From Candidatus Dormiibacterota bacterium (GTDB lineage: Bacteria > Chloroflexota > Dormibacteria > Aeolococcales > Aeolococcaceae), in assembly GCA_963709585.1 (NCBI GenBank), contig CAVPXI010000014.1:416001-480000 (forward strand): 64,000 nt of DNA. Direction: 5' to 3'. The first letter of the stretch is position 1, and each line of letters begins with the position of its first letter. This document shows positions 1-64,000 of the stretch, one piece after another. The notes below the pieces were generated by a model. It was not told the DNA's origin and ran no database searches. It saw only the letters and a program-made list of their open reading frames with translations. The translations under genes and the position numbers were made by a program.

Positions 1-1
1 G

Positions 2-307
2 GCAAGTGATGGCACGGTGAGCATCGTGATCGCGCTGGTTGTCGATGGCAGCCGTGCAGCAGCCGCCACTGATTATCCAAACTTTGTGAGCGCCGCCTGC
101 CCACCGGGGGGCCAGACCACGTCAAGTCACCCAACGATTGGAAGTGCGAGCAAAGCCGACGAGTTCGCGTGCGTCACTGGTGGGGACATTCAGGTCGCAT
201 TCACCCAAGGCGTCATGATGTGCGGGGTCTCGTCGGCTTCGACGGGTGTTACGGAGGCTCTCGCAAGGGCCGAATCCGCGAAGCTCACTCAATTGACTGG
301 CGTGTAG
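2..307 (+). CDS. hypothetical protein, 3' part (open at window edge)
   Basis: Frame is open from position 2 to TAG at 305-307; Ser/Thr/Ala-rich with 3 Cys, like other secreted proteins here; no family recognised. Confidence 0.4.
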   Translation, partial: ASDGTVSIVIALVVDGSRAAAATDYPNFVSAACPPGGQTTSSHPTIGSASKADEFACVTGGDIQVAFTQGVMMCGVSSASTGVTEALARAESAKLTQLTGV

Positions 308-623
308 CAGGCCGTCGAGTCCAAGCAACCGCACGGGCGATTGGTGACTTAGCTTCGCGCAAGACGCAAGGTCCGTTACGCGTTTCGAGACTACATTCGC
401 ACCACGCGTTCAAACCGTAGAGCCACGACCATCTCGGTCGGCTGTCAGGCCTACGGGCAGCCACCAGCCGCGCCGGTGATCGAGGAGCGGAGAGCTAACG
501 CAATCGGGCTGCGGCGACGAATTGAGCACCAAATATGAGCATCGCGTGAGCCTTTTCCCGGATGTCGCAGCGGTGCCTCCCGTCGGATGCTTGCGCCATC
601 TCACCGAGTACAGGAGGTAACAG

Positions 624-1382
624 ATGGCGATCGAGACTCGAGCAGCTGATTTGCTCTCTTCGGTAGAGCTGAGTCCACTTGAGGCTGCCTACCTCGCCGA
701 TGGAGTCCCCAGGGCGATTGGCGCCACCCTGGCCGGCCTCACACACATGGGGTTGATCGAGTTCCGGAGCGACCGAAAGGTGGTTGCTTTGAAGCCGGCG
801 CCGAGCAGTTTGGAGGATCCGATTCAACTTTCGGTGATCGACTTCGTGTCAAAGTCGAAGAACCCGAACTCGGTTGAGGACATTCGAAAACATGCCGAGC
901 CGGCCACGGAGCCGGTGCGCGATGCTCTCCAAGCTTCGGGCTTGCTCCTGAATGAGCGGGCCCGCTTGACCGGCGGATTGGCGATCGGCAGCGGGGGCCT
1001 CACGGCCTCCATCCTATTACTGAGTGCGGCGGGCGGTGGCATCTCCCTGAACTCAGTGTTTTGGGGATTGTTCGTGACGCTCGTCGCGACCCTTTACCTC
1101 GTCAAACTGCGACGCCGCACCCAACGTGGAAACGCCGTCTTGAAGCGCCTGCAGGAGGAGCACCTGGCCCTCAAGGAAACGACGCAGCACGCCCCGGCGC
1201 TGCTGACGCCGACGGATCTGGCGCTGGCCGTGGCCATCTACGGGCCGGCGATCCTCGAAGGCGGTCCGCTCAACGACATTGGCCACGCACTCAAGCGCGA
1301 GAGAAACAACCGCGGTGCCTGCGGTGGATGTGGCGGCTGCGGCGGCTGTGGCGGATGTGGCGGATGTGGCGGGTGCGCATGA
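624..1382 (+). CDS. TIGR04222-domain membrane protein with C-terminal (CGG)6C Cys/Gly tail; candidate MNIO substrate
   Basis: AGGAGG RBS at 612-617 and in-frame TAA just upstream fix the start; LSPLEAAYLADG..RAI.ATLAGL motif, two TM segments, RRRTQRG..LKRL, LALAVAIYG, tail GACGGCGGCGGCGGCGGCGGCA. Confidence 0.85.
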   Translation: MAIETRAADLLSSVELSPLEAAYLADGVPRAIGATLAGLTHMGLIEFRSDRKVVALKPAPSSLEDPIQLSVIDFVSKSKNPNSVEDIRKHAEPATEPVRDALQASGLLLNERARLTGGLAIGSGGLTASILLLSAAGGGISLNSVFWGLFVTLVATLYLVKLRRRTQRGNAVLKRLQEEHLALKETTQHAPALLTPTDLALAVAIYGPAILEGGPLNDIGHALKRERNNRGACGGCGGCGGCGGCGGCGGCA

Positions 1383-2212
1383 TGCCGCCGCTCGGTCTGG
1401 GAATCGGCTGGCGACCTGAACTGGCGCTCGCAATCGAGCGGCGTGAGGCGCTCGGCTTTGTCGAAGTGACGGCGGAGAACATCAGGCTCGACGACATCCC
1501 GCCGGCGCTGGCGCGGATGGTCGCGCGGGGGGTGCCAGTCATCGTGCACGGCCTCAGCCTTTCGCTTGGAGGAGCCGAGCAGCCGGATGCGCGGCGGCTC
1601 GACCACCTGGTCCGCGTGTCCCAGCGATTGGGCGCCAGCCTCGTCAGCGAGCATCTGGCATGCGTGCGGGCGGAAGGCCTGGAAGCGGGACACCTGCTTC
1701 CCGTCCCGCGAACTCGCGAGGCGCTGGAGGTCATCGTCGAAAACGTGGCCTGGACCAAGAGAATGCTGCCGTTCCCGCTGGCGTTAGAAAACATCGCCAC
1801 GCTGGTGGAGTGGCCGGGAGCGGCGATGGATGAAGCGTCGTTCCTGGCCGAGCTACTCAACCGAACGGACACAGCGCTGCTCTTCGATGTTTCCAACATG
1901 TACGCGAACGCGCGCAACGGCGGGTGGGATCCGGTAGTGGCCCTGGGCCGGCTTCCGCTCGGCCGTTTGGCCTACGTTCACGTGGCCGGCGGCACGCTGC
2001 GCGGCGATCTGTATCACGACACTCATGCGCACCCCGTGGGACCGGGCCCGCTGGCCTTGCTCGAAGAGCTCTGTTCGCGGATTGCGCCTCCCGGGGTCAT
2101 GCTGGAACGTGACGACGACTTTCCGCGAGAGTCGGAGCTGGAGGCTGAGCTGGAAGCCATTCGGATGGCCATCGCGCGCGGGGCCGCGCGGCGCATGGGC
2201 AACGCGAACTGA
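1379..2212 (+). CDS. DUF692 family multinuclear non-heme iron oxidative enzyme (MNIO, MbnB/TglH/ChrH/BufB-like)
   Basis: ATGA overlap with upstream stop; LGLGIGWRPEL, HGLSLSLGG, SEHLA, LENIA, LFDVSNMYAN, YVHVAGG, YHDTHAHPV, MLERDDDFP motifs. Confidence 0.93.
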   Translation: MMPPLGLGIGWRPELALAIERREALGFVEVTAENIRLDDIPPALARMVARGVPVIVHGLSLSLGGAEQPDARRLDHLVRVSQRLGASLVSEHLACVRAEGLEAGHLLPVPRTREALEVIVENVAWTKRMLPFPLALENIATLVEWPGAAMDEASFLAELLNRTDTALLFDVSNMYANARNGGWDPVVALGRLPLGRLAYVHVAGGTLRGDLYHDTHAHPVGPGPLALLEELCSRIAPPGVMLERDDDFPRESELEAELEAIRMAIARGAARRMGNAN

Positions 2213-2214
2213 TC

Positions 2215-2730
2215 ATGGACACGGCACGCCACCGTTTGGCTGCAATGGAAGCGCAATTCATCCGCTCCCTCTCGACCGGTGGGCCCTACTCCGCCGGCTC
2301 GGATCTCCGCGGGATGCGGGCAACATCCCAGCTCCTCCGGGCGAAGCGCGTGCGCACCATGGCGAGAGCCTGGCCGGAGCTGGCGGGCGTCCTCGGTAAC
2401 GGCCTTGCAGAGCGAGCGACCGACGCGTTGGCCGGCACACCACTTCCTCCCGGTGACCATGCGGTGCAGGACGGACTGATCGTTGCGCGTCATCTCGAGG
2501 CAGCGGGACCTATTCCCGACAGCCTGAAGCTGCGGATGCTCGGCGTGAGACTGCGTTACCACAGGAAACGAGGCCTGCTGGTTCAGTGGCCGCGCCCGGC
2601 ACTGGGATTCGCCTACCTTCGTCAGTCGGGACGCTTGATCTGCGCGCTCCGAGTTCCTGGATTACCGTTGCTGAGTATCTCCATCAGGGTCAGGTCGTCG
2701 CCCAGAGTGACGTCAGCTGACGTGGTGTAA
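2215..2730 (+). CDS. putative MNIO partner protein (SCO6045-C/DUF2063-like helical domain)
   Basis: 2 nt after DUF692 stop; RHRLAAMEAQFIRSL...LLRAKR..MARAWPELAGVLG...DG pattern typical of proteins fused or adjacent to actinobacterial DUF692. Confidence 0.65.
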   Translation: MDTARHRLAAMEAQFIRSLSTGGPYSAGSDLRGMRATSQLLRAKRVRTMARAWPELAGVLGNGLAERATDALAGTPLPPGDHAVQDGLIVARHLEAAGPIPDSLKLRMLGVRLRYHRKRGLLVQWPRPALGFAYLRQSGRLICALRVPGLPLLSISIRVRSSPRVTSADVV

Positions 2731-2949
2731 ATCCGGGGCTCGCTCGGCTACTCCACCGATGACGACCCGGACGGCAAGGGCCACGCGGATGTGCCTCGCG
2801 AGAGGATCGACCTGGCCACCGATCGGGAGACTTGACGGCCGGGGCGGTGCAGCCGGCGGTCGTGGGATCCCGGGCCCGTGCCACGCCTGCAATGTTATTG
2901 CCGGAAGTGGCTAAAACTTATACCGGGATGACATTTGTCCGTGCTGTGG

Positions 2950-2970
2950 CGAACAGGTGTTTGGTACAAT
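2950..2970 (+). promoter_or_regulatory. Gram-positive-type LexA (SOS) box overlapping an extended -10 promoter
   Basis: CGAAC-AGGT-GTTTG at 2950-2963 (GAAC-N4-GTTY); TGgTACAAT at 2962-2970, 6 nt before ATG 2977. Confidence 0.6.
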
Positions 2971-2976
2971 GTAGCA

Positions 2977-4189
2977 ATGGAAGCGTTCGCGATGCCGGAT
3001 GCGCGAGAGCGTATAGATGAGGCTGTCGATACGCTCGTCGGCGAGTTCATCGACGCTTTCTCCACACACGCCCTAGGCGCGGACCTGATCGACATCCGGC
3101 GGTCGATCGATCGGCTCGAAGCCGAGTTCATCCGCCGCTTGTATCGCTTCCATTGCGCTCGCAGAGCACAGGCCGACGGCGGCGGGAGCACGGTGTCCTG
3201 GCTGCGACGTTGCGGCATGACGGTCAAGGCGGCCGCCTACCGCGTGCACCTGGCGCGGACGCTCGGCGAGTTGCCGGCCGCGCTCGACAGCGCCCGTGCC
3301 GGTCGCGCCTCCTTCAGCAACGTGACCATGATCGCCCACCTCGCCGAGGATGTCGGCGTGGAGCAGGTGGCGCCGCTCGAGAGCATCCTGGTGGGAGCCG
3401 CGGAGACGCTCGACCCCAGGGCCATGCGCACCCTCACCCAGGTGACCCGGCTGCGGCTCGACCCCGATGGCGTGCTCGCCGATGACAACCGCGCCCACGA
3501 GCGTCGCTGGTTCGAGTGCGAGCAGACGTATGGCGGCGTGTTCGTCCTGCGTGGTGAGCTCGATGCCGAAGGCGGTGCGCTGGTGAAGACCGCGATCGAT
3601 GCGCTCAGTCACGGTATGAGCCGTGGAGAGACGCGGTCGGCGTCCCAGCGCCGTGCCGACGCGCTGGTCGATCTTGCAGCCACTCAGCTGCGCTGCGGTG
3701 ACCACCGCGATGTGCACGGGCAGCGGCCGCATCTCATGGTCACGGTGAGCGCGGAGACGCTGCGCTCTGGAGCTGATGCACAGCCCGCCGAGTTGAGCGG
3801 TGTAGGCCCGATCCATCCGGAAACCGCGCGCCGGATCGCCTGTGACGCGGTGCGGACGTTGGTGACGGTGGCGCCGCCCGCCGATGGTTCGGCGTGGACG
3901 GCCGGGAGCACGGGGGTGACGCCGCTCTCGGTCGGCCGGGCCACGCGCACCATCCCCGCACACATCCGCACCGCGCTGAACCTCCGCGACCAGGGCTGCC
4001 GCTTTCCGGGGTGCGACCGCCCGCCCCGCGTGGACCGATGGCCACCACATCATCCACTGGCCGGACGGCGGCCGAACCGAGGTCGACAACCTGGTCTCCC
4101 TGTGCCGGCCGCACCACCGCGCGGTGCACGAGCAGCGCTGGCGCATCCACATCGCAGACGGAATTGCCGTCGTGGAGCCGCCACCCTGA
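2977..4189 (+). CDS. DUF222 / HNH endonuclease (13E12-repeat family), +1 frameshift near 4026
   Basis: QRRADALVDL, RPHLMVTVS, TARRIACDA, LSVGRATR, RDQGCRFPGCDRP; the shifted frame continues AWTDGHHIIHWPDGGRTEVDNLVSLCRPHHRAVHE to TGA 4187-4189. Confidence 0.85.
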
Positions 4190-4327
4190 GGACAGTTTGA
4201 CTCGGACTGAGCCCGCGCCCGTCTGGTCCTGATCGCCGCGTGCTCCCGGCGCAGCACGCCAGGCGATGGCACCTCCATCAACGGTGCCCGCACATGTCGA
4301 GGGAAGAGCGACGAGGCGCATGTCGCG

Positions 4328-4390
4328 TGTCAGCAAAGTCGCCTCCGGCCGCGTTAGTAAGGGGGTGATCGATCAGCCCGCTGGATGACA
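4328..4390 (+). promoter_or_regulatory. ECF promoter / sigma 5'-end cassette, copy A
   Basis: TGTCAGC-N17-CGTTAGTAAGGGGGTGATC..., near-identical to the regions upstream of both ECF sigma genes. Confidence 0.7.
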
Positions 4391-4406
4391 GCGAAGGAGA
4401 CGTGAC

Positions 4407-4550
4407 GTGGTAGCTGCCCATGCGTGTCCTGCGTTCTCACCTGACGGACAGCGGCTCGCCTACGGTGAGGCCCGCGCCTCGGGCAGCGTCGGGGACGATC
4501 GAGGCGTGTGGCCGGTTTCGGATCGAGCCGTGGTGGTCGCGGGAGTCCGC
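4407..4550 (+). pseudogene. internal fragment of a TolB-like beta-propeller anti-sigma paralog
   Basis: Translates CPAFSPDGQRLAYGEARASG....RGVWPVSDRAVV, almost identical to an internal segment of the 15657-17358 product. Confidence 0.75.
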
Positions 4551-4599
4551 GATCGGCGACCTGTGCAGCGGCGGCACACGCGGCTGATGGGGTCCGCGC

Positions 4600-4700
4600 G
4601 AGCTGTCAGGCAGTTGACTGACAACGGATGGCCACGGTGCAACGCTCGCGTCACTGCGAGCGGTGGCATCGCAAATGCCACATCGGGGAGCGAGACCATG
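4600..4700 (+). promoter_or_regulatory. shared ~100-nt lipoprotein leader, copy 1
   Basis: Aligns with 11384-11485 on the minus strand: TGACTGACA.CGGATG.CCACGGTGC.ACGCTCGCG...TGGCAT...GCCACATC.GGGAG..GA.ACCATG. Confidence 0.65.
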
Positions 4701-5473
4701 ACAGTCGATAACAGGTCCAACAAGATAATTGGACACTTGCGCGCGAACGCGCTCGTGGGCGCGATCGCCGTCGGGCTTCTGGCAAGCGCATGCGCGGCGA
4801 CAACCTCGACACCCACGTCGTCGAAAGGCACCACGGCCGCGGCGACGCCCACTTCCGCACTCGGCGCCGGCAACGCGAAACTCATGGCCGTGAGGCAGAC
4901 AGCGCAGGTCCTAGGGACGGGCACTTATTCCAGCTACACCGTGGCCGTGCCCTCAGGCTGGCTCAATCTGGGTGAATTCGTCGTCAAGTACAACTCGGAA
5001 GAACCCGGGCCGGTGCTGGGCCTCAGCGTGTGGAACGTGGGACTGGTCTACCGCGACCCGTGCCACTGGAAGGGCAACGGGTTCGTCCCCAAGCCAGGCG
5101 TCGATAACCTCGTTGCCGCGCTCGTCGCCCAGAAGCTGCGAAACCCCACCACGCCGACCGACGTGACCCTCGCCGGGTACTCGGGCAAATATCTCGAGCT
5201 GTCGGTTCCCGCTGACATGAAGTCGACTAGATGGACTGACTTCGACGCCTGCGACATCGCCTTCAACGGCATCGATCGCGACTTTGCCGGCTGGCTCGGC
5301 ATCGGCAACGGCGAACGCTATGAGCAGGTCCCGGGCCAGGTCGACCAGCTGTGGGTCCTCAACGTCAATGGGCAACGGCTGCTCGTTGATGCCACGTTCT
5401 CGCCGGACACCTCCCAGCTGACCGGACGCAATTGGATCAAGTCGTCAGCTCACTCCAGATTGGAGGTCACTAA
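4698..5473 (+). CDS. lipoprotein, paralog of the extracellular domain of the adjacent anti-sigma; probable -1 frameshift near 5417
   Basis: GGGAG RBS, lipobox LASAC, Thr-rich linker; VYRDPCHW...TPTDVTLAGY..FDACD...VPGQVDQLWVL shared with 6026-6922; the shifted frame gives DRTQLDQVVSSLQIGGH* matching the paralog end. Confidence 0.75.
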
Positions 5474-5511
5474 CCGCGGCGGCACGCGCCTCCGGGAGCG
5501 TAAGTAAGGGA

Positions 5512-6033
5512 GTGATTGGATCAGCGAGCCAGATCACGAAAAGCGAATCCCTGCCTGAGCTGGCGTTCGAGGCTCTGGTGGCCACCGACGCAAAGCGGCT
5601 GTACACACTCGCGCTCTCCATCCTCAGGGACGATGGCGAGGCCGAGGACGCGGTGCAGGAGACGCTGCTCAAGGCATGGCGATCGTGGCCTTCCATCCGG
5701 GACAGCGATCACCTCCCGCGCTGGCTGACCCGCGTCTGCGTGAACCACTGCACCAGCGTGCGCCGGCGCCTCCGCGCGCGAGGCGGGCCGCCACTCGAAC
5801 TCTTCGAGGCGGCCGGATCGTGGGGTGGTCAGAGGAGCCCCGCAGAGATCATCGACGTCGATCGTGCATACCGCCGCCTGTCGATCAGGCAGCGGGCAGC
5901 GATCACCCTCAACTACGGATACGGCTACTCGGTCGAGGAGTTCGCGGATTTGATGGGATGCAGGCCCGGGACCGTGCGCACCCATGTCGCACGCGGGCTG
6001 GCCTCATTGCGAAAGGAGCTTGACGATGCTTGA
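5512..6033 (+). CDS. ECF (sigma-24 type) RNA polymerase sigma factor, paralog 1
   Basis: AEDAVQETLLKAW (region 2), WLTRVCVN, LSIRQRAAITL..GYSVEE.ADLMGCRPGTVRTHVARG (region 4). Confidence 0.92.
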   Translation: MIGSASQITKSESLPELAFEALVATDAKRLYTLALSILRDDGEAEDAVQETLLKAWRSWPSIRDSDHLPRWLTRVCVNHCTSVRRRLRARGGPPLELFEAAGSWGGQRSPAEIIDVDRAYRRLSIRQRAAITLNYGYGYSVEEFADLMGCRPGTVRTHVARGLASLRKELDDA

Positions 6034-6922
6034 CACCGAGCCCGAATTGGACCGAAAGCTGCGGGCTCTGTACAACCACATCAAGACTTAGGATCCGCCG
6101 GCAAGCGTCGCACTTTTTACGGTGCCGACGGCGCGCTCGCGCCATCAGGTGGTCAGTCGTCTCGTCGCCATTGCCGCGGTTGCCGCATTAGCGGCAGCGA
6201 TAGGGCTGTTCGCGATTGAGTTGAACGGGCACCGTGGCACCATCTCGCCAAGGCCGACGACCCAGCCCGCGTCGACGCCGAGCCCTAAGTCCACGCCCGT
6301 TCCCACGTTCAGTACCGGCGTCGTGCCACTCACCGCCGGGACGCATTCGGCGCTGGTGCTGGCCTCGGGCACCTATCCCGAGTACACCGTGGTCGTGCCC
6401 AAGGGCTGGTTCGAGCAGGACGGCCACTTCATGCTCAGCGGAGCGACCAAGCCGCTGCTGGGCTTCAGTATCTGGGACGTCGGACAGGTCTATCGCGACC
6501 CATGCCACTGGCAGGGCCAGGGGTTCGACCCCGGGCCGAGCGTCGCGAACCTCGTTGCCGCGCTCGTCGCGCAGAAGACGCGCAACGCCACCACACCGAC
6601 CGACGTGACCCTCGCCGGGTACACGGGCAAATACCTCGAGTGGTCGGTGCCCGCGGACATGAAGTCGAGCGCGTGGAGCGAGTTCGACGCCTGCGACGTC
6701 GACGCCACAGGCAATCACAACTTCAACAGCTGGCTTGCCTACGGCGTGGGCTACCGCTATGAGGAGGTCCCGGGCCAGGTCGACCAGTTGTGGGTCCTCG
6801 ACGTCAACGGGCAGCGACTGGTCGTTGATGCCACGTACGCACCCGACACCTCCCAAAGCCAGCGGGCGGCATTGGAGCACGTCGTGGAGTCACTCCGGTT
6901 CGGTGCCCGGAAGCCGACGTGA
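6026..6922 (+). CDS. single-pass membrane anti-sigma factor candidate with in-frame TAG at 6089-6091
   Basis: Start overlaps sigma stop; MLDTEPELDRKLRALYNHIKT*DPP aligns to paralog MLDIEPELDRQLQAMYDRIATQDP; TM helix, Pro/Thr linker, extracellular domain. Confidence 0.75.
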
Positions 6923-7055
6923 TCGAGAGTCACGCGCGCCCTGTCTCCCCAAGTGTCAGCGAGGAGACAGCGGACCCCTGCGACTTCTGCTATTGATTCA
7001 TTGACCGCAGTGCCGGGAGTTCAGCCCAGGCGGACGGCGGTTGGAGGCGACGATC

Positions 7056-7562
7056 ATGAGAAGGGATCTACTGATACTAGCGATGGTCGCAGGGGGATTC
7101 GTGGTTGCCGCGTGCGACCCGGCTCCATCATCCGCCACGCTGACCGCGCAGGTGGCCACGCTGCAGAAGCAGGCGGACATGTACCAGATCGACCAGATCG
7201 AGGTGACCTGGCACAAGGCCGCTTCGATCAAGGACCTCGATCTGATGATGACTCTCTGGGCTGACAACGCCACGTTCCAGATCGGCACGCAGACCGCTTC
7301 AGGGAAGGACCAGATTCGAGCCATGTGGGCCCAATCAAAACCGTTCCAGCCGCAGAACGACTGGGTGGACGAAACGCCAGCCTACAAGGCTGTCATCACC
7401 GTCAGCGGCAATACAGGCACGCTCTACTTCGAGTGCCACTTCGTCGACGTCCCCACCCGTAAGCTGGTCGGCGTTGTGGCCACCCAGCTTGAGGTTGCTC
7501 GCATCGGCGGGCGGTGGCTCATCACCAGCTCGACCGGGTCAACGCCTGTCCTGAGCCCCTGA
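7056..7562 (+). CDS. SnoaL/NTF2-like lipoprotein
   Basis: GGAGG RBS; lipobox VAAC; KDLDLMMTLWADNATF...GKDQIRA...RIGGRWLI NTF2 pattern. Confidence 0.75.
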   Translation: MRRDLLILAMVAGGFVVAACDPAPSSATLTAQVATLQKQADMYQIDQIEVTWHKAASIKDLDLMMTLWADNATFQIGTQTASGKDQIRAMWAQSKPFQPQNDWVDETPAYKAVITVSGNTGTLYFECHFVDVPTRKLVGVVATQLEVARIGGRWLITSSTGSTPVLSP

Positions 7563-7563
7563 T

Positions 7564-9213
7564 GTGCCGGCATTCCTGAACCTGGCTGACAACCCGCTGG
7601 TGCGTGCCGTGGCGCGCGTCCCCGCCACGGTCAACCGCAAGCTTCTCGTCGCCTTCGTCGGAATCGTTGTCCTGCTCGTCACGGTCGGCGTTCTCGGTCT
7701 CCGCGTCCTCGGCGACGCGAACGACCGCGTCGAGACACTCGGGAAGCTGCAACAGCGGACAGTGGCATATCAGAACCTCCAGACCGACGTCGTCCTGCTG
7801 GGCAACCTGATGGCGCTGCGGGTGGATAACGATTTCGCCAGCATCTTCTCGGGGGTGAACACGTCGCCGGCGGTCAGCCTGGCAGTTGACCAAATCATCC
7901 AGACCGCGAGCATCACGATCGGCCCAGCGTCAGACATCAGCCAACTCGGCTTCGTGCCCCCTCCTGAAGAGAGGAACCTCCTCGGCCAGATCGAGCTGGA
8001 TTTCCGTCAATTCTCCAGCGTGATCACCCGGATCATCGCCTACGACAAAGATGGACAGGCAAGCCAGGCTCAGCTGCTGCAGAACACCCAGGGCAACGAC
8101 CGCGCCACCGACTTGCTGCGTCGGGCGAACCAGCTCGTGCACACCACGAACGTGGAAACCGCTGGTCTGATCGCCCTCAACACAAGTGCCTACGCGGACT
8201 CGCAACACCTCTTCATCGGCGTCGCGGCAGGGAGCGTCGTCGTGGCCCTGCTCCTGGGCTTCGTCATCTCCCGGTCCCTCATCGGGCCGATCCGGAAAAT
8301 GGACACCCGGCTGGCGGCCATCGCTTCGGGCGATTTCTCGGGCCACGTCGACGTCCCCAACCGCGACGAGCTCGGTGCCCTCGCCACGAACCTCAACCGG
8401 ATGAACGACCAGCTGGGCCGCCTCTATGGGGAGCTCGAGACTGCCAGCCGGCACAAGTCGGAATTCCTCGCCAACATGTCGCACGAGCTGCGCACCCCGC
8501 TCAACGCCGTGATCGGTTTCTCGGAGGTGTTGCAGGACCGCCTGTTCGGCGATCTCAACGACAAGCAGGCGGAGTACGTCGCCGATATCCACGCCTCGGG
8601 ACGCCATCTGCTTGCGCTGATCAACGACATCCTGGACCTCTCCAAGATCGAGGCGGGAAGGATGGATCTGCAAATCACGCCCTTCGCACTCTCCGATGTC
8701 GTAGAGAACTCGGTGGCACTGTCGCGCGAACGCGCCACGCGTGAGGGCGTTGCGCTGGGGCTCGAGGTCGACCCGGGCATCGGCGTCATCGAGGCGGACG
8801 AACGGATGCTCAAGCAGGTGCTCTTCAACCTGCTCTCCAACGCCTTGAAGTTCACAGCCAGGGGTGGTCATGTCGGCGTCAGCGCTCATGCTGTCGGCGA
8901 CGACGTGGTGGTCAGCGTGCGCGATGACGGTGTCGGTATCGCGCCGGCGGACCAAGCCCGCATTTTCGAGGAGTTCCAGCAGGTCGGAACGTCCCACCTC
9001 CAGGAGGGGACAGGTCTCGGCCTCGCCATCTCGCGACGCTTCGTCGAGCTCCACGGCGGCAGCCTCCGTGTGGAGAGCGAACCGAGCCACGGCAGCACTT
9101 TCACCTTCACGATCCCGCGCACCCAGGGCACCGCGATCCCACCTGACAGCGAAGCGCCACCTCCCGCGGGAGTCGCCGCCACGGCAACCCACACCACGGC
9201 GCCGGTCGCATGA
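7564..9213 (+). CDS. membrane sensor histidine kinase (HAMP-HisKA-HATPase)
   Basis: Two TMs, HAMP (NRDELGALA), FLANMSHELRTPLN H-box, NLLSNALKFT, DDGVGI, GTGLGL. Confidence 0.95.
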   Translation: MPAFLNLADNPLVRAVARVPATVNRKLLVAFVGIVVLLVTVGVLGLRVLGDANDRVETLGKLQQRTVAYQNLQTDVVLLGNLMALRVDNDFASIFSGVNTSPAVSLAVDQIIQTASITIGPASDISQLGFVPPPEERNLLGQIELDFRQFSSVITRIIAYDKDGQASQAQLLQNTQGNDRATDLLRRANQLVHTTNVETAGLIALNTSAYADSQHLFIGVAAGSVVVALLLGFVISRSLIGPIRKMDTRLAAIASGDFSGHVDVPNRDELGALATNLNRMNDQLGRLYGELETASRHKSEFLANMSHELRTPLNAVIGFSEVLQDRLFGDLNDKQAEYVADIHASGRHLLALINDILDLSKIEAGRMDLQITPFALSDVVENSVALSRERATREGVALGLEVDPGIGVIEADERMLKQVLFNLLSNALKFTARGGHVGVSAHAVGDDVVVSVRDDGVGIAPADQARIFEEFQQVGTSHLQEGTGLGLAISRRFVELHGGSLRVESEPSHGSTFTFTIPRTQGTAIPPDSEAPPPAGVAATATHTTAPVA

Positions 9214-9608
9214 CCACGCTTGCCCAGGGTCAGCTGGTGCTCATCGTCGAGGACAACGAGAAGAATCTCAAGCTCGCTCGCGATCTGTTGCAGTACCACG
9301 GCTTTCGCACCATCGAGGCGTCGGACGCCGAGACCGGGCTTCGGATGGCATCGAACTCCAAGCCCGACATCATCCTCATGGACATCGAACTGCCCGGCAT
9401 CGACGGGGTGACGGCACTCGAACGCCTCCGGGCTGATCCGGCCATCGCCGGCATCGTTGTGGTCGCCTTCACCGCGTCGGTCATGCCGGTCGACCGGGAC
9501 CGGTTCTCTCGGGCCGGCTTCGCCGGGGTCATCGTGAAGCCCATCGATGTGGCCATTTTTCCCCACCAGGTGCTCGCGTATTGCAACGGCTCGGCGCGAG
9601 ACGGCTGA
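9210..9608 (+). CDS. single-domain response regulator (DivK/CheY-like)
   Basis: IVEDN, ILMDIELPGIDG, FTAS, KPID; ATGA overlap with kinase. Confidence 0.92.
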   Translation: MTTLAQGQLVLIVEDNEKNLKLARDLLQYHGFRTIEASDAETGLRMASNSKPDIILMDIELPGIDGVTALERLRADPAIAGIVVVAFTASVMPVDRDRFSRAGFAGVIVKPIDVAIFPHQVLAYCNGSARDG

Positions 9609-10756
9609 TGGATCGGGCTGCGCGCTTATTGGTCATCGATGACACGCCGCAGAACGGGCGGCTCCTCGAGGCGATGCTCACACCACATGGCTACACGGTC
9701 GCTCTGGCTCTTTCCGGCGAAGAGGGACTCGCGAAGCTGCACTCCGAGCCACCCGACCTTGTGCTCCTCGACATCCTCATGCCCGACATGACCGGGTACG
9801 ACGTCTGCCGCCGGATTCGCGAGGAGCCCGCGACGCAACTTCTGCCGGTCGTCATGCTGACGTCGAGTGGCGACCAGGACAAGGTGAACGCCATTGAGGC
9901 GGGAGCGGACGATTTCATCAGTCGACCGTTCAATCCGCAGGAGTTGCTCAGCCGGGTGCGCTCGCTGCTGCGGATCAAGGAGTACCACGACACGATCCAG
10001 AAGCAGACCGCTGAGCTTGCCGAATGGAACCGGACGCTGGAGGAACGTGTTCAGAGTCAAGTAGCGCAACTCGAAGGTCTGGATCGGCTGCGCCGCTATT
10101 TCTCGGCAGCGGTAGCCGACGTGATCACGTCCGGGGGCGCGCAGCTGCTCGAGCCGCACCGGCGCGAGGTCACGATTCTGTTCTGTGATCTCAGAGGCTT
10201 CACCGCATTCGCCGCGAATGCGGAGCCCGAAGAGGTGATAGGCGCGCTCAGTCAGTTCTACGAGGCCGTCGGCGAGCTGATCCTCCGCTATGAGGCAACC
10301 CTCGAGCAGTTCGCCGGCGACTCGATCATGGCCATCTTCAACGACCCGATGCCGTGCGTCGAGCACACGGCCGCGGCGGTGCGAATGGCGGTCGAAATTC
10401 GTGAGCGTATGCAGGCGGTGACCGACGCCTGGCGACGCAACGGCTTCGACCTCGACGCGGGCATCGGCATCGCCGAGGGGTACGCGACCCTCGGCCGCGT
10501 CGGCTTCGAAGGACGGTTCGACTATCGCGCAACCGGGAGCGTCGTCAACCTCGCATCGCGTCTGTGCTCCCAAGCGCTTGGCGGCCAGATCCTCCTCTCG
10601 CCGCGCGCCTATGCGACCGTGAGCGACCTCGTGAGCATCGAACCGGTCGGCCCACTCCAACTGAAAGGGTTCCACGACCCCGTGCAGGCCTACAACGTCA
10701 TCGGGCTGCGGGAGCAGACACCGTCGGCGTCCACACGGCAAGGGAGCAAGGAGTAG
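9608..10756 (+). CDS. response regulator receiver - class III adenylate/guanylate cyclase
   Basis: IDD, LLDILMP receiver; TILFCDLRGFT, FAGDSIMAIF, GSVVNLASRL, LKGF cyclase motifs. Confidence 0.93.
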   Translation: MDRAARLLVIDDTPQNGRLLEAMLTPHGYTVALALSGEEGLAKLHSEPPDLVLLDILMPDMTGYDVCRRIREEPATQLLPVVMLTSSGDQDKVNAIEAGADDFISRPFNPQELLSRVRSLLRIKEYHDTIQKQTAELAEWNRTLEERVQSQVAQLEGLDRLRRYFSAAVADVITSGGAQLLEPHRREVTILFCDLRGFTAFAANAEPEEVIGALSQFYEAVGELILRYEATLEQFAGDSIMAIFNDPMPCVEHTAAAVRMAVEIRERMQAVTDAWRRNGFDLDAGIGIAEGYATLGRVGFEGRFDYRATGSVVNLASRLCSQALGGQILLSPRAYATVSDLVSIEPVGPLQLKGFHDPVQAYNVIGLREQTPSASTRQGSKE

Positions 10757-10783
10757 ACCTGCCCGGTCAGGATGACGGCCCCG

Positions 10784-11386
10784 TCAGGGCAGCCGCCCGA
10801 CCACAAAGTTCGCTCCCGCCTCGAGTTGGACGTCGCTGCAGGGCGGGCGCATCAGCACGCACACGACGTTGAAGACGTTCGACCCGTCGATCACGTAAAT
10901 ACCGGTATCTTCTGGGTCGGGCGAGTGGGCGATAACGGCCCCACCATGGAAGGTCGGCAACTCGGCGATCGTGAACGACGGAGGAATCAATGCCTTGCTG
11001 GCGTTGTAATACGCCCTCGCGGCAGCCGGATCCACGCCCTGCCACAGCGCGACGCTCACCCACGTGTCCTCGCCCACGTAGCCAAAGAGGCATTCGCGCT
11101 CTGGGCCCACCACCTTGGTGACGCCCGGGCCAGTGTTATAACCGGAAACCATGGCCACCTCCTCGATCGTCATCAGGGTGCATGGGTCGATGTTGCCGCG
11201 CGTCAACTGCCCACCGCCCCCTCCCGAAGGAGTCCGGGTGACCACACGTTGCGGTGTCGCCGTGGGGGCATTGCTGGGCGTTGGTGCCGAGGTCGACGTT
11301 GCGCATCCGGCGAGAGCTAGGGCGGCCAGCCCGGCCATCACGAACCTTGGACCGCGCACCATGTAGGACCTGTTACCGGCTGCCAT
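10784..11386 (-). CDS. lipoprotein (DUF3558-like)
   Basis: GGGAG RBS; lipobox LAGC; Pro/Thr linker; IDPCTLMT..EV motif and additional Cys. Confidence 0.7.
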   Translation of the reverse strand: MAAGNRSYMVRGPRFVMAGLAALALAGCATSTSAPTPSNAPTATPQRVVTRTPSGGGGGQLTRGNIDPCTLMTIEEVAMVSGYNTGPGVTKVVGPERECLFGYVGEDTWVSVALWQGVDPAAARAYYNASKALIPPSFTIAELPTFHGGAVIAHSPDPEDTGIYVIDGSNVFNVVCVLMRPPCSDVQLEAGANFVVGRLP

Positions 11387-11485
11387 GGTTTCGATCTCCC
11401 TGATGTGGCGTTTGAATGCCAGTGCTCTTAGCACCGCGAGCGTGGCACCGTGGTCATCCGGTGTCAGTCACTTACCCGACAACTC
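11384..11485 (-). promoter_or_regulatory. shared ~100-nt lipoprotein leader, copy 2
   Basis: Colinear similarity to 4600-4700. Confidence 0.65.
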
Positions 11486-11595
11486 GCAGCCACTACGGCT
11501 TCGAACGCCAGCTTGGGAATGATTCACTGGTCGTCATCCGGCGGGCTAACCCGATCACTCCCTTACTAACGCTTTCGGAGGCGATTTTGCTGACA
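11486..11595 (-). pseudogene. ECF promoter cassette copy C plus relic of the first ~30 codons of the sigma gene
   Basis: TGTCAGCAAAATCGCCTCCGAAAGCGTTAGTAAGGGAGTG then VIGLARRMTTSESFP/KLAFEAVVA, matching the sigma N-terminus, then abrupt loss. Confidence 0.75.
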
Positions 11596-11629
11596 GGCGA
11601 TTGTTTCTCCCTGACCCTCACGGATCGCC

Positions 11630-11903
11630 CACTGGCAAGACGCTCCTGCTTATAGGCGCTGCCGGCGGCGTTGGCTCATTCACCACTCCACTCGCCAACG
11701 CAGGTGCCCAGGTGATCGCTATTGCCCGCGATGACGCGGCCGACCGGCTACGTGCCTACGGCGCTGAGGAAGTGCTCGACTACGCGGAGGCCGTCGTCAG
11801 CGAACAGATCGTGGCAACGCCGATCACACGGATCGGCCTCGGTGACGTTGCCAAACTGAACGCCAACCCCAACACTGAGGGGAAGACCGTCATAGTCCCC
11901 TGA
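11630..11903 (+). pseudogene. fragment of MDR/NADPH:quinone oxidoreductase
   Basis: GKTLLLIGAAGGVGSF...YGAEEVLDY...GKTVI; N-terminal domain absent and internal deletion. Confidence 0.7.
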
Positions 11904-11963
11904 TATCTCAGACCCCTGATACGTCCAACGTCGGGCGCGCTACGGGGGTACTGTAGACACGCA

Positions 11964-12083
11964 ATGGGTTTCGTTGGCGGCCATCTCCCCGAGTTACTGG
12001 TCGTTATCGTCGTCTTGGGAGGCGTCGCATGGGTAGGGTTGACTCTCATACGTCGGGTGCATGATTCCTGGCACCGGAAGTGA
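11964..12083 (+). CDS. 39-aa single-TM peptide with TatA-like N-terminus
   Basis: MGFVGGHLPELLVVIVVLGGVAWVGLTLIRRVHDSWHRK*; below the ORF-track cutoff. Confidence 0.5.
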   Translation: MGFVGGHLPELLVVIVVLGGVAWVGLTLIRRVHDSWHRK

Positions 12084-12311
12084 CGCGAGCGACTGCCACC
12101 CAGCGTTAGCAGCCCTATAGTGAATCTGGGCGTGCCCGGCCTCACGATCGTGGTCACTGATCGAGCCCTGAAGTTCATCGGTGCGGTTGGCACAACCTGT
12201 TGGTCGACGAGGAGCTCATCACGGGCTTCGTCGTCCCCGGTCGGCCGACGGAGCTTCACGCGCGTGCCACGGCTGAACGATCAGGCCCAGCCCCGACAAT
12301 GGAGGTCGAAC

Positions 12312-12635
12312 ATGACAGCAACTCTGAAGGTGACGCATAAAGCACTCGGAGCCGAGGTCCGACGTGGCACGTACGACATCGTGGTTGACGGTCACCTTGC
12401 CGGATCGGTCGAAATGAACGACACGGTCGAGATACCAATCGAACCTGGACGTCACACCCTGCAAGTTCGCAGCGGCCGAAACTCCAGCCGAGCCCAGACC
12501 TTCGACGCCGCCGAGAGCCAGACCGTCGCCTTCCGATGCACCGGAAAGAGCTTTCTGCCGATCTTCCTCGCGTCCTTCTTCGTCCCCAGCCTGGCGCTCC
12601 AGCTCCGCCGTGAAGCCGATGATCGGTCTCTCTGA
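12312..12635 (+). CDS. small conserved hypothetical protein (beta-rich with hydrophobic C-terminus)
   Basis: GGAGG RBS at 12301; YDIVVDG...IEPGRHTLQVRSGR pattern. Confidence 0.7.
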   Translation: MTATLKVTHKALGAEVRRGTYDIVVDGHLAGSVEMNDTVEIPIEPGRHTLQVRSGRNSSRAQTFDAAESQTVAFRCTGKSFLPIFLASFFVPSLALQLRREADDRSL

Positions 12636-12986
12636 CATCGTCCAGAGGAGGATGAAGCGAAACTGGCGCGATCCCGTCCATCGAAATACCAAGACCGTGC
12701 CTCGGTCCACGTTTCATGGTCGGGGCATTCATTCCTTAGTCCGACCCTGTCGAGAGACGTCGAGTTAGACCGGCGCGTCGGCCAGAGTAGAAGCTTCTAC
12801 CGCGGCTGCCGAACTCTCCTGGAGCTTGAGTGCGGGCTGGAACGCCGGGACGGGACCAACGGCCCTGTCGCGTTGCGAGCGCGGGTGTCATGCTCCATGC
12901 ATGCGAGGTAGCCGCCGTTGTCGTGCGCGTATGACCGGGTCAGACACGGTGAACGCATACGCGCCGCGGCAGATCAGGGGGAGCCG

Positions 12987-13989
12987 ATGAAAGCGGTCGT
13001 CTACGACACCTATGGCTCACCTGATGTCCTGGAACTCAGAGAGATCGACGAACCGCTGGCCAGGGACGATCAGGTGCTGGTGCGGGTCATCGCAACTTCG
13101 CTGAATGCCGCTGACTGGCACTTGATGCGCGGCCTGCCGTACCTAGCGCGCCTGATTTTTGGGCTGCGCAAACCGAGCAAGGTCACCGTTCTCGGAGGCG
13201 ATATCGCGGGCCAGGTTGAAGCAGTTGGCAAGAACGTGACGCGGTTCATTCCAGGTGATGAGGTCTTCGGGCGGACGCGGGCCGCCATACGCCCCGATCG
13301 TCGCGATGCCGTCGCCACAGGTGGCTGTGCCGAGTTCGCATGCGTCGTCGAGGACGTACTGGTGCGGAAGCCGGCCAACCTGACTTTCGAACAGGCGGCG
13401 CCGTACCCTTGGCGGCGTTGACGGCGCTGCAGGCTCTGCGCGACAAGGGCGACGTTCAGCCAGGGCAGAAGGTCTTGATCAACGGGGCGTCAGGAGGGGT
13501 GGGCACATTCGCCGTGCAGATCGCGAAGGCGTTCGGCGGTGACGTGACCGGCGTATGCGGCAGCACGAACGGGGACATGGTGCGATCCATCGGCGCCGAT
13601 CAGGTCATCGACTACACCCAGGAGGACTTCACCAAGGGTGGGCAGCGTTATGACCTCATCCTCGACATCGCGGATCGTTCGCTGACCGACCTGCGACGTG
13701 CGCTCACAGCTCGGGGGACTTCGTCACGATCGGAGGATCGGCCGGTCGTTGGATCAATGGCCTTGGCCGCGAAAACAAGGAGCGCGTGGTATCCCCATTC
13801 GTGAGTAAGCGGCTACAACCGTTCCTCACGAAGTGGAACCGACAGGACCTGGAGGTTTTGAAGGAACTCATCGAAGGCGCCAAGGTCACGCCGGTCGTCG
13901 ACCGGGCCTACACCCTGAGTGAGAGCCCGGAGGCGATGCGTTACCTGGAACAAGGTCATGCTCGAGGAAAGATCGTCATCAAGGTGTGA
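12987..13989 (+). CDS. NAD(P)-dependent MDR alcohol dehydrogenase/quinone reductase, two frameshifts (~13400, ~13720)
   Basis: [22 protein letters not shown], then [37 protein letters not shown] in successive frames. Confidence 0.85.
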
Positions 13990-14110
13990 GGCGCGGGCTG
14001 GCGACGGCGAACGGGTGCGACGGGTCGAGCCGTGCTCCGATGATCGAGACGCGAGGATCACCGCGGTCGCGATCCTTCGCCAAAGTCGAGTTGGTCAGGC
14101 CGGACATCGG

Positions 14111-14503
14111 TCATCCGTCTAAGGCCACTACGACGAAGCAGGCCGTGAGCACCAGCCCGATCGGTGCCATGAGGAACCGCTCCCATCGACTGTGGGAAGC
14201 GCTGTTAGCGAGTGTGCTCAGGCCGACGATTACTGCGAGCACCCAGATTCCGACGCGCACGGGCGCGGATTCCCTCGCGACCCCGAGGCGTCCTGCGCGA
14301 GCAAGGACGACATAGAACGCCGCGACGAAAACGAAGGCAGATATCGCACTTGCGCCGCGCAATCTTGCGGGTAGTACCCCGTTCGCTCCACCGAACGCGG
14401 CGTGGCCCAGGGGGAAGCCGAGGGCCAAAAGGATCTGGAAGATCGCCATCCCGACGACCCCTGCCGCTGCAACGAGAGCCACCCAATTCGCCATGGATCT
14501 CAT
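14111..14503 (-). CDS. integral membrane hypothetical protein (4 TM)
   Basis: FQILLALGFPLGHAAFGG...LPARLR...N.AS.SRWER..MAP hydrophobic pattern. Confidence 0.75.
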   Translation of the reverse strand: MRSMANWVALVAAAGVVGMAIFQILLALGFPLGHAAFGGANGVLPARLRGASAISAFVFVAAFYVVLARAGRLGVARESAPVRVGIWVLAVIVGLSTLANSASHSRWERFLMAPIGLVLTACFVVVALDG

Positions 14504-14771
14504 TTCCAACCTCTGCTGTCGCTCGGCAAGGGGCGCCGCCTCATTGTCCATCCCAGGACGAGTTCCATGGGTGGCGGTCGTCGCGCGCCGCGCCTTCTTA
14601 CTTCGGGGACCTTGGCAAGGACACACATTTGGTCGTTGGCTGGCAGGCGAGTGCGGCCCAGCGACTGGATCACCTGCACCGGGTGCATCCCGAGATGCGG
14701 AAATACGCGCCCCGTTGGTCCGGCTGAGGCCAATCCATCGCCTGTGGAGGTGTTTGACGCATTTGCGCGGA

Positions 14772-14797
14772 TGTAACTGTTGTGACGTGGTCCCGTT
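14772..14797 (+). promoter_or_regulatory. candidate ECF-type promoter of the LamG lipoprotein
   Basis: TGTAAC-N16-CGTT, 18 nt before ATG 14816. Confidence 0.35.
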
Positions 14798-14815
14798 TGA
14801 ATGGTGGAGACAGAG

Positions 14816-15628
14816 ATGAAACGCACAACCACCATAGGCACGGCGATCGCCGCTCTTGGCCTCGCAGCATGTGGATCGACAGTCGCTCCGAGGGTAACCC
14901 CGACCCCCGCAACGACGGTCACCTCAACCCCTGCGCCGATCGCAACCCCTGCGCCGACCGCAACGCTCGTGCCGACTCCATCATCCACTCCCGTGCCGCC
15001 GTCGCCGAATTATTGGTGGCCAGCCGAGGGGAATGCCAACGACTCCGTGGGCATGGATAACGGAACACTCGTCGGAGTCACGTTCGGTCCGGGTGTGTAT
15101 GGAACCGACCAGGCGTTCAGTTTTGGCGGAGCGGCGGATCAAGTCGTATTCAACACGGATGGCGGCAACCCTGGTACCGATGCCTTCACGTTCGCGTTCG
15201 CTCTCAAGACGACCGCGGCAACCCAAGAACAGGCCATTTGGGAGAAGCGAGCGCAGTGCGACTCCGACGGGACCAGCTTTTGGGGGTTCCGAATGCAGCC
15301 CAACGGGGTGGTCAATTTCGAGGCTCAGAATACCGTCGGCCAAGACTACGTGGACCTGGGTTCAACGGCGGTGGTCAACGACGGAGCGTGGCACTGGGTG
15401 GCCGTGACCAGACAGACCACTACGGCATCGCTGTATGTGGACGGCCAACTTCAAGCGACCACCACGACTGCAACAACCGCTGATATCTCGAAAAGAACGC
15501 CGATGCGGGCCGGTGTGAGCACTTGTGATGGGGTCGACGGGACCAGTGCGCTCGTGGGCCAACTGGACGAACTGATGATTTTCCGAGTGGCCCTCACCCG
15601 GTCGCAGATCCAGACCCTCGGGAGCTAA
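14816..15628 (+). CDS. LamG-like jellyroll (concanavalin A-like) lipoprotein
   Basis: Lipobox LAAC; PT-rich linker; WW.AEGNANDSVG, VNDGAWHWVAVTR, LYVDG, G.LDELMIF.VALT..QI. Confidence 0.85.
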   Translation: MKRTTTIGTAIAALGLAACGSTVAPRVTPTPATTVTSTPAPIATPAPTATLVPTPSSTPVPPSPNYWWPAEGNANDSVGMDNGTLVGVTFGPGVYGTDQAFSFGGAADQVVFNTDGGNPGTDAFTFAFALKTTAATQEQAIWEKRAQCDSDGTSFWGFRMQPNGVVNFEAQNTVGQDYVDLGSTAVVNDGAWHWVAVTRQTTTASLYVDGQLQATTTTATTADISKRTPMRAGVSTCDGVDGTSALVGQLDELMIFRVALTRSQIQTLGS

Positions 15629-15656
15629 ACGTCGCAGCATCTTTTTGGACCTCCCA

Positions 15657-17358
15657 TCATCGTTTTGGACCTGTCACCGGTTGCCATGTCACCTCGGGCC
15701 ACGACCACTCGAGGTTGAGTTCCGAGTTGAACTGCCCGTCCGCGTACGCGATTGGCGATGGCCCAGGCGCCACCGCGACCGAAACCACCCCATCGATCGA
15801 GCTGAGGAGCAGGCGTTTGCCATCGGGTGACCACAGGAGCCCGGACACCAAGAAGTTGGGCGGGACAGGCACCTCAACGACGTTCCGGCCGCGGGTGTCC
15901 ATGGTGACGACGTGTTGAGAGCTAGCGGCGACGTATGCCACTCGGTTGCCGTCCGGGGAAACCGTGGAAACGGTGCTGTAACCACCGGACGCGAGTTGTG
16001 TGTCGTGGCTGCCGTCGGCGTCTATGCGGTTCACGACCAGTGAATCACTGACCGGGTCCGTGCTGGTGTAAATGATGCCGTCGTCGGCCGTCCAACCGAT
16101 GGATCCCGAGTAGGACCCGGGAACAACTCCCTGTACCGCGATCACGGTGGGGGTGCTGCCGTCGATCGGGACGACGCGGATGTGGCCCGGCTCCGCCACC
16201 GCGATTCGCTTACCGTCGCGAGACCATGCGAATCCGTTCTGGCCCCACGGCGTGGCCAGGACCTGGAACAGCGTCGTCTTCCCTGACGTGGTGTCGGCGA
16301 CCCACAGATCAGCCCCCACGCGGTAGGCGACATGCCTGCCGTCGGGCGACCACTGCGGGCATGCGATCTCCCCCGGAGCCGTCGGTAGGGTGAGACGCAT
16401 GAGCGGCTGGGATGGGTCGCTCAGTGCGACGATCACCACGGCTCGATCCGAAACGGGCCATACCCCTCGACCTGACGTGACGGCGCCTGAGGCGCGGGCC
16501 TCTCCGTAGGCGAGCCGCTGTCCGTCAGGTGAGAACGCCGGGCAGTCCTGGGCGATGCCGTCGCCGTCGGATCCGATAACCCGCCGCGGAGAGGCGCCTG
16601 GACTTAAGAGGTAGATGTCGCCGTTCTCACCCCCACCGAAGGTCCAAGGGTTCGCGGAGGCTGCGATCCAACCCTGGGAAGCGACGGACGGTGGCACGGG
16701 CGGAGGACTTTCCGCGATGAAGATCTCCCACGTCGTCGACGGCGAGGTCGAGATCTCGATGGTCACTGGCTTCCCGAGGTCGGCCGCCTTCAGCACCTGA
16801 TTCGGGTATGAGGGCAACGACGTGGCAACGATGGCGGCATCGGCGGCTGAGGACGAGCAGCCCGGGCGCACCTCGGGGCCTAGGACGCCCGTGGCGGTGA
16901 CAACCAACGAGCTGTCGCCGACGCACGCGTACTGAATGTAGAGCTCCCCTTCGGGGATGATCGTCACGCTTGCGGTGCCCATGCCCTGCGTCTCCGGCAC
17001 CAGGACGGGCGCCAATACGGGCAACTCGGTTTGAATGGGCAAGTCTGAGCGAGAGGGCGAACCGGGGGTGTGGCGACGGCAGGGGGCTCGGCGACCACAC
17101 GGGGCGCAGCGGCGACACCGAGTGCTTGGCCGGCGCCGGGGTGCTCACGCGGTGTGCACTCAACTCAGTGGCGAACACGACGATTCCCGCCGCGATCACG
17201 GCGATTCCGACAACGCCGGCGAGACGACCCAGCGCCTTTCGACCTGAACGCGACGCGCGCGTCGTGATCCGCCCGAGGCTTGGCTGCGGATCCTGAGTTG
17301 CGATGCGGTCGTACATGGCCTGCAGCTGTCGGTCCAACTCAGGCTCAATGTCAAGCAT
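15657..17358 (-). CDS. membrane anti-sigma candidate with TolB/PD40-like beta-propeller; frameshift near 17065
   Basis: Start overlaps sigma stop; N-terminus homologous to the 6026 product; TM; repeated (F/W)SPDG.R.AY motifs in the second frame. Confidence 0.78.
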
Positions 17359-17872
17359 CGCCAAGCTCCTTTCGCAATGAAGCCAACCCGCGCGCGACAT
17401 GCGTGCGAACAGTGCCCGGCTTGCATCCCATGAAATCGGCGGACTCCTCGACCGAGTAGCCGTACCTGTAGTTGAGGGTGATCGCTGCCCGCTGCCTTAT
17501 CGACAAAGTGCGATATGCGTGGTCGATGTCGATGGTCTCCGCGGGACTGGTCTGACCCCGAGACGCACCGGCCGACTCGAACAGTTCGAGTGGCGGCCAG
17601 CCTCGAGCGCGGAGGTGCCGGCGTATGCTGGTGCACTGGTTGACGCACACGCGGGTCAGCCAGCGCGCCAGGTGATCGCTCTCCGATATGGACGGCCAGG
17701 ACCGCCAGGCCTTGAGCAACGTCTCCTGCACCGCGTCCTCTGCTTCGCCCTCATCCCTGAGGATGGAGAGCGCGAGTGTGTACAGCCTCCTCGCATCGGC
17801 GGCGACCAGGGCCTCGAACGCCAGCTCTGGCCGGGATTCACTCGTTGTCATCCGGCCGGCTGATCCAATCAC
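17351..17872 (-). CDS. ECF sigma factor, paralog 2
   Basis: About 29 differences in 173 aa from 5512-6033 by manual count; same region 2 and 4 motifs; GTG start by homology. Confidence 0.92.
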   Translation of the reverse strand: MIGSAGRMTTSESRPELAFEALVAADARRLYTLALSILRDEGEAEDAVQETLLKAWRSWPSISESDHLARWLTRVCVNQCTSIRRHLRARGWPPLELFESAGASRGQTSPAETIDIDHAYRTLSIRQRAAITLNYRYGYSVEESADFMGCKPGTVRTHVARGLASLRKELGDA

Positions 17873-17909
17873 CCCCTTAATAACGCTTTCCGAGGCGATT
17901 TTGCTGACA
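17870..17909 (-). promoter_or_regulatory. ECF promoter cassette copy D (autoregulatory position)
   Basis: TGTCAGCAAAATCGCCTCGGAAAGCGTTATTAAGGGGGTG directly at the sigma start. Confidence 0.7.
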
Positions 17910-18089
17910 TGCGAGGTGCGATGTTGGGCCGCAAAGGCGTGCGCCGCGAGGCACGTTGTCGACTGGCACGAGGTGATGCTCTGAGGAGGCCGGAAGCGAC
18001 CGATCTCAGCAACCTCGTCCGTCGTTACTACGACCCCCAAGACGCCCCGCCTCGCGACCCGCCCAGCTCCATCGGCCAGAGCGCGGTTG

Positions 18090-18152
18090 TGTCAGCAAAA
18101 TCGCCTCCGGAAGCGTTAGTAAGGGGGTGATGGGACCAGCCCGCCGGATGAC
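18090..18152 (+). promoter_or_regulatory. ECF promoter cassette copy E (divergent to copy D)
   Basis: TGTCAGCAAAATCGCCTCCGGAAGCGTTAGTAAGGGGGTGATGGGACCAGCCCGCCGGATGACG. Confidence 0.7.
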
Positions 18153-18798
18153 GGCGACCAACGACAGAGACACCATGGCAGCCAACACCGCAACGGACCG
18201 GCGCCGCGGTCGTACGCGCTGGGCGTTCTGGCTCGTCGCTGCGACCGCGAGCGTCACTCTGGGGGCATGCGCGGCATCGAGCCCGACCATCGCGCGCTCA
18301 GCGTCGGCAGCGCCAACCACCGCCCCCTCGTCGTTGGCACCGCCGGCCAACGGCACCTCCCCATTGCCACCGCCGACCGACCCATCGTTGGTGCCGGGTG
18401 CGCCGGCACCCCATTTGGCGGTGGAACTCTCGGTCGGAACGCCCTACACGTACTGGGCCCCTTCGGGAGACGGGATGCAGGTCACAGTGCTTGCGCTGAT
18501 CGACCCCGCTCAAGGGACGAGCGGGGCACACCCCGCCGACGGATATCGCTTCGTCGCCGCCAAGCTCCAGATCAACGGGTGGGCTAGCTCGATTTTGGTC
18601 GATCCCAATCGCGACGCAGCCCTCATCCTCGCCGACAACACTGCCGCAAACGCCCAGGTCAACGACGTCGTCAAAGGCTGCGCCAACTTCCATCGCGGCA
18701 GCTATGCGATCGACGCCGGGGACGTGATCGACGGATGCCTCGTTTTCCAGGTGTCCAACGACGACCGTCTTCACGGCATGGAATGGGGCATCGGGTAG
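18127..18798 (+). CDS. lipoprotein with Ig-like (DUF4352-like) domain; start uncertain (18127/18148/18175)
   Basis: Lipobox LGAC, Pro-rich linker, VTVLALIDPA...GYRFVAAKLQI...GCLVFQV. Confidence 0.7.
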   Translation: MMGPARRMTATNDRDTMAANTATDRRRGRTRWAFWLVAATASVTLGACAASSPTIARSASAAPTTAPSSLAPPANGTSPLPPPTDPSLVPGAPAPHLAVELSVGTPYTYWAPSGDGMQVTVLALIDPAQGTSGAHPADGYRFVAAKLQINGWASSILVDPNRDAALILADNTAANAQVNDVVKGCANFHRGSYAIDAGDVIDGCLVFQVSNDDRLHGMEWGIG

Positions 18799-19158
18799 CA
18801 CCAGTCGACAAGCGCGGTCGCCCGCGCGCCACCGGAACCGGCCTGCGACGTCGAGGATGGCGTGGTCGACCAGGGGCGTTGTACAAGGACACATCCACGC
18901 TATCGACCGGCCCGGTTTGCGGCTAATCGCCCGTCATGCACCGGTCCGGCCGGCTTAACCTACATTTGCGGTTTGAAGCGCACACGTCCTCCACTAATAT
19001 GCCGGGAGTGACAAATGGCGACTGCCCGAGGGGCTCGCCCCGCGGTCATGCCGGAGGTCGTCGCCTGTCATTGCAGTCGCCACCATCGAGCCCTCTTGAC
19101 GCGCGAGGCTCGTACATGGAGACTTCGCAATCGCCGACCACCATGGAGGAACCGTTTG

Positions 19159-19542
19159 ATGCCAGGCGAACTGAAAAGTGTCGCAACCGACTTCTTCGCG
19201 GCGCTTGATGCCTTGGATGCTGATCGGATGAGACAGATGTTGACGGAGGATATCCAGAGTGTCGACGAGGGCTCGCGACGCTGGCTGCGCGGCAGAGGCG
19301 ACGTAGACAATTACCTCCGCGAGCTGATGCCCGCGGTGAGTGACGTGGAAACGCAACTTCGAGATGCGGAGGAGCGCATTTGGGGGGACACAGGGCTACT
19401 GACCTGTTGGATCGACCAGGACTACACGATGCACGGCACCCCGCAGCACATCTCGGCTCCGACCACGCTGATTCTCCGCCGCGACGGCGGCGCCTGGAAG
19501 CTGGTCCTGTGGCATTCGATCCCTCTTCCCGAGCAGGCCTAG
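19159..19542 (+). CDS. SnoaL/NTF2-like (DUF4440) protein
   Basis: GGAGGA RBS; FFAALDALDAD...TLILRRDGGAWKLVLWHS. Confidence 0.8.
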   Translation: MPGELKSVATDFFAALDALDADRMRQMLTEDIQSVDEGSRRWLRGRGDVDNYLRELMPAVSDVETQLRDAEERIWGDTGLLTCWIDQDYTMHGTPQHISAPTTLILRRDGGAWKLVLWHSIPLPEQA

Positions 19543-19836
19543 CCACACCGTTAGTCCGGAAGCATGGATAGCTCGACTTGATCGAAAGTGAGCGGGCGAG
19601 TGTCAACGAGCGTTGAACTGGGATACGAACGACCGCGCGGCCATAGCCCGGGCCAACCTCGTCCATCGTTAATACAACCCTCCACTCGGGAGTTGCGACC
19701 ACTGCCGGTTCACCGTGGGCTCGAACCCCTCAGGCTCCGACAAGGCCGTCGGAAGTCTTGTTAGGATCCGCCCCGAGCCAGGGACGGATGGACCCTAGCC
19801 TCGACCACAACCGAAAGACGCAGAGGGAACCCAGAT

Positions 19837-20112
19837 ATGGCACTCAGCTTTTACTTCACGCCCAGCTCGTTCACGCCCGCACGGTACGACGACACGATCA
19901 AGCGGCTCGAAGCGGCGGGAGCCGGAGCGCCTGCCGGAAGGTTGTATCACTGTGCAATGGAAGCGGACGGCTTGATCCAGGTGTTTGACGTCTGGGAATC
20001 TCAGGAGGCATTCGAAGCGTTCGGGGCGACGCTGGTCCCGATCATGACCGAGCTCGGCGCTGATCCCGGCAAGCCGATGGTTGCGCCTGTTCATAACATC
20101 ATCAAAGGCTGA
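19837..20112 (+). CDS. small dimeric alpha/beta-barrel (ABM-like) hypothetical protein
   Basis: GAGGG RBS; GRLYH...VFDVWESQEAFEAF motif. Confidence 0.75.
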   Translation: MALSFYFTPSSFTPARYDDTIKRLEAAGAGAPAGRLYHCAMEADGLIQVFDVWESQEAFEAFGATLVPIMTELGADPGKPMVAPVHNIIKG

Positions 20113-20362
20113 TTTCATAACTCGCCCTGACGGGCCAGCGGGCTGACGCAGTCCAGCCCCGCGGCACGATTGACGAGCGTTTTCTCTCGGGTGACCGGGG
20201 GCCGGCGCGCCCAACGGCCATTGACCGCCAAACGACGCCCGCCAGTACAGCTGGACAACCTCGTCAATCGCTAATACCACCCCCTCCGCAAGCGTCGCCG
20301 CAGGAGGTTGCCTCGTCGGTTCGTATTCTGGCGGAGCTGCCAGGGGGCAGAGGCGGGCATAT

Positions 20363-20888
20363 CTAGCGGCAGACGGCATCGAGAAACGCCCTCGCCTCCC
20401 GCCGCGAACGGAGCACGTGCGCCGTTTTGTGAGACGCGTGCCGCGAGATCTCGGAGCGTGCGTACTCAGGTTCTGAACGGCGGTTGCGCCAAATCCTCCC
20501 TACGCCGCCCCACTCGTCGCGCAAGCGTCGCCTGACCGAGTCCTCGCAGCCCTGGGGCATCTCGCCGACGGGCTTGCGAAGCCCCCGCACAAACGCGCGA
20601 ACTCGCGCACAACCACCAAGGAGTATCGAGAAAGACGACGGTTTCCGCGCGTTCGAGCCGGATGGCGAGCGTCTCGTTGTCGTTGCCGTCGATGATCCAA
20701 GCCTCGCCGGCGAGCAACTCGCGTTGCCGGTCTCGCCACTCGTCGTCCGACGGTCGCACCCAGCCCGGCTTCCAGTAGTGGACGTCGAGGTGAATCACCG
20801 GCAAACCAGTCCTTGCCGCGAGCTCACGTGCGAACGTGCTCTTCCCGGACCCCATCATCCCATCGACGAGGACGCGGTGGCCGATCAT
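20363..20888 (-). CDS. P-loop kinase (adenylate kinase / FlaR topology-modulation family), frameshift near 20600
   Basis: GMMGSGKSTFA, LPVIHLD..YWKPGW, WIIDGN, VVFLDTPWWLC; C-terminus continues in ORF 20363-20590. Confidence 0.8.
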
Positions 20889-21141
20889 CCGAGACGGGCC
20901 GTTCACGGCGCAGAGTATTCCAAAGGCGCTGAGCAGATAGCCCGCTCGGCGCTCGCTATCACTTGAGCCGTTCGGGCTCTTCTCCACCGAACACCGAGGC
21001 CGGGCAGACGGGATGGGACAACCTGGTGCTGCTTTGCTACCGACACCACTGGTCGGTGCACATAGGCGGCTGATGGCTGGTCGGGTCCGAAAGCGGATCC
21101 TGGCGATCCCGCCGTCGCATCAATTCCCGCTTGGGGCCGCG

Positions 21142-22353
21142 TTACGCGCGCCCCTCCTCCCGTTTCAGTTCCTCGCGGCCGATGATCGAATAGTGGACCT
21201 CGTCGGGCCCGTCCATGAACCGCGCGGATCGCGCGTAGGCGAACATCTGAGTCAGGGGCAGATCCTGGGACACGCCGGCCCCGCCGTGCACCTGGATGGC
21301 GCGGTCGATCACCGTCTGGGCGACGTTGGGAGCGACCACCTTGATCGCCGAGATCTCGAAGCGTGCGCCGAGACTGCCCTGGGTGTCGAGCAGCCACGCG
21401 GCCTTCTGGCACAACAACCTCGCCTGCTCGATCTCGATGCGCGATTTGGCGATCTGCTCGCGCACCACGCCCTGCTCGGCAAGCCGCTTACCGAACGCGG
21501 TGCGTGACTTGGCGCGCTCGCACATCAGCGACAGGGCGTGCTCGGCGGCGCCGATCAGACGCATGCAGTGATGCAGGCGCCCGGGGCCGAGCCGCGCCTG
21601 GGCGATCATGAAGGCGGTGCCCTCGTCACCGATGCGCGCCGTCTGTGGAACGCGGACGTTCTCGAGCAGGACCTCGCAATGGCTGCCCGGGTCGTCGAAA
21701 CCGAAGACCTTGAGCTGGCGGACGATGGTCACCCCGGCCGCGTCGATCGGCACCAACACCATGGTGTGCCGGGCGTGGCGTTCGGCGTCGGGATGGGTCA
21801 TGCCGATGAGCAGGATGACCCGGGCGTTGGGATGCGCCGCCCCGCTGGTGAACCACTTATGGCCATTGATGACATAATCATCGCCATCCCGATCGATGCG
21901 CGTCGCCAGCTGGGTGGGGTCCGAGCTGGCCACCTCGGGCTCGGTCATGCCGATACACGAGCGAATCTCGCCTGCCAGGAGCGGTTGGAGCCACATGTCC
22001 TGCTGCTCGGGAGTCCCGAACTGCGCGAGCACCTCCATGTTCCCCGTGTCCGGCGCGGAGCAGTTCATCGCCTCCGACGCGATCGCGCTCCAGCCCATGA
22101 TCTCGGCGAGCGCGCCGTACTCGAGATTGGTGAGACCAGGACCGAAGCGGTTGTCCGGCAGGAACAGGTTCCAGAGGCCGCGCCGGCGCGCCTCCGCCTT
22201 CAACTCCTCCATCACCGGCGAGATCCGCTGCGGGATGGTCTCCGCGGAGAAGCCGCGCCAGTACTCCTCCTCGGCCGGCCGGATGCGCTCGTCCATGAAG
22301 CGCCAGACCTTCTCGCTGAGCTCGCGCACCCTCTGTGTCTCCGCAAAGTCCAT
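21142..22353 (-). CDS. acyl-CoA dehydrogenase (ACAD10/11, LvaC-like)
   Basis: GLWNLFLP, NCSAPDTGNMEVL, MTEPEVASSD, QARLGPGRLHHCMR, DRAIQVHGGAG, DGPDEVH. Confidence 0.93.
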   Translation of the reverse strand: MDFAETQRVRELSEKVWRFMDERIRPAEEEYWRGFSAETIPQRISPVMEELKAEARRRGLWNLFLPDNRFGPGLTNLEYGALAEIMGWSAIASEAMNCSAPDTGNMEVLAQFGTPEQQDMWLQPLLAGEIRSCIGMTEPEVASSDPTQLATRIDRDGDDYVINGHKWFTSGAAHPNARVILLIGMTHPDAERHARHTMVLVPIDAAGVTIVRQLKVFGFDDPGSHCEVLLENVRVPQTARIGDEGTAFMIAQARLGPGRLHHCMRLIGAAEHALSLMCERAKSRTAFGKRLAEQGVVREQIAKSRIEIEQARLLCQKAAWLLDTQGSLGARFEISAIKVVAPNVAQTVIDRAIQVHGGAGVSQDLPLTQMFAYARSARFMDGPDEVHYSIIGREELKREEGRA

Positions 22354-22355
22354 GT

Positions 22356-23408
22356 TCAGCCTCCTTGCGTGGTATCCAACCGGCCCAGCGCCTCGAGCCC
22401 ACTCTCGACGATGGCCGGCACCATCTCCCCCATCGTCTCGAACCCCTCGCCGACGGTCATCCCCATCAGGAATCGCGCGGTGATGCCCTCCGCGATGATC
22501 GCTAGCTTGTATGCGCCGAGCGCGATGTACCAGTCGAGCGACGTGAGGTCGCGCTGCGTCCCCGCAGCGTAGTCGCGGAGGATGTCGGCTCGCTTGTAGA
22601 AGCCGTCCTCGACGGTGATCGCTCGGCCGTGCAGGGTGCGCGCCGCAGCCTCGGTGTCGTCGTCCGCCCAGTACACGCAGAGCAGGCCGAGGTCACACAG
22701 TGGATCGCCGATGGTGCACATCTCCCAGTCGATCACGGCGACGATGCGCGATGGATCGGCGGGTGCGTACATGACGTTGTCGAGCCGGTAGTCGCCGTGG
22801 ACGATCCCGGAGGCGGACTGCGCGGGGACCGTCTCCTCGAGGCGGCGGCGGAGCGCCTCGATGCTCGGCAGCTCGCGAGTCTTCGACGCCTCCCACTGCT
22901 GCCACCAGCGCCGGACCTGACGAGCGAGGAAGCCCTCGGGGTGGCCGAAATCGCCGAGTCCGATCGCGTCAGGGTCGATCGCGTGGAGCTGCAGGAGCGT
23001 TTCGATCAACGCCGATGACATCGCGCGGCGCGTCTGGCGTGTGTCGGGGAACGCCGCGGGGAGCGCGTCGCGGACGACGTGGCCGTCGATCCACTCCATG
23101 ACGTAGAAACGAGCGCCGATCACCGGGTCGTCCTCGCACAGCGCGATCACGCGCGGGACCGGAATTCCGGTGTCCTGCAGCGCCGAGAGCACCCGATACT
23201 CGCGAGCCATGTCGTGCGCGGTCGGGAGCACATGCGCAAGCGGCGGCCGGCGCACCACGAAACGGCGTTCGCCGTCATCGACGATGTAGGTGAGGTTCGA
23301 GCGTCCGCCGGCGATGACCTCGCCTCGAAGCGCGCCAGCAAGACCTCCGACCAGCGGCGCCAGGTACGCGGCGAGCGCCTCGAGGTCGAGCCCCGGCGGC
23401 GACGTCAC
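22356..23408 (-). CDS. aminoglycoside-phosphotransferase-family kinase (ACAD10/11 N-terminal, LvaA-like)
   Basis: GGRSNLTY, RRPP..HVLPTAHDM.RE, HGDYRLDN, DWEMCTIGDPL. Confidence 0.92.
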   Translation of the reverse strand: MTSPPGLDLEALAAYLAPLVGGLAGALRGEVIAGGRSNLTYIVDDGERRFVVRRPPLAHVLPTAHDMAREYRVLSALQDTGIPVPRVIALCEDDPVIGARFYVMEWIDGHVVRDALPAAFPDTRQTRRAMSSALIETLLQLHAIDPDAIGLGDFGHPEGFLARQVRRWWQQWEASKTRELPSIEALRRRLEETVPAQSASGIVHGDYRLDNVMYAPADPSRIVAVIDWEMCTIGDPLCDLGLLCVYWADDDTEAAARTLHGRAITVEDGFYKRADILRDYAAGTQRDLTSLDWYIALGAYKLAIIAEGITARFLMGMTVGEGFETMGEMVPAIVESGLEALGRLDTTQGG

Positions 23409-23833
23409 TGAGGAGGCGGCGAGTGCCCGTGACGGCGACGCCGGATCTCCGCGACCTGGAGTCGCAAGGTGGCGCGCTCGAGAGCCATGACCGCCTCCTC
23501 ATTGCCCACGTTCTGGGCGAGGAGTTCCTGCGCCTTCTTGCGCGCTTCCTCGGCACGCGCTTCATCGATGTCCTCGGCCCGCTCGGCGGCATCCGCAAGG
23601 ATTGTCACCTTGTCGGGGAGGACCTCGAGAAACCCGCCCGAGACCGCGAGCACATGCTCGGCGTCGTCGTTGCGAATGGTCACCACCCCATTGCGCAGCG
23701 GTGTGAGCAAGGCGATGTGCTGGGGCAGGACCCCGAGGTCGCCCTCGACACCGGGCGCGAGCACGAAGTCAGCCTCCTCGCTGAAGACGCGACCCTCCGG
23801 GGTGACGAGTTCGACCTGGAGCTTGTTGGCCAT
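23405..23833 (-). CDS. atpC: ATP synthase F1 epsilon
   Basis: LVTPEG, GDLGVLPQH, VSGGFLEV, LADAAERAEDID. Confidence 0.96.
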   Translation of the reverse strand: MANKLQVELVTPEGRVFSEEADFVLAPGVEGDLGVLPQHIALLTPLRNGVVTIRNDDAEHVLAVSGGFLEVLPDKVTILADAAERAEDIDEARAEEARKKAQELLAQNVGNEEAVMALERATLRLQVAEIRRRRHGHSPPPQ

Positions 23834-23838
23834 GCTTG

Positions 23839-26243
<2,405 letters not shown>

Positions 26244-26296
26244 GGAGCGTCAGCCTCTGACGGTGCGCCGCACGGCGCCGGTGGGGATCCGCACGA

Positions 26297-27821
26297 TCAT
26301 CCGGCAAACGTCTTCTTGAACTCGTCGACCGCCGCGCGCAAAGCCTTCTCGAGCTCGTCGGAGATGCGCCCATCCTTGTTGATCTCTTCCTCGATCTCGG
26401 GATGGGTCTGATCCATGAAGCGCAGCAGGCTCTTCTCGAAGTCGCGAACCCGGTCGAGAGGAACATCGTCGAGGAAGCCGCGCGCACCCGCAAAGATACT
26501 GATGACCTGTTTCGCGAACGGCATCGGGTCGTACTGCGGCTGCTTGAGCAGCTCGGTCATGCGCTGGCCGCGGTCGAGACGATCGCGCGTTCCCTTGTCG
26601 AGGTCGGCGGCGAACTGCGCAAAGGCGGCGAGCTCCCGATACTGGGCAAGGTCGAGGCGCAGCTGTCCGGCGACCTGCTTCATCGCTTTGGTCTGGGCGT
26701 CACCACCGACGCGGGAGACCGAGAGACCGACGTTGATCGCGGGCCGGATCCCGGCGTTGAAGAGGTCGGTCTCGAGGTAGATCTGGCCGTCGGTGATCGA
26801 GATGACGTTGGTCGGGATGAACGCCGACACGTCGTTCGCCTTGGTCTCGATGATCGGCAGCGCGGTGAGGGTTCCACCCCCCTCCTCGTCGCTCATCCGC
26901 GCCGCACGCTCGAGCAGCCGGGAGTGCAGGTAGAAGACGTCACCCGGGTACGCTTCGCGCGACGGTGGACGCCGGAGCAGGAGCGAGAGTTCGCGATATG
27001 CGTCGGCGTGCTTGCTGAGATCGTCATAGATGATCAGCGCGTGCCCGCCCTTCTGCATGAAGTACTCGCCCATCGCGCAGCCGGCGTATGGGGCGAGAAA
27101 CTGCAGTGGCGCCGGGTCGGACGCGGTGGCCGCGACGATGATGGTGTGCTCCATGGCACCATGCTGCTCGAGAGTCGCCTTGATCTGGGCCACCTTCTGC
27201 GCGTTCTGCCCCACGGCGACGTAGATGCAGATGACCCCGGTGCCCTTCTGATTGATGATGGAGTCGATCGCGATTGCGGTCTTGCCGGTCTGGCGGTCGC
27301 CGATGATGAGCTCGCGCTGACCACGACCGATCGGGATCATCGAGTTCGATCGCCTTGAGGCCGGTCTGCATCGGCGTGTCGACGTTCTGTCGCTGGATGA
27401 CGCCCGGCGCGACGCGCTCGGTCGGGAGGGTCTGCGCCGTCTCGATGGGACCGCGATCGTCGAGCTGCTCACCGAGCGCGTTGACGACGCGACCAACGAG
27501 CTCGTCGCCGACGGGCACCTCGGCGATCCGGCCCGTGGTGTGAACCCAATCGCCCTCCTGGAGATGCTCGTACGGTCCGAGGATGACCGCGCCGACGCCG
27601 TCCTCGCGCAGGTCGAGTGCGAGCGCGAGCACCACGCCCTCGCCTCCGGGTCCGGGCAGCTCGAGCAGTTCGCCGGCCATTGCGCGTTCCAACCCATAGA
27701 TCCGGGCGATGCCGTCACTGACCGACGTGACCACGCCCTCGTTGGCGTCGACCACTGGCGCCTCGAAGCTTGCGATGCGCTGCTTGAGGATCTCTCCGAT
27801 CTCGTCGCTGCGTATGGCCAT
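26297..27821 (-). CDS. atpA: ATP synthase F1 alpha, +1 frameshift near 27345 (probable sequence error)
   Basis: [25 protein letters not shown] / [40 protein letters not shown]; GAAC where the Asp codon GAC is expected. Confidence 0.95.
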
Positions 27822-27845
27822 CAGTTCGTCATTCCTCTCTCTCGA

Positions 27846-28376
27846 TCAGGCAAGGGCTGCCTGGAGCTGTTGCAGGTGGGTGCGCAGGCTGTCGTCGATG
27901 ACCCGGTCGCCGATGCGGACCACGAGCCCGCCGATGATGGATGGGTCGCTGCGCACGGTTGTCTGGACTTCACTACCGAGCTGCTTGCTCAGCGAATCAC
28001 GGATGCGCTTCTCGAGCGCCGCGTCGGCGGGCACCGCGGTCGTGACCTCGACGCGAACAACGCCGGACGCCCGGTCAGCCAGTGCGTCGTAATGCGAAAG
28101 GATCTCGCGGGCAATGCCGACACGGCGACGCTCGATGAGCAGCCGGGCGAGATTGCGCGCCTCTGGTGAGGCACCGTCGAGCAGTTGCAGTCCAAGGCGA
28201 ACTCGCTCGGCAAGGCTCGTCTTTGGGTTCGCGAGCGCCTCCCTGATTGCCTGGTCACCGAGCGTCTCCGCGACCGCCGCCAGTTGCTCGCGCCAGCCGG
28301 CGATGTCGTCTGCAGCCTGGGCGAGCGCGAAGTACGCCTCGGCATAGCGGCGGGCAATGATGCTGGCGCGTTCCAT
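27846..28376 (-). CDS. atpH: ATP synthase F1 delta
   Basis: IARRYAEA, DPSIIGGLVVRIGDRVIDDS. Confidence 0.95.
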   Translation of the reverse strand: MERASIIARRYAEAYFALAQAADDIAGWREQLAAVAETLGDQAIREALANPKTSLAERVRLGLQLLDGASPEARNLARLLIERRRVGIAREILSHYDALADRASGVVRVEVTTAVPADAALEKRIRDSLSKQLGSEVQTTVRSDPSIIGGLVVRIGDRVIDDSLRTHLQQLQAALA

Positions 28377-28377
28377 G

Positions 28378-28920
28378 TCAGTTCTTCTCGGGCTTCGCGA
28401 TCGGGTTGTCCACGACGTTGGCCAGGGCGCCGTCGATGAGGCGCTGATGCGCTTTGGCGTCAAGGGTTTCACCGAGCAGGCGCTCAGTCGTGGCGATGAC
28501 GAGGCCGGCGACCTCGTTGCGCAGGTCCTGGATCGCGCGATCACGCTCGCCACCGATCTCGGCGCGCGCACGCTCGATCAGCGCCTCCGCGTCGGCCCTC
28601 GCCTTGGCAAGGACTTCCGCAGCATCCGCCGTCGCCCCCTGGTGCGAGCGGTTGAGGATCTCGCGGGCCTGGGCGCGCGCCTCTTCGAGCGTCTTTTCGA
28701 CCTGCTCCTGGACCTTTGCGAGACGTTCCTCGGACTCCTGCGCCGCACGCAGTCCGGCCTCGATCTTGTTCTCGCGATCGGTGGCGGCCGCGATGATGCG
28801 CGGATACGCGTATTTCCCGAGGATGAGGATCATCAGGATGAACGCGATCAGCTCGGCGACGAACGTCCCATTGGGGGTGAGCAGTCCGGCCGGCTGGGAG
28901 GCGGCAATCACCGTTGTCAC
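28378..28920 (-). CDS. atpF: ATP synthase F0 subunit b
   Basis: N-terminal TM then long charged coiled coil; position in operon. Confidence 0.95.
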   Translation of the reverse strand: MTTVIAASQPAGLLTPNGTFVAELIAFILMILILGKYAYPRIIAAATDRENKIEAGLRAAQESEERLAKVQEQVEKTLEEARAQAREILNRSHQGATADAAEVLAKARADAEALIERARAEIGGERDRAIQDLRNEVAGLVIATTERLLGETLDAKAHQRLIDGALANVVDNPIAKPEKN

Positions 28921-28929
28921 GACCTCGTC

Positions 28930-29175
28930 TTATTTGGCGATGACGTAGATGAAGAAGAACCCGAGCGCGAGGTTGATGAAGTACATCCCCTCGACGAGGC
29001 CGATGATCAGGAACATGGTCACCTGGAGCCGCCCCTGTGCCTCGGGCTGACGGGCGGTGCCGGCGATGGTCGCGTTGCCGGCGAGGCCGTCACCGATAGC
29101 GGCACCGATTGCACCGCCACCAAGCGCGAGGCCGGCGGCGATCAACGCCCCCATCAGGATCAGTGCGTGGGTCAT
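28930..29175 (-). CDS. atpE: ATP synthase F0 subunit c
   Basis: [22 protein letters not shown]. Confidence 0.96.
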
Positions 29176-30002
29176 GTGGTCTCTCTCCTCAACTCGTTCG
29201 CGTGTGAAGCTGCCCCGTGGTGCTCCTCCTCGAGACCTTCACGGGCCATGCCGAAATAAATAATGGTCAGTAGCATGAAGATGAACGCCTGGATCGTGCC
29301 GATGAGGAAGACGTCGAACAGCTTCCATGCCACCAGCAGCAGGATCCAGATGGGCGACAGCGCCGTCTGAATCACTGACGATCCGGCGAACGCGGTGAAC
29401 CCGAGGGTGAGCAGATACACCATCACGAGCCCGCCGAAGATGTTGCCGAACAACCGGAGCCCGAGGCTCAGTGGCTTCTGAATCTCCTCGATGATGTTGA
29501 GTGGCGTGAAGGCGATCCGTGCCAGCAACGGCAGCTCGAACGGCTTGGTGAAGCGCCGCAGGTAGCCGCGAAACCCGAGCACGTGGATGCTGTACCACTG
29601 CACGATCACGATCACGGCGATTGCCATCGCCAGGGTGAGGTTGATATCCGCAGCCGCCGGTTCGACCGGGGCCGTCAGCGGAAAGAAGTCGAGGTAGTTG
29701 GCGAACAGCACGAACAGGAAGATGGTTGCGGCGATCGGGATGATGAAGTCCGTGCCCTCGTCCGACACCATCTGCCTGGTGAGGTTGCGGATGTAGCTCA
29801 GCAGGAGCTCGAGCACCGACTGGAGCTTGCCGGGCTTGCCGTGGCTGAGGCGATACGCGACACCCAATCCGACCCCGAGTGTCAGCACGATCGCGATGCC
29901 GCTGGAGATGAGGGTGTCGTAGTTGAACACGCACAGGAAGGCATTCCCGCAGACCTGGATTGTCGGGTGCGTACCCGGCGGTTGATCGGCGGCAAGGATC
30001 AT
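29172..30002 (-). CDS. atpB: ATP synthase F0 subunit a
   Basis: [29 protein letters not shown]. Confidence 0.96.
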
Positions 30003-30382
30003 GCGATTCGCATCGACTCACGGAGGGCGGCGACCGCGAGGACAACCTGCGAGATGCCCAGGCCGAGGATGACCAGCCAGACGTTGGCGAGCCCGAAGGC
30101 GAGGCCGATGGCGATACCGATCGTGCTCAGGGTGATGATCCGGAGCAGGCTGGTGGCCAGAAAGGGAATCGGCAGCGCGATCAATCGCGCCGCCAGTGCG
30201 CCATTGATCGAGCCGATCGCCAGGCCGGTGGCAAGTGCTCCGCCCGGCCCGGCATGTCCGAGCACGATGCCGACCACGGCGGCGATGACCGCCGCGCCTG
30301 CGCAGACGAGCGCCGCGTTGCGTACCAGGCGGAGCGCATTCGCGGATGGCGCCGGGCGTGGAGACGTACCTTCCGAGATCAC
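29999..30382 (-). CDS. ATP synthase protein I-like membrane protein (start uncertain)
   Basis: 4 hydrophobic segments, G...GSIN..L; stop overlaps atpB start. Confidence 0.7.
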   Translation of the reverse strand: MISEGTSPRPAPSANALRLVRNAALVCAGAAVIAAVVGIVLGHAGPGGALATGLAIGSINGALAARLIALPIPFLATSLLRIITLSTIGIAIGLAFGLANVWLVILGLGISQVVLAVAALRESMRIA

Positions 30383-30463
30383 CTCTTCCACCACTGCCTT
30401 ACTTGGACTGTCAAACCGAGGCAACGATATCAACTGGACGTCGTGGCACGGCCGAGCGGCACA

Positions 30464-30676
30464 TTAGACGTAGCGCCTGAACTGCGCAAACGCGCTGTAA
30501 CAGGAGGCCGTGATTCCCAGCAGCAGCCCGATGAGCACGCCGATCGGGCTGGTGTGCAGGAGCGCATCGACGCCGGCGCCGAGGAGGAGCGGCACGATCA
30601 GCGCGACCGCGAAGGACACCCCGATGCCCGCGAGCTCGGCGCCGGACGGCTTGCGGGGCGCCGGCGCGCCGCTCAG
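30464..30676 (-). CDS. AtpZ/AtpI-family small membrane protein, possible CTG start
   Basis: LSGAPAPRKPSGAELAGIGVSFAVALIVPLLLGAGVDALLHTSPIGVLIGLLLGITASCYSAFAQFRRYV*; G..LD....T.P pattern; not in the ORF track. Confidence 0.75.
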   Translation of the reverse strand: MSGAPAPRKPSGAELAGIGVSFAVALIVPLLLGAGVDALLHTSPIGVLIGLLLGITASCYSAFAQFRRYV

Positions 30677-31827
30677 TCGGCCTCGCCGCGGTGATGGATG
30701 TGCGACGGGAGCGCCCGGCGCCCGTCCACCTGCACCTCGCTTTCCTCAGCCGCCACGAAAGGGATGCGTGGAACCCTGCGCCGGTTGCGCCACACCAGCA
30801 CCACCAGCGCGACCACCAGCAGGCCGAGCGCGACGTCGATGATCCGGCGGTGCCCGTAGATGGTGAGCGCCAGGCAGCCGAGGATCCCGGTGACGAGATA
30901 GAAGGTGAGCGCGGTCTCGAGTGGATTCATGCCGACCGCTCGGAGGCGGTGATGGAGGTGCCCCGCGTCCGGAGCCGCCGGGTTCCGGCCGGCGAGCGTG
31001 CGCCGGACGATGGCGAATGCAGTGTCGCCGATCGGGAGGCCGAGAGCGATCAGCGGCACCAGGATCGAGAGTCCGACGACGATCTTGGCGACTCCGAGGA
31101 TGGTGATCACCCCGAGCGCGATGCCGAGGAAGTGCGACCCGGAATCGCCCATGAAGACCCGGGCAGGCGGGAGATTGAAGATGAGAAACCCGAGGCAGCA
31201 GCCCATCAGCGCGCCGCTCAGGATCACCACGCCGCTCTGCACGTCGTTGGGTTCCTGGATCCGGTTGATGGCCGCGAGCAGGCAGACCCCGGCGACGATC
31301 GCCACGACGCCGGCCGCAACGCCGTCGGCGCCGTCGAGCAGGTTCACCGACACCTGCATCCCGACCAGCCAGACGACGGTCACCGGCGCCGCCAGCCACA
31401 TGAGGTCCCACACCGACGCCGCGTGGGCCCCGGGGATGGCGATGGTGGTGATCGTGATGCCGAGCACCACGGTGAGAACGCCCACGCCGACCTCGATGCC
31501 CAGCTTGCTCAGCCAGGAGAGGTCGAGGATGTCGTCCACCGCCATCGCGACCGTGATCGCGCCGGTGACCGCGAGGACCTGCCACTGGTAGGTGATGCTC
31601 GAACCGAAGATGGCGATCGCCACCGCGAACCCGGCGAACATGGCGATGCCGCCGAGACGCGGCGTCGGATTCGGATGGAGGTGGCGATCGCCGTCGGGCT
31701 GGGCCACCGCCTTGGTGCGCCGCGCAAGCCACATCGATCCGGGCACCGCCGCGATGCAGACGGCACTCGCCACCAGGAACGGTGGCAGTGCGTTCAGCCA
31801 GGGCGACGCGACGGCGGCACCGATCAC
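30673..31827 (-). CDS. MraY/WecA/TagO-family polyprenyl-phosphate GlcNAc-1-phosphate transferase
   Basis: PTPRLGGIAM, AVDD, VNLLDGADG, FNLPPARVFMGDSGS, DAGHLHHRL; GTGA overlap with glyA. Confidence 0.92.
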   Translation of the reverse strand: MIGAAVASPWLNALPPFLVASAVCIAAVPGSMWLARRTKAVAQPDGDRHLHPNPTPRLGGIAMFAGFAVAIAIFGSSITYQWQVLAVTGAITVAMAVDDILDLSWLSKLGIEVGVGVLTVVLGITITTIAIPGAHAASVWDLMWLAAPVTVVWLVGMQVSVNLLDGADGVAAGVVAIVAGVCLLAAINRIQEPNDVQSGVVILSGALMGCCLGFLIFNLPPARVFMGDSGSHFLGIALGVITILGVAKIVVGLSILVPLIALGLPIGDTAFAIVRRTLAGRNPAAPDAGHLHHRLRAVGMNPLETALTFYLVTGILGCLALTIYGHRRIIDVALGLLVVALVVLVWRNRRRVPRIPFVAAEESEVQVDGRRALPSHIHHRGEAD

Positions 31828-33146
31828 GCGGTCGAGCGGCCTCGATAGGGCAGCGGGAAGCGCCGGCAGAGGGTGAGGCTCGCCTCGCGAACCTCGTCGC
31901 GGACCGCGGGGTCGTCGAAGCCGCCGAGCATCCGGGCGACCAGCGCCGCGATCTCGTCCATCTCGGCCTCGCCCATCCCGCGTGAGGTCACCGACGGCGA
32001 CCCGAGCCGGATCCCGTTGGGGTTGAAGGGCGATCCCCCGTGCCCCGGGAAGGCGTTGGCGTTGACGGTCACACCCACCTCGTCGAAGGCAGCCTGGACC
32101 GCTCGTCCGCGCAGGCCGGTCGGGCGCAGGTCGATGACCATCAGATGGTTGTCGGTGCCGCCCGTGGTCAGGAGCAGGCCGCGACGGGTCAGGCCCGTCG
32201 CCATCGCCTTGGCATTGGTCACCACCGCCTGGGCGTAGTCGCGGAACGCCGGCTGCGCGCACTGCTTGAACATCACCGCCTTGGCGGCGATCGCGTGCAT
32301 CTGCGGGCCGCCCTGAACGTTCGGGCACGCCGCCTTGTCGACCTGGTCGGCATATTCGGAGCGGCACAGGATGACCCCGCCCCACGGCCCGCGCATGGTC
32401 TTGTGCGTCGTGAGGGTCACGAAGTCGGCGTGCGGGACCGGGCTCGGGTGCGCGCCGCCGGCGACGAGGCCCGCGAAGTGGGCCATGTCCACCATCAGAT
32501 ACGCGCCGACCTCCTGGGCGATCTCCGCGAAGGCCGCGAAGTCGAGGATGCGTGGATACGAGCTGTAGCCGGCAACGATCATCCTGGGGCGGAACTCGAG
32601 GGCGCGCTCGCGCACCGAGCTCATGTCGAGCACGCCGGTCGTCTCGTCGACGAAATACGGCTCGAAGTGATAGATCTTGCCGCTGAAGCTGACCGGGGAG
32701 CCGTGGCTGAGATGGCCGCCCTGGTCGAGCGCCATCCCGAGCACCTTGTCGCCGGGGCTGAGGACGCTCGCGTAGGCGGCCATGTTCGCCTGGGTGCCGG
32801 AGTGGGGCTGGACGTTGGCGTGCTCGGCCCCGAAGAGCGCCTTGGCACGATCGCGAGCGAGGTTCTCCACCTTGTCGACGACCTGGCAGCCGCCGTAGTA
32901 CCGCTTGCCGGGCACGCCCTCGGCGTACTTGTTGTTGAGCCACGAGCCCAGCGCCTCGAGCACGGCCACCGAGGCGAGGTTCTCCGAAGGGATGAGCTCG
33001 AGCGTGTCCTCCTGGCGCTCCAACTCCTCCTCGAGGAGGTCCGCGACCTCGGGATCGGTGGCGCCCAGGGCGGGTTTGTCGTTGAATCCGGCGCCCGCCG
33101 GGACACTCGGACGGATGTCGACATGAGTGCCGGTCACTGCGATCAC
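31824..33146 (-). CDS. glyA: serine hydroxymethyltransferase
   Basis: LELIPSEN, NKYAEG.PGKRYYGGC, GGHLSHG, TTHKTMRGP, QGGP, GTDNHL. Confidence 0.97.
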   Translation of the reverse strand: MIAVTGTHVDIRPSVPAGAGFNDKPALGATDPEVADLLEEELERQEDTLELIPSENLASVAVLEALGSWLNNKYAEGVPGKRYYGGCQVVDKVENLARDRAKALFGAEHANVQPHSGTQANMAAYASVLSPGDKVLGMALDQGGHLSHGSPVSFSGKIYHFEPYFVDETTGVLDMSSVRERALEFRPRMIVAGYSSYPRILDFAAFAEIAQEVGAYLMVDMAHFAGLVAGGAHPSPVPHADFVTLTTHKTMRGPWGGVILCRSEYADQVDKAACPNVQGGPQMHAIAAKAVMFKQCAQPAFRDYAQAVVTNAKAMATGLTRRGLLLTTGGTDNHLMVIDLRPTGLRGRAVQAAFDEVGVTVNANAFPGHGGSPFNPNGIRLGSPSVTSRGMGEAEMDEIAALVARMLGGFDDPAVRDEVREASLTLCRRFPLPYRGRSTA

Positions 33147-33751
33147 TGCCCCTCCGTGGTGGATGCTGGAAAGCCCCCAAGAAGCGAGAGCAACGCGGTG
33201 GCGCTGATCGGGCCGTCGCGCAGCACGCGAGGGGTCGTCGTCGTGCAGTCGATGATAGTCGAGGCAAGTCCGGCCGAGCGACCACCATCGAGAACGCAGT
33301 CGACCTCGGCGCTGAGCGCCGCAGTCACGCCCTCCGCGGTGTCCGGGGCGGGCTCGCCGTGGCGGTTGGCGCTGGTGGTGGCGAGTGGGCCGGTGCGCCG
33401 GAGCAGTTCGAGGGCGATGGGGTGATCCGGAACCCGGACGCTGAGGGTGCTGCCGTCGCGCGGGATCGCCCAGCGCCGGCTGCGCAGCGTGCTCACGATC
33501 GAGAGCGCCCCCGGCCAGTACGCGGCTGCCAGCGTTCGCGCCGCCGGACTCAGATCGACGTCGTCCTCGACGTCAGCCAGGGACGCGGTCAGGAGGGTCA
33601 GCTCGAGCCCATCGGGGCGGCGCTTGATGGCGTAGATGCGGCTCACCGCGGCCGGGTTCGCCGGGTCGCAGGCCAGCCCGTAGACGGTGTCGGTCGGGAT
33701 CGCGATCACGCCACCCCGCCTGATCGCCTGCACCGCGCCGTCGAGGCTCAC
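33143..33751 (-). CDS. tsaC: L-threonylcarbamoyladenylate synthase (Sua5/YrdC)
   Basis: PTDTVYGL, IYAIKRRP, WPGAL, VRVPDHP, TTSANRHG, STIID. Confidence 0.93.
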   Translation of the reverse strand: MSLDGAVQAIRRGGVIAIPTDTVYGLACDPANPAAVSRIYAIKRRPDGLELTLLTASLADVEDDVDLSPAARTLAAAYWPGALSIVSTLRSRRWAIPRDGSTLSVRVPDHPIALELLRRTGPLATTSANRHGEPAPDTAEGVTAALSAEVDCVLDGGRSAGLASTIIDCTTTTPRVLRDGPISATALLSLLGGFPASTTEGQ

Positions 33752-34605
33752 GGCACCTCGACATCGATGACTCGGGTCCGCCCGGTGAGGTCGAGCACGG
33801 GGGACGCAACCGCGCCCGCGAAGGTCGCAGTCGCCAGCGCGGCGACAGCGTCGGCGTGGCCCGGGTCGACCTCGAGCATCACCCGTGCGGTGGTGACCCG
33901 TTCGCGAATCGACGCGAGCAGCGCGTGGTAGGCGTCGAGGCCGTCATCGCCGCCGAGCAAGGCGCCGCGGGGCTCGAAGTCACGCACGTCTCGATCAACG
34001 GCTTCGAGCTCCTCGGTGGTCACGTACGGCGGGTTGCTGACGATGAGGTCGAACCGTCCATCGAGCGCATCCGCCCACGAGCACTCGACGAACGAGACGT
34101 CGACGTCCAGCGCCAGCGCGTTGGCCCGGGCCACGTCGAGCGCCGCGCGTGAAAGGTCCGTCGCGGTCACGCTCATGCCGGGGACCTCGGCGGCGAGCGT
34201 GATCGCGATGCAGCCGCTGCCGGTTCCGAGGTCGGCAACGCGGAGTTCCGCTCCCGGCCGCGCGCGCAGAAAGGCGACAGCGCGCTGGACAAGTGTCTCG
34301 GTATCGGGACGCGGCACCAGCACGTCAGGCGTGACCGCGAACGGCCGGCCGTAGAACTCACGAGTGCCGGTGATGTACGCGACCGGTTCACCCTTCCCTC
34401 GGCGCCTGACCAGTTCCCGGATCGATGTCAACTCCCCGGCGTCGAGGGGGCGGTCGAACTGCAGGTACAGGTCGATGCGGCGCAGCCCGAGCGCCTGCGC
34501 GCAGAGCAGCTCGGAGTTGAGGCGCGCCGACGTGCTGCCGTGGTCGCCGAGGTACGTCGTGCTCAGACGGAGCACGTCGATGAGCGTTGGAGGGGTCGAC
34601 GCCAC
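33748..34605 (-). CDS. prmC: release factor glutamine methyltransferase (alternative start 34632)
   Basis: GEPVAYITG, VLVPRPDTE, DLGTGSGCIA, SNPPY. Confidence 0.95.
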   Translation of the reverse strand: MASTPPTLIDVLRLSTTYLGDHGSTSARLNSELLCAQALGLRRIDLYLQFDRPLDAGELTSIRELVRRRGKGEPVAYITGTREFYGRPFAVTPDVLVPRPDTETLVQRAVAFLRARPGAELRVADLGTGSGCIAITLAAEVPGMSVTATDLSRAALDVARANALALDVDVSFVECSWADALDGRFDLIVSNPPYVTTEELEAVDRDVRDFEPRGALLGGDDGLDAYHALLASIRERVTTARVMLEVDPGHADAVAALATATFAGAVASPVLDLTGRTRVIDVEVP

Positions 34606-34606
34606 C

Positions 34607-35722
<1,116 letters not shown>

Positions 35723-35732
35723 GGCAACTGTC

Positions 35733-36635
35733 TCAGCGCGGTCCGGACGCCTCGAAGACGACGCTGTCACCCGCGCGAGCCGCATCGAGTGCCGCAATCG
35801 CGACCTCGATCTGCGCATCGGCGGGACGGCGTGTGCTCAGCAACTGGGTTCCGAGCACCGGCGCCAGAGCGATCCGGCCCGGCAGGGTGGTGCGGATCTT
35901 GACGAGCGCGCGAATGATCTCGTAGGACACGGCCGCGACCAGGGGCACCAGCACGACCTGACAGACAAGCCGCACCGCGGTGGGCAGCAGGCCAAGTGGT
36001 GCAAAGACGCCGACACTCACCAGTGCGACGACGACGAGAAACCCCGTGCCGCAGCGGGGATGGAGGCGGCTGCGCTCGCGAACATGCGCAACGTCAATGG
36101 CGTCGCCGGACTCGAGCGCGTTTATCGCCATGTGCTCCGCGCCGTGGTACTGAAAGAGCCGGCGGACATTCGGAATCATGCCGATCAGGAGCAGGTACAG
36201 GATCAGGATCGCGGCGCGAATCACGCCCTCGATGAGCACCGCGCTGATCGACTGCGTCGCGCCGTGGTGCAGCAGCCCACCGAGCAGCAGTGGGACGCCG
36301 ATGAACAACGCAAGCGCGAAGACGAGCGACGCGATCATGGCGCCGCGAATCGCGCCCTCACCGATCTCCGCGTCCTGGCCGAGCTGCACGAGCGCCGACC
36401 ACTGCAGCGCGCGCATGCCCAGGTGGATGGTCTCGTAGAGGCCGGCGACGCCGCGAAGAAACGGGCGGCGCCAGACGCTTGCGGTGTAGACGCGCGAGCG
36501 CAACACATCGGTGCACACGGCGATCTCGCCGTTCGGCTTGCGCGCCGCAATCGCGTAGCGATCCCTGCCGCGCATGAGCACGCCTTCGATGACCGCCTGG
36601 CCGCCGTAGAAGAAGGTGGCAGGCGGTGCGCTCAC
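35733..36635 (-). CDS. DUF1385 membrane protein
   Basis: [36 protein letters not shown]; usual neighbour of prfA/prmC. Confidence 0.9.
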
Positions 36636-36746
36636 CGCGTTGATTGCAACCGTGAGTAGGAGATCGCGGCAGCGCCGGGCTCTAAGCATGATCGGCATGC
36701 TAGTTGTAGTACCCAGATCGTGGGAAAGGCGGTCAGCTCCGCACAG

Positions 36747-36787
36747 TGGACAATCCTGACGGATCGTACTATTATGACGGAATGTCA
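36747..36787 (+). promoter_or_regulatory. sigma70 promoter for a leaderless TA transcript, with candidate operators
   Basis: TGGACA-N17-TATTAT-N6-ATG; TGACGGA direct repeat (36757, 36775); TGAC-N5-GTCA palindrome over the start codon. Confidence 0.7.
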
Positions 36788-37066
36788 GAAACGATCATCT
36801 CAGCGAGCGACGTGCGAATCCCGAACGCCGGCAGGGAGGCGCTGGCCCGCCATCAGCCCGTTGTCGTGCAGAGTCATGGCCGCGCGACGATCTACATGCT
36901 CCACCCCGCTGAGTACGAGGCAGTCAGCGGGCTGCTTGAGCGTCGTCGTCATGGTCAGCCCGTGTCTGTCGATCAGCTTCTCGACAACGAGGATTTGGAT
37001 CTGCTTCGAGAAGAGCGTGCAGCGGACCGGGACTTGGCGCAAGGGATCGTGGAAAGCTGGCTCTAA
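36782..37066 (+). CDS. putative Phd/YefM-like antitoxin
   Basis: IISASDVR...PVVVQSHGRATIYMLHPAEYEAV Phd-like pattern; acidic C-terminus. Confidence 0.65.
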   Translation: MSETIISASDVRIPNAGREALARHQPVVVQSHGRATIYMLHPAEYEAVSGLLERRRHGQPVSVDQLLDNEDLDLLREERAADRDLAQGIVESWL

Positions 37067-37609
37067 ATGCCAGCTGCGAGCTCCCACCTCACGCGTGGCT
37101 CGGTCTGTCTAGCCCTCTATCCATTTACGCCTGGATTCCCCGTCGACGCGTTGCTGCCCAGCGCCGAGGCCGAGTTTTCCAAGCTCGCGCAATATGACTC
37201 GATTGAGGACTTCCAAGCGGACATTGCTCCCGGCGATGTGCCGCGCATTCTGGTATCGGTCAAGCTTCGCCGGATTCTTCTCCTTCAAGACGGAACGTCC
37301 GAATCCCGTGAGGACGTAATGGCGGCGCGCATCAACTCCGTCGATCAGGCGATGCCCACGAAGAAGCCGGGACTGTATCGGCGGCTCGTCAGCGGGACCC
37401 ACCCAATCTTCTATCTGATCGGCGGCGAAGCGAGCCATGGGACGTCGGGCAAAGCCGCATACGTCAACGCGATGTTCGTGTCTCCGGTCGCCAAGAAAGC
37501 AATTCTCCGGCGGGTGGGTCAGCTGACCCCAGACCAAATGCGTGACGTGTCAGAACGCATCGTCACCTGCCTCGAGCTGGATATCTCGGGACTGCTCTCG
37601 CGGCCTTAA
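37067..37609 (+). CDS. putative MazF/PemK-like toxin with large insertion
   Basis: RGSVCLALYPF, KLRRILLLQ, AARINS, VSPVAKKAILRRVGQLTPDQMRDVSERIVTCLEL; abuts antitoxin stop. Confidence 0.65.
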   Translation: MPAASSHLTRGSVCLALYPFTPGFPVDALLPSAEAEFSKLAQYDSIEDFQADIAPGDVPRILVSVKLRRILLLQDGTSESREDVMAARINSVDQAMPTKKPGLYRRLVSGTHPIFYLIGGEASHGTSGKAAYVNAMFVSPVAKKAILRRVGQLTPDQMRDVSERIVTCLELDISGLLSRP

Positions 37610-37636
37610 GCACGCACCGGCTATCGGAGGGGCCGG

Positions 37637-37849
37637 TCAGGCTTTCTTGGCTTGCTCGGCGCGGCGGCGGAAGCGCTCGACCTGGCCGCCGGTGTCGACG
37701 ATGCGCTGGGTCCCGGTGAAGAAGGGATGGCACACCGAGCACACCTCGGTCTTCAGCTCGGTGAGCGTCGAGCCGGTGGTGAAGGTGTTGCCGCACAGGC
37801 AATGAACTTCAGCGTCGACGTGGTAGACGGGATGGATCGCAGCTTTCAT
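37637..37849 (-). CDS. rpmE: 50S ribosomal protein L31 (Zn-binding type)
   Basis: [30 protein letters not shown]. Confidence 0.97.
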
Positions 37850-37906
37850 GGGGCGCCTTGGTTCACTCGGAAGAGACGAGTTCACGATACCACGCCCGCG
37901 ACGAGC

Positions 37907-39163
37907 TCAATCCAGGGCCATCGCCACCGGCCGGGTGAAGTTGCCGTGGGTCACGCCGGGGAGCCGGTCGACCAGGTCCTGATACGCCGCCGCGAGGCCG
38001 ATCCCGTCGTCGGGGAGCAACCCGCGCGCGGCCAGCACGTCGACGAGCCAGTCGTGGTCGCAGTTCAGCGAGCGCCACTGAATCTGACCCGCGCCCATCT
38101 CCGCGACGGCGCCGGCGGTTCGGTCGAGCTCAGCGCGCGAGTTGGTCAGGCCGGGGAAGGTGAGCAGGTTCAGGCACACCTGGCCGCCGGCGCGGGACAT
38201 CACCCGGCCGCACTCGATGACGTCCTCGATCGAGTATCCGACCGGGCGGTAGTACGCGCGGAACACCGGGTCGGTGAACGAGATGGCGCTGATCCGGACG
38301 CTGTTGCAGCCCGCGTCGATGAGCCCCTGGAGCACCTGCGGGCGGCTGCCGTTCGTATTGACGTGAATGGTCGCCTCCGGATGGTCCTTGCGGATCATCG
38401 CGACCGCTCGGGCCAGGACGTCGTCACGCGTCAGCGGTTCGCCCTCGCACCCCTGGCCGAATGACACGATCCCCGCGTCGGAACCGCCGAGATGGAATGA
38501 CGCCATGCCGGCAAGCTCGTTCGCAGTGGGCGCGAAGCGCATCCGGGGCTGCGGAGCGGGTGCCTGACCGTCGGTCTGTAGCGAGATGCAGCCGAGGCAG
38601 TCGGCGTTGCAAGCGGGCGATGCGGGCAGCGCGCCCTCGTAGCGCCGCAGGAAGGTGTTCTGTGCTGTGTAGCAGCGGAGGTCCGTGGCGCAGATGGCAA
38701 GGTGGTCGACGAGCCGGTTGCCCGGCAGCGCCTGGCGTGCGCTCTCGATCGCCGCATCGAGCCCGCCACCGGAGTACCGGCCTGGTTCCCACCAGCCGAA
38801 TGCGTCGGTGCTCAGTGCCGCGACCATGAGCTCGTCGTGGTGCTCCACCACCGCCGCGTATCCATAGAGAGGAAGCCGCCGGCTCCCCGGCAGCGGGCGG
38901 GACGCGGGCAGGAGGGTGCGGAGATAGCCGACCGGGAGCACCGCGGCAACGGGGAGCAGGTCCGCCTCGACGTCGACCGGCCGATCCTTGGAGTTGAGGG
39001 CCAGCGCCCGCCGCCCCGGCAGGTGCATCAGTGTGGTGCCCTCGGGCAGTGGGATCATCTGGGCAGCGTCGAGCTTGACCAGCTTTCCCCCGGCGCGGGC
39101 TGCGGGGCGGAACCCTCCGAGGACTTCGATCTCGCCGTCGGGGCGAGCGACGATGGGGCGCAT
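37907..39163 (-). CDS. uncharacterised radical SAM protein
   Basis: CNADCLGC, SFGQGCEGEPL, NTNGS. Confidence 0.9.
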   Translation of the reverse strand: MRPIVARPDGEIEVLGGFRPAARAGGKLVKLDAAQMIPLPEGTTLMHLPGRRALALNSKDRPVDVEADLLPVAAVLPVGYLRTLLPASRPLPGSRRLPLYGYAAVVEHHDELMVAALSTDAFGWWEPGRYSGGGLDAAIESARQALPGNRLVDHLAICATDLRCYTAQNTFLRRYEGALPASPACNADCLGCISLQTDGQAPAPQPRMRFAPTANELAGMASFHLGGSDAGIVSFGQGCEGEPLTRDDVLARAVAMIRKDHPEATIHVNTNGSRPQVLQGLIDAGCNSVRISAISFTDPVFRAYYRPVGYSIEDVIECGRVMSRAGGQVCLNLLTFPGLTNSRAELDRTAGAVAEMGAGQIQWRSLNCDHDWLVDVLAARGLLPDDGIGLAAAYQDLVDRLPGVTHGNFTRPVAMALD

Positions 39164-39225
39164 CCCCCGATTCTCCCCCAGCGCCGCTCAGGTGAACCTC
39201 CGGCGCGGCGAATCCAGCTCTCGGG

Positions 39226-39492
39226 CTACTTCTCGATGTAGGTGGTCACCGGGGGGATGACGCCGTGGCTCTGCATCAAGGCAACTGTTTCGGGTGAGGG
39301 CGAGTTCACCATCGCCTGCGCACCCTCCACGTCGGTGACGTCGGCGGTGATGGCGACGTTGTTGCTCCCATCGGCCGCGACGTGGTCCTTCACGTTCGTG
39401 GCGACCGAGCCAATTGCCGCGGCACGCTCGTCCTTGCCCTTGAGCCAGCGTTCAACATCGGCGACAGCGTGGGTCATGACCAGTCTGGGCAT
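39226..39492 (-). CDS. small conserved hypothetical protein
   Basis: AAGGAGG RBS; H.V.DVERWL...M..HGVIPP. Confidence 0.75.
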   Translation of the reverse strand: MPRLVMTHAVADVERWLKGKDERAAAIGSVATNVKDHVAADGSNNVAITADVTDVEGAQAMVNSPSPETVALMQSHGVIPPVTTYIEK

Positions 39493-39639
39493 GGCAAACC
39501 TCCTTCGGGGACCCTCGGAGGGTCTTGGCGAGGATGCCGACCCTACCGAGTGCGCGCAATTATGCGTGTTCGGCTTGGGCAAGAAACGGCCACCCGTTCG
39601 CGCACCCTGACCGACGCCTGGCCGACCCGGTTCGTCAGA

Positions 39640-39972
39640 TCAGACGGAGCGGCGCTGGCACCCACCGACAACCGCGACGGAGCCGGCGCCAATTGCGAAG
39701 AGCAGGCAGATCATCACGCCGACAATTGAGATGGTCGTGATGGCACCCACAAGGCCCGAGAGGAGCAATCCGGCGATGACCACGGCGCCCAGGAAGGTCG
39801 CCAGAGTCATCCAGTAGGTCGATGGTGTGACCCACGTCGTCCGCAACGTCCCGCTGGGTGGCTTGGAGAACATGGCGACCATGAACGCATCGGCGACTGG
39901 GATCACCGCGGAGCCGAATCGGTCTGGGGGCGGGACTGGGGAATCGGGAACGCGCGTGAAGGCGTTGGGCAT
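39640..39972 (-). CDS. small membrane hypothetical protein
   Basis: Two TM segments; TACCCT-N6-ATG leaderless-like start. Confidence 0.55.
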   Translation of the reverse strand: MPNAFTRVPDSPVPPPDRFGSAVIPVADAFMVAMFSKPPSGTLRTTWVTPSTYWMTLATFLGAVVIAGLLLSGLVGAITTISIVGVMICLLFAIGAGSVAVVGGCQRRSV

Positions 39973-39984
39973 CGACCCAGGGTA

Positions 39985-40944
39985 TTACGCGGCGGCAAGC
40001 TCGTCCGGGATCGCGGTCACAACGTAACTGGATCCGGCGCGCAGCACCCGGATGACCAGGAAGCGCTCGATCGGACCGTCGACCATGAGGCGCTGCAGGT
40101 CGCGAGGGCTCTCGATCGGCCTTCCGTCGACCTCGATGATGATGTCGCCGGGGCGAAGGCCGGCGGACTCGGCGGGGCTCCCCTTGATGACCTCGACAAC
40201 CTCGAGACCCTTGCCACGGCCGACTTCCCCCGCCCAGCGCGGCGGGATCGGACGGGAGACCCCGGCGACCCCGAGGTGCGCGCGCCGGACCCGCCCGTTG
40301 CGGACCAGCGCGCCGATGATCCGCTCGGTGGTCGCGTTGACCGGAACCGCAAGACCGAGGCCGGTGCCCGCGAGCGCGGTGTTGATTCCGACGACGCGCC
40401 CCGCCGAATCGGCGAGCGCACCCCCCGAGTTGCCGGGGTTGAGCGCGGCGTCGGTCTGGATCACGTCGTCGATGACCCGGACCTGGGAGCCGGACCGGGT
40501 GGGCAGCGACCGGCCGAGGGCGCTCACGACGCCCGCCGTGACGCTGCCGGCAAGGCCGAGAGGATTGCCGATGGCCACCACCAACTGACCAACCCGGAGC
40601 GTGGACGCGTCGCCGAGCCGCGCGGGCTCAAGATCTCCGTGTTCGGCGACCAGCACCGCGAGGTCGGAGAGCGGGTCCCGCCCCTGAACGCGGAAGCGAA
40701 GCTGGCGCCCGTCGGCGAGGTCGAGCCTGCCGCCGTCGCCTCCGGCGACCACGTGTGCGGAGGTGACCAGGTAGCCGTCGGAGCTCAGCGCAACCGCCGA
40801 TCCACTCCCGAGCGGGGCGCCGCGCCTCGCGCTCGAGGTGACCTGCACCGCCGCGACCGACGGCGCGAGCGCCGCGGCTACCTGGGTGAGCGTGCGCGAG
40901 TACGCGTCGAGCGCCTCGCCGTCATCGCTCGGGTCAGGCGACAT
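39985..40944 (-). CDS. trypsin-like serine protease with PDZ (HtrA/DegP family), no signal peptide
   Basis: GSGS, VTSAHVV, DPLSDLAV, AIGNPLG, QTDAALNPGNSGG, PDZ GSPAESAGLRPGD. Confidence 0.93.
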   Translation of the reverse strand: MSPDPSDDGEALDAYSRTLTQVAAALAPSVAAVQVTSSARRGAPLGSGSAVALSSDGYLVTSAHVVAGGDGGRLDLADGRQLRFRVQGRDPLSDLAVLVAEHGDLEPARLGDASTLRVGQLVVAIGNPLGLAGSVTAGVVSALGRSLPTRSGSQVRVIDDVIQTDAALNPGNSGGALADSAGRVVGINTALAGTGLGLAVPVNATTERIIGALVRNGRVRRAHLGVAGVSRPIPPRWAGEVGRGKGLEVVEVIKGSPAESAGLRPGDIIIEVDGRPIESPRDLQRLMVDGPIERFLVIRVLRAGSSYVVTAIPDELAAA

Positions 40945-41473
40945 CGGGACCTTCGGCCCGCGCCTTCTGGACGGCAGTCAGCGCACCGCGCAGGCTCTCG
41001 ATCCACTCGGATTGATGCTGTCCCACGAGGCGCACGCACCAGGCCAGCGCTTCACTACGACTGCGGGCGACGCCCGATTCGATCAGGGTGTCGAGCACCC
41101 GGCGGTCCTGGAGCCGGAGCCGGGTCATGACCGGGACCCCGAGGGTGGTGAACAACTCTTCGACGCCGCCGCAGCGGGCTCCCCAGGAGACCTTGCGACC
41201 GAAGAGGCGCTCGGCGTCACGGGCGACCTTGACGCGGGCATCGCGGGTGTCGCCCCGGAAGCGCGCGATCCGGGCGCTGCGAGCAGCGGCGCGGGTGCCT
41301 TCGGCGGCGTCAGCGGGCAACTCGGGTTCGTCGATCTCGCCGACGATCAGGATCTCGTCGGGATCGGAGCTGATGGTTGGGGCAGACTTGTAGAGCCCCT
41401 CGGGCAGGCGGCCGGCGAACCAGCCGGAGACTTCCTCGTCGGTGAGCGGGTCGGGAGTGCTGTGTCCTTTCAT
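40934..41473 (-). CDS. conserved hypothetical protein with C-terminal ribbon-helix-helix-like segment
   Basis: GWFAGRLP, FGRKVSWG, VPVMTRL...VLDTLIESGVARSRSEALAWCV. Confidence 0.8.
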   Translation of the reverse strand: MKGHSTPDPLTDEEVSGWFAGRLPEGLYKSAPTISSDPDEILIVGEIDEPELPADAAEGTRAAARSARIARFRGDTRDARVKVARDAERLFGRKVSWGARCGGVEELFTTLGVPVMTRLRLQDRRVLDTLIESGVARSRSEALAWCVRLVGQHQSEWIESLRGALTAVQKARAEGPDVA

Positions 41474-41642
41474 GGATTACATGATTACACAGACGAGCGT
41501 GATCGGCGGCGCTCGTCTATTCGTCGCTGACTTGTCGTTCCATCCCTTTTTGCGCAGATAGGGGTCCTCGCGGCCCCGAGGGCTGGTCCACCCGCTACTA
41601 TGGGCAAGTATCCCCACACCGTAGAAGGATCTGCACGCCGTC

Positions 41643-42621
41643 ATGTCCAACCGGAAGAGCCCCACTCGCGGGACCGCCTCGGGGTCGCGGTTCTCTGTTA
41701 TGGAGTTCGTGGCCGAGTTCCCCGACAACAACGCGTGCATGGCCCACCTGTGGCGCACCCGCTACTCGCGTGATGGCGAGCATGCCGTGTGCCCCAGGTG
41801 CGGGGTGGAGCGGTCCTTCCGCAAGTACTCCAATGGGGACGGTCGCCAGTCCTGGACCTGCACCCACTGCGGACGCCACGTCCATCCCACAGCCGGGACC
41901 ATCTTCCACAAGTCGTCCACGTCCCTCCACCTCTGGTACTACGCGCTGTTCCTCATCACAAGCACCCGATGTGGTGTCTCCGCGAAGCAGCTCGAACGCG
42001 AGCTTGGCGTCACCTACAAGACCGCTTGGCGGATGTTCAACGTCATCCGCAACTCCCTCATGTCGCAGGACAATCTCACGGTCGTCCTCGATGGCAAGGT
42101 CGAGATGGACGAAACCTACCTCACCCGTCAGCGCCGCCTCTCGGACGGCCCCGGCCAGCATGGCCGTAGTCTCAACGAGCGCGTCGTCATGGGTGCAGTC
42201 GAGCGTCAGGGCAAGGTCGTCGTCAAATACGTCCCCGCTGCCACCTGATCGAAGCGGCGCGACTCGCTCGCGTTCACATGCTCCCGTCCTCGACGATCTT
42301 CACCGACGAGTTCCGCATTTTCGGCAACCTCGAAGGTCTTGAGGTGGCGTCGCACTATCGGGTCAAGCACCCGGCCAAGGTCTACGCGATGGCGACGTCC
42401 ACACCCAGACCATCGAGCGGTTCTGGTCGCTCGTCAAAGGTGGGCTGCGTGGCGTCTACCGTTCGGTATCGACCAAGTGGCTCCAGTCCTACCTTGACGA
42501 GTACGCGTGGCGCTACAACCATCGCGAGTTCACCCCTCGGATCCGTGGTGTGCGCCGCGTTCCCGTTGGAGAGGCGAAGTTCCGCCTCCTTCTGGCGCTG
42601 GCTTGCCGTCCGACAAACTGA
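41643..42621 (+). pseudogene. IS1595-family (ISXO2-like) transposase with two frameshifts (~42246, ~42391)
   Basis: Zn finger CPRC..CTHC, GTIFHKS, GVSAKQLERELGVTYKTAWRM, VEMDETY, IFTDE, GDVHTQTIERFWSLVK, YLDEYAWRYN. Confidence 0.88.
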
Positions 42622-42753
42622 GTATCGTCGAGAACATCCCAGCGCCTCGGAGTTGAAAAATCGCCCAACGCGCAGGGTTCAGAGAGCGTAAGGTTCCCCG
42701 CCGGTAGGTCGACGGCCCTTGGAAGAGGATTCGGTAGCGCAGGAGGGTCAATC

Positions 42754-42969
42754 ATGCCAATCAGAACTCCTATCAATACGGGGTTGCCCACCCGACCAAA
42801 CGTGACGACTCCCTTGGCTGCTGCTCCGCTTTTCCTCACGGGAATTGGCGATGAAACCTGGGCTTGCTGGCATTGCAGGACCGTACTGGCGGTCGACCTG
42901 CAACCGCGCCAAATCCAGGCCCTGAGCCTTGAGTGCGTGGCCTGTGGCGCCAGGAATGGGTTCGAGTAG
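42754..42969 (+). CDS. small zinc-ribbon protein (IS passenger)
   Basis: GGAGG RBS; CWHC...CVACGARN. Confidence 0.6.
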   Translation: MPIRTPINTGLPTRPNVTTPLAAAPLFLTGIGDETWACWHCRTVLAVDLQPRQIQALSLECVACGARNGFE

Positions 42970-42971
42970 GA

Positions 42972-43127
42972 CTAGGACTTCGGCGCGCGCGGCTTCTTGC
43001 GGTATCTCGGCAGCGGGGCCGGAGCCTTGAGCAGTTTGTCCAGGTTGGCCTCGAACTCGCCGCGCGTCGGGATCGGGATCTTCAGTCCCTTCGGCGTGTA
43101 CTGCTCGGTAGGTTCTGACTTGGCCAC
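42972..43127 (-). CDS. 51-aa basic hypothetical protein (IS passenger)
   Basis: VAKSEPTEQYTPKGLKIPIPTRGEFEANLDKLLKAPAPLPRYRKKPRAPKS*; TATTCT-N6-GTG leaderless-type start. Confidence 0.6.
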   Translation of the reverse strand: MAKSEPTEQYTPKGLKIPIPTRGEFEANLDKLLKAPAPLPRYRKKPRAPKS

Positions 43128-43154
43128 GAACCGAGAATAGCGCGTTTGGTCGCG

Positions 43155-43736
43155 ATGGCACGAACACGTCAGTCACGAACACGTCAGTCACGAACACTCA
43201 CCCCTTGGACTTCTCGGCTTTTCAGCGCCGAGGCAATGGCGCGGTGTCGAGATGGGCTGATCGCAGGTGGTTTGCTTAACGAAGGGCTCCACGCAGTCAA
43301 CAGCGACATCGTTTGGTTTGCGCTACGGTCAATCCTCATCGCCGCCGCCTCGCTCTCGCAGTTGACCGGAGGGAGGACTGGACCGAAGCGAGCCGAACGC
43401 GCGTCACTCCGCACCGCTCTGGGAGTTGGCGATCATTCCGTCCTGCACCAGCGCGCCGTCAGGGACGGGGCGGAACACATTGACGACAGGATCCTGCGTC
43501 GCGTTGGGTCGGGCGAGTTGGTCAACTACTTCGGGTACAACATCGGCCCCAAGGGGTTTATCAACGTCGAACCACCGCAGAAGTCCCTCCTCCACTTCGA
43601 TCCCGGGTCCGGGGTCGTCTCCTTCTGGGACGACGAGGTATCCATACCGGAAATACTTACCGAGATACGGCGCATCCTCCCGCTCGCTGAGGCGGCGTTT
43701 CTCCAGCCAATCGACATCCCCAGTCCGCAAGGTTAG
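43155..43736 (+). CDS. helical protein with HEPN-like RX4H motif (IS passenger)
   Basis: VWFALRSILIAAASLS...LRTALGV...VRDGAEHIDDRI. Confidence 0.65.
   Translation: MARTRQSRTRQSRTLTPWTSRLFSAEAMARCRDGLIAGGLLNEGLHAVNSDIVWFALRSILIAAASLSQLTGGRTGPKRAERASLRTALGVGDHSVLHQRAVRDGAEHIDDRILRRVGSGELVNYFGYNIGPKGFINVEPPQKSLLHFDPGSGVVSFWDDEVSIPEILTEIRRILPLAEAAFLQPIDIPSPQG
43159..43200 (+). repeat. 15-bp tandem repeat, about 2.7 copies
   Basis: CACGAACACGTCAGT CACGAACACGTCAGT CACGAACACTCA. Confidence 0.9.
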
Positions 43737-44362
43737 GGCCGGCTGCCAGTGGCACTCCGTTGCGCCGTCGCGATTGCAGTCGCAATGCTCCTCATGGTTC
43801 TCTAGCCACTCCTCGCGAAGGTCGTCCCTGAGCATGGCGATGAGGGGCTTCGCCTCCCGCAGGTTCACGGAGCGCTACCCTCCCAAGCAGCCCAATCAGA
43901 GGGCGTGCTTCTACGGTAACGGGATAGTTGCCGTACTGTGGTTGTACCGATGAGTTCGTCGCGCTGCGAGATCGGCATTTGGACTGCCGACCCCTGCGTG
44001 ACCACGCCGGGAGCGACGTTCACCGAGCCGATCACGCTCGTTCCACAACGGGTCGGTGGGCGACACGCTTCCCGCAGCGCCAGTCGTCTCCAAGACCCAA
44101 GACTTTCAACATCCCGGACCGGCCGTCGGCAGACATCGTCGAGTGCAACTTGTCAACCCAGCCAATGGGAATGGCCCTCCGTTGGGTGCGTGGTGGGACG
44201 GCACGGATCCTTCAACGGCTTGGTTGTGAACATCCCCATCCGGCTTTGACCATTCCATTCTGCAGTGCGTCATGTACGAGGTCGCCTGCAACACAGAATG
44301 GTTCAGTCGGCTTGTGCAGCTTTGGGTAGGCGCCGCACCTTTGCAGTCGTTAGACTCGGACC

Positions 44363-45986
44363 GTGAGTTTCTTGAGGCGCGCCCTCACGAGCGCAGCCTT
44401 CAGAGCAGTGCTGGTACCTGCCATCGTGAGCGCAATCACACTGCGCTCGTTGGTGAGCCCTGGATACCTGGTTCAAGTTGACATAGCGTTCGGACCTCGA
44501 GTTCCGCAAATTGCTTGGTCGATGTACACTCCGGTCCAGTTGGTATTTAACGCTCTCCAACACCTCATTGGCGGCCAGGGAGCGGGCCGCGTCTACGTCT
44601 TTGGGGCTCTGTTTCTTTGCGGCTTTGCCGCCATGACGTTGCTCAGCGACCACGCGTGGTGGGTTCAGTGCACTGTCGGTGTCCTCGCCATGCTCAACCC
44701 GTTCGTCTACGACCGCCTCGTCGAAGGCCAGTGGGGTGTCGTCGCGGCGACAGCCGGACTATTTCTCTTCATGGCGGCGTGGTGGCGGTTGGGAGACCAG
44801 CCGGGGCCTTTGAGCGCGGCAGGGGTCATTGCCGCCGGACTGTTTACGCTCATGTTCAGCGCAGACTTCGCCGGCATTCTCTTGGTATTGGCCGCCGGAC
44901 TAGCAGCGTTTAACAGCAAATGGCGAGTCTCCGCGATTCCGACGGTGGGCGATCGCTTCCTATGCGGGGGTGTTGTTGCTAAGCCTCTACGGGGTCATTC
45001 CGTTTTTCATTGGTCATGGTCCGGGCACGTATCAGGCGGTGAGCGCCTTCAGCGGAGCTGACTTCGCTGCCTTCCAATCGACCCCAGCACCGGGCGTAGG
45101 AGGCTTCGGCGTGCTGCCTGCGCTTCTCGGCCTCTATGGCGAGTGGAGTGAGCGACTCTTTAGGTACCCCGTAGCCGACATCGAATTCAGTTGGTGGATT
45201 CTTCCCTCTACCTTCCTGGTGCTCCTAGCCGTGATCGGGGCATCTGTTGCTCCGCGTCGCGCGTGGCTGATCCTGGTGGGCGCGATCGGAGTCGCCATAA
45301 GCGCCAGCACTGCGGCGCCGGCAGGACAACGAGCCGCGACAACTCTCGCATCGCACTTCCCCCTTTTCGCGGCATATCGGGAGCCGCAAAAATGGGACTC
45401 ACTGTGGCTGATTGCACTTGTAGTGCTCGGATCAGAGGCGATCGCTTGGTTTGGGGGCTGGCTGCGGGTCCGGCGCGGGGGGGTAAGCACAGGGGGGCCG
45501 CTGCTGGCCGCGCTAACCGCTGCCGCTGCACTCATTCCGGCAGGGGCGGTCGCGGCGGGTTCCACGGCCAACATCGTGGCTCCGGTGGAATATCCCTCAG
45601 GGTGGTATCAAGCTGCCGACTACATGACGGCCGCCATACCAGCTGACGCCCTAGTTGCGGTGCTGCCTTGGCACCTCTACGAAGCGTTGCCCTTCATCGG
45701 CCGGCAAACGAACGATCCCGCCACGGTTTTCTTTCCCGGGAACCTTCTAACATCACAGAGCGCTGAACTGCCCGGGGAGCCGCTAGACGGCCCCGTGGGA
45801 GCGGCATCGTCGGCGCCAGATGGCTGCGCCCTTGCAACCGCTTTGCCTTCCGTCGGAGCTCATTGGGCTCTGGTGTTAGGCAACCTGCCCGACGGTCTGG
45901 CTGCCCTGAGTACTCTTGAACGCTGCGGTTTCACCGTGCGCTATACGGCCCACGACGTGTCTCTGCTTTACGACCCCTTGCACTAG
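44363..45986 (+). CDS. polytopic membrane protein, GT-C-like; frameshift near 44925
   Basis: VDIAFGP, NPFVYDRLVEGQW, YREPQKW, PVEYPSGW, LPWHLY; many TMs across two frames. Confidence 0.7.
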
Positions 45987-46005
45987 CGTTGGCGACCCCT
46001 CCGGG

Positions 46006-46686
46006 TCATATGTTGCAGGTGTTGCTGTGGCCAGCTGTATTTCCGGATCCGGAAAACATGGGGTTGTGATTGCACGTGGCATTGTGTCCGACTGTGTTGT
46101 CGTCCACGGTCGTCAAGCCTGTGTCGTGCTCGATGATCAGGTTGTGGCCGACATGATTATTCGAAACGTCGACCCTACCTTTTGCGGACGTCACTTGGAG
46201 GTCGTTGGCAACGGAATCCGACTCGATGCGCACTGAACCCGTTGCACCCTCAATTTCGATCTCATGACCCACATGTGTATCGATGATTGTGACCATCTCT
46301 GGAACTGCGTCGGCGTTGATGTCGTTGCCGACTGTCGCGAAGCTCCCCTCGTAACCGGTTGTCCCGCGGATGTTCAAGGTCGCCCGCTTGTCGGCGTTAA
46401 TATTGTGACCAACGTTTGCCCCGAGGTCATTCAGTGTCGCGTCGGATTCCACTGTGACGTCGGAGTCAACCTTCACCGACGAGCCGATCGTGCAGGTGCG
46501 ACCTTTCTCGACCTCAACGGCGTGGTACTCGCCAGGCGCAAGGGTGCCACTGCAGTGCGTGGTCCCACTCGCGTTGACAAGAGTTAAGGGCCCGAGTGGC
46601 GAGTGACCTGTGGCCGTAAACGCGCCCACACCCAGCATCAACGCAATGCCAGCCGTGACGGGCTTACGGACGAACCTCGCTCTCAA
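46006..46686 (-). CDS. secreted beta-solenoid-like repeat protein
   Basis: Signal-like N-terminus; recurring VGHN/VGND/VGHE/VAND units; terminal Cys pairs. Confidence 0.7.
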   Translation of the reverse strand: MRARFVRKPVTAGIALMLGVGAFTATGHSPLGPLTLVNASGTTHCSGTLAPGEYHAVEVEKGRTCTIGSSVKVDSDVTVESDATLNDLGANVGHNINADKRATLNIRGTTGYEGSFATVGNDINADAVPEMVTIIDTHVGHEIEIEGATGSVRIESDSVANDLQVTSAKGRVDVSNNHVGHNLIIEHDTGLTTVDDNTVGHNATCNHNPMFSGSGNTAGHSNTCNI

Positions 46687-46903
46687 CTTAACAACATCCC
46701 TTTCCTTGCGGCGGTGCTAGCACGTCGATCACGCAACCTACCACGTCTTTGTATTGGGGGTCAAGCCTTGACTGGTGCTTTAGCAGCGCTCAAAGCGTAT
46801 GCGTCGTTTGGCTCTTTTAGCGCGGTTGACACGGCCCTTTAGACCGGTCTACCGTTGCGACGACAGCGCGACCGGACAGGGGCGAAGGGAGATACACGGA
46901 GGG

Positions 46904-49141
46904 ATGCAATTCACTTTCTCACAGATGCGACCCTCGAGTTGGATAACTCCCGCCACGGCGGGGGACTCCACGAGTGACAGGCCGAGCCCTCCTGTCGAGC
47001 GAACTGAGGCACCCGACGCTGTGCTGGTTGGGCGTAGAACCACTGCTCCGATCGCTGCGGGGTCTCTCAAGGGCACTTCTCACAGACCGCGATTGAGCGT
47101 CATTGTGCCGGCTTATCACGACGGCGCGCGCATCGTTGACAACCTTCACCGCCTCGCGCAGGCGTTGGACGCCACCGGGATCACATGGGAGGCGATTGTA
47201 GTCATCGATGGCGACGGTGAGACCGATCGTCACGCGCAATCTTGTGCTTCCGAGCGAATTCGAATCAAGAGCTACCCTCACAATCAGGGTAAGGGCTTCG
47301 CTCTTCGTTACGGAATTGCATTCGCGAAGGGGGAGTTGATCACGCTCATCAACTCCGACATGGAGATTGGCCCCGAGGAGATTGGGCGCATGGCAAGCCT
47401 GCTTCAACTCTACGATGCTGACATCGTAGTCGGCAGCAAGCGGCACCCACTGAGTTGCGTCTCGTATCCGCTGTTCCGGCGTTTCCAGTCATGGTGCTAC
47501 CAGTGCCTGGTACGGGTGCTGTTCCGCGTAAAGGTTCGCGACACCCAGACTGGCCTCAAAATGATGCGGGCGGAGGTCGCGCAGCGCGTGCTTCGGGTCG
47601 CCCTCGTCAAGCGATTCGCATTCGATCTTGAGCTACTAGCCGTTGCCTCCCATTTCGGCTACCGCCGCATCATTGAAGCCCCGGTGGTAATCGACTACAA
47701 GTTCTCCAGCAGCACTAATCTACGCGCAGCTTTTCTTGTGCTCTGGGACACGGCAGCAATCTTCTACAGACTTCACCTTCGAGGTACGTATGGGCCCAGC
47801 GGTGGCGCCACCGGAGCAACGATCTCGATCCTTTCCGGCGACGGCGCTACCGACACAGTGGAGCAGCTCGCTGAGCCACCCGCGCTCGACGAGAAGGCAG
47901 GCGCTCTCCGGGATACAGCCAAAGCCGCTGGTATCCTCACCGCCGCAGGTCTCGTCACCGGGCTGTCGAACTTTGCGTTCAACGTAGTCGTGGCTCGAAT
48001 TGGCGGCCCGAATCGCTACGGCGCTATCGGCACGCTGCTTTCCCTCCTCACTGTCCTGTCGTTTCTTGCGATCGCGGCACAATTCGCAGTCGCACGAATC
48101 TCCGCCGTCACAGTCACGCCCAATGGCGTGATTCTCGCCCGCACCCTCCGGTCATACGCGCCCTGGTTGGCTATGGTAGTGCCAGTGGCGGCATTGGTCC
48201 CGCTTGCATCCCAATTCCTCCACGTGGGCAGCGATGCACCCGCCGCTCTCGCAGTCGCCACCCTGGTGGCAACAATTGTGGCGGCGGTGCCGACCGGCAT
48301 TCTTCTCGGGCGAAGACGGTTCAAGCTCGTTGCGATTCTCTTGATTGCAAACGCCCTGGCGCGGTTACTCATGGGAGCGCTCCTACCAAGCATCCTCGAT
48401 CCCGCCAGTGCAGCCCTCGTCGCGTCGCTGCTAGCAACATCCGCGCAAGGAGTGGTCGCCGTCATCCTAGTTCTCCGATCCAGCTCACAAGACGTGTCGC
48501 CCGCAACGGAGCAGACCGCCTTCACACGTGAGTCACGAGGCCTGCGTAGCGAGACTCTGGCAGGCGCAGCCGGCTCCATGGCCCTATGGGCTGTATGGAG
48601 TGTGCCTCTCTTTGCAGCGCGGCACGCCCTGAGCGGTGTCGACTCCGGCCAGTTCGTTGCTGCCCAAGTCGTTGCCAGCTCCATTCTCTTCGCGACTGCA
48701 CCAGTCACGGCTGCGTTCTTCCCGGGGCTCGCAAGACGCCACGAGGGCAGTGCGGTCGCGGCAGGGATCGCCGCTATCGTCGTATTGGCGCTCGCCGCGA
48801 CGGCTGGTTTGGTCGCATTTGGTCCATTCCTAATGGCTCACCTGTACGGGGCCCAGTTCCTACCGTCGCGCGAACTCCTCATGGCGCTGGGGTTGTCCGC
48901 GACCGTCGTGGCAGCTGCAACGTTTCTGCTCTGGGCCGCGCGAGCGATTCAGAAGCGGCGTGCACAGATAACGGTCATAGCTCTGGCGGCTCTCGTAATC
49001 GAGATCCCGCTAAGCGCACTTCTACATCCGACGTCGTGGGCTCTGGCGCTCGCGCCAGCTGCCGCTTTGAGCCTGACGGCTACTGCCGTCATCTGCTACG
49101 CCTTTACAACACAGGTGGTCCTGCGAGTCGCAAAGGCTTAG
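46904..49141 (+). CDS. GT2 polyprenol-phosphate glycosyltransferase fused to a Wzx-like flippase (start uncertain)
   Basis: LSVIVPAY, NQGKGFAL, VVGSKRHP, RDTQTGLK, FAFDLELL, followed by about 12 TM segments. Confidence 0.8.
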   Translation: MQFTFSQMRPSSWITPATAGDSTSDRPSPPVERTEAPDAVLVGRRTTAPIAAGSLKGTSHRPRLSVIVPAYHDGARIVDNLHRLAQALDATGITWEAIVVIDGDGETDRHAQSCASERIRIKSYPHNQGKGFALRYGIAFAKGELITLINSDMEIGPEEIGRMASLLQLYDADIVVGSKRHPLSCVSYPLFRRFQSWCYQCLVRVLFRVKVRDTQTGLKMMRAEVAQRVLRVALVKRFAFDLELLAVASHFGYRRIIEAPVVIDYKFSSSTNLRAAFLVLWDTAAIFYRLHLRGTYGPSGGATGATISILSGDGATDTVEQLAEPPALDEKAGALRDTAKAAGILTAAGLVTGLSNFAFNVVVARIGGPNRYGAIGTLLSLLTVLSFLAIAAQFAVARISAVTVTPNGVILARTLRSYAPWLAMVVPVAALVPLASQFLHVGSDAPAALAVATLVATIVAAVPTGILLGRRRFKLVAILLIANALARLLMGALLPSILDPASAALVASLLATSAQGVVAVILVLRSSSQDVSPATEQTAFTRESRGLRSETLAGAAGSMALWAVWSVPLFAARHALSGVDSGQFVAAQVVASSILFATAPVTAAFFPGLARRHEGSAVAAGIAAIVVLALAATAGLVAFGPFLMAHLYGAQFLPSRELLMALGLSATVVAAATFLLWAARAIQKRRAQITVIALAALVIEIPLSALLHPTSWALALAPAAALSLTATAVICYAFTTQVVLRVAKA

Positions 49142-49290
49142 GGTGACCGGAGCCTCGGCCGGCGGCCGTGGCGGCCCATACCAGTCTGACACGGGAGGCT
49201 CGGCACTAGTGTCACGACGACCTCCGCCGCCGTGGGGGGCGATGCGCCCTCGTCGTGATGCTGGTCCTCGTCGACTGCCAGCATGAGACC

Positions 49291-50415
49291 GTGAAGGTAC
49301 TCGTACTCAATTGGAAGGATCTCGGCGCACCCGACGCCGGCGGAGCCGAACTTTATGTGGGCCGGGTTATCGAAGCCTTGATTCGAGCCGGGCACCAGGT
49401 CACGGTATTCTCCCCGAAGGCGGTTCGTGGTGAGTTCGTCCGGACCGATCACGCCAACCACATCCGGCGCGGTAACCGATTTACTGTTTTTTGGTGGGCA
49501 CTGCGACATCTGAGGTCAAAAGCAGGCTCCTATGATCGCGTCATCGAATCAGTTAGTACCAGACCCTTTCGCGCACACGCTGTTGTGGGTCCACGGGCTA
49601 TCGCCTTGTATCATCAGGTGGCCGACGAGGTCTGGCTCCACGAGTATCCGCTGCCGATCGCACTCATCGGGCGCCATCTTGCCGAACCGCGATGGTTGCG
49701 CGGCATGCGCTCCGGACGCGTTGTAGCAGTGTCACGCTCGACCGCCGAGAGCCTGGAGCGCTACGGTATCCGTACTGAAGCGATCATACCGCCAGGCTGT
49801 GACCTCCCCAGCCCACGCTCTCGATTCGGGCCAGCCGAGAATCCCAGCATTGTTTTCATCGGGCGATTGGTTCGGACGAAGCGGGTCGAGGATGCGGTCG
49901 AAGCCTTCTCAAGGATTCGATCAGCCATCCCTAGCGCTCATCTACACGTCATCGGCACAGGCTACCTGCAAGCTAAGCTTGAATCTGCTGCGTGGCCTGG
50001 GGTGACGATACACGGATATATCAGCGAAGCCGCAAAGAACGCAGTGCTTGAAGACGCGGACGTGCTGCTCTTCCCCGCTACAAGGGAGGGCTGGGGCATC
50101 GTAGCCATTGAAGCCGCAGCCCACGGTGTTCCTACAGTTGCGTATGACGTGCCGGGGGTACGCGACGCAGTCGAGGCCGGAGTTAGCGGCGAGCTCACGC
50201 GCTGCGATCCAGCGGCTCTGGCTGATGCAGCCATTCGTTTGCTACGCGACGGCGATCGATGGCGCGCCCTCTCCTTGGGGGCTCGATGCCGTGCCGAAGC
50301 TCACACGTGGGAGACAACGACCGACGCTATTCTCCATCTGCTCGAGGCTGCGTCTCCCCCCGCATCGACGTCAACGTTTTCCTTAAGCCACACGACAACG
50401 CGATCAAGGCAATGA
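49291..50415 (+). CDS. GT4 family glycosyltransferase
   Basis: VLVLNWKDL..PDAGGAE, FIGRLVRTK, EGWGIVAIEAAAHGVP, YDVPGVRDAV. Confidence 0.9.
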   Translation: MKVLVLNWKDLGAPDAGGAELYVGRVIEALIRAGHQVTVFSPKAVRGEFVRTDHANHIRRGNRFTVFWWALRHLRSKAGSYDRVIESVSTRPFRAHAVVGPRAIALYHQVADEVWLHEYPLPIALIGRHLAEPRWLRGMRSGRVVAVSRSTAESLERYGIRTEAIIPPGCDLPSPRSRFGPAENPSIVFIGRLVRTKRVEDAVEAFSRIRSAIPSAHLHVIGTGYLQAKLESAAWPGVTIHGYISEAAKNAVLEDADVLLFPATREGWGIVAIEAAAHGVPTVAYDVPGVRDAVEAGVSGELTRCDPAALADAAIRLLRDGDRWRALSLGARCRAEAHTWETTTDAILHLLEAASPPASTSTFSLSHTTTRSRQ

Positions 50416-50494
50416 ATCGGCTCCGTTCCGACCGGGTAAGCCGTAGGGTCTGCCCAAGTTCTCACGAATTTAGCTTGACCAGGGGCCTGACGGG

Positions 50495-53400
50495 ATGCCC
50501 AACCAATGGCCATCACCAAAGTGGGTACCAGCCGATCGACGCGGGATCGCTGTCAGTCTGCCGCTGGGTGCAAAGGAAGCAGCTGCCGCGCGAGGCGGCC
50601 CGACCGTGAAGGTAGTCAAACCTTGGGTAGCAAATCAACGGAGAGGCCAACCGCCAAGCCGCGCCGTCGTCACAACTTTTCATGACTCTGGCGGACAAAT
50701 CCGGCCGCGAATCCGGCGTCATAAACGCCGGCAGGCCCTCATTGCGCGGCGTACTCAGCGCTCCTCGCTCTGGGCATATCCCGACACGCTGAGACGCGCG
50801 CGACGCTGGGCAACTGGATTGGGCTTGGGAGCGCTTGGACTTTTGAGTATAGCAAGCAATCCTTCAGCTGCCGCCGCCCTAGCGATGATCGCGTTTCTAC
50901 TCCTGGCAGCCGCCGCGGCCTGTCTGCTCACGGAGCTAGTAGCCTCTCGACGCTACGCAACCGTACAGCCGTTGATACGGCCGGCGACCGCTACCTCACG
51001 CGAATGGGCACTCGCATTCGCGATAACTGCACTAACAAGTGGCGGTATGGTCCAAACGTGGTTCCATCCGGGAACGGTGATCGCCGGGGGCGATGTGACG
51101 CCTCCGGTCGGCAGTTTAAACTTCGCGAACGTATTCAGCTCCTGGCTGCCAGGCAACCTCGGAGCACCGAATAGTCGCGCCGGTGAATTCCCGTCTACTG
51201 CGATTGTTGGCCTAATAAGTCACACGCTCGGTGATACTGGCCTCGGTCAGAGAGTATTTTACACGCTCCTGTTCGTGGGCGCGGGCGCCTCTGCCCTGGC
51301 CCTCTTGCGTGTTCTAGGCGTTCGTCCCGTGCCGGCGACCGTCGGCGCTCTTCTGTACATCCTGAACCCCTACGTCTTGAGTGAGGTCGGGTTCAATCCG
51401 GTATTCATAGCGGCGCTGGTGCTGCTCCCGGCACTACCCGCCTGTATTCTTGCCGCTGGTCGCAATAGTCTCCCGTGGTATGTGGCGATCTGCCTGTTGG
51501 GGCTTAGCGCCCCGCTGGTTGGATATGCATACGAGAACCCGCCACTGGTATTGATGCTTATCGCGGCCATCTTCGCTGCGCCGACACTTGGGCTGGCGCT
51601 ATATGGTCGGCAGGTGGCCCAACGCTCGCTGATCGTTGCGGCCGCTGGGGGGTCGGTGATGCTAGCCGCCTCGGCATACTGGATCGTTCCTTCGGTATTC
51701 CAGCTTCACGACGTGGCCAGCTCTCAGTTGTCAACCCTGAGCGCGTGGTCGTGGACCGAGCAACGAGCCACATTGGCCAACGCCTTCTGGCTCAACACGA
51801 TCTGGTCTTGGAACTTTGCGGAATATCTGCCCATCGCGAGTGCCTACAGTGCGTTTCCCCTGTCACTCGCACGCTTTCTCCTTCCCATAACGGCGTTTGC
51901 GGCTCTCGGCCTCGCTCGTACTGACGGCGACTTCAATCGACGCGCGGCCACAATCGCCGCAGGGACCGCGCTCGGGGCGTTGATTCTTGTTCTGTTTAGC
52001 ACCGGGACGAACCTTCCTGGATCAATAGTCTTCGATCCCCTATATTCCCTCCCCCTCGGTTGGCTATTGCGTGAGCCGGGACGCTTCCTGATGGCAGCTG
52101 CCCTTGGTTACTCCATCCTCGCTGTGCTGACCATCGGCATGGTCGGCGACCGCCTGGGGTTCATACTGCTAGGCCGCTTCGCGAAGCTCCGCCTGGCAGC
52201 GCGACAGCGTCCGTTTCGAATCCTTGGCGCCATGGCAATAGCTAGCGGCGCCCTTGTCGTAGGCGGCGTGGCGTCATTCCCCATCGCAAACGGCGAGGTG
52301 GTTCCAGACAACCGCCCGCTGCTTCCGCCTCTTCATGTTTCGGTACCCAGCTACTGGCCCGAAATGGCAGCGGCGATAGATTCTTCGCCAGCCTCAGGTT
52401 CAGTGGTTGTCTTGCCTGAGGACGACTTCTATCAGATGCCGTACACGTGGGGCTTTTATGGTGACGACGGATTCATCTCGCAGCTCATTACCCGTCCCGT
52501 CATCGATCCTGTCGCGGATGGCTATGCACCGGCGCCACCGCAACTGCGCTCAGCCGTCTCATTACTGTCGCAGTCACTGCTCGACCAAAATGCTTCGGAA
52601 ACTCTCCGCCTGATGGATATTCTTCGCGCGCGCTTCGTTCTCGTTCGCGATGACATCGACGCGTCGTTCCCTGGGCGAGACATTACACCACCTGCCACTT
52701 TAGACACGGCGCTTGGGCACAGCCTTAACTTCAGGCTCGTCCGCCGCATCGGCGAACTCGCCCTATATCAACTGACGAGTACGCTGCCCCCACTCCTCGC
52801 CCACAACGTAGACGCGGTCACGATCAACGGTCCCACACCGGACTTACGTCTACTTCAGGTGCTCGCGGCTGACCAAGCGATCGTAAACTCGCGCCCGATG
52901 GCTGGGGTTCCGAGCATCACACAGCTGGATTTGGGGGCCTGGAACCAAACGCCCGGACACCTACACGAAACATTCACGGAATCGGCTGATCGTACATACC
53001 ACCTGATCCTTCTGAGTGGCAACCGTGCAGCTAGCGTCGTTCCTGCCGCCGCCAACACGCTCAACGTCACGGGTCTCGCTGTTGGTGAATCGGTGGCCGG
53101 GAGTGGAACCAAGACCCTCACGCTGAACCTACCTACAGGTCCCAACATGCTCGGGACGCAGACATTCGGCGCGGGCTGGGCGCTCGGCGATTGCAACGAC
53201 GTCCTGCCCATCACGCAGACAGGCATCAGCAGCTCCGTCCTGCCGAAAGCTGGGCCACTGGGAAGTGAAGCGGTCGAACTTCGTGCGAACCTCGATATCG
53301 GATGTATGTCCAGGGGCTTGAGCGACGTAGCGCCGGGCGCATCGATGATGATATCCCTCTACGTCCGGCACATCAGCGGAGCGCCCCCACGGCTATGCCT

Positions 53401-53911
53401 CTGGCAGATCGACGTGAACTCGTGCGCTCCGCTACCCGATCTGCCGCTAAGCGGCACGTGGCAGCGTTATGTTGCCGTCGTGCAGCCTCCGCCGCAGGTT
53501 CACTCCTTCGCTCTGTACCTCTATGCAGATAGTGACCCGTCGTCCACCCGGACAGTCAACGATTACTCGGACGTTAACATCGTCCAGATCTCTGGTGCCT
53601 ATGACTTTGCGCTCTTAGGGCAACCGATCCGGCCGGACAGCTCCGTTGCGCTTGACGTCCTTCACCAGAACAGCAACTCGCAGTGGATCGGGACTCCGAC
53701 TGATGAAGGTCGCACTACCGTCGATGGCCTGCTGCTTGGCTGGATCCGACCAGCGAGCGATCAGGTCGCCAATGTCCGATATACGCCTGCTGCCACCGTC
53801 GCGCTGGCTCAGGTCATTTCCATTTCTGCAATCTCAGCGAGCGTCTGCCTAGCCATCGCAACTTTTGCCACCATCAGATGGATGTCACGGCGCCTGCGCC
53901 ACCGAAAGTGA
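50495..53911 (+). CDS. large GT-C membrane glycosyltransferase (AftD/DUF3367-like) with carbohydrate-binding-like domain; start uncertain
   Basis: AGGD..PP, LYILNPY, LLREPGRF, VPSYW, VLPEDDFYQMPYTWG, about 13 TMs, C-terminal TM. Confidence 0.75.
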   Translation: MPNQWPSPKWVPADRRGIAVSLPLGAKEAAAARGGPTVKVVKPWVANQRRGQPPSRAVVTTFHDSGGQIRPRIRRHKRRQALIARRTQRSSLWAYPDTLRRARRWATGLGLGALGLLSIASNPSAAAALAMIAFLLLAAAAACLLTELVASRRYATVQPLIRPATATSREWALAFAITALTSGGMVQTWFHPGTVIAGGDVTPPVGSLNFANVFSSWLPGNLGAPNSRAGEFPSTAIVGLISHTLGDTGLGQRVFYTLLFVGAGASALALLRVLGVRPVPATVGALLYILNPYVLSEVGFNPVFIAALVLLPALPACILAAGRNSLPWYVAICLLGLSAPLVGYAYENPPLVLMLIAAIFAAPTLGLALYGRQVAQRSLIVAAAGGSVMLAASAYWIVPSVFQLHDVASSQLSTLSAWSWTEQRATLANAFWLNTIWSWNFAEYLPIASAYSAFPLSLARFLLPITAFAALGLARTDGDFNRRAATIAAGTALGALILVLFSTGTNLPGSIVFDPLYSLPLGWLLREPGRFLMAAALGYSILAVLTIGMVGDRLGFILLGRFAKLRLAARQRPFRILGAMAIASGALVVGGVASFPIANGEVVPDNRPLLPPLHVSVPSYWPEMAAAIDSSPASGSVVVLPEDDFYQMPYTWGFYGDDGFISQLITRPVIDPVADGYAPAPPQLRSAVSLLSQSLLDQNASETLRLMDILRARFVLVRDDIDASFPGRDITPPATLDTALGHSLNFRLVRRIGELALYQLTSTLPPLLAHNVDAVTINGPTPDLRLLQVLAADQAIVNSRPMAGVPSITQLDLGAWNQTPGHLHETFTESADRTYHLILLSGNRAASVVPAAANTLNVTGLAVGESVAGSGTKTLTLNLPTGPNMLGTQTFGAGWALGDCNDVLPITQTGISSSVLPKAGPLGSEAVELRANLDIGCMSRGLSDVAPGASMMISLYVRHISGAPPRLCLWQIDVNSCAPLPDLPLSGTWQRYVAVVQPPPQVHSFALYLYADSDPSSTRTVNDYSDVNIVQISGAYDFALLGQPIRPDSSVALDVLHQNSNSQWIGTPTDEGRTTVDGLLLGWIRPASDQVANVRYTPAATVALAQVISISAISASVCLAIATFATIRWMSRRLRHRK

Positions 53912-54300
53912 GCTCTTGTCAATTCTTGTGGAAATTCTTCTAGGCGAGTCGGTGAATTGAGCTACGCGGCGACACCCTCCATGTTCGGTTGACGTTGCAG
54001 CTTGCCGTCGACGAAGCGTTCGCCGGCGAGCAGGAGGAGGAGTTGGTTGGGGCCGTTGATTGCACGCCAATCAGGCTCAGCCGGGTGACCAACCTGGAGA
54101 CCAGGTAGAGCGCGTTCTCGCGCACCCGCATGCGCTTGGCCCCGTTGGTGCGCAGGCGCACGCCGGAGAAGATGCTCTCGAGGCAGGGCGCTGGTGGCAA
54201 CGCGGAGTGATGATCCTCGGCCAGGAGGAGAGGGTCGCGTTGGCGCCCTGGTGGCGGTAACGCCCGGCCGCAACAAGCGACGGCAGCCCGGTTCGCGGGG
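53910..54300 (-). mobile_element. IS256-family remnant (transposase C-terminus and right end)
   Basis: ESIFSGVRLRT..AKRMR..ENALYLV / WRAINGPNQL..LLAGERFVDGKL across frameshifts; terminus GAGCTCTTGTCAATTCTTGTGGA at 53910. Confidence 0.7.
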
Positions 54301-54450
54301 CGCCGAACAGCGGGTGCAGTATCTCCGAGGCGTCGGGTGCGTGCTGGCCGGGTAGCTGCGCGCCCGGGCGCCCACCTCCGGCACGGGTGCGGCGCCGCTC
54401 CGCCATTGCCCGGACGTACACGGCAGCACAGAAAGGTCCGGGGTAGGGAG

Positions 54451-55266
54451 CTACGGCGTCGGTGGGCGCATCGCCGCGAAGTAGCCACGCAGCCCGCTCG
54501 CCTCTGGGTCTAAGCGAACCTCGAAACCCGCACTTTCAAGCATCCGCTTCAGATCCGACGGCCCACGGTGGTCCACCGTTTCGAACTCACCGACGATCCG
54601 GGCGATGTGCGGCAGAACTTCAAATGAGCCTTCGAAGATGTCGTACTCGGACCCCTCGCAGTCGACCTTTAGTACGTCCACGCGTTCGAAGCCATGCCTG
54701 CGGAGGACATCGGACAGTGTCTGCACGGGTACCTCGAGACCGGGGCCGCCCGCCCGCACCCGTCCGGTGACCGTGGCACCCGATGTGTCAAGCACAGCGG
54801 TGCCGCGCTCGCGTCCTAGCGCCACCGCCTCGACGATGATGCGATCCTCTAGGCCGTTCCGCGCTATGTTGGCGCGGAGTAACCGTGCCGCATCCCGCGA
54901 CGGCTCGACTGCGAGAATGCGGGCGTTGGGCGCCTAACTCGCGTACCACAACGTTGCCATTCCGACGTTGGCTCCAATGTCGACAATGGTGCGCACGGTC
55001 GACCAATCGAGACCGGGGATGTCGTACGAGAGCGTCACGAACACTTCGAGAAAGGGCGCGAACTCATCGGCGCGGCACTCGATCTCCATCCCGTTGCGCA
55101 CCTGCAGCAGCATCCGGCGTCGGGAAAGCCGGCTGCGCATGAGGAGGTTGTTGGGTGGGAGATAGCGGTTGGGGGACACCAGCGATCCAAGCGGCGCGAC
55201 AGTGGGCCAGTTGCGGAGCTGCCGTCGCGTGTCGTGGAAGAGCGTCCTGAGGTTGTGGATCTGCAT
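54451..55266 (-). pseudogene. FkbM-family methyltransferase with in-frame TAG at 54934-54936
   Basis: IVDIGANVG..TLWYAS*APNARILAVEP, LKVDCEGSEY. Confidence 0.85.
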
Positions 55267-55574
55267 GTCGAGCCCCGTGTCTTACGCTACCCGGGACGGC
55301 GGGCGGAAGGCCTTTGCCCCGCCAGGCAGCCTCGGCGCAGTGCCCGGATACGAATGCTGCGGTGGACGAGTCGGAGGCTTGGCACGGTTACGGTCCTTCC
55401 AGGTGCGGTCCGCGGACGCTGACACGAGTCTACTCAACGCGCGGTGGGGCTTGTCGCTCGGGAACTCCCTGCGGCGCGTCCACGCCCGCCGGGTCGAGGC
55501 GCATCGCGTTAGAAGTCATTCGCATGACCGTCGTTGCTGGCCCAACAGGAATCTGCCTTAGTTGACCGCGTCCC

Positions 55575-56029
55575 GTCGGCGTGGTGGGCATCACGCTCAA
55601 AGCGAAGAGGACCGTTGCCAGATGTCTTCGCTCTCTTCACGCACCAACCATTTCGTCAACGCTCTTGGTGGTCGACCACTTCTCGACCGACAGTACCCCA
55701 GATATCGCTCGCCGGATGGCTGATGTGGTGCTCGGCGGGCTGCCCGGGCTGACGACGCCTCCGCCCTTCTTTCGGCACAGCGCAACTTCGGAGCCGCACA
55801 TCTCGATACCGACAGTCGCATAACATTGGATCGACCTTGCTTGCGGAGGCCGTGGCTTCTCATGTACCCACACCCGTGGAAAGGAGCATGCCTCTTCGCG
55901 CTCAACGGCGGTGAGACACTGGCCGTCCTTCTCAAGGTCGTCCAAACATCGCTGTCGGCGGACATTGCCAACGCGAGGCGCTCGGCACCGGTAAGTCAAC
56001 GCGTCTTGTCCGGGCAGCCGCGCGTCTGA
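55575..56029 (+). pseudogene. degenerate, internally deleted copy of the GT2 at 58968
   Basis: VVDHFSTDST.DIARR..GLTTPPPFF..RNFGAAHLDT joined directly to LDRP..RRPWLL.YP.PWKGACL. Confidence 0.8.
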
Positions 56030-56344
56030 ACGACCGCCCGTCAGATGAGAACCTGGAGCTGATCCATGGCCAGCAACCTTTGAGATGCCTGGCCGCCCGT
56101 CAAAGAGGCGACCGTCGATCGGGCTGCGGACGTAACCGCGTCACACGCGTGGAACCCGCCACTCGATTCATAGGAGGGATCCGGTACCATTCCCGCATTG
56201 TGGTGTGCGCCCGATCGGGCGCTTGGACAGAGGCCGAAGCGTTTCAGGGAAAGGAGGCTATGTGGGGGTAGCGCGGCGTGTCTCCCACCCTGCGTGCGCC
56301 CTCACTCCGCGGGAGCAGTTGCGCCGAGTGCCGGGTCACTAGAG

Positions 56345-58930
56345 GTGAACGACAACTGGCATCTGCCTCAAACTTCGCCCCCCGAGCCACGGGCCCGGGC
56401 TCGGGGGGCGGCGAGCCGGGGTGTAGACCGTCGAGGTTTCGCGCGTGGAGCGGTGGCCCGCAGGACCCTCGGATCGGCGGTCCTCGTCATTGGAATGCTC
56501 TGGCTCGCGGGCATGCTCCCAGCCGGGCAGGCAGCAATTGCCAGTGCGGCGGGCGTGGCTCGGGCACTCGCCAGCTCCGGAGCGACCCGTACATCGGCCT
56601 CGTTCGTCGCGGCACCTCCGCCGCACGTCATGGTCGTCGTGGAAGAGAACCAAGAGTCCACCAGCATCATCGGCAACTCGAACGCGCCGTATATCAACAG
56701 CCTCGCGACGAAGTATGCGTCGGCGACGCAGTGGTACTCGGTCGAGCACACCAGTCAGCTCGACTATATGGATCTGCTCACCGGCGCCAACCAGAATTGT
56801 TGCGCGGGCGCTCCGTATTCCGCAACGACGCTGGTCGACGAGTTGCACGCCAAAAGCACTCCCATACCATGGAAGGCATACATGGAGAACATGCCTTCCA
56901 ATTGCACCAAGCTCGCGGACACCACCGGCCTCTACCAGAATACTCACAACCCTTTCCGCTATTTCACCAAATACACAACCAACTCAGGCGGATGGTGCAG
57001 CACTACTAACCAGAACACTGAGGGAGTGCTGACGTACCCGGCTGGCGGTGTCGTGTCTGCTCTGACCGGCACCAATGCGCCCGACTTCGTGTGGATCACG
57101 CCCAACGATTGCAATGACATGCACGGTGACACCACCACCGGTTCCACCTGCACGAGCAGCACCAGCAGTCAGCTCATCACAGCCGGCGATACGTGGCTGT
57201 CAACCAACATCGCCCCGGTCATCAGCTCGACGTGGTTCAAGCAGAACGGCGTCATCATCATCACCTGGGACGAAGGGACGTCCGGTAAGGGATGCTGCGG
57301 CCTGACTTCCCCGGGCGGCCATATCGCGACCATCGTGGTCACGTCCAACAACCAGGGCCTGGGCCAGTTCACGGGAATCGGCGACCACTTCGGCACGTTG
57401 GCGGCGATCGAGAAGGCGTACGGGGTCGCACTCCTCGGCGGCTCTGCGAGCTCGGTCAACGGTGACCTGACCGGGGCGTTTGGCCAATCGCCGAGCAACT
57501 TCCTCTCGCCGGAGGATGCATCGTTCGAGAGTGGGACGGTGGGAACGTGGGCTCCCTGGAGCAACAGCACGCTGGCCAACTCGACAGCGCACGCACTCGA
57601 CGGAACGCATTCGCTCGCAATGACCTCTGCCGCTGCTGGGTATGCGTACGCCTACTCGCTGGGGCCTTCGTACTACACCATTTCGCCCAGCACGTCGTAC
57701 AGCTTCCTTGCCTCGATGTTCTCCGGTACGGCTGCTCGGACAGGTTACCTACAGTTGGAGTGGTACGACGCGACGAAGACCGTCATCTCGGAGTCCAGGT
57801 CCGGAGGGTCTTCGCTCAGCACTTCCGCCTGGACGTCTCTCTCGTACACGACGACGTCCCCCAGCAACGCTGCGTTCGTCCTTCCGATCGTCATTGCGGG
57901 GTCGGCAGCGGGCGCAGGTGAGATCACCTACATTGACGCGCTCAGCCTCGCCCCGGCCGCAGCGACAACCAACCTGCTTTCGCCGGAGGATGCATCGTTC
58001 GAGGGTGGGACGGTGGGAACATGGGCTCCCTGGAGCAACAGCACGCTGGCCAACTCGACAGCGCACGCACTCGACGGAACGCATTCGCTCGCAATGACCT
58101 CTGCCGCTGCTGGGTATGCGTACGCCTACTCGCTGGGGCCTTCGTACTACACCATTTCGCCCAGCACGTCGTACAGCTTCCTTGCCTCGATGTTCTCCGG
58201 TACGGCTGCTCGGACAGGTTACCTACAGTTGGAGTGGTACGACGCGACGAAGACCGTCATCTCGGAGTCCAGGTCCGGAGGGTCTTCGCTCAGCACTTCC
58301 GCCTGGACGTCTCTCTCGTACACGACGACGTCCCCCAGCAACGCTGCGTTCGTCCTTCCGATCGTCATTGCGGGGTCGGCAGCGGGCGCAGGTGAGATCA
58401 CCTACATTGACGCGCTCAGCCTCGCCCCGGCCGCAGCGACAACCAACCTGCTTTCGCCGGAGGATGCATCGTTCGAGGGTGGGACGGTGGGAACATGGGC
58501 TCCCTGGAGCAACAGCACGCTGGCCAACTCGACAGCGCACGCACTCGACGGAACGCATTCGCTCGCAATGACCTCTGCCGCTGCTGGGTATGCGTACGCC
58601 TACTCGCTGGGGCCTTCGTACTACACCATTTCGCCCAGCACGTCGTACAGCTTCCTTGCCTCGATGTTCTCCGGTACGGCTGCTCGGACAGGTTACCTAC
58701 AGTTGGAGTGGTACGACGCGACGAAGACCGTCATCTCGGAGTCCAGGTCCGGAGGGTCTTCGCTCAGCACTTCCGCCTGGACGTCTCTCTCGTACACGAC
58801 GACGTCCCCCAGCAACGCTGCGTTCGTCCTTCCGATCGTCATTGCGGGGTCGGCAGCGGGCGCAGGTGAAGTCACCTACATCGACGAGACCAGCCTTGCC
58901 CCAGGCACCAGCACAGTCTGGACTCCCTAA
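56345..58930 (+). CDS. secreted phosphoesterase (acid phosphatase/PLC family) with three tandem CBM-like beta-sandwich domains
   Basis: DRRGF Tat-like signal; HVMVVVEEN, APYINSLA, HTSQLDY, HNPF, WITPNDCNDMH, IITWDEG; repeats NLLSPEDASFE.GT..W....YIDALSL. Confidence 0.85.
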   Translation: MNDNWHLPQTSPPEPRARARGAASRGVDRRGFARGAVARRTLGSAVLVIGMLWLAGMLPAGQAAIASAAGVARALASSGATRTSASFVAAPPPHVMVVVEENQESTSIIGNSNAPYINSLATKYASATQWYSVEHTSQLDYMDLLTGANQNCCAGAPYSATTLVDELHAKSTPIPWKAYMENMPSNCTKLADTTGLYQNTHNPFRYFTKYTTNSGGWCSTTNQNTEGVLTYPAGGVVSALTGTNAPDFVWITPNDCNDMHGDTTTGSTCTSSTSSQLITAGDTWLSTNIAPVISSTWFKQNGVIIITWDEGTSGKGCCGLTSPGGHIATIVVTSNNQGLGQFTGIGDHFGTLAAIEKAYGVALLGGSASSVNGDLTGAFGQSPSNFLSPEDASFESGTVGTWAPWSNSTLANSTAHALDGTHSLAMTSAAAGYAYAYSLGPSYYTISPSTSYSFLASMFSGTAARTGYLQLEWYDATKTVISESRSGGSSLSTSAWTSLSYTTTSPSNAAFVLPIVIAGSAAGAGEITYIDALSLAPAAATTNLLSPEDASFEGGTVGTWAPWSNSTLANSTAHALDGTHSLAMTSAAAGYAYAYSLGPSYYTISPSTSYSFLASMFSGTAARTGYLQLEWYDATKTVISESRSGGSSLSTSAWTSLSYTTTSPSNAAFVLPIVIAGSAAGAGEITYIDALSLAPAAATTNLLSPEDASFEGGTVGTWAPWSNSTLANSTAHALDGTHSLAMTSAAAGYAYAYSLGPSYYTISPSTSYSFLASMFSGTAARTGYLQLEWYDATKTVISESRSGGSSLSTSAWTSLSYTTTSPSNAAFVLPIVIAGSAAGAGEVTYIDETSLAPGTSTVWTP
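57497..58902 (+). repeat. three tandem 474-bp (158-aa) near-identical repeats
   Basis: Units start at 57497, 57971 and 58445; identical shadow ORFs recur every 474 nt. Confidence 0.97.
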
Positions 58931-58967
58931 CCCGGACGTCAGTCCCAACATAGGAACTTGAGTCGGC

Positions 58968-59810
58968 TTGATCACGTCGATCGGGGTGGTCGTCATCACC
59001 CTCAACGCTGAGAGAACTGTTGAGCAATGCCTTCGTTCTCTTCGTTCGCAGACCATTGTGTCGACTATTGTTGTCGTTGACTATTTTTCGACTGACGGAA
59101 CCCACGATATCGCTCGTCGGATAGCAGATGTTGTGCTGATAGGCCCCACTGGGCTAACAACACCGCCGCCCTTTTTTTCCGCGCAACGCAACTTCGGTGC
59201 CGCGCATCTAGATACCGAGCTCGTTGCTTTCATCGATGCCGACATGGTGCTGGAGCCGACAGTGCTCGAGGAAGCCGTGATGGAGATAGAGCGGGGATGT
59301 GGGGGCGTCACAATTCCGGAGCGCACCGTGGGTGAGGGATTTTGGACCTCGATCCGCGCCTTCGAGCGCAGCTTCTACCTGCACAGCAACGTCGAGTGCG
59401 CGAGAGTGTTCACCCGCGATATCTTCAATCGCGTCGGGGGCTTCGACGAAGGTCTGCCAACGAAAGAGGACGTCGACTTGCACATGCGAGTTGCGGCAGT
59501 ATCGGCCATGGGCCGTACAACTTCGTTCATAAACCACGATGAGGGCCGAACCAGTTTCCGAAGTCTTATCAAAAAGAAAGCGGTTTATGCGGCTGGAATG
59601 GAGGCGTTTATCACGAAGTATCGCGGTGCGGCGGTGTCGCACACGCTTGATCGCCCCTACTTTCGGAGGCCGTGGCTACTCATCTATCCAAGTCCGTGGA
59701 AAGGGGCATGTCTTATCGCCCTCAAGGGCGGCGAGGGCATGGGCGTCGCCCTCAAGGTCTTTCAAGATCGATATAGGCGGAGGAGCGCGCGCTGGCGGGA
59801 TAGCGCCTAG
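58968..59810 (+). CDS. GT2 family glycosyltransferase
   Basis: VVVITLNAE, VVDYFSTDGT, QRNFGA, FIDADM, GGFDE..EDVDL. Confidence 0.9.
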   Translation: MITSIGVVVITLNAERTVEQCLRSLRSQTIVSTIVVVDYFSTDGTHDIARRIADVVLIGPTGLTTPPPFFSAQRNFGAAHLDTELVAFIDADMVLEPTVLEEAVMEIERGCGGVTIPERTVGEGFWTSIRAFERSFYLHSNVECARVFTRDIFNRVGGFDEGLPTKEDVDLHMRVAAVSAMGRTTSFINHDEGRTSFRSLIKKKAVYAAGMEAFITKYRGAAVSHTLDRPYFRRPWLLIYPSPWKGACLIALKGGEGMGVALKVFQDRYRRRSARWRDSA

Positions 59811-60008
59811 GTTGCGGCGATTCCAAGTTGAGGCGACAGTCGTGCTCATCTCGGGCGCATTTTCGCGCACCGTACACTGGCCGACCCGGCATAGCGCTGA
59901 AGTTGGGACTGCGAGTGTGGCGCGCTCGAAGTTGTGGTAGGCGAGATAGTCTTGGATATCGCGCGAGGCGTGCTTTTGGGAGACACGGAGCGCGCGAAGC
60001 GGCGTTCG

Positions 60009-61082
60009 CTAGAATTCTTCGCCCGCCACCACCTCCTCCGCCCGTGGCATCTCGAATCGGAAAAGCGACGCCCCGGTCAGGTGGTACCGGCGGCGGGCAA
60101 ACAGGTAGCAGACCCAGCCGATGACGGTGTTGAGGCCCTTGTCGGCCAGGCGCTGCATCACGCTGATCGCGGTTGCGAGGTCGAAGCTCACGCCGAGCAG
60201 GACCAGCAGCCCCGCGGTGCTCGCCTCGACCGCGCCGAGTCCGCCCGGCGAGAAGCTCAACCACGCAGCCCCCTGGGTCACCGCGTAGACGAAGCCGGCG
60301 CTCGTCCAGCTCAACTTGCCGGGGTCGACCGCCTCAGCGACGGCCCAGAGCAGGGTCACCGCCATCGCCGCCTGTGCGGCGCTGAGCGGCAGGTATCGAT
60401 ACGTGTCCACATGCCGGAAGAGCGCGCGTGTGTCGCGCTGCAGAACGTCGACCGCAGGGCGGATGCGCTTGAGCACCGGCACCCGTCCGATGATGCGACG
60501 CACCCGCGCGTACAACCTTTCGACGGTCAGCATCGCGACGATCGCGACCACGAACAGCATCGGCACCACCACCGCGATCGCGATGAGGTGGAGACCGAGC
60601 GCCTTGGGCAGTGCGAGCGCGAAGAGCATGAACACGAACAGCAATTCCTGCACGGTTTCGCTGGCGACCACGGCGCCGAGGTGCACGCCTGCCGCCTTCG
60701 ACACGAGCAGCGCGCGGGTCAGCTCACCGAGCGGGAGGAGCGCCGTCGCCTGCCCGGTCTCGGTGAGAAACACCGTGTCCCGCAATGGAAATTTGATGCC
60801 GAGCGCACGGTTCAGCGTCCACCACCGCACCCCCTGGACGGCATAGAAGCCGACCGCGAGCACGACGACGAGCGGTATGTAGATGAGGTTGAACCGCTGG
60901 AAGGCGATGCCGATCTTGTGCGGATCCGCATATACCAGCAGCGCCGCGATGGCTCCGAGCGCGAACAGCAGCGGGATGTATGCCACCCAGCGGCGTCGTG
61001 AACGAGGCGCCACATCGGACTCGTCGTGATCAAGCTCGTCCCGCGAGCGCTGCTCGTCGGGACGGGCAGCCTCCGTCACCAC
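60009..61082 (-). CDS. lysylphosphatidylglycerol-synthase TM / flippase-like (UPF0104) protein
   Basis: RWW.L, LLPLGEL.RA, SPGGLGAVEA, multiple TMs. Confidence 0.85.
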   Translation of the reverse strand: MVTEAARPDEQRSRDELDHDESDVAPRSRRRWVAYIPLLFALGAIAALLVYADPHKIGIAFQRFNLIYIPLVVVLAVGFYAVQGVRWWTLNRALGIKFPLRDTVFLTETGQATALLPLGELTRALLVSKAAGVHLGAVVASETVQELLFVFMLFALALPKALGLHLIAIAVVVPMLFVVAIVAMLTVERLYARVRRIIGRVPVLKRIRPAVDVLQRDTRALFRHVDTYRYLPLSAAQAAMAVTLLWAVAEAVDPGKLSWTSAGFVYAVTQGAAWLSFSPGGLGAVEASTAGLLVLLGVSFDLATAISVMQRLADKGLNTVIGWVCYLFARRRYHLTGASLFRFEMPRAEEVVAGEEF

Positions 61083-61133
61083 GCGTCGATGGTATGCCCA
61101 GACCCGCCGCGAAGCGCGCCGGGCGGCTATCCG

Positions 61134-62000
61134 TCAGTCCGGGGGCGTGCCTCCCGGCCATGGGAGTGCGGCAAAGCCGATCGTCCCCGGGCCAGTGTGC
61201 GCGCCGAAGATCGGGCTCAACGGCAGGCTCTCGCAGCGAACCACGTGGATCGCCTCACTCAGGTGTACCGCGAGGTCGGCGGCTTCGTCGGCTGCGTCAG
61301 CGTGGAAGACCATCAGCCACTGGGGCCCGGGACCGAGCTCGTCGACGGCCACGCGCACCAGTTGACGGATCGCGCCGCCGGCGGTGCGCGTGAGGCCTAC
61401 CCTGCCGGTGCTGCCTCCCTCGACGAGGCGGAAGACTGGGCGGACCCGCAGCGTGTTGGAGATCCCGGCGAGGAGCGCCGGGACTCGCCCCGTCCTGGCG
61501 ACGTACGTCAGCGTCGCCAGGGCGCCGTACACGCGGACCTGGTCGCAGGCGGTGCGGATCGCCGTCGCCCAGGCGCCGGCGTCCTCGGTCGTCTCGGCGA
61601 GGTTGGCGGCCCACCGCGCGATCAACGAGAACCCAGCCACCGCTGTCCCGGTGTCGATGACCGTGACCCGGCGCCGCCCCTCCTCCGCCTCGAGCATGCC
61701 GGCGGCGAGGTTAGCGGTCGAGTGCATCGCACTCCAGCGCTCCGGGATGGTGAGGCACAGGATCGAGTCGGCGTCACTCCGCCGGAACACGTCCAGGTAC
61801 GCCCCCGGCGACGGCGTCGACGTCGCGCTCACCCCCCCGCCGCGGAGCGCGGCGTAGAACGCCGCGTACGCAGCGGTATTCCCGTCATCGACGAACTCCC
61901 GGCCCCCGACGGTGATCCGCTGGGGCACGACCGCAATACCCCGCTCCAGGTCCTCCTGGAGCGCGGCACCGCCATCCACGACGAGCGCTCTATCCCTCAC
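61134..62000 (-). CDS. DegV family fatty-acid-binding protein (FakB-like)
   Basis: TSTPSPG, VIDTG, L.Y..RTGR, HAD, GAHTGPGTIG. Confidence 0.9.
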   Translation of the reverse strand: MRDRALVVDGGAALQEDLERGIAVVPQRITVGGREFVDDGNTAAYAAFYAALRGGGVSATSTPSPGAYLDVFRRSDADSILCLTIPERWSAMHSTANLAAGMLEAEEGRRRVTVIDTGTAVAGFSLIARWAANLAETTEDAGAWATAIRTACDQVRVYGALATLTYVARTGRVPALLAGISNTLRVRPVFRLVEGGSTGRVGLTRTAGGAIRQLVRVAVDELGPGPQWLMVFHADAADEAADLAVHLSEAIHVVRCESLPLSPIFGAHTGPGTIGFAALPWPGGTPPD

Positions 62001-62025
62001 CGCCGCCTACCGTACACAAGCGCCC

Positions 62026-62730
62026 ATGATTGTCGGCGTCATGATCTCCCCGTGGGTTGTCGCGGGCTGGTGCCTCGGTGCCTACCTCATCGGCGGCCTG
62101 CCGGTCGGCTGGCTGCTGGTGCGCCGCAAGCGCTATGGGCTCGACCTGCGCCATTTTGGCAGCGGCAACATCGGCACGAGCAACGCGTACCGGCATGCCG
62201 GCGTCGACATCGCGGTGATCGTCGGCCCGCTCCAGTTCGCCCAGGGATTCCTGCCGGTGCTGGCGGCGCGCCTCGCGGGGCTGCCGCTCACCGCGGCGAT
62301 GCTCATCGGAGTCTGCACGGTGGCCGGCAACGGCTGGCCGGTGTACATGCGCTTCAACGGCGGGCGCGGGGTCGCTGTGGCCACTGGTGCCATTGCGGCG
62401 CTCTCGGTCGCCGGGCTGATTGCGCTCCTGATGTGTTTCGCCTGGGGGGCCATTCGCGGCCGGATCGCCATCGCGGTGATGGTGGGGTTCGTCCTGCTCC
62501 CCGTGGTCGCGCTGGTCTTTGGTGGTTCCGACGGATGGATCCTCGGCGGCGGCTGCCTAGCGATTCTGGTGCTGCTCCTGCTCCGCCGCCTCGAGGGGCT
62601 TCCCCGCGACGCGCGCACCTACGGGCATTTCTGGCGGCGCGTGTACCAGCGTCTCGTCTTCGATGAGCGCCCGGGCCGGCCGCTCATGGGTCCGCGCACG
62701 GATCCCGGCGCGAACACGCTGCGCCACTGA
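62026..62730 (+). CDS. plsY: glycerol-3-phosphate acyltransferase (start 62026 or 62041)
   Basis: YLIGGLPVG, DLRHFGSGNIGTSNAYR, GNGWPVY.RFNGGRGVA. Confidence 0.85.
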   Translation: MIVGVMISPWVVAGWCLGAYLIGGLPVGWLLVRRKRYGLDLRHFGSGNIGTSNAYRHAGVDIAVIVGPLQFAQGFLPVLAARLAGLPLTAAMLIGVCTVAGNGWPVYMRFNGGRGVAVATGAIAALSVAGLIALLMCFAWGAIRGRIAIAVMVGFVLLPVVALVFGGSDGWILGGGCLAILVLLLLRRLEGLPRDARTYGHFWRRVYQRLVFDERPGRPLMGPRTDPGANTLRH

Positions 62731-62745
62731 GCGGGCGCGTCGCGG

Positions 62746-63618
62746 TCAAGGCTCGTAGATCTCGCCAAAGGGGTACCACCACTCCGGGCTGCGCCGGATC
62801 GCCGCCTCCAGCCCCGTCGCGATGCGTTGCGTGACCTCGGCGTCAGTATCCGCGGGCCCGATGACCACCGGCGGGTGGACGACCAGGCGGTAGAGCCCGC
62901 GATATCGCCAGCAGTCGACGGGCAGGACCGGCACCTTTGCCACCCGCGCGAGCCATGCGGCGGCGGTGCTGAAGCCAACCCTGCCACCGCAGAAGTCGAC
63001 CACAACGGTCTCGCCTCGGTCGGGGATGTCGCTGAGGATGGCGGCGAACCTGCCCCGACGCACCGCCCGGATGAGCCTGCGCGCCGCGTTCGACGACACC
63101 AGCACCTCGAGATCCTGGCGCCGCCTCGCCCACGCGGCGATCCGGGTGACCAGGTCATTGCCGACGGGCGCCATCACGGCGGTCACGCGCAGGCCGGACG
63201 CGAGCCCGCACCCCGCGGCGACGTCCCAGCTCCCGAAGTGGGCGAGCGCGAACACTCCCCCGCCGTGCTCCTCGATCGCCGCGTGGGCGTTCTCCAGCCC
63301 GTAGGCGCGGAAATGGCGGTGCATCGCGTGCGCCGGGACCCCGTACTGCCAGACGAAGTCGACCGACGTTCGCGCGTAGTTTCGGAAGGACGCGAGGGCG
63401 CGCCGGCGCGCGGCTCGGGCATCGAGGCCGGGATCGAGGCGCCGGTGGTTCGCGGCGCAGCGGCGCCGGCTCGCGGGCGAGCCCGCGTACACGCAGGTGC
63501 CGATGACATCGCCGAGTGCGTACCGGCCGGGGCCGAGCAGCCGGAGGCCCAGGCTCGCCGTCCACATGCAGGCGCGAAGGGCTCTCGAGGGGGGCTCGAG
63601 CAGCGTGTCCGGCGTCAA
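62746..63618 (-). CDS. LpxL/PatA-family lipid acyltransferase
   Basis: HFGSWD, LSD....V.VDFCG, IRRSPEWWY. Confidence 0.85.
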   Translation of the reverse strand: MTPDTLLEPPSRALRACMWTASLGLRLLGPGRYALGDVIGTCVYAGSPASRRRCAANHRRLDPGLDARAARRRALASFRNYARTSVDFVWQYGVPAHAMHRHFRAYGLENAHAAIEEHGGGVFALAHFGSWDVAAGCGLASGLRVTAVMAPVGNDLVTRIAAWARRRQDLEVLVSSNAARRLIRAVRRGRFAAILSDIPDRGETVVVDFCGGRVGFSTAAAWLARVAKVPVLPVDCWRYRGLYRLVVHPPVVIGPADTDAEVTQRIATGLEAAIRRSPEWWYPFGEIYEP

Positions 63619-64000
63619 AGCACCTTGCGTGCCTGGTCCGGCTGGAGCGCGACGTGGTGCTTGGCGATGATCTCGCGCACCGTTCCGCTCTGGGCGCGCA
63701 TCACCAGGCTGTGGGTCTCAGCCCACCAGTTGTGGTAGCGAACGCCGCGAAGCAGGCCCCCACCGCTGATGCCGGTCACCGCCACGCTCACCTCGCGTCC
63801 GGGGACGAGTTGCTCCATGCTCAGCAGCGCCTCCGGGTCGTAGCCCGCCTCGCGCATCGCCGCGGCCTCGTCCTCGTGGCGCACCCACGGGCGGCACTGC
63901 AGCTCGCCGCCGAGGCAGCGCATCGCACAGGCGGCGACAATCGCCTCGCGCGTCCCACCCGACCCGATCATCACGTCGATTCCGGAGCCGGGCCAGGCTG
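63615..64000 (-). CDS. glpX: class II fructose-1,6-bisphosphatase, 3' part
   Basis: GIDVMIGSGGTRE, A.RCLGGE.Q.R, TGISGG.LL.GVRY, THSLVMR..SGTVR.I...H. Confidence 0.88.
   Translation of the reverse strand, partial: AWPGSGIDVMIGSGGTREAIVAACAMRCLGGELQCRPWVRHEDEAAAMREAGYDPEALLSMEQLVPGREVSVAVTGISGGGLLRGVRYHNWWAETHSLVMRAQSGTVREIIAKHHVALQPDQARKVL

Follow-up and report, generated by a model that had tools for sequence, protein, structure and literature searches.

Members of the TIGR04222 family with Cys-rich tails were proposed as substrates of MNIO enzymes, acting with "PME-type 2" partner proteins, in a genome survey (Antoine, Leprevost et al., Microb Genom 2025; PMC12452194), which already predicts the arrangement described here. 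Biochemical precedents come from smaller substrates: according to a recent preprint, the six repeated Cys at the C-terminus of HvfA are converted by HvfB and HvfC, in a four-electron oxidation, to 5-thiooxazoles that bind copper (bioRxiv 10.64898/2026.07.17.739211), and the thiooxazole-forming FonBC is described as favoring the Cys-Gly dyad (PMC13097082). A literature search returned no published experiment with modification of any TIGR04222 protein. The operon analyzed here, which adds one member to the predicted class, lies in a window of 64,000 nucleotides (the whole stretch of DNA that was analyzed) and encodes a TIGR04222 membrane protein (T), an MNIO (M) and a partner protein (P). We consider it fairly probable that T-M-P is a self-contained maturation module in which cytoplasmic M and P oxidize the tail of T to give a membrane-tethered, metal-binding product.

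A duplicated operon and its three proteins

The T-M-P operon occupies positions 624 to 2730 of the window, with all genes on the forward strand, and is as tightly coupled as the sequence-only reading of this DNA had described: the stop codon of T and the start codon of M overlap in an ATGA (1379-1382), and only two bases (TC) separate the end of M at 2212 from the start of P at 2215. An AGGAGG ribosome-binding site at 612-617, 6 bases 5' of the T start, belongs to an upstream region (464-623, forward strand) that blastn detects in both paralogous copies of the module, with 87% identity to the C21 copy beginning at position 464. Scans of window positions 1-3200 found no sigma-70-like or other promoter-like site and terminator-like sites only at the level expected by chance, and an Rfam search of the whole window gave no match. 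Contigs from RNA-labeled runs cover parts of the operon at 90-96% likeness but were rejected as evidence for transcription of the window copy, since they stem from relatives and could represent DNA.

The duplicated block also includes the 3' end (2-307, forward strand) of a gene for a 341-aa membrane-anchored protein of no known family, which is kept upstream of the module solely in the closest relatives (L036, L039, L041 and L042) and is probably not part of it. Besides this protein, Pfam places an SBP_bac_11 protein, a GerE regulator, a DUF222 gene and an ECF sigma factor among the neighbors, and the earlier statement that no precursor, protease or exporter is encoded nearby holds as far as Pfam shows. 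The window genome carries two MNIO genes and two TIGR04222 genes, all four of them inside the two paralogous modules. T, M and P are all under purifying selection in these two copies, with dN/dS values between the paralogues of 0.45, 0.23 and 0.43, respectively.

T (624-1382, forward strand; 252 aa) matches the TIGR04222 profile with 94.9 bits (cut-off 43) over profile positions 28-228 of 229, and its AlphaFold2 model has a mean pLDDT of 86 and a pTM of 0.80. Hydropathy analysis and this model (helices 111-136 and 142-162) confirm the two transmembrane helices that had been read from the sequence. Residues 1-110 (624-953) make up the N-terminal portion, helical and winged-helix, of a GPP34-like domain, followed by the transmembrane helical hairpin (residues 111-162; 954-1109), a basic KLRRRTQR (residues 161-168) and a folded helical region (residues 167-223; 1122-1292; pLDDT > 90) with G169, L173 and L183 as conserved positions. 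An additional N-terminal transmembrane helix, TM0, is present in 53 of 74 aligned homologues and missing from the window clade; this lack of the family's first transmembrane helix is new here. The GPP34/GOLPH3/Vps74 likeness of the soluble parts of T is seen in a sub-threshold Pfam match (PF05719, 25.2 bits, under the gathering score of 29.1) and in the top Foldseek matches, GOLPH3 (3kn1) and Vps74, which are themselves weak (E 0.036, TM 0.29); T differs from these proteins by the inserted transmembrane hairpin and the Cys-Gly tail, and the likeness implies no functional link. TIGR04222 is found above cut-off in just 3 of 401 sampled genomes of the window phylum, the window genome included, and in none of the three other genomes of its genus.

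The last residues of T, 232-252 (1317-1379, forward strand), form a tail of the type A(CGG)6CA that is the putative core, i.e., the stretch to be modified, and that is disordered in the AlphaFold2 model (pLDDT < 50 over residues 231-252). The protein ends in ...NRGACGGCGGCGGCGGCGGCGGCA, with Cys at residues 233, 236, 239, 242, 245, 248 and 251; its C-terminus, ACGGCGGCGGCGGCGGCGGCA, holds seven Cys in the last 20 residues, in line with the seven-Cys end noted before. We rejected a DNA microsatellite or chance repeat as the origin of the tail on codon usage, since the codons are mixed (TGC and TGT for Cys; GGT, GGA, GGC and GGG for Gly) and differ between the paralogues while the peptide is kept. 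T combines the Cys-rich, low-complexity C-terminal end and the adjacency to an MNIO gene by which PMC12452194 delimits the TIGR04222 subset that it proposes as MNIO substrates.

M (1379-2212, forward strand; 277 aa) matches PF05114 with 252.2 bits (cut-off 25) over profile positions 2-261 of 263. Its nearest NCBIfam models are BufB (NF050167, 186.5 bits) and HvfB (NF003818, 157.2 bits), and both scores fall under the equivalog cut-offs of 310 and 360, respectively, so that M is a relative of BufB and HvfB and an equivalog of neither, and its chemistry may therefore differ. M aligns to 3bww, TglH and MbnB, and His57, His92, Glu137, Asp170, Asn173, His201, Asp214, His216 and Glu243, which sit in motifs aligned to these three, are invariant among 31 aligned module enzymes. 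These invariant residues, to which the His/Glu/Asp motifs named in the sequence-only reading correspond, are putative metal ligands, as reported for the MbnB and TglH structures.

P (2215-2730, forward strand; 171 aa) is modeled by AlphaFold2 (pLDDT 92.4) with helices in its N-terminal half and five strands in its C-terminal half. The profile searches that fit TIGR04222 to T and PF05114 to M gave no DUF2063 match for P, nor any other Pfam match at E up to 0.1 or any NCBIfam match; sequence and profile searches against PDB sequences found nothing at E up to 10, and Foldseek against the PDB found nothing at E up to 0.001, with MbnC second at E 0.36. In a VIA-align comparison with 48,161 chains, structural ranks 1, 2, 4 and 5 are TglI (8hci_C; Z 7.3, rmsd 3.7, 147 residues aligned), NGO1945 (3dee_A; Z 6.5, rmsd 3.9, 117 residues aligned) and MbnC twice (Z 5.6 and 5.5), with sequence identities of 7-12% to the TglI and MbnC matches. 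These Z-scores are middling taken alone, and the result gains its weight from the fact that four of the top five matches are MNIO partners. The modeled fold of P resembles that of TglI, NGO1945 and MbnC, all known MNIO partners, which bears out the earlier description of the third protein as partner-like and places it in the published "PME-type 2" class. It also shares the features given for this class in PMC12452194, being encoded directly 3' of the MNIO gene (2-nt gap), lacking a DUF2063 Pfam signature and being structurally related to NGO1945 (3dee) and TglI (8hi7/8hci). The PME-type 1 architecture of DUF2063 (PF09836) plus a full RRE (about 250-260 aa) does not apply to P, given its length and missing match, and weak DUF2063 matches occur in 18 of 84 P-family members (best E 0.0021).

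Conservation of the T-M-P order

The synteny was read from a sample of 80 metagenome loci anchored on P, which makes it independent of the tail. An MNIO gene lies directly upstream of P in all 62 loci with at least 450 bp of upstream sequence. Of the loci, 41 contain a complete MNIO gene plus 300 bp or more beyond it on the upstream side, and in 39 of these (23 of 25 clusters at 90% identity) the MNIO gene directly follows a TIGR04222 gene. These 39 T genes are separated from the MNIO gene by gaps of 0-61 nt, all end in C-G(2-5) repeats and carry 2-7 Cys in their last 30 residues. The sole locus without any T, L064, encodes an MNIO without about 25 residues that include a conserved H-V-A-G-G stretch. 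A scan of genome contigs yielded three loci only.

The flanks of the module vary by lineage, and no common protease, exporter, small ORF or other Cys-rich ORF is found in the 23 long loci. The gaps, 0-61 nt between T and M and mostly at most 57 nt between M and P, leave no room for a small precursor hidden in the module. A second sample, anchored on T, contains an MNIO gene in the locus for 9/9 T genes with at least two tail Cys versus 6/10 with at most one. In this sample, five tail-less TIGR04222 genes have an MNIO::partner fusion gene less than 5 kb away (5/5 in one actinobacterial subfamily); the link between TIGR04222 and MNIO is therefore not dependent on the Cys tail alone. This persistence of tail-less relatives beside MNIO genes is new here.

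The Cys-Gly tail as candidate substrate

In the mechanism that we favor, T would be made as an intact membrane protein with a GPP34-like cytoplasmic domain split by the transmembrane hairpin and a disordered tail of seven Cys-Gly dyads at its end. M, as a BufB/HvfB-like multinuclear iron oxidase, would pair with the TglI/DUF2063-like P as a cytoplasmic enzyme that docks on the folded T segment just past the hairpin and uses O2 to oxidize the tail Cys successively, most likely to 5-thiooxazoles. This would create a chain of soft-metal (copper) ligands tethered to the membrane on its cytoplasmic side, and the modified tail would remain attached, as neither a protease nor an exporter is encoded in the module.

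A predicted complex of M, P and T(167-252) reached ipSAE values of 0.70, 0.69 and 0.72, compared to 0.00 for the best of three controls. In calibration, 116 of 157 solved complexes attained this mark, as did 2 of 215 mismatched pairs. At least 52% of contacts are shared among the runs, the scored T fragment has a pLDDT of at least 61, and the confident contacts link T 181-198 with M 12-21, 41-47 and 248-251. The three-protein model suggested by the sequence-only reading gives a partial answer: the post-membrane segment of T is predicted to dock on M, but the tail is not placed confidently in the active site and the model has no confident T-P contact. Since the docking segment is part of a folded domain in the full-length model, the isolated fragment may dock with surfaces exposed that would otherwise be buried.

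Together, the fold of P, the T-M-P order, the purifying selection and the complex prediction give good inferential support to the reading of the tail as an MNIO substrate. The original claim that M and its partner act on the Cys-Gly tail gains from this evidence as well as from the translational coupling and the disorder of the tail; its novelty is reduced by the same proposal in PMC12452194, and its exclusive focus on the tail by relatives that stay MNIO-linked without one.

Such relatives suggest that T probably has a second role, as a docking subunit as well as a substrate. Tentatively, and with less confidence than in the module itself, this can be extended to a fuller picture in which T serves as substrate and at the same time as a dedicated docking subunit in the membrane. 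The GPP34-like domain of T, on the cytoplasmic side, would recruit M-P, a function that tail-less relatives would have retained, and up to seven Cys-Gly dyads would become thiooxazoles of a permanent inner-face metallophore that is never released and serves as a copper or redox buffer or sensor on the cytoplasmic side.

On which side of the membrane the tail resides decides what its product can do. PMC12452194 infers periplasmic TIGR04222 tails from AlphaFold2 models, and the same enzyme and substrate could yield a tail that is modified in the cytoplasm, translocated and then tethered in the periplasm or at the surface in the manner of a bufferin. Bufferins and oxazolin function outside the cytoplasm, and another stretch of moderate hydrophobicity precedes the tail in many family members (mean hydropathy 1.23 in TM0-bearing members, up to about 2.2 in single sequences). 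In the window clade, however, this stretch (residues 197-215) averages 0.73 in hydropathy and contains about two charged residues, and no signal peptide or TM0 is present to export the N-terminal half. Basic segments flank the hairpin on both sides, with 5.3-6.4 Lys+Arg on average among the 18 residues that follow TM2 in the 74 homologues, and the N- and C-terminal parts of T align together to single-domain GOLPH3 and Vps74. TM0-bearing relatives carry a short, acidic N-tail (0.38 Lys+Arg versus 1.47 Asp+Glu). These charge and fold arguments support a cytoplasmic tail, as the sequence-only reading had deduced from KLRRRTQR; this assignment is new here and contrary to PMC12452194, and we regard an external tail as unlikely in the window clade, which without TM0 is the simplest place to settle the topology.

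Somewhat more doubtful still is that T is no substrate at all and acts as a membrane docking or regulatory subunit whose unmodified Cys-Gly tail binds metal or iron directly, while the enzyme acts on a different target. The MNIO linkage of the tail-less actinobacterial genes would fit this idea, as would the confident predicted contacts, which fall on the folded segment of T and not on the tail. It is at odds with the Cys tail on every T adjoining an MNIO gene in the P-anchored sample, where no other Cys-rich ORF is conserved, and with the more consistent presence of MNIO genes beside tailed T in the T-anchored one. Least probable is a classical RiPP pathway in which T is a very long leader and a protease encoded elsewhere cuts off the modified tail as a small peptide, for which one may cite that the characterized MNIO products are, as far as is known, all peptides, that a conserved KRER/PRE motif just ahead of the tail could be a cleavage site and that a TAP-like hydrolase adjoins T in the tail-less actinobacterial subfamily, but against which stand the lack of any protease or exporter kept beside the module in the 23 long loci or in the window and the conserved 230-residue folded, membrane-embedded part of T, which is under purifying selection and exceeds the needs of a leader.

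Relationship to described MNIO systems

If the tail of T is modified as we propose, MNIO chemistry would cover an intact membrane protein in addition to small secreted peptides, and bacteria would have a row of metal-binding heterocycles anchored at the membrane. With its three genes, lack of tailoring enzymes and soluble C-terminal fragment of 86 residues, the compact module lends itself well to testing a prediction first printed in 2025.

The closest described arrangement is that of the TIGR04222 - MNIO - PME-type 2 clusters of PMC12452194. These share with T-M-P the three families and their order, a T with a Cys-rich, low-complexity C-terminus and no signal peptide, an MNIO near the bufferin MNIOs and a partner that lacks the DUF2063 Pfam signature and structurally resembles NGO1945 and TglI. 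The window clade differs by its missing first transmembrane helix and by a tail that we place in the cytoplasm rather than in the periplasm; furthermore, the module is duplicated in one genome, and we present a complex model, whereas the survey gives neither such a model nor an experiment.

TglH/TglI of Pseudomonas syringae and MbnB/MbnC of methanotrophs are likewise heteromeric MNIO-partner enzymes that act on Cys, and TglI and MbnC are among the best structural matches of P, but their precursors are small and their chemistries are beta-carbon excision and oxazolone-thioamide formation, respectively. With regard to the predicted product, the nearest systems are oxazolin HvfA/HvfB/HvfC of Haemophilus influenzae and BufA/BufB/BufC, in which an MNIO and a required partner oxidize several Cys near the substrate C-terminus, each before a Gly, to copper-binding 5-thiooxazoles. 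As in T-M-P, the substrate is encoded by the upstream gene, and BufB and HvfB are the best curated matches of M, which scores under both equivalog cut-offs. Their substrates, however, are small, secreted and equipped with Sec signal peptides, their partners are full DUF2063-RRE proteins of PME-type 1 and DoxX is often encoded alongside, whereas the T-M-P module has no DoxX and combines a 252-aa membrane protein with a short PME-type 2 partner.

Operon architecture and conservation

The feature is genuine and forms a coherent operon: three genes on the plus strand lie within window positions 624–2730, and the sequence-only reading had described them correctly in all details that could be checked. 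T (624–1382), a TIGR04222 membrane protein of 252 aa with a Cys-Gly tail (C-terminal end ...NRGACGGCGGCGGCGGCGGCGGCA), is preceded by an AGGAGG read in the sequence at 612–617 (plus strand); M (1379–2212, 277 aa), the MNIO/DUF692 enzyme, starts inside the ATGA closing T, and P (2215–2730, 171 aa), a small partner-like protein, follows 2 bases after M. The TIGR04222 profile gives T 94.9 bits (cut-off 43), and PF05114, the MNIO family (MbnB/TglH/ChrH), gives M 252.2 bits (cut-off 25). The nearest curated NCBIfam models score M at 186.5 bits for BufB (cut-off 310) and 157.2 bits for HvfB (cut-off 360); falling short of both cut-offs, M is related to the two without being an equivalog of either. 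P has no match in Pfam or NCBIfam.

The interpretation of the tail as the MNIO substrate is well supported but unproven and already in print: the available part of PMC12452194 (Microb Genom 2025) proposes that TIGR04222 proteins are substrates of MNIO enzymes paired with PME-type 2 partners, modification of these proteins remaining to be investigated, and our search of the literature on TIGR04222, PME-type, and MNIO/multinuclear (from 2025) found no experimental study. What the window adds is a clade without TM0, the family's extra N-terminal transmembrane helix, as well as an argument for a cytoplasmic tail, a duplication of the module, and a prediction of docking.

A metagenome scan anchored on P, and so blind to the tail, yielded 80 loci (48 clusters at 90% identity) with an MNIO gene directly upstream of P in 75; the other five all have at most 421 bp upstream, and the fraction is 62/62 for loci with at least 450 bp. 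The MNIO gene is complete, with another 300 bp or more of sequence upstream of it, in 41 loci; a TIGR04222 gene directly precedes it in 39, at gaps of 0–61 nt, and all 39 upstream T proteins end in C-G(2-5) repeats, with 2–7 Cys in the last 30 residues. One exception, L108, has the order M-P-x-T, and its sister locus L109 has a 4-Cys tail. The other, L064, is the only locus with sufficient upstream DNA but no TIGR04222 gene at all and looks like a decaying module because some 25 residues, the conserved HVAGG stretch among them, are missing from its MNIO (1682–2428). The flanks vary by lineage (T2SS genes, amino-acid ABC transporters, enoyl-CoA hydratases), and Pfam scans covering 97 flanking ORFs in 19 of the 23 loci that span 5.7 kb or more found no protease, exporter, DoxX, or small Cys-rich ORF common to them, which leaves T, M, and P as the only conserved core.

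This genome carries two MNIO and two TIGR04222 genes, all four in two paralogous modules on the window's contig and on contig C21. The duplicated block of about 7 kb (window 1–4190 and upstream, contig C14 ~413125–420190, versus C21, locus L006 3246–12256) comprises a GerE regulator, a 571-aa SBP_bac_11 protein, a 341-aa membrane protein, T-M-P, and a DUF222 gene at 77–87% nucleotide identity, with about 1.7 kb extra between P and the DUF222 gene in the C21 copy. The dN/dS values between the copies (T 0.45, M 0.23, P 0.43) and the retention of the tail peptide despite differing synonymous codons indicate that both are maintained by selection on the proteins. Of 401 genomes sampled from the same phylum, only 3 have a TIGR04222 match over the cut-off, counting this one, and the three others of its genus have none. 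The nearest loci with a name come from MAGs, one labelled Solirubrobacteraceae and the rest Candidatus Dormiibacterota.

The closest relatives encode beside T-M-P both a 134-aa regulator of GerE/LuxR type and an SBP_bac_11 protein of unusual length, ~560–680 aa (minus strand just upstream of the window, L005 9151–11273; also L036, L037, L041, L042, and L046), in L037 directly upstream and on the same strand; the two may serve the operon as a lineage-specific pair of sensor and regulator. Downstream, the DUF222 gene (window 2935–4200), of a kind usually fused to an HNH nuclease, has an Arg/Pro-rich end of about 60 residues overlapping a long ORF (3894–4232), which may reflect a frameshift. Two genes (4407–5507 and 6122–6922) on either side of an ECF sigma factor gene (5512–6033) share a C-terminal domain without a Pfam family, with, for example, ...VYRDPCHW.G.GF... 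in each translation.

The candidate partner and predicted docking

A search of 1.84 billion cluster representatives gave 277 relatives of P at E ≤ 0.001, mostly of about 160 aa. Its confident AlphaFold2 model (84 relatives aligned, pLDDT 92.4) consists of five helices followed by five strands. Sequence and profile searches against PDB sequences gave no match, nor did Foldseek at E ≤ 0.001. In an all-against-all structural comparison with 48,161 chains, TglI ranked first (8hci_C; Z 7.3, rmsd 3.7, 147 residues aligned), NGO1945 second (3dee_A; Z 6.5), and MbnC fourth and fifth (Z 5.6 and 5.5); the individual Z values are middling, yet four of the five best matches are solved partners of MNIO enzymes. 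Weak DUF2063 matches occur in 18 of the 84 family members. Judged by its modelled fold, P is an MNIO partner, and it fits exactly the definition of PME-type 2 in the available part of PMC12452194.

Prediction of a complex of M, P, and T residues 167–252, with separate alignments for each, gave ipSAE values of 0.70, 0.69, and 0.72, a mark that 116 of 157 solved complexes versus 2 of 215 mismatched pairs reached in calibration. All three controls, with two unrelated proteins replacing the T fragment and one replacing M, scored 0.00. At least 52% of contacts agreed between runs, the scored T fragment had a pLDDT of at least 61, and confident contacts join T 181–198 to M 12–21, 41–47, and 248–251. 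The predicted complex supports binding of T to M but is no demonstration of it, and it leaves the tail unplaced. The isolated fragment may mislead as a docking partner because T 181–198 sits in a folded domain of the full-length model.

Tail and MNIO gene across genomes

Among 401 genomes from the phylum of the Solirubrobacteraceae MAG, TIGR04222 was over the cut-off 23 times in 17 genomes, and the C-terminus was readable in 19 after dropping four (L130, L134/L146, L147) for contig-end cuts or merged frames. The tail tracks MNIO, as the test set by the sequence-only reading requires: an MNIO gene is in the locus for 9/9 T proteins whose last 30 residues include 2 or more Cys and within 1.5 kb for 3/10 with at most 1, counts from related genomes given without a statistical test. 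Beyond the five loci described below, four tail-poor copies lack an MNIO gene within 1.5 kb, and each of them is in a genome with another T that has one.

The link between T and MNIO outlasts loss of the tail. In one tail-less subfamily (L150–L154, from actinobacterial genomes G696, G425, G795, G618, and G670), views of about ±6 kb found an MNIO::partner fusion, a single ORF of 439–556 aa, within 5 kb in 5/5 loci, accompanied by PTH2-like or DUF4142 genes and a TAP-like alpha/beta hydrolase. This survival points to a second role of T, in docking or scaffolding. These loci match the 'adjamnio-II - MNIO - TIGR04222' type in the available part of PMC12452194.

Topology, likely chemistry, and known systems

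The AlphaFold2 model of T (74 homologues; pLDDT 86, pTM 0.80) has a helical and winged-helix part before residue 111, long helices at 111–136 and 142–162, a confidently folded helical region at 167–223, and a disordered tail at 231–252. Foldseek placed GOLPH3 and Vps74 on top, weakly (about 250 columns aligned; E 0.036, TM 0.29), in agreement with a sub-threshold GPP34 Pfam match, which suggests a single soluble domain interrupted by the membrane hairpin. TM0 is present in 53 of the 74 homologues and absent from the window's clade, and no start codon is available upstream of T that could add it. Across the family, the 18 residues after TM2, the second helix of the hairpin, carry 5.3–6.4 Lys+Arg, compared to 2.5 after TM0, and the short N-terminal stretch preceding TM0 is acidic (0.38 Lys+Arg versus 1.47 Asp+Glu). 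By the positive-inside rule, this pattern would place domain and tail in the cytoplasm, in line with the earlier proposal. Part of the same pattern is a later hydrophobic stretch (residues 197–215), which averages a hydropathy of just 0.73 in the window's clade and includes charged residues.

HvfB with HvfC converts, by oxidation, HvfA's six recurring C-terminal Cys into copper-binding 5-thiooxazoles, and HvfB reaches its active mixed-valent diiron state only with the partner, according to the available part of bioRxiv 10.64898/2026.07.17.739211; the thiooxazole-forming FonBC favours a Cys-Gly dyad (PMC13097082, available part). Because Gly follows six of the seven tail Cys of T, stepwise conversion of these Cys to 5-thiooxazoles would, by analogy with both systems, be the most likely reaction. 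The available part of PMC12452194 places the tails of TIGR04222 proteins in the periplasm, whereas our charge tally argues for a cytoplasmic tail.
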